A stretch of 5,876 nucleotides of DNA. It comes from a virus. The stretch lies in the IMG/VR virus record IMGVR_UViG_3300045988_022706; one strand, written 5' to 3'. The position numbers and the translations under genes are program-made. This document shows positions 1 through 5,876 of the stretch, piece after piece. Numbering within the stretch: the first letter of the stretch is position 1; every line of letters begins with the position of its first letter. The notes beneath the pieces are model-generated. The model was not told where the DNA came from. It worked only from the letters and a program-made list of their open reading frames with translations, and searched no databases.

Positions 1-55
1 GCAAGGTTGCTCAGTAGTCCGCTCATCATTTGCAGTGCGTTTGCGGTGTTTACGC
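1..55. repeat. Terminal redundancy: 1-55 is identical to 5822-5876 (55/55 nt). It marks circular closure of a 5821-nt genome rather than a biological terminal repeat.
   Basis: Direct comparison of the first and last 55 nt of the window shows them identical. An ORF (VP2) continues in frame across this junction. Confidence 0.95.
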
Positions 56-281
56 TGCTTTGGTTGCCGAATGTGGTAATACCTGTTGGCGTGCCGATTT
101 GTGTTGCACCGATTTGCTGCGGTGCTGTTACACTGCCTGTTGTGGTCTCGCTGCCTGTTGTGGTCTCGCTGCCTGCCTCTTGGCTGTTCTTGGCGCCGCT
201 TTGGTTACTGCTTGTTATGATGCCTGTTAACATGCTCAGTCCTTGCATGAGGTATGGCATAAAGCTTAATAATGTCTCCAT
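1..281 (-). CDS. VP2: 5' (N-terminal) part of the minor capsid / DNA pilot protein VP2. The longest ORF starts at the ATG at 279-281; alternative ATGs lie at 258-260, 246-248 and 231-233. It is continuous in frame with 5230..5850 through the circular junction, and codons at 30-55 are duplicated at 5851-5876. The full protein is about 290 aa.
   Basis: Manual minus-strand translation from 281 to 30 gives METLLSFMPYLMQGLSMLTGIITSSNQSGAKNSQEAGSETTGSETTGSVTAPQQIGATQIGTPTGITTFGNQKQRKHRNALQ, followed directly by MMSGLL... at position 29, which equals 5850. There is no stop for 84 codons in this frame. An AAGGA motif lies 6 nt upstream of the ATG at 231-233. Confidence 0.6.
   Translation of the reverse strand, partial: METLLSFMPYLMQGLSMLTGIITSSNQSGAKNSQEAGSETTTGSETTTGSVTAPQQIGATQIGTPTGITTFGNQSSVNTANALQMMSGLLSNL
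133..175. repeat. In-frame 18-bp tandem repeat of ctgcctgttgtggtctcg, about 2.4 copies, inside the VP2 N-terminal region. It encodes the Thr/Ser/Gly-rich stretch ...GSETTGSETTGS...
   Basis: Exact copies at 133-150 and 151-168 and a partial copy at 169-175, read directly from the sequence. Confidence 0.9.
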
Positions 282-309
282 TCAAAAATAGCCCCGCTTT
301 TGCGGGGCT
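282..309 (-). terminator. Rho-independent terminator on the viral strand immediately after the VP1 stop codon. The stem is AGCCCCGC/GCGGGGCT (8 bp, GC-rich) with a 4-nt loop, followed by ATTTTTGA.
   Basis: Perfect inverted repeat at 290-297 and 302-309, with loop tttt at 298-301. On the minus strand the hairpin is followed by a T5 run. The VP1 stop TAA is at 320-322, 10 nt upstream. Confidence 0.75.
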
Positions 310-319
310 TCCTCCTTTC

Positions 320-1993
320 TTAGATTCTTTCGATGCCCGGAATGCTGTAGATGGGCATTTCGCGATACCAGTCTTCCGTGAAATAGAAGTCACACAAGAA
401 TTGGTGGCTTTTTTCGCTCGTCACTGCAATTGTTCGGTCAACGTTCTGCGTTCCTTCCTGAATCCACTCCGCCGAGAGACGCGGGAGTTTGTCATAATCG
501 TCCGCATAGTGCCATGCATCCAGTGACGTCTGATAGTTAGACCGCATTTCTCCGGTTACGTAAGAAGGCTTGTAGCGGTAATCTGCCCATGCCTCTTGAT
601 AGCCAAAGATTTCGTCATCTTCTGCCGTGCCTTGTGCATAGATTTCACGATTATACACCGGCTGTTCGCCCAGTGCTGCTAGACGCGGGTCGTAGTAGGT
701 GAATCGCCCGCCACGTGTCCACTTGGTTGCAAGCCCCTGCTGGTAGCTGTGCTCTACTCGTACCACTGCCAGTCCGATGATGTAGCCGTATTCGGTTGCT
801 GCATAGTCTACCATCTGCTTGCTGCACGTGGTCAAGCTGTATGCTGCCGTATTGCCTAGTGCCTGTCCGGTTGTCGGGTCTGTTTGGCTCGTCTGGACGA
901 CTTGGTTTACATTGATTGCGATGCGCTGACCGCCGATGTACTCAGGAATTTGAAGCCTGCTGTCTGGACTTGTTACGCCCCATGTGCCGGAAAGGAACTC
1001 GCGATAGCGCGTGCCGTTGCGTGCATCTGCCTCAAAGATGTGCTGCAGTGCGATGCTCATTCGTAAATCTGCAATGCTGATTGCGCTTACTCCGCTTAGG
1101 TCTGCTGACAGAATTCCTTGTCTTCCTGTTTCTCCGTTTGCGTCCGTTCCGATAATGTTTGCGTATTGGTTCGGATTTGGCCGCGTTGTCATGTTTTGAT
1201 TGAATATGTAATTTTTATGGCTAGCTGCACTCGCTGTGTTGAAGTAGATAGATTTACTATCTGTGTATAGGTTTCCGTCTATATCCTTTAACTGTACTGG
1301 TGCATCACCCGCTAGGCTGATTTCTACAGGGTCATTTTTTAACGGCGTTGGGAGACAGGATGTGTAATAGTCGTGGAATTTTCCGGCCTTTGCCGGAAAT
1401 CGTGCGTATGCGGTCCCTTCATTTATGTTTGTCGTCAGGCTCGGTTTGTTTAAGTAGAATTCTTTGGTTGCGTTTCCGGGATTGGGTTCTTTTCCCGCGT
1501 CATCGGTTTTTTTGAACCCTACCATTAACGGTGCTTCTAGATTTTCATCTCTGAACCATTCGTTATAAATCATGGCATATGCGCGTGCCGGCAGTGCGTT
1601 TACCTTGATTTCATTTTTGATTCCGGTTGGCAGTCCGAAATAGTCTCCTAAACTGCCACTCACTAGGCCGCTTTGGCCGCCGATTTTGCAAGTCGGTGTG
1701 CTATATTCTGTCTTTTCTGCCCAGTAGTCGGTGTCATTCTCGCCGAACATGTTCTCCCAGTGTTCCCAGAGTAGACGGCATGGAACAAAGAAGAAATAGG
1801 TGTCCATGTACGCGTTATCCATGATAGGATAGATGGGTGTACTCATGCGGATAAGGCCGTTCAGGCGTACACGTGCTGTATCACCTGGAAGCACTTCGTC
1901 ACAGTAGATGGGTACCAGTTCGCCTTCGTTGATGGTCGTTAAGAGCTGGTGGCTTCGGTCAAACTTGCTTCGCGGTCTTTCCATTCGTGGCAC
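320..1993 (-). CDS. VP1: Microviridae major capsid protein VP1 (F-like). The ORF track starts at a GTG at 1991-1993; the more likely ATG start is at 1982-1984 (MERPRSKFDRSH...).
   Basis: 557-aa ORF. Its N-terminus contains the family-typical motifs FDRSH, LVPIYCDEVLPGDT, STPIYPIMDN and YFFFVPCRLLW, and its size matches gokushovirus VP1 proteins (about 530-570 aa). Confidence 0.95.
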   Translation of the reverse strand: MPRMERPRSKFDRSHQLLTTINEGELVPIYCDEVLPGDTARVRLNGLIRMSTPIYPIMDNAYMDTYFFFVPCRLLWEHWENMFGENDTDYWAEKTEYSTPTCKIGGQSGLVSGSLGDYFGLPTGIKNEIKVNALPARAYAMIYNEWFRDENLEAPLMVGFKKTDDAGKEPNPGNATKEFYLNKPSLTTNINEGTAYARFPAKAGKFHDYYTSCLPTPLKNDPVEISLAGDAPVQLKDIDGNLYTDSKSIYFNTASAASHKNYIFNQNMTTRPNPNQYANIIGTDANGETGRQGILSADLSGVSAISIADLRMSIALQHIFEADARNGTRYREFLSGTWGVTSPDSRLQIPEYIGGQRIAINVNQVVQTSQTDPTTGQALGNTAAYSLTTCSKQMVDYAATEYGYIIGLAVVRVEHSYQQGLATKWTRGGRFTYYDPRLAALGEQPVYNREIYAQGTAEDDEIFGYQEAWADYRYKPSYVTGEMRSNYQTSLDAWHYADDYDKLPRLSAEWIQEGTQNVDRTIAVTSEKSHQFLCDFYFTEDWYREMPIYSIPGIERI

Positions 1994-2009
1994 TTGTGCG
2001 AAATGGTTC

Positions 2010-2435
2010 TCACTGTTTCGGTTCGTTGTCTTTCACCTCTTCCTTTTTTTCTTCCTCTTTCGGCTTCGGCTGTTCGGTCTGTTGCATCTGTTTCAGCTGT
2101 TCCAGCGTTTTGTCTGCAGCCTCGGCTTTTTCGTGCATCGTCATGATATCCTTCGGCAGATTTTCGAGGTCAGTTCCTTCGGTGTATACCATGCTTTTTG
2201 CTTTGATGCTGGTGTCCCCTGCTTCCAGCCGTGCGATTGCGCTTGCAAGGTCGTAGCCCTCGCCGGCTCGCTGGATTTTCTCGTATGTGTTTTCATCCGG
2301 CTGCTCGATGTAGTCGGTAGTGCCGTTCGTTTGCTTTACTGCTTTCCACGTTGGCGCGGTCTTGCTGCCCGGATTGTTCGGCACTCTCTCGGTCGGTAGT
2401 CCATAGTATCTTACCATTGCATCAGGATTTAACAT
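2010..2435 (-). CDS. Hypothetical 141-aa protein immediately upstream of VP1. It is acidic with a Lys/Glu-rich low-complexity C-terminal tail. It may be an internal scaffolding (VP3-like) or accessory protein, but this is unassigned.
   Basis: ATG start at 2433-2435 and TGA stop at 2010-2012. It is on the same strand as all other genes, overlaps the upstream ORF by 14 nt, and ends 16 nt before VP1. Confidence 0.55.
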   Translation of the reverse strand: MLNPDAMVRYYGLPTERVPNNPGSKTAPTWKAVKQTNGTTDYIEQPDENTYEKIQRAGEGYDLASAIARLEAGDTSIKAKSMVYTEGTDLENLPKDIMTMHEKAEAADKTLEQLKQMQQTEQPKPKEEEKKEEVKDNEPKQ

Positions 2436-2709
2436 TGGTTGTCTCCTTCAGGTCGATTAGCCGTGCGATGTGTTCAGGCATTGCTTCGCTCATGTAGCCG
2501 GTTTCTGTGTCGAACTCACCCAGTTCTACGAGCGAAATATCTTCGATTTCACTCGGTTTGCTTTCGTTGGCCTTCCATCGTGCCGTTCGGACTGCCTGTG
2601 CCCTGTTGTTCTGCAGAAACGGCTGAGAGTAGCCGTTGGTCAATGCATCGTGGAATGAATAGAATTTCAGTTTCATGTTTTTCCCCTTACTCTTTGTCTT
2701 TGTTTGCAT
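2422..2709 (-). CDS. Hypothetical protein, 95 aa from the ATG at 2707-2709. The more likely start is the internal ATG at 2674-2676 (84 aa, MKLKFYSF...), which is preceded by AAGGGG at a 4-nt spacing. It contains a ...SLVELGEFDTETG... segment and may be a VP3/VP5-like accessory protein, but this is unassigned.
   Basis: The ORF is in the gene-strand orientation and is packed tightly against its neighbours with overlaps. A Shine-Dalgarno-like AAGGGG lies at 2681-2686. Confidence 0.5.
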   Translation of the reverse strand: MQTKTKSKGKNMKLKFYSFHDALTNGYSQPFLQNNRAQAVRTARWKANESKPSEIEDISLVELGEFDTETGYMSEAMPEHIARLIDLKETTNVKS

Positions 2710-2803
2710 CCTTCAGTGCGTGGTAGATTTCGTCGAGCTTTTCAAGGATGTTCATCATCAGTGCAATTGCTTCCCTAACGTCCTTGACCTTGATTAATGC
2801 CAT
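2687..2803 (-). CDS. Small 38-aa ORF (MALIKVKDVREAIALMMNILEKLDEIYHALKDANKDKE). It is predicted to be helical and is not in the ORF track because of the size cut-off.
   Basis: Manual translation gives an ATG at 2801-2803 preceded by GAAGG at a 6-nt spacing. The TAA stop at 2687-2689 sits immediately before the SD and ATG of the next gene, a pattern typical of translational coupling. Confidence 0.3.
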   Translation of the reverse strand: MALIKVKDVREAIALMMNILEKLDEIYHALKDANKDKE

Positions 2804-2833
2804 TTTACGCCTTCTTTCTTTTGTTTGTATCGT

Positions 2834-2950
2834 TTACAGCCGGATGCCGCCCCGTGATACCTTCGGTCGGACGTTGATGTTTTTTACTCGCTTGGCAGTC
2901 TGAGTAAATTTTTTCTGGTCGCCATGACCCGCTCCGCTTCTGTGTGCCAT
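2834..2950 (-). CDS. Small, highly basic 38-aa ORF (MAHRSGAGHGDQKKFTQTAKRVKNINVRPKVSRGGIRL). It is a candidate J/VP8-like DNA-binding (genome-packaging) protein.
   Basis: Manual translation gives an ATG at 2948-2950, 2 nt after the peptidase stop, with a GGGGG motif 7 nt upstream and a TAA stop at 2834-2836. The protein has 6 K, 6 R and 2 H against a single D. It is the same size as the phiX174 J protein (38 aa). It is not in the ORF track because of the size cut-off. Confidence 0.4.
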   Translation of the reverse strand: MAHRSGAGHGDQKKFTQTAKRVKNINVRPKVSRGGIRL

Positions 2951-2952
2951 TT

Positions 2953-3354
2953 TTACACCCCCTTTCTGTATTTTTTCTCGGTTCGCACATCAAAGTGCAC
3001 CCAAGTGTTGTATACGATAATGCCGCATTCATCCGGGACGATTTCATTCAGTTTGTTTGCAAGTTCTTTTGCGCTCATGCCATTGACCCGGATATCTGCT
3101 GCCATACCGCACATGTGGTAGCTGTATTTTGCTCCGTTGCATTTTTTGTTCCACTCTGGTGTTCTGTATCCGCTGTTTATGTGTACTGGCTTTCCAATTT
3201 TGTTTCTTAGAATGTCAAGTATCGACACCAAGTGGTCGTCTACATAAACCACTTGTGAACCGTCTTTACATGCAAATTCTTGTACTTTAAAGTGCTGTCC
3301 TATTTTTTTGTTTGCTTCTTTGTCCATGATATAGCATTTAATCATCTTTGTCAA
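2953..3354 (-). CDS. Peptidase M15 family zinc D-Ala-D-Ala carboxypeptidase-like cell-wall hydrolase, the likely lysis enzyme. The track ORF begins at a TTG at 3352-3354; the more likely start is the ATG at 3343-3345, preceded by AAAGGAGA, giving a 130-aa protein.
   Basis: The protein carries the motifs F-KVQEFACKDG, SGYRTPEWN, HMCGMAADI and WVHFD, which are characteristic of the peptidase_M15_3 zinc-binding H/D/H triad. Confidence 0.85.
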   Translation of the reverse strand: MTKMIKCYIMDKEANKKIGQHFKVQEFACKDGSQVVYVDDHLVSILDILRNKIGKPVHINSGYRTPEWNKKCNGAKYSYHMCGMAADIRVNGMSAKELANKLNEIVPDECGIIVYNTWVHFDVRTEKKYRKGV

Positions 3355-3535
3355 TCTCCTTTTCGGTAAAACATGTTCCTACTTTGCGGACTTGGTATAA
3401 AGAGTAGATTCCTGGATTTGCTTCTGCGTATTCTTTGAATGTTTTCTTTGCTGCTTTTGGTTCTGCTGTGACTAGTCGGATGGTGGTCACTTTTCCGTTT
3501 TTTTCTAGCTTTCGGATTTCATATACGTGCATCAT
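3338..3535 (-). CDS. Hypothetical 65-aa protein, the first gene downstream of the promoter. Its stop overlaps the peptidase start in the sequence ATGATTAAATG.
   Basis: ATG start at 3533-3535 preceded by AAAGGAAGG at a spacing of about 8 nt. It is on the coding strand and immediately downstream of a consensus promoter. No recognisable domain was seen. Confidence 0.5.
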   Translation of the reverse strand: MMHVYEIRKLEKNGKVTTIRLVTAEPKAAKKTFKEYAEANPGIYSLYQVRKVGTCFTEKEIDKDD

Positions 3536-3562
3536 GGTTTTCGCCTTCCTTTCTGTGATTAT

Positions 3563-3591
3563 ATTTTATCATTTTTTTTAAAAAAAGTCAA
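3563..3591 (-). promoter_or_regulatory. Sigma70-type promoter on the viral strand: -35 TTGACT (3586-3591), a 17-nt spacer, and an extended -10 TGATAAAAT (-10 hexamer 3563-3568, TG at 3570-3571). It is preceded by an A8 UP-like tract (3593-3600).
   Basis: The motif was read directly on the reverse complement. The spacing and the hexamers match the consensus at 5/6 and 5/6 positions, and an extended -10 TG is present. The predicted transcription start is about 20 nt before the ATG of the 65-aa ORF. Confidence 0.6.
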
Positions 3592-3648
3592 GTTTTTTTT
3601 AGAATTTTAATTGATATATTAGTAACTCGGTTTTGCTCCTTTGTTTTG

Positions 3649-3717
3649 AAAGCGCTTTAGCGCTCTGCCGTGTGTAGCGTATGCGGAACTCGGCTAAATC
3701 CATTCCTTTTTAGCGCT
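3649..3717. promoter_or_regulatory. Cluster of the palindromic hexamer AGCGCT at 3651-3656, 3659-3664 and 3712-3717, plus the variant TAGCGT at 3675-3680. It includes a 10-bp palindrome AAAGCGCTTT (3649-3658) and lies just downstream of the VP4 stop. It could be an operator or a weak terminator hairpin (AGCGC-TAAA-GCGCT).
   Basis: Seen directly in the sequence. The function is inferred only. Confidence 0.3.
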
Positions 3718-3724
3718 GTGCGCG

Positions 3725-4729
3725 TCATGCTTTTGGTTCACGCCACTTTTGCTTTAGCTTGTCTTTTTCTTTTTGAATGTTGAGATACGTTTCGTAATCT
3801 ACGCTTGTGCTCTGTTCGAGATTGACTAAACTTTGTATTGCGCTGCGTCTACGTTTGGCTCTAACCTCTCTCAGCTCGTCAGAATGTGCTCTAAAATAGC
3901 TTTCTGTGTCTTGGCTGGTATCTTTATCTAGAATCTTATCAAAATAGCGTGGAGGCCTTTTCTCGCGTCCTCCTGCGCATATGATGCTATCTGTTTTTAG
4001 GATTTCATCTTTGTGTTCGTTTAGATACTTTTCGCCGATGCCTTTTGACATGATTCTAAATTCAGGTTCTCTACCTTCCATCCAGTATTTTGCCGCTTGC
4101 TCTGCACCTATGGCTTTTTTGTTGACGTACTGTGCCACGTATGCAAAACTTCCTGGTTGTGCTGGTGAAAAGTCTATCATGCCTTTGCCCCAGATTTTTT
4201 GTAACCATTCCGACTTGAAATAGCTATTTCCTTTTTGGTTTTTATACCATTGTGCATCCGGTGGCTTTAATCCGAATACTATTGCATGATAGTGCGGTCT
4301 TTTTGTTCTGTCGCCGTATTCAGCCGCTAGGAAGTATTTTATCGGTTTCTTGTATGCTTTTCGTAGCCGTTTTATAAACAGCTGTACGTCTCGCTTATTC
4401 ACTGTCTGGCTTTGAATGCTTCTGTAGCCTTTGAGAATCTCGCCGTATGGGATGTGCTCATCATCATATGTCAGTGTTAGAAAAATCACATCGTCCCACT
4501 CTTTGGCCTCTAGCTCTATTCTGGTTGCCCATTGTTCAGCCATTTGTTTCCGGCAATATTCGCACTTACCACATGGTAACAATGCGAATTTTCCTTTTTT
4601 GATTCCGTCCATGATGTCTGCTTGCAGTCCTTGCTTGGATAGGTTTTCTAGACTTCCCCACAGTTGTGGTTTTTTCGTGTCCATCTGAAATACTAATGGT
4701 TTTGTACATGGCATTTTTGTTACCGGCAC
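3725..4729 (-). CDS. VP4: Microviridae replication initiation protein VP4 (A-like HUH rolling-circle endonuclease). The track start is a GTG at 4727-4729; an ATG at 4712-4714 is an alternative start.
   Basis: The 334-aa protein carries a C-x2-C-x2-C motif in CGKCEYC, motif I FLTLTYDD, the HUH motif PHYHAIVFG, and the double-tyrosine motif YVAQYVNKK. Confidence 0.93.
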   Translation of the reverse strand: MPVTKMPCTKPLVFQMDTKKPQLWGSLENLSKQGLQADIMDGIKKGKFALLPCGKCEYCRKQMAEQWATRIELEAKEWDDVIFLTLTYDDEHIPYGEILKGYRSIQSQTVNKRDVQLFIKRLRKAYKKPIKYFLAAEYGDRTKRPHYHAIVFGLKPPDAQWYKNQKGNSYFKSEWLQKIWGKGMIDFSPAQPGSFAYVAQYVNKKAIGAEQAAKYWMEGREPEFRIMSKGIGEKYLNEHKDEILKTDSIICAGGREKRPPRYFDKILDKDTSQDTESYFRAHSDELREVRAKRRRSAIQSLVNLEQSTSVDYETYLNIQKEKDKLKQKWREPKA

Positions 4730-4756
4730 AAGCTTCCTTGTCTATCTTGTGCCGGT
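4722..4756. promoter_or_regulatory. 11-bp perfect inverted repeat ACCGGCACAAG / CTTGTGCCGGT with a 13-nt spacer, straddling the annotated VP4 start codon. The SD-like AAGGAAG of the mRNA falls in the loop.
   Basis: 4722-4732 is the reverse complement of 4746-4756. A regulatory role in VP4 translation or transcription is inferred. Confidence 0.4.
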
Positions 4757-4790
4757 TGACACCTCGCTTTCTTTTTATATTAACTTGTTG

Positions 4791-4808
4791 TAGTAGTAGT
4801 AGTAGTAG
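4791..4808. repeat. (TAG)6 trinucleotide microsatellite, which reads (CTA)6 on the viral strand, in the region upstream of VP4.
   Basis: The sequence tagtagtagtagtagtag was read directly. Confidence 0.9.
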
Positions 4809-4977
4809 TGTTGAAAGTGTTGAAAACTCGTTTTTTTAACGTTATTACGTTTAATTATTGCCTTTTTCTATGTTGAAAACTTTGTTGAAAACTTGTTGAA
4901 TTGTTGAATGTTCGTCATTTTGACGAATTTCTTTGTGCAACTTGTTGTTGAAAACCTGTTGAAAGTGTTGAAAACTC
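4809..4977. repeat. Array of nine GTTGAA(A/T) iteron-like repeats in three clusters (starts 4810, 4819; 4872, 4884, 4895, 4903; 4947, 4958, 4967) with spacings of roughly 8-12 bp. It is bounded by a 21-bp perfect direct repeat TGTTGAAAGTGTTGAAAACTC (4809-4829 and 4957-4977). A 7-bp palindrome TTCGTCA-TTT-TGACGAA (4911-4927) sits between clusters.
   Basis: All repeat copies were located by direct reading. The near-helical phasing and A-tract content suggest protein-binding iterons and/or intrinsically curved DNA, which would fit an origin or control region. Confidence 0.8.
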
Positions 4978-5017
4978 AAGTTTTCCACATTCTCTATTTT
5001 CTGGATTATTGTTTCTT

Positions 5018-5054
5018 TGCGCGTGTGTGCACGTTTCGTGCGCGCGCGCGTATA
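5018..5054. repeat. Two strictly alternating purine-pyrimidine tracts, tgcgcgtgtgtgcacgt (5018-5034) and gtgcgcgcgcgcgtata (5038-5054, including (GC)5G). These are Z-DNA-prone and CpG-rich.
   Basis: Read directly. Both tracts are at least 17 nt of uninterrupted purine/pyrimidine alternation. Confidence 0.8.
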
Positions 5055-5115
5055 GTGATAATAGACTGTTTGCCTTACTGCAGCGGCAGCCACCCGCGTA
5101 GGGGGGCGTGACGCA

Positions 5116-5148
5116 AGGGGGGTCGCAAACCAATCTTGCGACCCCCCT
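5116..5148. other. Perfect 13-bp GC-rich hairpin AGGGGGGTCGCAA-(ACCAATC)-TTGCGACCCCCCT. A second G6 tract lies upstream at 5101-5106. It sits in the VP2 3' region and noncoding DNA, and is a candidate ssDNA structural element (complementary-strand origin, packaging signal or transcript 3' structure).
   Basis: 5116-5128 is the exact reverse complement of 5136-5148, with a 7-nt loop. The hairpin is not followed by a U-tract on either strand. Confidence 0.6.
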
Positions 5149-5229
5149 CTTCTATACATGATTTTGTTTTGGTTGCCGCTTGTCTGGTGTCCCCTGTGTT
5201 GGGGAAACCTTAGCTTTGCGCGGAAAGGG

Positions 5230-5876
5230 TTAATCTCCTTTGTACGGTTCTCCAGATTTGAACCCATCAATTAGTTTGCGTCTTCTTGCTGTCTTGTCGA
5301 TAGTATCTTTAGCTACTTTGTCAATGCCTCCTTTGGCTGCTTTACCAGCCTTTTTTACTGCGTCTTTCGCTGCTTTGCCTGCTCCTGCAAGGCCTGCGCC
5401 TAACTTGTTAGCTGCATAGCTGTACTGTTGCGCCTGTTTTGCGCTTGAGGTTGCCAGCTCGCTTGCTGCCTGTTCCCAGCTTTTCGCATTCTTAAACTGT
5501 TTTGCGCTGGTGGCCTGTTTTGCCAGCTGTAAGTATTTGTCTGCTAGCTCTGCTGTGTTGTTGCCGTATTCGTACATAGCGCTTACACTTGCAGCCTGTG
5601 CGCTCTGCTGGTTATAACGTTGGTTTCCAATGCTTGCTGATGCTCCGCTTGTTGACGCTGTTGCACCGTTGGTTGCTGCCAGAATAGGATTGATTCCCGC
5701 TGCAATCATGTCCTTCACGGTATCTTGATACGCTGTCCCGCGCATTTCCTTCTGAAATGCTCGTTCCGCTGCTGCTTCTGCGCTGTTGTACTTCTTGGCG
5801 CTTGCTTGGCTTCCAGCATTTGCAAGGTTGCTCAGTAGTCCGCTCATCATTTGCAGTGCGTTTGCGGTGTTTACGC
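5230..5876 (-). CDS. VP2: Minor capsid / DNA pilot protein VP2: the C-terminal 206 aa plus 26 nt of upstream in-frame sequence. The ORF continues past the window end into positions 56-281 through circular closure.
   Basis: The conserved pilot-protein block ...AAAERAFQKEMRGTAYQDTVKDMIAAGINPILA... is present, together with Gly/Ala/Lys-rich low-complexity repeats such as AGKAAKDAVKKAGKAAKGG. These features, and the gene's position after VP1, are typical of microvirus VP2. Confidence 0.85.
   Translation of the reverse strand, partial: VNTANALQMMSGLLSNLANAGSQASAKKYNSAEAAAERAFQKEMRGTAYQDTVKDMIAAGINPILAATNGATASTSGASASIGNQRYNQQSAQAASVSAMYEYGNNTAELADKYLQLAKQATSAKQFKNAKSWEQAASELATSSAKQAQQYSYAANKLGAGLAGAGKAAKDAVKKAGKAAKGGIDKVAKDTIDKTARRRKLIDGFKSGEPYKGD

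Follow-up and report, generated by a model that had tools for sequence, protein, structure and literature searches.

A human-gut gokushovirus genome of ordinary gene content with an oriC-like element between VP2 and VP4

The window, by which we mean the whole stretch of 5,876 nucleotides analyzed, carries gokushovirus genes in the order VP4-(orf65)-M15-VP5-VP3-VP1-VP2, all on its minus strand, so that it reads as the complement of the genes. VP2 and VP4 are separated by a spacer of 515 nt, about 240 nt of which are the best-conserved DNA of the clade (Table 1).

Table 1. Features of the window, with profile matches and sequence signals
Feature	Coordinates	Strand	Remarks
Terminal redundancy	1..55	.	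Equals 5822-5876; read as assembler overlap of a circular contig; circle 5,821 nt
VP2 DNA pilot protein, N-terminal part	1..281	-	ORF runs on over the junction into 5230-5821
GC-rich hairpin AGCCCCGC-AAAA-GCGGGGCT, then T run	290..309	-	Between VP1 and VP2; terminator scan
VP1, major capsid protein, 554 aa from ATG	320..1984	-	PF02305 E 2.6e-146; alternative start GTG at 1993
VP3, internal scaffolding protein, 141 aa	2010..2435	-	PF09675 23.4 bits (cut-off 25)
VP5 (Phage_ORF5, annotated DNA-binding protein)	2422..2709	-	PF20577 E 1.2e-13; phrog_1670 E 2.2e-17
Peptidase M15_3 (LAS zinc peptidase), 130 aa	2953..3345	-	PF08291 E 1.1e-21; phrog_894 'endolysin' E 1.1e-38
orf65, hypothetical, 65 aa	3338..3535	-	AGGAAGG ribosome-binding site
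VP4, HUH rolling-circle replication initiator, 329 aa	3725..4714	-	PF23343 E 4.6e-21; phrog_942 E 3.8e-107
Module C	4715..4766	-	SD-like GAGGTG 4765..4760; 11-bp hairpin 4756..4722, conserved loop ATAGACAAG; 7 nt; VP4 ATG
Module B, oriC-like element	4767..5016	-	Eight DnaA-box-like 9-mers, then (CTA)6, then AT-rich stretch
AT-rich stretch	4790..4767	-	Module B
(CTA)6, DnaA-trio consensus	4808..4791	-	Module B
Boxes CTTTCAACA	4965..4957, 4817..4809	-	Module B
Boxes TTTTCAACA	4974..4966, 4954..4946, 4891..4883, 4879..4871, 4826..4818	-	Module B
Small hairpins	4927..4911, 4851..4838	-	Module B
Inverted box TTTTCCACA	4981-4989	+	Module B
Module A, accessory GC-rich spacer segment	5017..5229	-	13-bp hairpin 5148..5116; alternating CG hairpin 5050..5019
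VP2 DNA pilot protein, C-terminal part, with stop codon	5230..5821	-	290-aa ORF on circle; phrog_18604

Genome form and gene content

An end-to-end comparison found the 55-nt repeat to be exact and the longest of its kind. Exact end repeats in the IMG/VR relatives measure 55, 77, 99, 119 or 141 nt, which we take to be typical assembler k-mer sizes; the repeat of the window therefore marks a circular contig rather than a biological terminal repeat. On the 5,821-nt circle the minus-strand VP2 ORF of 290 aa runs from 281 across the junction to 5230. Its product aligns over the whole length with the pilot-protein family phrog_18604 (E 2.4e-130, profile positions 2-284 of 284), and in the circular GenBank genome KX513876.1 a colinear VP2 is unbroken. 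That the genome is not closed, with the repeat an artefact of a linear end or of assembly, is scarcely credible, given that VP2 is whole only over the junction, where it is colinear with circular GenBank records, and that an identical VP1 is on record on four contigs, the longest of 5,876 nt. The window is thus confirmed as one complete turn of a 5,821-nt circular genome with a 55-nt overlap at its ends. The first-pass annotation had said as much from the repeat and the in-frame VP2, and its placing of all genes on one strand is likewise borne out.

Profile searches also agree with its assignment of VP1, VP2 and VP4 to the Microviridae and with its M15 peptidase call. Its limits for VP1 (320..1993) and VP4 (3725..4729) hold as ORF limits from the first GTG, but the likely ATG starts lie at 1984 and 4714. 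VP1 matches the gokushovirus capsid chains 9cgm_A (2.6e-116), 8des_A (2.9e-112) and 1kvp_A in the PDB. VP4 bears the motifs CGKCEYC (48-54), FLTLTY (78-83), HYHAIVF (141-147) and YVAQYVNKK (192-200, with two Tyr), and its amino acid identity inside subclade 1 is 93-98%. The two ORFs before VP1, earlier passed over as accessory, are in fact VP5 and VP3. VP5 probably starts at an internal ATG at 2676 (residue M12), with an AAGGGG ribosome-binding site ahead of it. For VP3, 10 of 11 clade homologues match PF09675 (best E 1.9e-10), and the gene in the same position in MG945233 is annotated 'similar to VP3'.

The peptidase has the zinc triad H77, D84 and H117, its SxHxxGxAxD motif aligns to PDB 1lbu, and an identical protein stands in nr as DAO54079.1 ('MAG TPA: Microviridae sp.'). 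The most likely role of this acquired M15 zinc peptidase is that of an endolysin. The orf65 product had no match in Pfam and PHROG profile searches and is found in part of the clade only, with tblastn matches in about 20 relatives at 42-93% identity. Shine-Dalgarno sites precede M15, VP3, VP5 and orf65. The hairpin between VP1 and VP2 looks like a terminator or attenuator; as we read the sequence, it also separates a Shine-Dalgarno AAGGAGG from the VP2 ATG, giving a putative split ribosome-binding site. In this standard gene set VP4 is the initiator, VP5 and VP3 have their roles in packaging and internal scaffolding, VP1 forms the capsid and VP2 is the pilot protein.

Gene order and relatives

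The transcriptional order given in the first-pass annotation was correct as an order, with VP5 and VP3 unrecognized among its genes, and so was the remark that it departs from that of Chlamydia phage: in Chp2, VP3 comes after VP2 and ahead of ORF4/Rep. The suggestion made there, that a non-canonical order marks an unclassified gokusho-like lineage without VP3 in its usual place, is very unlikely. Bdellovibrio phage phiMH2K also has VP3 after VP2, and the VP3 of the window scores slightly below the Pfam cut-off. But VP3 and VP5 sit immediately upstream of VP1, VP1 is 74.7-78.7% identical to those of the four closest GenBank gokushoviruses, and the order is neither new nor rare: VP4-VP5-VP3-VP1-VP2 was reported for human-gut Gokushovirinae by Roux et al. 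2012 (PMC3394797), who found M15_3 peptidases in five of them, and it recurs in KX513876.1 and in about 75 IMG/VR genomes. The position of VP3 is variable in any case (Kirchberger et al. 2022, PMC9239249).

KX513876.1 (human gut gokushovirus SH-CHD13, 2017) has the gene set and order of the window (VP4, M15, VP5, VP3, VP1, VP2), 87.7% nucleotide identity to it across 90% of the genome (98% amino acid identity in VP4, 79% in VP1), and the same oriC-like module at 96% identity. The closest IMG/VR genome, L005, is 87.8% identical. Compared with KX513876.1 and the IMG/VR clade (L005-L078), the window has two additional features, orf65 and, after VP2, the 213-nt module A, each present in only some relatives. 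We take 95% identity as a rough species boundary, and by it the genome is new at species level within a large clade of gut gokushoviruses that had been sampled before. The virus has an entry in nr ("MAG TPA: Microviridae sp."), and its genome adds one ordinary member to a known group. The classical Gokushovirinae Chp2 and phiMH2K share with it a circular genome, genes all on one strand, and homologous VP1 (37-39% amino acid identity), VP2, VP4, VP5 and VP3. They differ in having VP3 after VP2 rather than before VP1, in lacking the M15 peptidase and the box/trio module, and in genomes about 1.2 kb smaller.

The spacer between VP2 and VP4

The 'large noncoding region' of the first-pass annotation is real, but it is not empty; it is structured and highly conserved. 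Module A occurs in few relatives, at variable positions. Module C is a predicted split ribosome-binding site or regulatory hairpin: two pairs of its stem have compensatory changes, a terminal pair that is unpaired in half of the rows has one change affecting both sides, and its covariation score of 0.230 compares with 0.089 +/- 0.021 in shuffled alignments, none of 500 shuffles reaching it.

Module B is 94.6-96.4% identical to the two closest GenBank genomes, as against 85-88% in genes. In an alignment of 25 representatives, each below 85% identity, the conserved columns are the boxes, (CTA)3 and CTACAACAAGTT, and the stretches between them vary with 1-nt indels. Seven exact copies of TGTTGAAA were observed where 0.32 were expected. 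A strict pattern (a box with at most 2 mismatches from TTATCCACA, then at most 16 nt, then three or more CTA) has a single occurrence in each of 108 of the 165 microvirus-size loci and none in shuffled sequences; in 1.08 Mb of other DNA it picked out only a true oriC, a siphovirus contig and a gokushovirus-containing contig. It failed in 42 of about 150 related loci, some of them cut by contig ends or with imperfect trios. Genomes carry 7-10 boxes each, and the box sequence is unchanged even in clades where VP4 shares no more than 33-39% identity with that of the window. The module occurs in either orientation: 44 genomes have it inverted, and their coding-strand composition is the same as in the others. 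Its AT-rich end faces VP4 in 104 of 107 genomes. The commonest box, TTTTCAACA, differs from TTATCCACA at two positions, one of them position 6, the fixed C of the TTWTNCACA consensus; it would qualify as a DnaA box by analogy only, with predicted Clostridia origins.

A 138-aa ORF (5267..4851) is open in this part of the window, its C-terminal part matches relatives at about 90% (tblastn), and Roux et al. 2012 (PMC3394797) mention peptidase-adjacent unknown ORFs, one on the complementary strand, in gut microviruses. That the spacer encodes such a protein is nevertheless highly improbable, for Pfam and PHROG searches returned no family match, no ribosome-binding site was seen, the N-terminal half lies in module A and is absent from most relatives, and the 1-nt indels and shifting stops leave a conservation restricted to 8-9-nt repeats rather than codons.

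Other readings take the repeats as functional DNA but leave DnaA or origin opening aside. Iterons beside nick sites are common in rolling-circle replicons, and the boxes might be iterons for VP4 or VP5 in a 'bind plus nick' double-strand origin of the kind found in pMV158 plasmids and CRESS viruses, with DnaA uninvolved; the module always adjoins the VP4 gene, one end towards it, and CTACAACAAGTTAATAT is invariant and loosely like the phiX174 origin CAACTTGATATTAATAAC, just as CAACAAGTTAATAT resembles that origin weakly. We consider this unlikely. Rep-specific iterons normally co-vary with Rep, but these repeats stay identical across the clades with divergent VP4; the same boxes, with GC spacer, CTA repeats and AT-rich stretch, also occur in bacterial dnaA-dnaN origins and in a siphovirus without VP4. 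The inversions that leave strand composition unchanged argue further against a module that fixes the displaced strand. They weigh equally on a reading of (CTA)n as a primase start site, a G4-like complementary-strand origin on the packaged single strand, since the 44 inverted genomes have (TAG)n on the coding strand; eight boxes, a GC spacer and colinearity with oriC would also go unexplained. Firmicute DnaG primases do prefer 5'-CTA, (CTA)6 lies on the coding and presumably packaged strand in this clade with hairpins on both sides, and C. difficile helicase stimulates primase at 5'-d(CTA) (PMC7561715), but on balance we hold this reading to be somewhat less likely still. Priming at (CTA)n could coexist with the DnaA model. 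Lower again stands a decoy comparable to E. coli datA, in which the many copies of the replicative form, with 7-10 boxes each, would soak up DnaA and block host initiation with no origin function. Such an effect would not depend on orientation or position, but boxes alone would suffice for it, yet conservation as strong as that of the boxes extends to the first three trios, to the short GC spacer and to the AT-rich stretch, which is the signature of an unwinding module.

A proposed role for host DnaA and comparison with known origins

The best overall explanation, with a probability of about 0.85, is a complete circular human-gut gokushovirus (Microviridae, Gokushovirinae) of typical gene order whose oriC-like spacer is a proposed target of host DnaA. 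We infer that this spacer carries a 240-nt miniature of the unwinding module of a Firmicute chromosomal origin. Host DnaA would bind the TTTTCAACA boxes on the double-stranded replicative form and spread onto the trio strand, here the complement of the genes, opening the AT-rich stretch beside the VP4 gene. The opening would let the host helicase load, leading to Rep-independent, plasmid-like replication or persistence; alternatively, it would aid the start of rolling-circle replication. From the sequence of the boxes we lean towards DnaA binding; for module B as a true origin, or at least with an unwinding role, the odds appear slightly short of even. We know of no microvirus that requires DnaA, and in phiX174-type replication Rep, host helicase and polymerase suffice. 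The oriC look-alike is the unexpected part of an otherwise ordinary genome, and we found no description of one in such a gokushovirus spacer in open-access papers.

Taken together, the Shine-Dalgarno sites, the peptidoglycan peptidase and the type of box point towards a host among the Clostridia, our best guess being a Ruminococcaceae-like bacterium. No prophage was found, and no dif-type prophage of this clade in 185,579 species genomes. One relative was binned with a 'Bacteroides sp.' MAG, and a 29-kb contig on which the M15 gene is joined to genes of spore-formers appears to be a chimera.

Module B has the elements of the basal unwinding system of bacterial oriC (B. subtilis incC; Richardson 2016/2019, Pelliciari 2021), namely same-sense tandem DnaA boxes, a spacer of 0-4 nt that is often rich in GC, three or more 3'-GAT-5' trios and an AT-rich stretch, arranged in the same order and orientation. 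For example, element order and orientation agree with those of the B. subtilis scaffold 5'-ACTTATCCACAAATCCACAGGCCC|TACTATTACTTCTACTA, and phage subclade 2 reads ...TTTCAACAGGCCCTACTACTAC against ...ATCCACAGGCCCTACTATTAC in B. subtilis. The published predicted unwinding modules of Ruminococcus albus (TTTTCAACA-GGT-TTTTCAACA) and Clostridium botulinum (TATCAACA-AGCC-(CTA)6) also contain elements as in the phage. The phage layout is colinear with Ruminococcus-type dnaA-dnaN regions, and metagenomic regions with boxes, (CTA)3-5 and an AT-rich stretch between dnaA and dnaN align with it at scores of 46-53, against 22 +/- 2.7 when shuffled. The bacterial module, however, lies between dnaA and dnaN, whereas module B adjoins the gene of a rolling-circle Rep in a single-stranded DNA phage of 5.8 kb, is about half as long as the host region, and has boxes that are mostly of the TCAACA variant.

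Among microviruses, the phiX174 origin, a 30-nt site within gene A where the Rep protein cuts, and the G4 complementary-strand origin, a set of hairpins read by primase, resemble module B as short cis-acting signals that direct host replication enzymes onto the genome; to our knowledge, neither contains DnaA boxes. The dif motif of Enterogokushovirus EC6098 (Kirchberger and Ochman 2020) is also a host chromosomal cis-element copied into a gokushovirus noncoding region. It is a 28-bp recombination site for integration that works through host XerC/XerD, whereas the element of the window would be a replication-origin module.

Genome structure and gene order

Bases 1-55 of the window are identical to bases 5822-5876, and 55 nt is the longest exact terminal repeat. 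Contigs of IMG/VR relatives carry exact terminal repeats of 55, 77, 99, 119 or 141 nt, lengths that we take to be typical assembler k-mer sizes, so that the 55-nt repeat reflects circularity of the contig rather than a terminal repeat of biological origin. The 290-aa VP2 ORF runs on the minus strand from 281 across the junction to 5230 and matches phrog_18604 over the entire profile (E 2.4e-130), together with several further "pilot protein" PHROGs; a Pfam search of the window ORFs returned no model for VP2. In the circular GenBank record KX513876.1, VP2 is uninterrupted, and the ORF of the window is colinear with it. The 55-nt overlap and a VP2 that spans the junction thus support, at the level of the sequence, the circular genome proposed in the first-pass annotation. 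Nine ORFs were identified on the 5,821-nt circle, all on the minus strand of the window, in agreement with the earlier statement that the genes share one strand.

Coordinates and defining matches of the features discussed (window numbering)
Feature	Position	Strand	Match or description
VP1, major capsid protein	1984..320	minus	PF02305, E 2.6e-146
VP4, HUH rolling-circle initiator	4714..3725	minus	PF23343, E 4.6e-21; phrog_942, E 3.8e-107
orf65	3535..3338	minus	ribosome-binding site present; no known family
M15_3 peptidase	3345..2953	minus	PF08291, E 1.1e-21; phrog_894 "endolysin"
VP5	2709..2422	minus	PF20577, E 1.2e-13
VP3, internal scaffolding protein (Chlamy_scaf)	2435..2010	minus	PF09675, 23.4 bits (cut-off 25)
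Module A of the spacer	5229..5017	minus	213-nt GC-rich insert; few relatives, differing positions
Module B of the spacer	5016..4767	minus	conserved noncoding, 240 nt; oriC-like
Inverted box TTTTCCACA	4981-4989		1 mismatch to TTATCCACA
Trio-proximal tandem box TTTTCAACA	4826..4818	minus	2 mismatches to TTATCCACA
Trio-proximal tandem box CTTTCAACA	4817..4809	minus	3 mismatches
(CTA)6 trio tract	4808..4791	minus	spacer 0 from proximal box, 9 from better box
AT-rich stretch CAACAAGTTAATATAAAAAGAAAG	4790..4767	minus	80% A+T over first 20 nt
Module C of the spacer	4766..4715	minus	SD-like GAGGTG, 11-bp hairpin, VP4 start

The searches of VP1 and VP4 for Microviridae matches that the first-pass annotation had suggested returned gokushovirus capsids for VP1, and PF23343 and phrog_942 for VP4. 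The nearest solved VP1 structures in the PDB are those of gokushoviruses (9cgm_A, 2.6e-116; 8des_A, 2.9e-112; SpV4 1kvp_A, 6.4e-5), and those of its best GenBank matches that are classified below family level are gokushoviruses. VP4 carries HUH motifs I-III (FLTLTY, residues 78-83; HYHAIVF, 141-147; and YVAQYVNKK, 192-200, with two tyrosines). The zinc triad His-Asp-His of the peptidase is H77, D84 and H117, and the SxHxxGxAxD segment holding H77 and D84 aligns to PDB 1lbu; the PF08291 match and these ligands define it as a predicted M15_3 / LAS zinc peptidase. The identity of VP3 rests on the Pfam matches of its clade, the gut gokushoviruses that share the layout of the window: 10 of 11 clade homologues match PF09675 (best E 1.9e-10), and a profile comparison with the VP3 proteins of Chp2 and phiMH2K was weak (probability 23.5%). 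The "two accessory ORFs" previously placed before VP1 are therefore VP5 and VP3. An 80-aa ORF overlapping the peptidase has no family match and is without support as a gene. Major spike protein G and external scaffold D are marks of the phiX174-like Bullavirinae, and neither was found among the nine ORFs with Pfam or PHROGs. With a VP1 capsid, a VP4 initiator, a VP2 pilot protein, VP3 and VP5, and no G or D, the genome belongs to the Gokushovirinae within the Microviridae.

Smaller features were also recorded. An 18-nt tandem repeat inside VP2 (window 133-175; 2.4 copies, 100% match) encodes a repeated GSETTT near the N-terminus. Two good sigma-70-like promoter matches occur on the minus strand, at 3326-3354 (TTGACA-17-TATCAT), overlapping the M15 start and present also before the M15 region of a second IMG/VR locus (L013), and at 3563-3591 (TTGACT-17-TAAAAT with TG), upstream of orf65. 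The coding strand of the window is strongly asymmetric, with 36.8% A and 16.9% T. This bias is clade-wide (A 0.365, T 0.17) and similar in phiMH2K; Chp2 is without it (A 0.286, T 0.304).

The genes of the window are ordered VP4-(orf65)-M15-VP5-VP3-VP1-VP2-spacer. Gut-derived Gokushovirinae have been described with the order VP4-VP5-VP3-VP1-VP2, five of them with an M15_3 peptidase (Roux et al. 2012, PMC3394797), and the window has both the order and the peptidase of that human-gut gokushovirus definition. More widely, VP3 is variable in position, and peptidases recur as accessory genes (Kirchberger et al. 2022, PMC9239249). In Chp2 (VP1-VP2-VP3-ORF8-ORF4-ORF5) and in phiMH2K, VP3 follows VP2, whereas in the window it precedes VP1. 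The first-pass annotation was thus correct that the order departs from that of Chp2, but not that the order is novel, since the genomes of Roux et al. 2012, KX513876.1 and approximately 75 IMG/VR genomes share it. Nor is the genome from an "unclassified gokusho-like lineage"; it is a member of a well-sampled gut group.

The same layout is found in KX513876.1, from a human gut gokushovirus that is 87.7% identical over 90% of the genome, and the GenBank record MT121961.1 is similar. The closest of the IMG/VR genomes (L005) is 87.8% identical at full length. An identical peptidase has the nr entry DAO54079.1, "MAG TPA: peptidase [Microviridae sp.]", and four recorded contigs carry the exact VP1, the longest of them 5,876 nt. 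By these identities the genome is a new species-level member of its group. One 10,711-nt IMG/VR contig (L011) contains a clade member together with a second, unrelated VP1 (41% identity); either two microvirus genomes are joined in it, or it is an artefact of co-assembly. The genome itself adds little, as the clade is abundant and this virus already has a third-party annotated GenBank entry, "Microviridae sp.". It is an ordinary genome in which the claim of a novel order fails, and the one part worth following is the overlooked spacer between VP2 and VP4.

Anatomy, conservation and specificity of the spacer module

The VP2-VP4 spacer (515 nt, 5229..4715) consists of three modules, of which the central one, module B, shares 94.6-96.4% identity with the two closest GenBank genomes, as compared to 85-88% for their genes. 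Seven exact copies of TGTTGAAA lie on the plus strand of module B versus 0.32 expected. Read in the gene sense, these and related DnaA-box-like 9-mers, here called boxes, comprise five copies of TTTTCAACA, two of CTTTCAACA and one inverted TTTTCCACA. Two small hairpins precede the last two boxes, which are directly followed by (CTA)6, repeats of the DnaA-trio type (3'-GAT-5').

In an alignment of 25 representatives with mutual identity below 85%, conservation is found in the columns of the boxes, of the first three CTA and of CTACAACAAGTT; the intervening stretches are variable, with 1-nt indels. In most other clades, TTTTCCACA is followed by a spacer of 4-5 nt, often GC-rich, and then by CTACTACTAC. 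Conservation confined to the boxes, together with the 1-nt indels, rules out protein coding of the spacer, and a 138-aa spacer ORF was rejected as a gene because it has no family match, no ribosome-binding site and 1-nt indels in the alignment. An Rfam scan of the whole window (E <= 1), a promoter scan of the spacer for sigma-70 promoters and a search of a plasmid collection with the conserved spacer each returned no match.

To define the module across genomes, a strict pattern was used: a box with at most 2 mismatches to TTATCCACA, lying at most 16 nt before at least three exact CTA. Of the 165 loci of microvirus size, 108 contain this pattern exactly once, and shuffles never do. Across 1.08 Mb of other DNA it was found only in a gokushovirus-containing contig, one true oriC and one siphovirus contig. 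The modules hold a median of 7 boxes (described range 7-10), and the 756 boxes in all include 420 TTTTCAACA, 207 CTTTCAACA and 50 TTTTCCACA. Of the 108 modules, 72 have a spacer of 0-4 nt; the perfect CTA number 3-6, and the next 20 nt have a mean A+T of 72%. Within IMG/VR the module is carried by L001-L078, L088-L091 and approximately 40 further loci. It is also present, unannotated, in 37 gokushovirus records in GenBank from human, pig, mink, raccoon and monkey faeces, plus one from human blood. It is absent from Chp2, phiMH2K and the environmental relatives compared.

Module B lies in the direct orientation relative to the genes and upstream of VP4 in 60 genomes, the arrangement of the window's clade. 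It is inverted and downstream of VP4 in 44 (e.g., L013, L075, L088 and L089), and direct and downstream in 3 (L090, L091 and L192). Taken together, these positions and orientations place the AT-rich end facing VP4 in 104 of 107 genomes.

The siphovirus-type locus is a 39-kb human-gut IMG/VR contig (L153), where positions 1807-1976 comprise roughly ten TTTCAACA boxes followed by CGCCCC, CTACTACTA and an AT run of 30 nt. A ParE toxin gene is nearby, and the array comes immediately after the last of the tail genes, among which are those for Dit, a Gp37-like protein and a large tail protein. Origin-like modules are therefore not confined to microviruses. Arrays of the TTTCAACA box also occur in L143, L156 and L186.

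The flanking modules are of a different kind. Module A contains two hairpins, one G-rich with 13 bp (5116-5148) and one of alternating CG (5019-5050). Only about 8 relatives have it after VP2. In L041 it separates the box module from VP4, and in subclade 2, a branch of the clade, a 45-nt remnant of it is located downstream of the boxes. A similar GC-alternating element follows the AT-rich stretch in other clades. In the module C hairpin, whose loop ATAGACAAG is conserved, two pairs show compensatory changes, and a terminal pair, unpaired in half of the rows, has changed on both sides; the covariation score of the hairpin, 0.230, versus 0.089 +/- 0.021 in shuffles, was reached by 0 of 500 shuffles. 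VP4 and VP2 alike have a Shine-Dalgarno (SD) site, a stable hairpin and a start codon (window 4722-4765 and 279-318, minus), a layout that gives a putative split ribosome-binding site, and the VP2 hairpin looks like one that doubles as an intrinsic terminator.

A possible role for host DnaA, and the host

We propose that a broad set of mammalian-gut gokushoviruses carries a miniature Firmicute oriC unwinding module, so that host DnaA opens, and possibly replicates, the double-stranded form, a reading to which we give a probability of about 0.45. Host DnaA would bind the boxes on the double-stranded replicative form, spread onto the trio strand and open the AT-rich stretch beside VP4. The trio strand is the complement of the genes and is thus present only in the duplex. 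Opening could then load the host helicase and permit plasmid-like replication that is independent of Rep; alternatively, it could help VP4 to initiate. The microvirus family is thought to rely only on its own rolling-circle Rep. The module-bearing genomes number at least 108 and span several clades, in which Rep is only about 35% identical to that of the window.

The proposal has to be weighed against the boxes being Rep iterons, the (CTA)n being a primase start, the array being a DnaA decoy, and the spacer being a coding ORF, the last of which the alignment excludes. The box sequence stays constant across clades whose VP4 is 33-39% identical to that of the window, the module tolerates either orientation, and the same architecture is found in bacteria and in a siphovirus. 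These three observations favour a host factor over a phage protein. A VP4 nick site inside the module would flip the packaged strand in the inverted clades, yet coding-strand composition (A 0.365, T 0.17) is unchanged between genomes with direct and inverted modules, which weakens that placement. Likeness of the module to the phiX174 origin amounts to only about 12/20 by eye, in an AT-rich context. Candidate stretches for the VP4 nick are CAACAAGTTAATAT, the module C loop and the GC-alternating hairpin. The repeats were also considered as Spo0A boxes (TGTCGAA) or as parS, identities that were rejected because neither explains the GC spacer, the CTA repeats or the colinearity with oriC.

Should host DnaA be the binding factor, the box variant becomes a sequence-based and testable pointer to hosts, with Clostridia of Ruminococcaceae-like type the best guess. 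Such a pointer bears on the long-sought hosts of gut gokushoviruses, and microviruses last for years in individual guts with no lysogeny known. SD sites precede M15, VP3, VP5 and orf65, and the box variant TT(A/T)TCAACA with (CTA)n matches Ruminococcus- and Clostridia-type origins. Together with the peptidoglycan peptidase, these features point to a Clostridia host, possibly Ruminococcaceae, as a pointer and not an identification. This agrees with a host hint from peptidase similarity to Faecalibacterium (Roux et al., PMC3394797). The best 120 M15 matches include no bacterial one and are uninformative on host, and no holin-like transmembrane ORF was found on the coding strand.

A VP4 search of 185,579 species genomes found no prophage or integration. 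Its only matches were a free gokushovirus contig (5,739 nt) in the "Bacteroides sp. CAG:545" MAG and two Acinetobacter scaffolds. The latter are sub-kb scaffolds of an Acinetobacter lwoffii isolate assembly whose VP4 fragments are 94-99% identical to that of the window (L085-L087 set). Both cases look like binning or sequencing carry-over and were rejected as host evidence. One further contig (L302; ENA ERZ1742712 NODE_713, 29,218 nt) has 537 nt of gokushovirus DNA at 9882-10419, at the end of spore-former genes (germination proteins, trigger factor and deacetylases). This DNA comprises the 3' part of orf65 and an M15 gene that is 94% identical to that of the window. Because the homology sets in abruptly, within orf65 and within a called alpha-amylase ORF, the contig was treated as probably a chimeric assembly, with a real insertion as the alternative, and was left out of the host inference.

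Comparison with bacterial replication origins

In the basal unwinding system of oriC, a short spacer separates 1-2 DnaA boxes from three or more DnaA-trios (3'-GAT-5'), which are followed by an unwinding region (PMC8287927). Pelliciari et al. 2021 take as boxes a DnaA box with at most 2 mismatches to TTATCCACA and a tandem box with at most 4, and the tandem boxes of module B have 2 and 3. Its (CTA)6 is oriented as in the scaffold 5'-...TTATCCACA...GGCCC/TACTATTAC, and CAACAAGTTAATATAAAAAGAAAG follows the trios as the AT-rich region. Module B lies between phage VP2 and VP4 and not beside dnaA/dnaN; it is off the chromosomal origin and is therefore named oriC-like rather than oriC.

The element order and orientation of the B. 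subtilis scaffold, 5'-ACTTATCCACAAATCCACAGGCCC/TACTATTACTTCTACTA (supplement, PMC8287927), recur in the window, 5'-GTTTTCAACACTTTCAACA/CTACTACTACTACTACTA, and in subclade 2, 5'-...TTTCAACAGGCCC/TACTACTAC.... The C. difficile trio is CACCTACTACTATTACTACTATGA (PMC7561715). Ruminococcus albus 7 has TTTTCAACA-GGT-TTTTCAACA, C. botulinum has TATCAACA-AGCC-(CTA)6, and the trio-proximal box of Butyrivibrio is TTTCAACA (supplement, PMC8287927). A metagenome scan with the R. albus tandem box gave 104 loci, 4 of which are genuine dnaA-[boxes...(CTA)3-5, AT-rich]-dnaN regions, one of them (L225) with only a degenerate CTA-ATA run; dnaA and dnaN were called by tblastn, for which the B. subtilis protein sequences used as queries are adequate. 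The 5' triple box of the phage module aligns to the dnaA-proximal end of these origins and its 3' box-trio end to the dnaN-proximal end. Alignment scores were 46-53 versus 22 +/- 2.7 for shuffles, and the reverse complement scored at background. The module thus has a defined anatomy, is conserved and specific, and resembles Firmicute origins in sequence, order and orientation.

We found no description of an oriC-like module in gokushoviruses or other microviruses in the open-access literature. If the proposal is true, microvirus replication would include a DnaA-dependent step, plasmid-like persistence in the gut would have a mechanism, and a minimal virus would have copied a host chromosomal control element, for which the dif site of enterobacterial gokushoviruses is a known parallel.

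Follow-up and report, generated by a model that had tools for sequence, protein, structure and literature searches.

Directly behind a putative endolysin gene, positions 2834 to 2950 of the window (the whole stretch of DNA that was analyzed, 5876 bases) hold an open reading frame of 38 codons, which raises the question of whether so short a frame is a gene and, if it is, which protein it encodes. The original prediction was a J/VP8-like DNA-binding protein that gene callers had missed. We assign the frame to the VP8 (ORF8) gene of a ~5.8-kb human-gut-type gokushovirus, with a probability of about 0.93.

The window was one circular microvirus genome, 5821 nt long with a 55-nt terminal redundancy (bases 1 to 55 are repeated as 5822 to 5876). 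Every recognizable gene was carried on the minus strand (Pfam, PHROGs). VP1, VP2, VP3, VP4, and VP5 were all identified there (Pfam, PHROGs), on the same strand as the 38-aa ORF, which identifies the genome that carries it as a gokushovirus genome. The gene order on this strand was the VP2 pilot protein (281..1, then 5821..5230), the VP4 replication initiator (4729..3725), a 65-aa ORF (3535..3338), an M15_3 peptidase, a putative endolysin (3354..2953; Pfam PF08291 Peptidase_M15_3, E = 1.2e-21; phrog_894 endolysin, E = 3e-39), the 38-aa ORF (2950..2834), a second 38-aa ORF (2803..2687), VP5 (2709 or 2676..2422; Pfam Phage_ORF5), the VP3 scaffold (2435..2010), and the VP1 major capsid protein (1993..320; Pfam Phage_F, E = 2e-146; phrog_514, E = 4e-198). 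The closest deposited genomes were the human-gut gokushoviruses KX513876.1 and MT121961.1 (~87 to 88% identical in nucleotides across 90% of the genome), and the closest records carry the classification Gokushovirinae.

Two features lie away from the locus. VP2 was 290 aa long when read across the window junction, versus 206 aa in the ORF list, and in its N-terminal part an 18-nt stretch was repeated exactly in tandem (133-150 and 151-168), with a partial third copy behind it (whole repeat, 133..175), so that GSETTT is encoded twice. The non-coding interval between VP2 and VP4 (4730..5230), a possible origin or regulatory region, was rich in repeats. A motif of the GTTGAAAAC/GTTGAAAGT type recurred there in several direct copies at 4809-4991 (families D1 and D2), a (TAG)6 run lay at ~4793-4810 and an alternating GC tract at ~5040-5050, and a 13-bp stem without mismatches enclosed a 7-nt loop at 5116-5148 (AGGGGGGTCGCAA...TTGCGACCCCCCT).

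The 38-aa ORF itself (2834..2950, minus strand) began with ATG and ended with TAA (2834-2836), and its product was MAHRSGAGHGDQKKFTQTAKRVKNINVRPKVSRGGIRL. The peptidase TAA occupied 2953-2955, and the ATG of the ORF began 2 nt later; a Shine-Dalgarno-like GGGGG (2958-2962, minus strand) lay 7 nt upstream of this ATG, within the last peptidase codons (the sequence reads ...AAAGGGGGTGTAAAA, then ATG). The coordinates, the translation, and the GGGGG motif all agreed with those first proposed for the locus, and the composition did so in part. Fourteen basic residues and one acidic residue had been reported; the single acidic residue (D11) was there, while the basic residues came to 5 K and 5 R, 10 strongly basic in all, plus 2 His (12 at most), with a calculated pI of ~12. 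No other ATG-initiated ORF of 25 aa or more in the window was as positively charged. Its length and basicity fell within those of the VP8 family (~38 to 44 aa, strongly basic), with a charge near the low end of the family. Three parts could be distinguished along the peptide: a basic N-terminal and middle arm with 9 of the 10 K/R residues (codons 2 to 32; 2855..2947, minus strand), an F15-x-x-T-A core inside it (2894-2908, minus strand), and a C-terminal RGGIRL, the conserved motif of the family (codons 33 to 38; 2837..2854, minus strand).

With stop codons at 3.7% on the minus strand, a 38-codon stretch would stay open by chance with p ~0.24, and 87 ORFs in the window were 25 aa or longer; an open frame alone was therefore not beyond chance, and the evidence for a gene has to come from conservation. 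Relatives were fetched via the neighboring VP5 protein and not with the 38-aa peptide, to avoid circularity, which gave 61 IMG/VR loci. A full-length, uninterrupted copy of the ORF was found upstream of VP5 in 54 of them. Four distant loci (L064 to L067), with a VP5 just 32 to 34% identical, carried a VP8-like ORF ending in RGG[FYI]RL, and in the remaining three, which lacked VP8, the contig edge was at most 300 nt upstream. Short basic ORFs at the syntenic position in related microviruses, named in the original prediction as a way to check it, were thus recovered with VP5 as the anchor.

The pattern of substitution was that of a coding sequence. Variable sites, counted over 53 distinct nucleotide sequences, numbered 17, 10, and 38 (of 38 codons) at codon positions 1, 2, and 3. 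The pooled pN/pS was 0.106 in the VP8 frame and 1.5 to 2.7 in four other frames; the codon-aligned antisense frame gave 0.26, which is expected because it shares its wobble positions with the VP8 frame. The start was ATG in 53 of 55 sequences, the stop was TAA or TAG in all 55, and a purine run (GGAG, GGGAG, or GGGGG) stood 6 to 9 nt upstream in every relative, whatever gene came before. An Rfam scan of the window found no RNA family, and there was therefore no sign of an RNA element behind the conservation. The 38-aa ORF codes for a protein, evolves under strong purifying selection, and has its own conserved ribosome-binding site; the prediction had been made to depend on conservation of this frame in relatives, and the frame was intact in the 54 VP5-anchored loci at the pN/pS given above.

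That the frame is an accident of the peptidase-VP5 spacer and yields no product is a reading to which we give practically no weight. The chance of an open stretch of this length and the many other ORFs in the window speak for it, but it leaves unexplained the codon-position pattern, the low pN/pS, the Shine-Dalgarno sequence kept in relatives, the 803 records matched by tblastn, in which the listed names are those of microviruses, and profile matches that extend to a structurally observed virion protein. We rejected it, as the conservation data refute it.

A second contender for the same bases is an 80-aa ORF (2805..3047, minus strand), which, as the ORF list confirmed, overlaps the peptidase gene by 95 nt in another frame. 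It could be the true gene, overprinted on the end of the peptidase, with the 38-aa frame merely incidental: it is the longer of the two, starts with ATG, is open in the window and in three relatives (L022, L039, and L040), and overprinted genes are known in Microviridae. In 51 of 54 relatives, however, the frame is interrupted by stops, and its start codon is usually missing. Over the region that it has in common with the 38-aa ORF, its pN/pS was ~2.0, versus 0.106 for the latter, and it had no PHROG match and a sub-threshold Pfam match only. An overprinted 80-aa gene is accordingly most improbable and was rejected, and the preference for the 38-aa ORF expressed in the original prediction was borne out.

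Given a coding gene of 38 codons, its family was sought by profile. The peptide matched one PHROG, phrog_10695 (39 positions, labeled "unknown function"; E = 7.4e-7), which was also matched by the VP8 of Escherichia phage EC6098 (1.6e-10), ORF8 of Chlamydia phage Chp2 (5.8e-19), ORF8 of Bdellovibrio phage phiMH2K (8e-8), and the proteins entered in GenBank as "DNA binding protein" for Dulem virus 202 and bajarodmic virus 589. A profile built from seven sequences, the window peptide among them, matched the whole of PDB chain 8des_E (39 aa, titled "Putative DNA binding protein") with an E value of 1.9e-7; the sequence of this chain is that of the translated EC6098 vp8 gene, and it ends in an identical MRGGIRL. 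BLASTP of the window peptide against EC6098 VP8 gave an E value of 1e-4. SpV4 ORF8 (chain 9cgm_0, "DNA binding protein ORF8") was matched weakly (E = 0.44 with the single sequence and 1.3 with the profile), and SpV4 VP8 fell outside phrog_10695 in the PHROG search. Pfam has no VP8 family, and the window peptide had no match there at E values up to 10.

In an alignment with the VP8 proteins of Dulem virus, bajarodmic virus, Chp2, and phiMH2K, residues R33, G34, G35, I36, and R37 were invariant, as was F15, in a T/A-rich core whose T and A were partly conserved. The C-terminal RGGIR[L/F] was common to the aligned VP8 proteins, and residues 33 to 38 of the window peptide carry the family signature RGG-x-R-[L/F]. 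A tblastn search with the peptide against 50,697 phage records matched 803, of which 304 were matched at no less than 80% coverage, and the ten most frequent organism names among the matches were all those of microviruses. Judged by its sequence, the product of the 38-aa ORF is a member of the gokushovirus VP8 family; the proposal of a VP8-like DNA-binding protein is upheld by phrog_10695, by the profile match to 8des_E, and by the common C terminus.

The J half of the proposal fared differently. J of phiX174 matched Pfam PF04726 Microvir_J (1.7e-16) and phrog_2354 ("DNA condensation"), whereas neither the window peptide nor the reference VP8 proteins matched Microvir_J or phrog_2354 in the Pfam and PHROG searches, and hhalign of the VP8 profile against J returned a probability of 1.7%. 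Homology to phiX174 J was rejected on these results. The sensitive profile search that had been suggested against J and VP8 thus found VP8 and not J. Because there was no profile match and the hhalign probability was so low, the window VP8 is a functional analogue of J and not a member of the J family, which agrees with the report that just four C-terminal residues are structurally conserved between VP8 and J (PMC11281519). The likeness to J that was first claimed holds for size, basicity, and, by analogy, proposed function; it does not hold for sequence. The phiMH2K ORF8 record is worded as "putative DNA binding protein" and "similar to bacteriophage phiX174 J protein."

The surroundings of VP8 varied more than VP8 did. 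Among close relatives, the gene upstream was an M15 peptidase in ~17 and an ORF of ~71 aa in ~7, and there was no long ORF in the others; VP8 was kept in all. The ~71-aa ORF (MKTWNARDQ...ELIRREYNNGT; loci of the L007 to L062 set) is unrelated to the peptidase, and its end overlaps the VP8 start. In these comparisons, the VP4-VP8 interval behaves as an accessory-gene insertion site; M15 peptidases have been described in human-gut gokushoviruses (PMC3394797). The 65-aa ORF in the same interval overlaps the start of the peptidase gene and had 45 to 93% identity in 12 relatives, with no Pfam or PHROG family match.

VP8 is part of a same-strand run of the 65-aa ORF, M15 peptidase, VP8, second 38-aa ORF, VP5, VP3, and VP1, and it is probably translated from a polycistronic mRNA. 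The nearest candidate start site is a strong sigma-70-like promoter match found by consensus scan only (TTGACT-17-TAAAAT with TG; 3591..3563, minus strand), located just upstream of the 65-aa ORF in an A/T-rich tract. Since VP8 has its own Shine-Dalgarno sequence and a gap of 2 nt separates its start from the peptidase stop, the two genes are probably co-transcribed and may be translationally coupled.

Between VP8 and VP5, the second small ORF (2687..2803, minus strand) encodes 38 aa, MALIKVKDVREAIALMMNILEKLDEIYHALKDANKDKE, with 7 K/R and 8 D/E and a helical look. It was intact in 48 VP5-anchored relatives, with variable sites of 19, 6, and 32 at the three codon positions and a pN/pS of 0.113, versus 1.0 to 1.7 in other frames. 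By tblastn it matched 31 GenBank microvirus records, nearly all of which leave it unannotated, and it had no significant Pfam or PHROG family. This pattern makes it a probable small gene, so far undescribed, of the clade to which the window belongs. The VP5 gene behind it was listed from an ATG at 2709, yet its matches to Pfam and PHROGs start at residues 12 to 17; the TAA of the second ORF (2687-2689) is followed by GGGG and then by an ATG at 2676 (MKLKFYSF...), a pattern kept in relatives, and VP5 probably starts at 2676.

What VP8 would do in the virion can be drawn from homologues of known structure. The contact between VP8 and VP1 inside the particle is known from cryo-EM of SpV4 and EC6098 (PMC11281519). 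In the 2.5-Å virion of SpV4, VP8 lies along the inside of the capsid; its last residue is buried in a hydrophobic pocket of VP1 close to the 2-fold axis, and residues 33 to 38 and 14 to 20 make further contacts (PMC11281519). The N-terminal 14 residues run into the capsid interior and are ordered in full capsids only, which the authors took as a sign of DNA binding; empty capsids also show VP8, so that binding to the capsid is independent of DNA (PMC11281519). For EC6098, the same report describes the C-terminal 10 residues of VP8 as ordered, and the C-terminal seven residues of the SpV4 and EC6098 proteins as superposing (PMC11281519). The C termini of VP8 and J share one buried area (PMC11281519). 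VP8/J has elsewhere been described as a conserved, charge-mitigating ssDNA-binding protein of 38 to 39 residues that replaces the internal scaffolding protein at genome loading (PMC11980548).

Judging from the homologues in SpV4 and EC6098 and from the paradigm of phiX174 J, some 60 copies of VP8 would be packaged with the ssDNA genome. The RGGIRL end would insert in a hydrophobic pocket that VP1, the presumed binding partner, offers on its inner face, and we infer that it is the capsid-anchoring end in this phage, which is known from its sequence alone. The basic arm, made up of the N-terminal and middle residues (10 K/R in the peptide, net +9), would contact the ssDNA and partly neutralize it, codons 2 to 32 thus making up the putative ssDNA-contacting part. 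VP8 would in this manner tether the genome to the capsid and, as the genome is packaged, replace VP3, the internal scaffolding protein. Both the binding of ssDNA and the need for VP8 in packaging are suggested by composition, homologues, and analogues.

How much of the genome such a peptide could neutralize depends on its charge. At 60 copies, the net charge of +9 corresponds to 0.093 positive charges per nt, the lowest of the eight VP8/J proteins compared (others, 0.11 to 0.25; phiX174 J, 0.134 by the same count), and the 5.8-kb genome exceeds those of cultured gokushoviruses (4.4 to 4.6 kb) by ~25%. With the lowest charge per nt, the window VP8 can therefore neutralize less DNA than the VP8 of cultured relatives. 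A true VP8 homologue might then act mainly as an anchor in the capsid interior or as a scaffold-displacing peptide, with neutralization left to other components, such as capsid-protein termini, VP2, or cations. The Gly/His-rich N terminus (AHRSGAGHGDQ), the conserved Asp, and the presence of VP8 in SpV4 empty capsids (PMC11281519) fit such a division of labor, as do the low net charge and the large genome. Of the 38 residues, 10 are nevertheless K/R, the pI is ~12, and at only ~0.13 charges per nt phiX174 J makes the difference one of degree; we regard a mainly anchoring VP8 as unlikely. A bolder version, in which VP8 of the peptidase-carrying 5.8-kb clade has shed part of its neutralizing role and condensation or packaging involves an extra small protein not yet described for Microviridae, draws on the weakest charge among the VP8/J proteins together with the adjoining, equally conserved, unannotated 38-aa ORF (2687..2803); it is speculative, and we hold it improbable. 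The reading retained is that of a VP8 that would both anchor to the capsid and contact the genome.

VP8 is an already known core gene that was left unannotated here. Enterogokushoviruses have six core genes, of which it is one (PMC7062461), and it is conserved across gokushoviral subfamilies and was catalogued in large-scale surveys (PMC9239249). Even so, nothing was annotated under the VP8 match in 25 of the best 60 GenBank records (of 803), including the two closest genomes, KX513876.1 and MT121961.1, in which the peptide is 92 to 95% identical; the expectation that gene callers miss this ORF was therefore well founded. In PP511406.1 and PQ006791.1, the annotation over the VP8 ORF is "DNA binding protein." The same words are attached to VP5 by PHROGs (phrog_1670) and PMC3394797, while phrog_10695, the true VP8 family, is the one labeled as being of "unknown function," and this clash of labels could mislead automated annotation. 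The significance of the VP8 call is one of annotation quality: it completes the canonical set of VP1 to VP5 plus VP8, it removes a spurious overprinted gene of 80 aa, and it shows that an accessory cassette (the peptidase or other small ORFs) is inserted upstream of VP8 and leaves that gene undisturbed. It implies no new biology.

Compared with known systems, the window VP8 resembles J of the Bullavirinae in size (38 aa in phiX174), strong basicity, and a hydrophobic C-terminal residue (the terminal Leu in the window VP8). Published structures of other phages put the C termini of J and VP8 in the same buried capsid-protein pocket, and the same role in packaging and charge neutralization has been proposed; the two differ in that J has no detectable sequence homology to the window VP8. 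With the VP8 family (EC6098 VP8, PDB 8DES chain E; Chp2 ORF8; phiMH2K ORF8; SpV4 ORF8, PDB 9CGM), it has in common a length of 38 to 44 aa, a pI of ~12, the conserved F-x-x-T core, the RGGIR[L/F] end, and a strand shared with VP1 to VP5, but it has the fewest basic residues (10 K/R versus 12 to 19) and one conserved acidic residue. The VP8 genes of Dulem virus 202 (XCD03966.1) and bajarodmic virus 589 (XHH68601.1) encode proteins 56 to 64% identical over the full length, starting with M-A-H-R and ending in RGGIRL, and their synteny is alike (Rep, VP8, a nonstructural protein [VP5], scaffold, and capsid), although the M15 peptidase is not immediately upstream of VP8 there. In the window and in these two viruses, the gene lies between VP4 and VP5, whereas it is found between VP2 and VP4 in EC6098, between VP3 and ORF4 in Chp2, and between VP5 and VP4 in phiMH2K; unlike in the VP8 systems compared, the gene immediately before it in the window is that of an accessory M15 peptidase. 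The differing position in the gene order and the low charge leave the assignment to VP8 unchanged.

What the first reader, a model, noticed from the sequence alone, without database searches (positions are those of the whole stretch)
2953..3354. Enzymatic (peptidase M15) lysis module in a microvirus, with no holin or signal peptide
phiX174-type microviruses lyse by single-protein inhibition of MraY (protein E). This genome instead encodes a zinc D-Ala-D-Ala carboxypeptidase / L-Ala-D-Glu peptidase-like M15 domain (EFACKDG ... SGYR ... HxxxxxxD ... H). No transmembrane holin-like ORF or secretion signal is evident anywhere in the 5.8-kb genome. How the enzyme reaches the peptidoglycan is therefore an open question. 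The 65-aa ORF that is overlap-coupled to it is the only candidate partner.
Basis: partly seen in the sequence, partly recalled or inferred. Interest (0 to 1): 0.55.

Follow-up and report, generated by a model that had tools for sequence, protein, structure and literature searches.

The report
Holin-less M15 endolysin in gut microvirus
This small gut ssDNA phage carries a cell-wall-cutting zinc peptidase taken from tailed-phage lysis cassettes without the membrane-pore partner; the feature is real but was first described in 2012, and how the enzyme reaches the wall is still unknown.

Summary
Window 2953..3345 (minus strand; the ATG at 3345 is the likelier start, not the TTG at 3354) encodes a 130-aa Peptidase_M15_3 protein (Pfam E=1.2e-21; PHROG "endolysin" 3e-39). 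R61, H77, D84, H117 and D119 are invariant in 110 relatives, and dN/dS is about 0.15.

The window is a complete circular 5,821-nt gokushovirus. No frame of the coding strand contains a transmembrane-grade hydrophobic stretch except the VP2 N-terminus. The same holds across 61 related genomes. So "no holin, no signal peptide" is confirmed.

The 65-aa ORF is not a dedicated partner. Its family fills the upstream slot in about 40% of relatives. At least 12 unrelated small hydrophilic ORF families, or nothing, fill that slot elsewhere. A fragment also occurs in an M15-less virus. It is a soluble ββαβ protein of unknown function.

The nearest non-microviral homologues are endolysins of Faecalibacterium and temperate tailed phages. 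They sit beside holins or are fused to GH25, lysozyme, SH3 or PG-binding domains. This points to action on the sacculus.

M15 peptidases in gokushoviruses were reported by Roux et al. 2012 and Kirchberger et al. 2022, and this exact protein is already in nr. The feature is already known and of low to moderate interest; the open question is how the enzyme gets access.

The parts
2953..3345 (-). M15 zinc peptidoglycan peptidase gene (130 aa, endolysin type).
   Evidence: Pfam PF08291 E=1.2e-21, full length. PHROG 894 endolysin, 3.4e-39. R61, H77, D84, H117 and D119 are invariant in 110 homologues. dN/dS is 0.15. The AF2 model's top Foldseek hits are 1LBU, VanY, VanXYc, LdcB, RB49 peptidase and LysECD7.
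3356..3361 (-). Shine-Dalgarno AAGGAG serving the ATG at 3345 (10-nt spacer).
   Evidence: Read directly from the sequence.
3338..3535 (-). 65-aa ORF (o65). It overlaps the M15 start by 8 nt (ATGATTAA). It is a soluble ββαβ protein of unknown function and a variable accessory gene, not a conserved M15 partner.
   Evidence: No Pfam, PHROG or NCBIfam hit. 52 homologues, all on contigs of about 6 kb or less. AF2 pLDDT 89.4. No significant structural match except its own family. dN/dS 0.22. Occupies the upstream slot in 40/99 relatives.
3563..3591 (-). Sigma-70-type promoter-like site, TTGACT-17-TAAAAT with a TG extended -10, upstream of the o65-M15 pair.
   Evidence: Scan result, 10/12 matches with TG. 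The same pattern lies within 450 nt upstream of M15 in 66 of 102 relatives, against 0.115 per 450 nt genome-wide. It sits at about -247 when an upstream ORF is present and about -50 when not.
2834..2950 (-). 38-aa very basic ORF (b38, pI 12), immediately downstream of M15. A core small gene of this virus group, probably the VP8/J-like DNA-binding protein. A neighbour, not shown to be part of lysis.
   Evidence: Present in nearly all relatives, including M15-less ones. PHROG 10695, 7e-7. dN/dS 0.13.
2687..2803 (-). 38-aa acidic amphipathic-helix ORF (a38). A core small gene always next to b38, with M15 inserted on either side of the pair in different lineages. Function unknown.
   Evidence: Found in 89 of 121 loci by tblastn and in M15-less genomes. 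Hydrophobic moment 0.55, pI 5.7. dN/dS 0.095. Gene arrangements.

Best explanation
The gene encodes a small, soluble, single-domain zinc peptidase of the M15/LAS family that cuts peptide stems or cross-links of the host's peptidoglycan. It is an endolysin.

It was captured from the lysis cassettes of tailed dsDNA phages without the accompanying holin. It sits in the variable region between the replication gene VP4 and the small core genes, behind its own sigma-70-type promoter. It is translationally coupled to whichever small accessory ORF lies upstream; here that is the 65-aa ORF.

The enzyme is made in the cytoplasm late in infection and helps break the wall to release virions.

Shown: the family assignment, intact catalytic residues, purifying selection, fixation in the whole clade, and the absence of any holin, signal or SAR sequence.

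Inferred: that it acts on the sacculus (from the domain fusions and holin neighbours of its closest relatives). Also inferred: that it reaches the wall only after the membrane or wall is compromised by something else. M15-less sister viruses with the same core genes must also exit cells, so that trigger is most likely a core viral function still unidentified in gokushoviruses. M15 would then act as an accelerator or finisher of lysis. The bond it cuts and the host (possibly a Clostridia-type Firmicute) are not established.
For: - Family assignment: Pfam, PHROG and NCBIfam hits.
- Invariant R61, H77, D84, H117 and D119 in 110 sequences, with dN/dS 0.15.
- Only significant PDB sequence relative: 1LBU, a zinc DD-peptidase (E=2.8e-8).
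- The top-ranked Foldseek PDB hits (about 30) all have the LAS / hedgehog-DD-peptidase fold.
- Every relative with VP1 >=65% identity carries an M15 gene.
- Two different M15 alleles (about 40% identical) are inserted on opposite sides of the b38-a38 pair in viruses whose VP4 is 96-97% identical. This indicates repeated acquisition and retention.
- The closest non-microviral homologues are endolysins. In Faecalibacterium phage FP_oengus the homologue (42% identical) is followed by a TM protein and a holin.
- 50%-identity cluster representatives at 44-51% identity are fused to GH25, phage lysozyme, SH3_3, PG_binding_1 or NAGPA domains. One sits in a temperate tailed-phage fragment.
- No hydrophobic ORF on the coding strand, in the window or in 61 relatives.
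- The promoter is conserved in position relative to the cassette.
- M15-less relatives share the core genes.
- Literature: a lysis role was proposed in PMC3394797 and PMC9239249. Muralytic activity was shown for a microvirus hydrolase in PMC11980548 (phage Ebor Gp7).
Against: - No activity data exist for this protein or its clade.
- The route across the cytoplasmic membrane is unexplained.
- Transmembrane prediction here rests on Kyte-Doolittle windows only.
- The host is unknown. The genome-contig scan found only a free contig binned in a MAG. The one apparent link to a Clostridia-like contig looks chimeric.
- The AF2 model is of moderate quality (pLDDT 73.6) and Foldseek E-values are weak (>=3e-3).
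- Ebor Gp7 was matched by its authors to a different PDB entry (6SSC), so it may not be the same family.
Confidence: 0.6

Rival explanations
1. Enzymatic 'protein antibiotic'. The peptidase never leaves the cytoplasm. It destroys soluble wall precursors (UDP-MurNAc-pentapeptide or D-Ala-D-Ala), as VanX and VanXY do. This blocks wall synthesis so that growing cells burst, as with phiX174 E, and no holin is needed.
For: - No holin, signal or SAR domain in the window or in more than 100 relatives.
- The only significant PDB sequence relative is a muramoyl-pentapeptide DD-carboxypeptidase.
- VanY and VanXYc are among the structural hits.
- From established knowledge: the M15 clan includes cytoplasmic precursor-cleaving enzymes.
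Against: - The nearest homologues are endolysins next to holins.
- Others are fused to sacculus-binding or sacculus-cutting domains: GH25, lysozyme, SH3_3, PG_binding_1. This ties the subfamily to mature peptidoglycan.
- The best NCBIfam match is the periplasmic endopeptidase MepK.
Confidence: 0.08
2. One reading: the overlap-coupled 65-aa ORF is the functional partner that delivers or activates the peptidase. The analogue would be the small chaperone Gp1 that assists export of mycobacteriophage Ms6 LysA.
For: - It lies immediately upstream, with an 8-nt start/stop overlap and a shared promoter.
- It is under purifying selection, dN/dS 0.22.
- It is confidently folded, pLDDT 89.4.
Against: - Its family occupies the upstream slot in only 40/99 relatives, and 28/115 by tblastn.
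- At least 12 unrelated ORF families, or none, occupy the same slot.
- A fragment is present in an M15-less virus.
- It has no hydrophobic segment.
- It has no structural match to any known export or lysis factor. The weak best matches are small phage inhibitor proteins (Dmd, p56).
Confidence: 0.07
3. A core, non-holin viral protein provides membrane access. Candidates are the conserved 38-aa amphipathic peptide a38, which flanks M15 in every arrangement, or the moderately hydrophobic N-terminus of the pilot protein VP2. M15 then finishes the wall.
For: - a38 is a strongly amphipathic helix (hydrophobic moment 0.55).
- It is the most constrained small ORF, dN/dS 0.095.
- It is adjacent to M15 in three different gene orders.
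- It is also present in M15-less relatives, which must also lyse.
- The VP2 N-terminus is the only hydrophobic stretch in the genome.
Against: - a38 is acidic (pI 5.7), has no TM-grade stretch (KD 1.04) and has a heptad-like pattern typical of coiled coils.
- Its adjacency may only reflect the insertion hot spot.
- VP2 is a virion protein with an established role in entry.
- There is no direct evidence for either candidate.
Confidence: 0.12
4. The peptidase serves entry rather than exit. A few copies travel with the virion and open the wall locally for genome delivery.
For: Ebor Gp7 was detected in trace amounts in virions (PMC11980548). From established knowledge: virion-associated lysins are common in other phages.
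Against: - The closest relatives are endolysins in lysis cassettes, not virion proteins.
- M15-less relatives have the same capsid and pilot genes.
- The gene lies in the accessory region behind its own promoter, away from the structural genes.
Confidence: 0.05
5. A holin is hidden on the complementary strand, where many hydrophobic ORFs appear.
For: The plus strand carries many ORFs with KD19 above 1.6. Roux et al. noted one complementary-strand ORF next to a microviral peptidase (PMC3394797).
Against: - The coding strand is 36.8% A and 16.9% T, so the antisense strand is A-poor (few stop codons) and T-rich (hydrophobic codons).
- There are about 29 antisense ORFs of >=40 aa per genome, and all three antisense frames stay 'open' across relatives. 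This is a compositional artefact.
- Known microvirus genes are all on one strand (established knowledge).
Confidence: 0.03

Closest known systems
M15_3 peptidases of human and animal gut Gokushovirinae (Roux et al. 2012, PMC3394797; GenBank KX513876 'peptidase M15', MG945xxx 'similar to peptidase')
   Same: Same gene in the same genomic slot. Protein identity is 60-78% to more than 20 GenBank gokushoviruses and 72-85% to 58 IMG/VR genomes. The exact protein is already in nr as 'MAG TPA: peptidase [Microviridae sp.]'. The horizontal origin, Faecalibacterium affinity and proposed lysis role are all published.
   Different: Nothing essential. Added here: clade-wide fixation, two alleles on either side of the b38-a38 pair, a conserved promoter, and evidence that the upstream ORF is a variable accessory gene.
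Single-domain M15 endolysins of Faecalibacterium tailed phages (FP_oengus, FP_Toutatis, Lelie) and modular GH25/lysozyme/SH3/PG_binding+M15 endolysins of temperate phages
   Same: 42-51% identity across the whole domain, with the same catalytic residues and about the same size.
   Different: These sit in cassettes with TM proteins or holins, or carry wall-binding or second catalytic domains. The microviral version is the bare catalytic domain with no membrane partner, and it lacks a 7-residue loop.
Streptomyces albus G zinc D-Ala-D-Ala carboxypeptidase (PDB 1LBU, MEROPS M15A)
   Same: The only solved structure detectable by sequence (E=2.8e-8) and the top structural hit. It shares the SxxR ... 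H-x6-D core.
   Different: 1LBU is a secreted 213-aa enzyme with an extra N-terminal PG-binding domain. Only about 46 residues align by sequence. Bond specificity cannot be transferred.
Peptidoglycan hydrolases of cultured microviruses (Ebor Gp7, PMC11980548; roseophage and Rhizobium microvirus M15/'lys' genes, PMC11499846 and PMC9512667)
   Same: ssDNA microviruses that carry a small wall hydrolase as an accessory gene. Muralytic activity was shown experimentally for Ebor Gp7.
   Different: They belong to different subfamilies and infect Alphaproteobacteria. Ebor also encodes a 45-aa predicted membrane protein (Gp1), which this genome lacks. Whether Gp7 is homologous to this M15 was not tested here.
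phiX174 protein E (single-gene lysis, MraY inhibition)
   Same: Also a microvirus with no holin-endolysin pair.
   Different: E is a small overprinted membrane protein with no enzymatic activity. No hydrophobic overprinted frame exists in this genome.

Membership tests
Peptidase M15 / LAS metallopeptidases (Pfam PF08291 Peptidase_M15_3) | Profile match above the curated threshold over the whole domain | tested here: met
   77.3 bits against a cut-off of 23.2, E=1.2e-21, profile positions 2-108/108. PHROG 894, 3.4e-39.
Peptidase M15 / LAS metallopeptidases (Pfam PF08291 Peptidase_M15_3) | Zinc ligands H-x6-D plus a C-terminal His, and the conserved Arg of the SxxR motif | tested here: met
   H77, D84, H117 (plus D119) and R61 are invariant in 110 microviral sequences and in the Faecalibacterium phage endolysins.
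Peptidase M15 / LAS metallopeptidases (Pfam PF08291 Peptidase_M15_3) | Hedgehog/DD-peptidase (LAS) fold | tested here: met
   AF2 model: pLDDT 73.6, pTM 0.71. The top-ranked Foldseek PDB hits (about 30) are all of this fold: 1LBU, hedgehog N-domains, VanY, VanXYc, LdcB, RB49 peptidase, LysECD7. Scores are weak, however (best E=3.4e-3, TM 0.39-0.47).
Peptidase M15 / LAS metallopeptidases (Pfam PF08291 Peptidase_M15_3) | Zinc-dependent cleavage of peptidoglycan peptides, and bond specificity | not testable with these tools
   Needs a zymogram and muropeptide LC-MS.
Canonical holin-endolysin lysis cassette | A small protein with at least one transmembrane helix encoded with the endolysin | tested here: not met
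   No coding-strand window with KD19 >=1.3 except the VP2 N-terminus. No conserved hydrophobic ORF in 61 relatives. All ORF families upstream of M15 are hydrophilic, max KD <=1.39.
Signal-peptide or SAR endolysins (holin-independent export) | N-terminal hydrophobic signal or signal-anchor-release segment | tested here: not met
   The N-terminus MIKCYIMDKEANKKIGQH is polar. Max KD19 in the whole protein is 0.74. The same N-terminus is seen in the aligned homologues. SignalP/DeepTMHMM were not available.
phiX174 E-type single-gene lysis proteins | A small overprinted membrane protein with an N-terminal TM helix | tested here: not met
   The stop-to-stop scan of all three coding-strand frames finds no such segment.
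Chaperone-assisted endolysin export (Ms6 Gp1-LysA type), with the 65-aa ORF as chaperone | A small gene immediately upstream of, and overlapping, the lysin gene | tested here: met
   8-nt overlap, ATGATTAA, at 3338-3345.
Chaperone-assisted endolysin export (Ms6 Gp1-LysA type), with the 65-aa ORF as chaperone | Consistent co-occurrence of the small gene with the lysin | tested here: not met
   40/99 upstream slots. 28/115 M15-bearing loci. Present in the M15-less L126.
Peptidoglycan L,D-endopeptidase MepK (NCBIfam NF053624) | Score above the equivalog cut-off | tested here: not met
   41.1 bits against a cut-off of 185. A homologous domain only.
Gokushovirinae-type microvirus (genomic context) | VP1, VP2, VP3, VP4 and VP5 on one strand of a circular genome of about 4.5-6 kb | tested here: met
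   Phage_F 2e-146, Chlamy_scaf, Phage_ORF5 and the Rep domain. Full-length VP2 across the junction matches PHROG 18604 at 2.4e-130. 55-nt terminal repeat. GenBank relatives are classified as Gokushovirinae.

The most novel reading that the evidence does not exclude
The peptidase needs no membrane partner because it works from inside the cell. It would be a cytoplasmic M15 enzyme that hydrolyses soluble wall precursors (UDP-MurNAc-pentapeptide or D-Ala-D-Ala) and thereby blocks wall synthesis. That would be an enzymatic counterpart of the single-gene 'protein antibiotics' of phiX174 and the ssRNA phages, and it would explain the holin-less M15 genes found across many microvirus families.
Probability: 0.08. 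Interest if true: 0.75.

Novelty: already known. Interest (0 to 1): 0.22.

Why it matters
How gokushoviruses, and the many other microviruses without protein E, lyse their hosts is unknown. A soluble endolysin fixed in a whole gut clade with no holin is a clean system for asking that question. It could also hint that some gut gokushoviruses infect Gram-positive Clostridia.

The feature itself has been in the literature since 2012, and this exact genome is already deposited and annotated. The value here is confirmation plus some comparative detail:
- the 65-aa ORF is ruled out as an obligatory partner;
- M15 is fixed in the clade, with two alleles in two insertion sites;
- domain fusions in relatives argue for action on the sacculus.

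It is not a discovery.

Tried and rejected
1. Antisense holin. The plus-strand ORFs are hydrophobic and stay open in relatives, but in all three frames at once. The cause is a 16.9% T / 36.8% A coding strand. Rejected as a compositional artefact.

2. Host from a 29-kb contig (L121). It carries a 94%-identical M15 next to spore-germination, trigger-factor and glgB genes. The junction falls inside the o65 homologue and inside a truncated glgB, at the contig end. Judged a chimeric assembly and not used for host inference.

3. Prophage or host search with VP1 in 185,579 species genomes. The only hit was one free 5.7-kb contig binned into a 'Bacteroides sp.' MAG. Uninformative.

4. a38 as an M15-specific partner. 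Rejected because M15-less gokushoviruses (KT264799, MG945423, MG945157, MG945391) carry a38 and b38.

5. Function of o65 from structure. The model is confident, but no significant PDB or BFVD match exists beyond its own family.

6. My guess that the GH25+M15 fusion P0178 (contigs of about 6 kb or less) was microviral. It was wrong: it lies in a temperate tailed-phage fragment with CI-like repressors.

7. Rfam scan of the whole window: no match.

8. The second promoter-like site, TTGACA-17-TATCAT at 3354..3326. It would start transcription inside M15. The total number of promoter-like sites is not above the shuffles (9 against 6.4±2.2). Treated as chance.

Full report
**What the window is.** The 5,876-base window begins and ends with the same 55 bases. 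It is therefore a circular contig of 5,821 nt with an assembler overlap.

All recognisable genes lie on the minus strand. In order they are:
- VP4 replication initiator (4729..3725);
- a 34-aa ORF;
- the 65-aa ORF (3535..3338);
- the M15 peptidase;
- two 38-aa ORFs (2950..2834 and 2803..2687);
- VP5 (2709..2422);
- VP3 scaffold (2435..2010);
- VP1 capsid (1993..320);
- VP2 pilot protein, 290 aa, which crosses the junction (281..1 joined to 5821..5230).

The full-length VP2 matches PHROG 18604 end to end at E=2.4e-130, which confirms the circularisation. Close GenBank relatives are classified as Gokushovirinae from human, pig and monkey faeces.

**Checking the observation.** The ORF at 2953..3354 matches Pfam Peptidase_M15_3 over the entire model (E=1.2e-21, 77 bits against a cut-off of 23). 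It also matches PHROG 894 'endolysin' at 3.4e-39. The quoted motifs are present: EFACKDG 23-29, SGYR 58-61, H77-x6-D84 and WVHFD 115-119.

The TTG at 3354 is only 1 nt from the Shine-Dalgarno AAGGAG. The ATG at 3345 is 10 nt from it and overlaps the stop of the 65-aa ORF as ATGATTAA. Public gene calls also give 130 aa. The gene is therefore 2953..3345.

In an alignment of 110 homologues from related genomes, R61, H77, D84, H117 and D119 are invariant. Median dN/dS among 297 pairs is 0.15. The only solved structure detectable by sequence is the Streptomyces albus zinc DD-peptidase 1LBU (E=2.8e-8 with a profile). An AlphaFold model (pLDDT 73.6) has as its top-ranked Foldseek hits (about 30) only LAS/hedgehog-DD-peptidase folds: 1LBU, VanY, VanXYc, LdcB, RB49 L-Ala-D-Glu peptidase and LysECD7. 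The scores are weak, however.

**No holin, no signal.** On the coding strand I scanned all three frames from stop to stop, ignoring start codons. Only one 19-residue window reaches a mean Kyte-Doolittle value of 1.3. It is the VP2 N-terminus, at 1.42. The peptidase peaks at 0.74 and starts with a polar sequence.

Across 61 related genomes, the only recurrent hydrophobic segment is again the VP2 N-terminus.

The plus strand is full of hydrophobic ORFs. The coding strand is 36.8% A and 16.9% T, so its complement is poor in stop codons and rich in hydrophobic codons. There are about 29 antisense ORFs of >=40 aa per genome, and all three antisense frames stay open across relatives. This is a compositional artefact, not evidence of genes.

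**The 65-aa ORF is not a dedicated partner.** I collected 58 genomes through the peptidase and 60 more through VP1 from IMG/VR, plus GenBank records.
- By tblastn, all 115 loci with a detectable close or moderately related capsid carry M15, but only 28 carry the 65-aa ORF.
- I clustered whatever ORF ends at the M15 start. The 65-aa family fills the slot in 40 of 99 genomes. A different core gene (a38) fills it in 22. At least 12 unrelated small hydrophilic ORF families fill it in others. In 17 genomes there is nothing.
- A fragment of the family occurs in KT264799, which has no M15.
- The large protein database holds 52 homologues of the 65-aa ORF against 1,602 for M15.

The protein is real (dN/dS 0.22). 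It folds confidently into a β-hairpin, helix, β-strand unit (pLDDT 89.4). Apart from its own family, it has no significant structural relative. The weak best matches are small phage inhibitor proteins such as Dmd and p56. I read it as one of many interchangeable accessory genes at a hot spot.

**What travels with M15.** A sigma-70-type promoter (TTGACT-17-TAAAAT with an extended -10 TG, 3591..3563) precedes the 65-aa ORF. The pattern TTGACN-16..18-TANNNT lies within 450 nt upstream of M15 in 66 of 102 relatives, against a genome-wide density of 0.115 per 450 nt. It sits at about -247 when an upstream ORF is present and at about -50 when not. The cassette therefore has its own promoter. Together with strong Shine-Dalgarno sites, this argues against a Bacteroidota host but does not separate Firmicutes from Proteobacteria.

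The two 38-aa ORFs downstream are core genes under strong constraint (dN/dS 0.13 and 0.095). One (b38) is very basic (pI 12). The other (a38) is an acidic amphipathic helix. Both occur in M15-less gokushoviruses of 5.2-5.4 kb, so they are not M15-specific.

**Evolution of the gene.** M15 is fixed in this clade.
- Viruses whose VP4 is 96-97% identical to the window's can carry an M15 allele only 39-42% identical, inserted after the b38-a38 pair instead of before it.
- A second lineage with only about 40% VP1 identity shares the window-type M15 at 75-83%.

This is repeated acquisition, replacement and exchange. Kirchberger et al. described the same phenomenon for microviral peptidases (PMC9239249).

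**What it most likely does.** The closest non-microviral relatives are endolysins.
- In Faecalibacterium phage FP_oengus, a 138-aa single-domain homologue (42% identical) is followed by a TM protein and an annotated holin.
- Among representatives of 50%-identity clusters, the nearest (44-51% identical) are fused to GH25 muramidase, phage lysozyme, SH3_3, PG_binding_1 or NAGPA domains.
- One of these lies in a temperate tailed-phage fragment.

These fusions tie the subfamily to the mature sacculus.

I therefore favour an endolysin captured without its holin. It would be made in the cytoplasm and reach the wall only after some other late event damages the membrane or wall. M15-less sisters share every core gene and must also exit cells, so that trigger is probably a core function not yet identified in gokushoviruses. 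This last step is inference. Bond specificity and host remain unknown.

Host searches gave nothing usable. One hit was a free contig binned in a MAG. The other was a 29-kb contig whose junction with Clostridia-like genes cuts through both flanking genes and looks chimeric.

**Rivals.**
- Cytoplasmic cleavage of wall precursors would remove the need for a holin and is the most novel reading. The domain fusions and holin neighbours of relatives argue against it (about 0.08).
- A core non-holin permeabiliser (a38 or the VP2 N-terminus) is possible but unsupported (about 0.12).
- The 65-aa ORF as chaperone is unlikely given its distribution (about 0.07).
- An entry role (about 0.05) and an antisense holin (about 0.03) are minor.

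**Comparison with what is known.**
- Roux et al. 2012 reported M15_3 peptidase genes in five gut Gokushovirinae and six Alpavirinae. They described horizontal origin and affinity to Faecalibacterium, noted an adjacent unknown ORF in 5 of 11 genomes, and proposed a role in lysis and possibly Gram-positive hosts (PMC3394797).
- Kirchberger et al. 2022 list peptidases as lysis-associated accessory genes across many microvirus families.
- Cultured roseophage and Rhizobium microviruses carry such genes.
- Ebor Gp7 has been shown to degrade peptidoglycan (PMC11980548).
- The exact protein of this window is in nr as 'MAG TPA: peptidase [Microviridae sp.]' on a 5,876-nt contig.

**Verdict.** The finding is correct but already known. 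What remains open, and is not solvable from sequence, is how a signal-less endolysin reaches the wall without a holin.

Noticed in passing
window 1-55 and 5822-5876: An identical 55-nt direct repeat at both ends, i.e. an assembler overlap of a circular 5,821-nt genome. The VP2 gene (290 aa) spans the junction and is missed by linear ORF calling.
   Followed up: yes
window 4730-5230 (minus strand non-coding region between VP2 and VP4): Nine copies of TTCAACA are clustered in 4809-4972, against 1.1 expected in the whole window. There is also a perfect 13-bp GC-rich hairpin at 5116-5148, an alternating CG/CA tract at about 5030-5057 and a (TAC)n run at about 4787-4806. These may be iterons or an origin/regulatory region. 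Related genomes show similar short repeats there.
   Followed up: partly
window 2687-2803 and 2834-2950 (minus strand): Two 38-aa ORFs: an acidic amphipathic helix and a very basic J/VP8-like peptide. They are conserved in about 90-120 related genomes under strong purifying selection (dN/dS 0.095 and 0.13). They are unannotated in most of the GenBank relatives whose hit rows were listed. Both also occur in M15-less gokushoviruses.
   Followed up: partly
L061, L110, L113 compared with the window: Viruses with 96-97% identical VP4 carry a different M15 allele (39-42% identity), inserted downstream of the b38-a38 pair instead of upstream. A distant lineage (VP1 about 40% identical) shares the window-type M15 at 75-83%. 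This is cassette-like replacement and exchange of the peptidase.
   Followed up: partly
slot immediately upstream of M15 in 99 related loci: At least 13 unrelated families of small hydrophilic ORFs (35-90 aa) alternate in the same position behind a conserved sigma-70-type promoter. This is an accessory-gene hot spot. The functions are unknown and anti-defence or host-takeover roles are conceivable.
   Followed up: partly
L121 9885-10419 (ENA ERZ1742712 NODE_713, 29,218 nt): A 94%-identical M15 plus half of an o65 homologue is joined in frame to a truncated glgB, at the end of a contig carrying spore-germination, Asp/Glu racemase and trigger-factor genes. It looks like a chimeric assembly rather than an integration. 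If real, it would point to a Clostridia host.
   Followed up: partly
L065 (IMGVR_UViG_3300045988_004182, 10.7 kb): The contig appears to concatenate two different microviruses, one of the window's lineage and one of the distant lineage B. It is probably an assembly chimera through the shared M15/a38 region.
   Followed up: no
L058 96-1907 (6,683-nt relative): An extra 603-aa ORF with no Pfam match and one hydrophobic stretch, in an unusually large relative.
   Followed up: partly
window 290-309 (minus strand): A strong intrinsic-terminator-like hairpin, AGCCCCGC-AAAA-GCGGGGCT followed by a T run. It lies just after the VP1 stop and before the VP2 start.
   Followed up: no

Follow-up and report, generated by a model that had tools for sequence, protein, structure and literature searches.

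An oriC-like cassette of DnaA-trios and DnaA boxes in gut gokushoviruses, a candidate origin module dependent on host DnaA

Results

The VP2-VP4 intergenic region of a gokushovirus genome

The window, that is, the whole stretch of 5,876 nucleotides (nt) analyzed here, represents a gokushovirus genome that is circular and about 5,820 nt long, positions 1-56 being repeated at 5821-5876, and its nearest GenBank genomes are the human-gut gokushoviruses KX513876 and MT121961 (about 87% identity). All of its genes are located on the minus strand and include the following.

320-1993, minus strand: VP1 capsid protein (Pfam Phage_F)
2953-3354, minus strand: M15 peptidase endolysin
3725-4729, minus strand: VP4 Rep (REP_ORF2-G2P), with a GTG start at 4729
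5230-5850, minus strand: VP2 pilot protein, with its stop at 5230

In the gap between VP2 and VP4 (4730-5229) no open reading frame with family support was detected. An Rfam scan of the whole window gave no match at E <= 1, and consensus scans for promoters and terminators indicated no enrichment, no promoter-like site within the region and a single terminator-like site, the plus-strand hairpin at 4910-4928. The noncoding stretch of about 500 nt, regarded as atypical for a microvirus in the first-pass annotation, is indeed present and its size is atypical even for its own lineage, the VP2-VP4 spacer measuring 321-325 nt in seven of the nine distinct closest relatives versus 500 nt in the window. 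A frame of 139 amino acids (4851-5270, minus strand), the conservation of which in relatives had been named as the point on which a noncoding reading depends, is open in the window and might be taken for a protein-coding gene, but it has no Pfam or PHROG match and about 175 nt of it are missing in 7 of the 9 closest relatives, where the longest stop-free stretch comprises 77-92 codons compared with 124-125 in the window and contig L249. The rest of the frame is homologous to bacterial intergenic origin DNA and is inverted in other phages. The lack of family matches and the broken or absent frame in close relatives refute it as a gene, the chance that it encodes a protein being negligible, and the noncoding view stands.

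The region consists of two independent modules, a conserved oriC-like cassette (about 4765-4990) and a variable GC-rich hairpin block (about 5008-5229). When the region was compared by BLAST with phage genomes, only the repeat half (about 4774-4990) was recovered, in 47 gokushovirus records and with 73-96% identity, so that the proposed alignment with related microviruses shows the cassette half to be kept and the GC-rich hairpin half to be absent from most close relatives. The earlier view of one replication control centre is thus right in treating the region as functional noncoding DNA with a link to replication, neither a spacer nor a gene, and has to be amended in that two separate modules are present. 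All repeats that had been listed for the region were found again, at or near the positions reported for them. The parts of the region are given below, BUS being the bacterial basal unwinding system.

4722-4756, minus strand: hairpin over the Rep (VP4) start, a perfect 11-nt inverted repeat with arms at 4722-4732 and 4746-4756
4765-4781, plus strand: AT-rich stretch CGCTTTCTTTTTATATT, beyond the trios, where a bacterial BUS has its duplex unwinding element
4782-4790, plus strand: phage-specific motif AACTTGTTG, replacing the distal trios of bacterial origins
4791-4808, plus strand: (TAG)6, match to DnaA-trios (5'-TAG-3' = 3'-GAT-5')
4809-4817 and 4818-4827, plus strand: tandem co-oriented putative boxes TGTTGAAAG and TGTTGAAAAC, adjoining the trios
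4838-4851, plus strand: small hairpin AACGTTATTACGTT in the spacer between box clusters
4871-4909, plus strand: central cluster of four co-oriented putative DnaA boxes (TGTTGAAAAC, TGTTGAAAAC, TGTTGAAT, TGTTGAAT)
4910-4928, plus strand: hairpin GTTCGTCA-TTT-TGACGAAT between box clusters, containing the central TTCGTCA/TGACGAA palindrome
4946-4955, 4957-4965 and 4966-4975, plus strand: distal cluster of three co-oriented putative boxes
4981-4989: inverted consensus DnaA box TTTTCCACA, which can pair with the last direct box
5008-5229, plus strand: variable GC-rich structured block, outside the oriC-like cassette
5019-5051: CG/TG tract that forms a 15-bp hairpin
5082-5092 and 5170-5180: long-range stem enclosing the G6 hairpin
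5116-5128 and 5136-5148: perfect 13-bp G6 hairpin
about 5186-5209: hairpin

Parts of the cassette and of the GC-rich block

The cassette has a size of about 217 nt and its layout proceeds from the AT-rich stretch through the (TAG)6 DnaA-trio match to the co-oriented boxes. It contains nine direct GTTGAA(A/T) units starting at 4810, 4819, 4872, 4884, 4895, 4903, 4947, 4958 and 4967 and one inverted GTGGAAA unit at 4982-4988. Eight of the nine genome-wide matches to GTKGAAA fall inside 4810-4988, and shuffled sequences contained a mean of 1.8 matches, none of 200 shuffles reaching nine. The nine units that had been described as phased iterons therefore exist, but they occur in clusters (unit spacing 8-12 nt) interrupted by two long gaps and are not evenly phased. 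Positions 4809-4829 are repeated directly at 4957-4977 (21 nt), and a T7 tract is located at 4831-4837. In the spacer hairpin at 4838-4851 a short ACG...CGT inverted repeat is kept in phages while the loops vary, and the hairpin at 4910-4928 persists in many relatives, distant ones excepted. When folded as a single strand, the cassette (4760-5000) is no more stable than its shuffled versions (z = -1.4 and -1.5 for the two strands), and a structured single-stranded origin within this interval is therefore unsupported. A XerCD/dif-like site noticed by eye at about 4836-4862 was discarded, as the stretch is not conserved and the bacterial loci yielded no prophage copies.

Read as mRNA, the hairpin over the Rep start has the Shine-Dalgarno-like sequence AAGGAAG in its loop and the GTG start in its 3' arm. 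This hairpin is kept throughout the clade of the window (clade A, defined by VP4 proteins at least 79% identical; n = 25 among the matches listed), and in KT264784 (GGCGCAAG...CTTGCGCC) both arms are altered with pairing preserved. The hairpin probably serves the translational control of Rep. It also forms the GC boundary of the AT-rich stretch.

The GC-rich block folds far better than shuffled sequences (z = -5.5 for the plus strand and -4.2 for the minus strand). It is absent from seven of the nine closest relatives and was encountered elsewhere only in two more GenBank records and one IMG/VR contig; in KX513864 and KT264784 its homologue is located on the opposite side of the cassette. Most close relatives instead have, on the coding strand, a short G5 hairpin followed by T6, which reads as an ordinary intrinsic terminator after VP2. 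The GC-rich block is a separate accessory module, possibly a single-strand origin or a terminator.

The cassette is shared by distantly related phages

Scans of IMG/VR together with GenBank records revealed the cassette in more than 180 microvirus contigs, and its bearers include genomes whose genes are too diverged for DNA alignment: the nucleotide identity of the cassette is 73-96% among phages with only 33-48% identity in VP1 and VP4. In clade A it occupies the VP2-VP4 gap and its trio strand is antisense to the genes, which corresponds to the bacterial polarity relative to dnaN. In a larger distant clade (clade B; VP4 33-39% and VP1 about 40% identical to the window) it is located downstream of VP4, and among the matches listed the trio strand is coding in 88 of 92 genomes and antisense in four. 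Positions 3676-3724 of the window match the block that follows the cassette in clade B and mark the former position of the cassette.

Two contigs, L100 and L020, are 93% identical over 5.4 kb whereas their 217-nt modules are mutually inverted and only 78.8% identical, indicating that the cassette is replaced as a unit. A simple inversion in place is not compatible with a cassette that is far more divergent than its flanks, and assembly chimeras were discounted given that cassette positions are consistent over GenBank records from several studies and IMG/VR.

From an alignment of 117 phage copies, the 5' part of the consensus reads ATAATATATA-ACTTG-TTG-TAG-nnG-TAG-TAG-TAG-gggc-TGTGGAAAA-G-TTGAAAAC, or in short form AT-rich-ACTTGTTG-TAG-nnG-TAGTAGTAG-gggc-TGTGGAAAA-G-TTGAAAAC, and the 3' part consists of about 45 nt, four co-oriented boxes, a short hairpin, TTGTGCAAC and three or four boxes more. 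The TAGs proximal to the boxes are invariant among phage copies. A position matrix of ten phage boxes gives T-G-T-(T 0.80 / G 0.18)-G-A-(A/T)-A-A, and different phages have either T or G at the same aligned box. On sequence grounds, the phage boxes are members of the DnaA-box family (TGTGNAWAA).

Resemblance to another kind of site was also considered. TGTTGAA differs by one mismatch from the 0A-box, TGNCGAA, and together with a probable Firmicute host this could point to Spo0A silencing sites, as in phage phi29, by which phage dormancy would be coupled to host sporulation. However, the mismatch affects the conserved C, and Spo0A binding leaves unexplained the TAG trios, their register and the perfect TGTGGAAAA and TTTTCCACA variants, making this reading very improbable.

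The cassette has the part order of a bacterial BUS

As published, a BUS comprises a single DnaA box or two co-oriented boxes in tandem, a spacer including a GC gap of about 4 bp, at least three trios and an AT-rich element; DnaA-trios have a central A, and 3'-GAT-5' (that is, 5'-TAG-3') is preferred beside the box. The rule for recognizing a BUS asks for a box with at most two mismatches to TTATCCACA at a distance of 0-16 bp from the trios and for a second co-oriented box with at most four mismatches, the trios lying 5' of boxes written TGTGGATAA. The published supplementary BUS tables give sequences in the 3'->5' direction and are read here 5'->3', so that the BUS of Bacillus subtilis becomes AT-rich-TAGTAGAAGTAATAGTAG-GGCC-TGTGGATT-TGTGGATAA (its complement CTACTATTACTTCTACTA is quoted independently in another source), that of Clostridium botulinum AAA-(TAG)6-GGCT-TGTTGATA-TGTTAATAA and that of C. 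acetobutylicum ...TAGTAGTAG-GGAG-TGTGGATT-TGTTGATAA.

In the window, the (TAG)6 at 4791-4808 has the same orientation as the trios of the B. subtilis and Clostridium entries, and the AT-rich element at 4765-4781 is located beyond it. The first-pass annotation had listed (TAG)6 as a microsatellite, a description that does not hold, its sequence and position being those of a DnaA-trio element. The box TGTTGAAAA (4818-4826) has two mismatches to TTATCCACA and lies 9 nt from the last TAG, the second tandem box TGTTGAAAG (4809-4817) has three mismatches, which is within the four allowed, and co-orientation holds for all ten direct boxes. In clade-B phages the tandem boxes at the same position read GGGC-TGTGGAAAA-G-TTGAAAAC, TGTGGAAAA having one mismatch and lying 4 nt from the trios. 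The TGTTGA variant is common to clostridial and phage boxes. A GC gap of about 4 nt is found in most phage copies (GGGC, GGAG, AGGT, GCAA), whereas a fourth TAG takes its place in the clade of the window, with the box displaced by 1 nt; the window copy is thus slightly degenerate, with no GC gap and three mismatches to TGTGGATAA in the proximal box. An AT-rich run occurs at the equivalent position in bacterial origins and in clade-B phages (ATTATATATA in the latter), the stretch in the window being shorter than its bacterial counterpart.

Compared with the BUS of B. subtilis incC and C. difficile oriC2, the phage cassette has its parts in the same order, orientation and register, with TAG as box-proximal trios, further co-oriented clusters, a convergent box pair and, in most copies, the GC spacer, and its box variants TGTTGAAAA and TGTGGAAAA are those of the origins of Oscillospiraceae and Ruminococcus. 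It differs in that it belongs to a single-stranded-DNA virus of 5.8 kb, is squeezed to about 217 nt with a short AT-rich stretch, occurs in either orientation, has AACTTGTTG where bacteria have distal trios and, in the window copy, is without the GC spacer. Moreover, a chromosomal oriC is found on a chromosome beside dnaA and dnaN, whereas the cassette is not located between these genes and lies between VP2 and VP4; it would work like, or derive from, oriC but is not oriC. The sequence comparisons make it very likely that the cassette is an oriC-type DnaA module.

The same signature marks dnaA-dnaN spacers of Clostridia

A 27-nt signature taken from the phage copies, TAGTAGTAGNNNNNGTKGAAANKTTGA, was used to scan one genome per bacterial species and matched 115 bacterial contigs versus about 0.07 expected by chance according to our own estimate. 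At 85 of the 115 sites the signature lies between dnaA and dnaN, with the trio strand always antisense to dnaA as in B. subtilis; for 25 further contigs one of the two genes was present in the fetched locus and for five neither. Pfam confirmed the flanking dnaA and dnaN at three loci, and no microvirus proteins were found in the 115 signature-matched loci. The matched taxa are mostly Oscillospiraceae, Ruminococcus, Ruthenibacterium, Lachnospiraceae and other Clostridia, with matches also in Selenomonas, other Negativicutes and some soil phyla. Ten pattern matches on viral contigs other than microviruses turned out to be fortuitous, lying in Thr/Ser-rich coding repeats. BUS-like sites also occur in large IMG/VR contigs.

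The bacterial dnaA-dnaN spacers contain 15-40 TGTKGAWA boxes each versus about 0-1 per 250 nt elsewhere, and this clustering at dnaA-dnaN suggests that TGTTGAAAA serves as a DnaA box in these bacteria. Collinearity between the spacers and the phage module reaches up to about 215-230 nt, with 62-73% identity, and includes the two inner box clusters and the convergent box pair; clusters equivalent to the central one exist in bacterial origins, as do convergent pairs such as TTGTTGAAAACTTTTAGTTTTCAACA. In order to remove selection bias, an nhmmer profile was built from 103 bacterial spacers using only the sequence after the 27-nt signature. The only window matches of this profile are those at 4923-4990 (E = 3e-6) and 4811-4927 (E = 1e-4); it gave no matches in 200 shuffles of the region and matches 103 phage loci, with a best E value of 2.9e-11.

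These results bear on whether the GTTGAAAAC repeats form a classical Rep-iteron origin, in which they would be binding sites for the phage's own VP4. Direct repeats beside a Rep gene are typical of iteron origins, but bacteria lacking VP4 have dnaA-dnaN spacers full of identical boxes, the boxes remain unchanged among phages whose VP4 proteins are only 33-39% identical, so that iterons and Rep do not co-vary, and the cassette adjoins the Rep start in only a minority of genomes. The repeats, taken for iterons in the first-pass annotation, are not Rep-specific: they are putative DnaA boxes of the host type, identical to those of clostridial dnaA-dnaN clusters and constant where VP4 is not. An origin of the iteron type is accordingly highly unlikely.

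Considerably more plausible, though still improbable, is that the cassette acts as a DnaA sponge or regulator without firing as an origin, its boxes titrating or sensing host DnaA like datA or the clusters of multicopy plasmids; host initiation would then be shut down, or expression of Rep or a downstream gene would be coupled to DnaA status. There are ten to eleven boxes per phage genome and the replicative form is multicopy, and in clade A the boxes lie directly upstream of Rep as bacterial boxes lie upstream of dnaN. Yet titration requires boxes alone, whereas the best-conserved part of the cassette consists of the trios, their register to the boxes and the AT-rich stretch. Furthermore, the clade-B cassette cannot be a Rep operator because it is located downstream of Rep. 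That the cassette acts as an origin and not as a DnaA sink seems fairly probable.

The phage-specific AACTTG motif

Phage copies have a nearly invariant (A/T)ACTTGTTG at the junction of the AT-rich stretch and the TAG repeats, whereas bacterial origins are without the AACTTG motif and their AT-rich sequence runs directly into the TAG repeats. The motif AACTTGTTG is kept in all 11 BLAST-derived elements and in about 65 of 70 loci collected by way of another segment of the cassette. Such constancy in the face of highly diverged Reps is typical of nick sites, unlike iterons, and phiX174 is nicked at CAACTTG|A. By analogy, AACTTGTTG can be put forward as a tentative candidate for the VP4 nick site, the cut AACTTG|TTG falling between 4787 and 4788.

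The origin of phiX174, whose 30-mer was verified at 4299-4328 in gene A and which is nicked by gpA (CAACTTG|ATATTAATAAC...), resembles the cassette in having AACTTG with AT-rich sequence after or flanking it, and 88 of the 92 clade-B genomes among the matches listed have AACTTG on the coding strand. On the other hand, only six bases match, the rest of the 30-mer being unmatched and an equivalent of its binding sequence absent; the phiX174 origin lies within the Rep gene and the cassette motif is intergenic; and in the clade of the window AACTTG is on the non-coding strand. The antisense placement in this clade counts against the simple version of a plus-strand nick origin.

Discussion

It is likely, from the sequence relationships described here, that the cassette is a copy or mimic of the region at which DnaA unwinds the chromosome origin (the dnaA-dnaN spacer) in Clostridia of the Oscillospiraceae/Ruminococcus type and is used as a phage origin. 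If so, the virus probably recruits host DnaA and the cassette likely reveals the host, which, from the origin similarity at loci picked by a phage-derived pattern, is probably of the Oscillospiraceae/Ruminococcus type. In the proposed mechanism, host DnaA-ATP would bind the boxes on the double-stranded replicative form, oligomerise onto the TAG-trio strand and melt the adjoining AT-rich/AACTTG segment. The resulting bubble would start phage DNA synthesis by one or both of two routes. The VP4 Rep nuclease could gain access to the phage-specific AACTTG|TTG, or host helicase-loading proteins could load at the bubble, a route suggested because the CTA strand carries TnnT motifs for DnaD, the (CTA)n supplying this element. 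As a complete origin module, the cassette would work in either orientation and could be swapped between phages as a unit.

Bacterial origins also provide a point against this model. Melting of the C. difficile origin in vitro needs a second box region upstream of dnaA, and in B. subtilis a distal upstream DnaA box is needed unless DnaA is overexpressed; the phage copy may be without an equivalent of these upstream box regions.

In a hybrid form of the origin, DnaA would melt the duplex and Rep would nick AACTTG|TTG on the trio strand, so that the cassette would be a complete replication module deciding which strand is rolled off and packaged. This form is rather doubtful; were it true, the clade of the window and the four inverted clade-B genomes would package the antisense strand and thus be negative-sense microviruses.

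Some mobile replicons recruit host DnaA through DnaA boxes, P1 oriR, pSC101, F and RK2 being DnaA-assisted origins of plasmids and phage-plasmids. The cassette would share this strategy with them, but they combine few DnaA boxes with iterons of their own and are not known to have the trio/BUS architecture. The A site of the ABC primosome is a DnaA-box hairpin, and the inverted boxes at 4961-4994 of the window could likewise form a double-stranded DnaA box on single-stranded DNA, yet many cassette variants have no such inverted-box hairpin.

Rolling-circle replication driven by Rep has its textbook example in the microviruses, and we know of no need for DnaA in a rolling-circle phage that encodes its own Rep. 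Full-text literature searches found no published description of a DnaA-trio/BUS element in microviruses. The BUS is a known type of element; what appears to be undescribed is a mobile module of this type in Microviridae, fused to a candidate Rep site.

The presence of the cassette on more than 180 contigs of gut gokushoviruses would mean that a small single-stranded-DNA virus has captured the initiation switch of its host. It would offer a mechanism, open to experiment, by which origins are melted or the virus persists like a plasmid, in viruses for which there is no culture system. At about 217 nt, portable and present in both orientations, the cassette would represent a natural minimal BUS that may be useful for research on DnaA, and its sequence could be used to assign hosts among the Oscillospirales Clostridia (Oscillospiraceae/Ruminococcus) to the abundant uncultured gokushoviruses of the human and animal gut.

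A conserved noncoding block next to the cassette in distant relatives

Outside the oriC-like cassette, the window carries a conserved noncoding block, GTAGCGTATGCGGAACTCGGCTAAATCCATTCCTTTTTAGCGCTGTGCGCG, at positions 3676-3724, inside a wider noncoding stretch (3536-3724), which it shares with a promoter-like element:

3591-3563, minus strand: sigma-70-like promoter, good match (TTGACT-17-TAAAAT), adjoining the block at 3676-3724

This block is homologous to the sequence immediately after the cassette in genomes of the distant clade (L004, L006, L007, and L015) and marks the cassette position of most relatives.

Hairpins and terminators

Folding of window positions 5000-5235, which cover the GC-rich block, gave -53.2 kcal/mol for the strand antisense to the genes versus -44.7 kcal/mol for the coding strand. 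In clade B, the distant clade with the cassette downstream of VP4, the 72 nt located 5' of the cassette were more stable on the antisense strand in 64 of the 88 genomes and on the coding strand in 22. The greater stability of these GC-rich hairpin tracts on the antisense strand comes from G.T pairs, which become A.C mismatches at the same places on the coding strand. If the coding strand is the one packaged, this antisense advantage is odd.

The G6 hairpin of the window is not followed by a T-run on the coding strand. In the VP2-cassette spacer of close relatives (L001, L059, L114, L117, L262, L300, and L312), the window's 175-nt GC-rich block is replaced by GGGGGATG-TTTTG-CATCCCCC and then T6 on the coding strand, which after VP2 is a textbook intrinsic terminator. 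The window itself has a strong terminator-like hairpin past its capsid gene:

290-309, minus strand: AGCCCCGCAAAAGCGGGGCT followed by a T-run, directly past the VP1 stop

Similar origin layouts in large viral contigs

A scan of IMG/VR for TAGTAGTAG-N4-TGTGGATAA also matched 17 large contigs classified as viral (L315-L331, 9-160 kb), and several of them displayed the complete layout of AT-rich stretch, trios, GGGC, and tandem perfect DnaA boxes, together with more box pairs. Neither dnaA nor dnaN was found in the fetched stretch of those contigs with the full layout. This layout may mean that BUS-type origins extend to phage-plasmids or dsDNA phages; alternatively, the contigs could be bacterial DNA misassigned as viral.

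Probable VP2 N-terminal region and endolysin

Two further features were recorded:

133-175: 2.4 perfect tandem copies of the 18-nt unit CTGCCTGTTGTGGTCTCG, in the stretch lying upstream of VP2 as annotated
2953-3354, minus strand: M15 peptidase endolysin

The repeat-bearing stretch is probably part of the VP2 N-terminal region, which wraps round the window ends. The endolysin protein is 75-80% identical between phage clades, compared with only 33-60% for VP1, VP2, and VP4 of the same clades. From these identities, the endolysin appears to be another module that is shared horizontally or constrained by the host, and its conservation across clades is consistent with a common peptidoglycan-bearing host.

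Follow-up and report, generated by a model that had tools for sequence, protein, structure and literature searches.

Which protein is served by a tandem array of short direct repeats in the genome of a gokushovirus? The window analysed here (the whole stretch of DNA, 5,876 nucleotides) is a complete circular microvirus genome of 5821 bp plus a 55-bp terminal overlap, with all genes on the minus strand, and the array lies between VP2 and VP4. An earlier note had described nine copies of GTTGAA(A/T) in three clusters and likened them to the iterons of an HUH-Rep origin. The count is correct: GTTGAAW occurs nine times in the window, always on the plus strand and always inside 4810-4973, versus a chance expectation of 1.86, and shuffled sequences never exceeded six copies (nine reached in 0 of 200 shuffles). 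The spacings within clusters, given as 8-12 bp, are likewise as described, with start-to-start distances of 9 bp in the first cluster, 12, 11 and 8 bp in the second, and 11 and 9 bp in the third; gaps of 53 and 44 bp separate the clusters. Our preferred reading, to which we give a probability of about 0.68, is that the array consists of about ten DnaA boxes which, together with DnaA-trios and an A/T stretch, make up a virus-borne copy of the basal unwinding system (BUS) found in bacterial chromosome origins, the Firmicute type being most alike.

The array stands as first described, and it is the repeat unit that has to be redrawn. The unit is a 9-mer, TGTTGAAAA/G, that begins one base earlier than GTTGAA(A/T), with starts at 4809, 4818, 4871, 4883, 4894, 4902, 4946, 4957 and 4966. 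A matrix built from 1015 sites gives T1 (91%), G2, T3, K4 (T 87%, G 13%), G5, A6, W7 (A or T 99.8%), A8 (83%) and A9 (50%), which equals TGTGNAWAA with G4 changed to T. The repeats thus look like a variant DnaA box with the full unit TGT(T/G)GA(A/T)AA. Variation among relatives points the same way. In unseeded alignment columns (108 modules x 9 boxes), position 4 is T or G and never C, the T/G variation being clear at five of the nine homologous boxes and confounded by alignment shifts at two more, and position 7 is only A or T in the seven boxes free of such shifts. The 4883 box is the canonical TGTGGATAA instead of TGTTGAAAA in 23 of 108 modules, and the 4946 box is TGTGGAAAA, which reads TTTTCCACA on the other strand, in about 40 of 108, with a G as its fourth base in 46 of 108 relatives. 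Summed over the 108 modules, 96 perfect TTWTNCACA boxes are co-oriented with the array, although the genomes are related and these variant-box counts do not represent independent events. The modules were collected with a 17-mer inside the 18-mer ACTTGTTGAATTGTTGAA of cluster 2, and the 18-mer is found in 108 of 108. In the window most boxes have T at position 4 versus the consensus G; none of the co-oriented boxes is perfect, and the sole perfect box (4981-4989) is reversed.

Boxes with this substitution have precedents. TT(T/A)TCAACA is described as a DnaA-box motif of mollicutes (PMC3322544), a DoriC motif for Lawsonia (PMC2671203) and a variant box of phage T5 (bioRxiv 10.1101/866236). The predicted oriC boxes of Ruminococcus albus 7 read TGTTGAAAA-ACC-TGTTGAAAA, and Streptococcus pasteurianus has TGTTGATAA beside perfect trios (both Table S1, PMC8287927).

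With the unit so defined, the locus can be laid out as follows, the functional names being those suggested by the sequence.

4768..4790, plus strand: A/T-rich stretch on the far side of the trios from the boxes, candidate for a DNA-unwinding element
4791..4808, plus strand: putative DnaA-trio array (TAG)6, that is, 3'-GAT-5' repeats, of which five trios (4791-4805) are conserved
4809..4817, plus strand: putative trio-proximal DnaA box TGTTGAAAG, the weaker box, followed in tandem by a second one of the same orientation; comparable to box #7 of B. subtilis
4818..4826, plus strand: putative second DnaA box TGTTGAAAA, with 1 mismatch to TGTGNAWAA and 2 to TGTGGATAA; analogous to box #6
4828..4870, no strand assigned: spacer 1, 77% AT, with the conserved segment TTTTTAACG
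4871..4910, plus strand: putative DnaA-box cluster 2, four co-oriented boxes at 4871 (TGTTGAAAA), 4883 (TGTTGAAAA), 4894 (TGTTGAATT) and 4902 (TGTTGAATG)
4911..4927, no strand assigned: small palindrome in spacer 2, apparently accessory, conserved in position and not in sequence
4932..4942, plus strand: conserved TTTGTGCAAC(T), holding a degenerate co-oriented box TGTGCAACT with 2 mismatches; alignment conservation about 0.7-0.8
4946..4974, plus strand: putative DnaA-box cluster 3, boxes at 4946 (TGTTGAAAA), 4957 (TGTTGAAAG) and 4966 (TGTTGAAAA)
4981..4989, minus strand: putative tenth box, a perfect consensus reading TTTTCCACA on the plus strand, opposite in orientation to the array

The unit had previously been bounded at 4809-4977, and its left edge must be moved outward, since the unit also takes in (TAG)6 at 4791-4808 and the tract at 4768-4790. 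The 21-bp direct repeat that was said to bound it, TGTTGAAAGTGTTGAAAACTC, is exact at 4809-4829 and 4957-4977, and simply reflects the match of box pair 1 to the final two boxes in cluster 3. This repeat is specific to the clade of the window: a repeat of at least 18 bp is present in 24 of 36 window-clade modules versus 1 of 72 elsewhere. The 148-bp deletion that such flanking repeats had been proposed to mediate was not seen among 49 genomes of the clade sampled by VP4 alone, 47 of which retain the module. The tenth box and the last box of the array form an imperfect inverted repeat (4961-4976 / 4979-4994), and this box too is restricted in its distribution (25 of 36 window-clade modules, 0 of 72 others).

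Published BUS rules can be compared with this layout directly. They specify trios of consensus 3'-GAT-5' (NAN), at least three of them, 0-16 bp from a box that has at most 2 mismatches to the consensus or, for a pair of boxes, at most 2 and at most 4 (PMC8287927). In the window, the box at 4818-4826 has 2 mismatches to TGTGGATAA and that at 4809-4817 has 3, and six perfect TAG trios lie at a spacer of 9 from the better box (4818). At the 4809-4817 position relatives have TGTGGAAAA, AGTGGAAAA or TGTTGAAAT, and among relatives boxes with 0 mismatches occur in this pair. When the rule is applied with TAG trios, exactly one site in the genome, that of the 4818 box, satisfies it (at most 2 mismatches, spacer 9, 6 trios); applied laxly with any NAN trio, it returns 7 matches versus 4.1 in shuffles. 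Strict scoring against TGTGGATAA passes only 68 of the 108 modules.

The BUS also has a fixed polarity. On the strand that shows 5'-TGTGGATAA-3', the trios come before the boxes, on their 5' side, as 5'-TAG-3', and reversing boxes #6/#7 inactivates incC (PMC6669920). The B. subtilis order is 5'-AT-rich-(TAG TAG AAG TAA TAG TAG)-GGCC-TGTGGATT-TGTGGATAA-3' (Table S1 of PMC8287927, which is written 3'->5' and was read accordingly). In the window the plus strand runs 5'-AT-rich-(TAG)6-TGTTGAAAG-TGTTGAAAA-3', and every aligned module with both parts recognisable shows the same polarity. The E. coli row of that table, which we take to be the R1 box with its oriC flank, backs the direction of reading. 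The order in relatives is (TAG)5-GGAG/GGGC/GCAA-TGTGGAAA-AGTTGAAAA, with a 4-bp gap and an 8-bp box spacing. Spacing within the tandem pair is 9 bp in the window; in the far clade it is 8 bp, like that of B. subtilis and S. aureus. A BUS also has a gap of about 4 bp that is often GC-rich. The far clade shows such a 4-bp gap (GGAG, GGGC, GCAA and others), which has no GC-rich counterpart in the window, where a sixth TAG (4806-4808) occupies the place of the relatives' 3-4 bp G-rich gap.

The five trios are nearly invariant across the 108 diverged modules. All three positions are conserved at 94% or more in the first three trios counted from the boxes and in the outermost trio, and trio 2 alone varies, its middle A being C in 51 of 108. 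In 614 kb, runs of (TAG) with at least three units occur 97 times at the module position, twice elsewhere and never on the other strand. Distal to the trios, the A/T tract has two parts, a W-only core TTTTTATATT (4772-4781) and then a near-invariant TAACTTGTTG (4781-4790). Columns 4772-4780 are almost only A or T in the 108 modules, with A and T interchanging, and columns 4781-4790 are usually conserved at 94% or more (4782 is 73% A). The 25-nt window from 4765 is 76% AT, the 96.6th percentile of the genome. In the window the tract covers about 10-20 bp, less than the 27-mer of B. subtilis, and TAACTTGTTG interrupts it. The conservation of TAACTTGTTG, as a separate observation, exceeds what a plain unwinding element needs.

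The BUS of B. subtilis oriC (incC boxes #6/#7 plus trios), with its predicted Firmicute counterparts, is the closest known system (PMC8287927, PMC6669920, PMC10721633). In both, TAG-type trios (at least three of them box-proximal), a short gap and tandem co-oriented boxes 8-9 bp apart follow one another in the same order and orientation, and further boxes lie at a distance in either orientation; the A/T-rich stretch ahead of the trios may correspond to the unwinding region. The trio tract of C. difficile oriC2 (the complement of 5'-CACCTACTACTATTACTACTATGA-3'), TAG TAG TAA TAG TAG TAG GTG, nearly matches that of the module, TAG T(A/C)G TAG TAG TAG GGAG. In contrast to the Firmicute BUS, the module is carried on a 5.8-kb ssDNA phage genome, away from dnaA/dnaN; its boxes are mostly TGTTGAAAA and not TGTGGATAA; its A/T tract is short; the window clade has a sixth TAG for the GC gap, and the extra near-invariant TAACTTGTTG; and the phage also encodes its own HUH Rep. 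Placed as it is between VP2 and VP4 of a microvirus, the element does not qualify as a chromosomal oriC; judging from its layout, it is probably like an oriC module in its working, and is not an oriC.

The search for the motif in related microviruses that the earlier note had asked for was strongly positive. The module, about 200 bp long, is present in more than 160 gokushovirus genomes, and the trio-plus-box pattern finds at least 57 further microvirus genomes beyond the 108 modules. Its conservation is patterned, with boxes and trios at 90% or more and spacers at 40-70%, and the module reaches 96% and 93.5% identity in relatives that share about 87% identity over the whole genome. The same boxes accompany VP4 (Rep) proteins of only 33-46% identity and VP1 proteins of about 40%. 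TTGACA-17-TATAAT promoters and GGAGG ribosome-binding sites lie downstream of the module in relatives, in keeping with a Firmicute host. A scan of genome contigs for a bacterial copy of the module, using a 22-mer, returned only one 5.4-kb contig of a metagenome-assembled genome, which therefore offers neither a sign of integration nor a clue to the host.

Binding of DnaA need not imply an origin. The array might instead act as a DnaA sink or as a DnaA-responsive control of phage genes, a reading that draws on the same box evidence and that we consider unlikely, if the least so of the alternatives. DnaA is also a transcription factor, and in the far clade a strong sigma-A-type promoter follows 100-190 bp downstream of the module. 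However, the intergenic region of the window clade has no promoter-like site, the equivalent promoter being at 3591..3563, and neither a sink nor an operator needs the exact BUS register of the trios, the conserved gap or the A/T tract. The related suggestion that the repeats are operator sites for the Rep promoter likewise lacks support: no sigma-70-like site was found in 4600-5350 (the best minus-strand promoter is again that at 3591..3563), and in most relatives the module lies downstream of VP4.

The earlier proposal of an origin of the HUH-Rep type has to be divided, since the origin character survives, and the orientation of the module, the identity of the Rep and the palindrome all speak against that type. 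It would make the repeats iterons of VP4 (Rep) in a rolling-circle origin, with a nick in the nearby hairpin. The parallels with the iteron and stem-loop origins of CRESS-DNA viruses, geminiviruses and rolling-circle plasmids are real: direct repeats spaced by about one helical turn, a small palindrome and an adjoining rep, with the repeats in the main non-coding region beside the rep gene in every genome. To our knowledge the gokushovirus origin has never been mapped experimentally, which also leaves room for this reading. In those origins the orientation is fixed with respect to the nicked strand. The module, by contrast, faces either way on the packaged (coding) strand depending on the lineage, being antisense and upstream of VP4 in 37 cases, sense and downstream in 68, and antisense and downstream in 4. 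In a recombinant genome (L238) with a 97%-identical VP4, the module has the opposite orientation and position, and a flipped module beside the same Rep speaks against iterons of the strand-specific HUH-Rep kind. Co-variation of iterons with the Rep is the norm, as established for geminiviruses, circoviruses and plasmids, whereas here the box family is identical across Reps at 33-46% identity.

The palindrome does not rescue this reading. TTCGTCA-TTT-TGACGAA is present at 4911-4927, as had been reported, and a stem of at least 5 bp lies between the clusters in 79 of 108 modules versus 11 of 108 shuffled spacers; in the other 29 the stem is 4 bp or less. There are, though, two unrelated types, TTCGTCA/TGACGAA and TGCACAAA/TTTGTGCA, with loops of TTT, TTA, AAA or ACCA, so that a conserved stem-loop with a nick motif is lacking. 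In relatives, the segment at 4932-4942 supplies the right-hand arm of the second type. In phiX174 the origin is 30 bp inside gene A, with a nick at CAACTTG|ATA. Like the module it is a replication element of a microvirus, and the string AACTTG recurs in the module at 4782, 4888 and 4939; unlike the module it has no known iterons or DnaA boxes. We rejected AACTTG as a phiX-like nick motif because it flips strand with the module and derives from the box flank (GAAAAC-TTG-TTGAA), leaving no consistent site on the viral strand. Recognition by Rep also leaves the (TAG)n tract and the interchange with canonical DnaA boxes unexplained, and we regard it as very improbable. A separate hairpin at 4722-4763 on the minus strand, whose strand is constant and which travels with the Rep type, is a candidate for a distinct strand-specific Rep site.

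Less probable still is an array of Spo0A boxes, in which the sporulation regulator Spo0A~P would bind sites of the TGTTGAA type and so silence the phage when its host sporulates; silencing of this kind is reported for phi29. TGTCGAA, the Spo0A box, differs from TGTTGAA at a single base and is similar to DnaA boxes. Overlapping Spo0A boxes are present in B. subtilis oriC (PMC5295017). Against this, position 4 of the array boxes is never C and alternates with G, the DnaA base; a fit to TGNCGAA is limited to TGACGAA, in the arms of the palindrome of the window; and the trios would be unexplained. Spo0A could act as a secondary binder, as at oriC.

That the module is a selfish or neutral mobile cassette, without phage function and alike only through recent horizontal transfer, might account for its changes of position and orientation between lineages and for its movement with a promoter-M15 block in the recombinant (the M15 peptidase is also 77-83% identical across clades). 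We give this equally little weight in view of the patterned conservation, the A/T interchange in the A/T tract, the closer similarity of near relatives in the module than in their coding genome, its retention in genomes sampled independently of it, and an unsystematic reading of the flanks that showed neither terminal inverted repeats nor target duplications.

Several other candidates were set aside. Rfam gave no match to a structured RNA anywhere in the window at E<=1. All three plus-strand frames of the module are closed by TAG and TGA stops, and the minus-strand ORF at 4851..5270 has no Pfam match and is not syntenic in relatives. Large viral contigs with the 17-mer (L026, L044 and others) are chance matches in unrelated sequence, without the array. 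The resemblance of spacer 1 to an XerCD/dif-like site is weak by eye, and CodY, CcpA, LytTR and OmpR-type motifs match poorly. As for a small DNA-binding protein encoded by the phage, the two small ORFs tested (65 and 80 aa) match no Pfam or PHROG family, and M15, which is missing from many carriers, is the one phage protein that keeps its similarity from clade to clade. Our literature search found no paper linking Microviridae or microviruses with DnaA boxes, DnaA-trios or iterons.

A BUS-like module in a phage suggests that gut microviruses recruit the host initiator DnaA. Boxes that stay alike beside diverged Rep and VP1 proteins point to a host factor and not to one of the phage, and the occurrence of both orientations, also with the same Rep in L238, points to action on double-stranded DNA. 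If the parts work as they do in bacteria, DnaA-ATP of the host would occupy the co-oriented TGT(T/G)GA(A/T)AA boxes on the double-stranded replicative form (RF), with the distal boxes (4871-4910, 4946-4974 and 4981-4989) raising local DnaA occupancy. The tandem pair at 4809-4826 would pass a DnaA oligomer onto the (TAG)n strand at 4791-4808, which the oligomer would stretch, melting the adjoining A/T tract at 4768-4790. The bubble might then load the host replicative helicase and primosome (DnaD/DnaB/DnaI in a Firmicute), so that host machinery could replicate or prime the RF with no need of the strand-specific VP4 nick. We infer binding, unwinding, helicase loading and a benefit to the phage from the likeness to bacterial origins. 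What use is made of the opened DNA is conjecture, given that we know of no need for DnaA in phiX174-type microviruses. One tentative possibility is a portable second origin dependent on the host initiator, in which DnaA would open the RF and the host helicase would load there for theta-style replication in the manner of a DnaA-controlled mini-chromosome, and the HUH Rep would serve only to make the packaged single strands from a separate strand-specific site, for which the 4722-4763 hairpin is the candidate.

Other mobile elements offer partial parallels. A named variant box, TTATCAACA, lies in the first-step-transfer region of T5 (bioRxiv 10.1101/866236). Phages and plasmids of this sort use consensus and variant boxes to draw on the DnaA of their host, as the module may do. 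The origins of P1, F, RK2 and pSC101 and the DnaA-box hairpin 'A site' of the ABC-primosome all use DnaA boxes, and the plasmid origins depend on their own Rep to open the DNA. We know of none among these, T5 included, that combines boxes with a trio tract in BUS geometry.

Microviridae are the textbook case of phage-encoded rolling-circle replication. If our reading of the module is correct, abundant phages of human and animal guts would depend on the host initiator, and this dependence may explain their long persistence without integrases. Should the module indeed be a second origin, it would allow a carrier or episomal state tied to the host cell cycle, again without integration. The BUS would be a transferable module that works outside chromosomes, and the box variant TGTTGAAAA, predicted in the oriC of Ruminococcus albus, would be a new handle on the hosts of uncultured microviruses.

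The 5876 bases of the window represent a complete gokushovirus genome, circular and 5821 bp long, plus a terminal overlap of 55 bp; its nearest GenBank records are human-gut gokushoviruses at ~87% identity. All of its genes lie on the minus strand, and the repeat array sits in a ~500-bp non-coding stretch that separates VP2 from VP4, the phage Rep.

Genes and other features of the window genome
1993..320, minus strand: VP1
across the sequence ends, stop at 5230, minus strand: VP2
start 4729 or 4714, end 3725, minus strand: VP4/Rep
3354..2953, minus strand: M15 peptidase
also encoded, minus strand: VP5 and VP3
4763..4722, minus strand: hairpin H1, GGTGTCA and then an 11-bp stem (4746-4756/4722-4732)
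3591..3563, minus strand: TTGACT-17-TAAAAT with TG, the best sigma-70/sigma-A-like promoter of the coding strand

The earlier note described nine copies of GTTGAA(A/T) around a palindrome and read them as iterons of a HUH-Rep-type origin. As a description this holds: the nine copies occur on the plus strand only and within 4810-4973 only (1.86 expected; at least nine in 0 of 200 shuffles), the three clusters and their 8-12-bp spacings are as given, the 21-bp direct repeat is exact, and the palindrome at 4911-4927 has the proposed 7/3/7 form. Absent from that description is a (TAG)6 tract at 4791-4808, which abuts the first box pair on its 5' side.

The full repeat unit is a 9-mer, with T at position 1 in 91%, A or T at position 7 in 99.8%, A at position 8 in 83% and A at position 9 in 50% of 1015 sites, counted at unconstrained positions. 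In unseeded alignment columns, position 4 is T or G and never C; position 7 is restricted to A or T in the seven boxes that alignment shifts do not affect. This pattern at positions 1, 4, 7, 8 and 9 identifies TGT(T/G)GA(A/T)AA as the DnaA-box consensus TTWTNCACA in reverse complement, its position-6 C often being A; TT(T/A)TCAACA is already counted among DnaA-box variants in the literature. Canonical boxes occur at array positions in relatives, TGTGGATAA at the 4883 box in 23 of 108 and TGTGGAAAA at the 4946 box in ~40 of 108, and perfect consensus boxes in the array's orientation number 96 over the 108 modules. The sole perfect box in the window, TTTTCCACA at 4981-4989, has the opposite orientation and forms with the last array box an imperfect inverted repeat (4961-4994, 13/16 pairs), found only in the window clade (25 of 36 modules). 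Folded as single-stranded DNA, this repeat would form a hairpin with a DnaA box in its stem, reminiscent of the 'A site' of the ABC primosome, a DnaA-box hairpin. For Ruminococcus albus 7, the BUS survey (Table S1, PMC8287927) predicts the oriC boxes TGTTGAAAA-ACC-TGTTGAAAA, which nearly equal window 4946-4965, TGTTGAAAA-CC-TGTTGAAAG, a likeness that offers a lead on the host lineage (Ruminococcaceae or other Clostridia).

DnaA-trios are single-strand DNA motifs onto which DnaA-ATP oligomerises from adjacent boxes, and 3'-GAT-5', which is TAG read 3' to 5', is the consensus trio (PMC8287927, PMC6669920, PMC10721633). The basal unwinding system (BUS) of bacterial oriC is defined by a box with at most 2 mismatches, to which a weaker one may be added in tandem, by a 0-16-bp spacer that includes a ~4-bp, often GC-rich gap, and by at least 3 NAN trios (PMC8287927). 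Because Table S1 of that survey runs 3' to 5', B. subtilis reads 5'-AT-rich-(TAG TAG AAG TAA TAG TAG)-GGCC-TGTGGATT-TGTGGATAA-3'. The window reads 5'-TTTTTATATTAACTTGTTG-(TAG)6-TGTTGAAAG-TGTTGAAAA-3', and its relatives read (TAG)5-GGAG/GGGC/GCAA-TGTGGAAA-AGTTGAAAA, where the gap is 4 bp and the boxes are spaced by 8 bp. The agreement with a B. subtilis-type BUS extends to order, polarity, tandem pairing, gap and trio number.

The BUS rule alone is lax (7 matches in the genome versus 4.1 in shuffles); what carries the assignment is therefore the geometry together with the trios, which are perfect and conserved. Once the trios have to be TAG, exactly one site in the genome satisfies the rule. 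Across 108 diverged modules, five TAG units are near-invariant, except that the second-most distal often reads TCG. In 614 kb of these genomes, runs of three or more TAGs number 97 at the module position, against two at other places and none on the opposite strand. Distal to the trios, columns 4772-4780 hold only A or T, and the two interchange, which suggests selection on composition, as expected of an unwinding element. Distal boxes of B. subtilis act at a distance and in either orientation, behaviour that clusters 2 (4871-4910) and 3 (4946-4974) and the inverted box at 4981-4989 fit. Taken together, the sequence evidence argues, with a probability of about 0.7, that the element is a DnaA box/trio unwinding module. 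Were it instead a DnaA sink or an operator with no unwinding role, trios in BUS register would not be needed, and the window's intergenic region contains no promoter-like site.

Queried with a 17-mer from cluster 2, IMG/VR returned at least 119 contigs, with 108 distinct microvirus modules; 13 large-contig matches were chance. A trio-plus-box pattern scan added at least 57 microvirus genomes with a homologous module, and boxes are in register across all modules compared. By BLAST, the 231-bp region is present in 37 GenBank gokushovirus records, several of which share with the window, at the DNA level, nothing else except the M15 gene. The module is 96% and 93.5% identical in close relatives, versus ~87% for whole genomes, and is kept in 47 of 49 genomes sampled by VP4 alone. 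A functionless mobile cassette is contradicted by the patterned conservation within the module and by its retention. M15 peptidase proteins are 77-83% identical between clades in which the identity of VP1 and VP4 is only 33-49%, which indicates recent exchange of the M15 gene and adjoining module between distant gokushoviruses with presumably shared hosts.

The promoter at 3591..3563 follows VP4 and precedes a 65-aa ORF and M15; its far-clade counterpart lies just downstream of the module. A 38-aa ORF (2687-2803, minus strand; MALIKVKDVREAIALMMNILEKLDEIYHALKD...) resembles a small ORF (...ILAMLDKIYHAVEG...) directly downstream of module and promoter in the far-clade contig L003, and the two may encode a conserved small protein. 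Non-microvirus viral contigs (L162, L126/L168, L191, L197, L155/L170, L187/L211, L175, L209, L225) carry (TAG)3-6, a 3-8-bp, often G-rich gap, and then box arrays in which TGTTGATAA is interspersed with canonical TGTGGATAA and TGTGGAAAA. In L162 and L126 the ORFs appear phage-like. BUS-type modules may be more widespread on phages; some of these contigs could be bacterial oriC fragments.

In the window clade (37 loci, VP4 >70% identical), the module sits on the upstream side of VP4, its GTTGAA copies being on the non-coding strand. In the distant clade (72 loci, VP4 33-46% and VP1 ~40% identical) it lies downstream, on the coding strand in 68 of 72 and the non-coding strand in 4. One contig, L238 (IMGVR_UViG_3300045988_015275), combines a window-type VP4 (97% identical) with a module that lies downstream of this gene and points the other way. 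It is a natural recombinant (1547-1940), with a far-clade block (BUS module, sigma-A-type promoter, M15 peptidase) in that place and a VP2-VP4 spacer shrunk to a G-rich hairpin and H1. The packaged strand of microviruses is the coding-sense strand, and variable orientation and position thus exclude a viral-strand nick or read site for the module, which by this pattern must act on double-stranded DNA with a partner not bound to Rep type. Rep iterons, with VP4 binding the repeats as the earlier note proposed, fail in turn: orientation varies, the repeats do not co-vary with Rep, and the hairpin among the repeats (4911-4927) is not conserved.

H1 is found in 97 of 109 genomes. Its stems covary, and its loop is conserved, reading ATAGACAAGGAAG in genomes of the window clade and CTATCAAGTAAG in those of the far clade. 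The flanking GGTGTCA is on the coding strand in all 97 and occurs once per genome, bar one chance second copy. Loop type follows VP4 type, and in L238 H1 stays with the window-type VP4 whereas the BUS module does not; of the two, H1 is the stronger candidate to be a Rep-cognate or single-strand element. In the window it overlaps the VP4 start and Shine-Dalgarno sequence, and it is also a candidate regulator of VP4 translation. Some relatives have a terminator-like T-run after H1.

In B. subtilis oriC, Spo0A boxes overlap with DnaA boxes (PMC5295017). The repeats are not Spo0A boxes (TGTCGAA), since C never occurs at their position 4; TGACGAA in the palindrome arms is the one fit. These arms, TTCGTCA/TGACGAA at 4911-4927, match the pattern TGNCGAA, inverted; in other lineages the palindrome at this position is an unrelated one, TGCACAAA/TTTGTGCA. 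A GC-rich alternating purine-pyrimidine palindrome at 5018-5052 (GCGCGTGTGTGCACGTTTCGTGCGCGCGCGCG), a candidate for Z-DNA or a cruciform, has counterparts in most relatives examined (L001, L002, L007, L014, L017 and L081; absent in L003), at varying positions relative to the module and often directly beside the A/T tract. After VP2, a perfect 13-bp G/C-rich hairpin (5116-5148, AGGGGGGTCGCAA/TTGCGACCCCCCT), with comparable G-rich hairpins in relatives, may be a terminator or a complementary-strand priming signal.

For the unwinding module we propose that host DnaA-ATP would fill the boxes on the double-stranded replicative form (RF), the pair at 4809-4826 would load a DnaA oligomer onto the TAG strand, and the adjoining A/T tract would melt. 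In Firmicutes the (CTA)n strand, complementary to the trios, carries TnnT repeats recognised by DnaD (PMC10201434), which makes helicase loading by the host pathway the natural next step. Just downstream of the module, relatives have promoters of the type TTGACA-17-TATAAT and ribosome-binding sites of the type GGAGG, consistent with a Firmicute host. The bubble could serve theta-type RF replication, priming or Rep access; we favour helicase loading and RF replication. Rep-independent theta-type RF replication is itself doubtful, and helicase loading at the opened site, in a broader sense, is somewhat likelier. Our search of the available literature library found no paper linking Microviridae or microviruses to DnaA boxes, DnaA-trios or iterons. 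The BUS module is of a known kind; what is new is its carrier and context, a microvirus.
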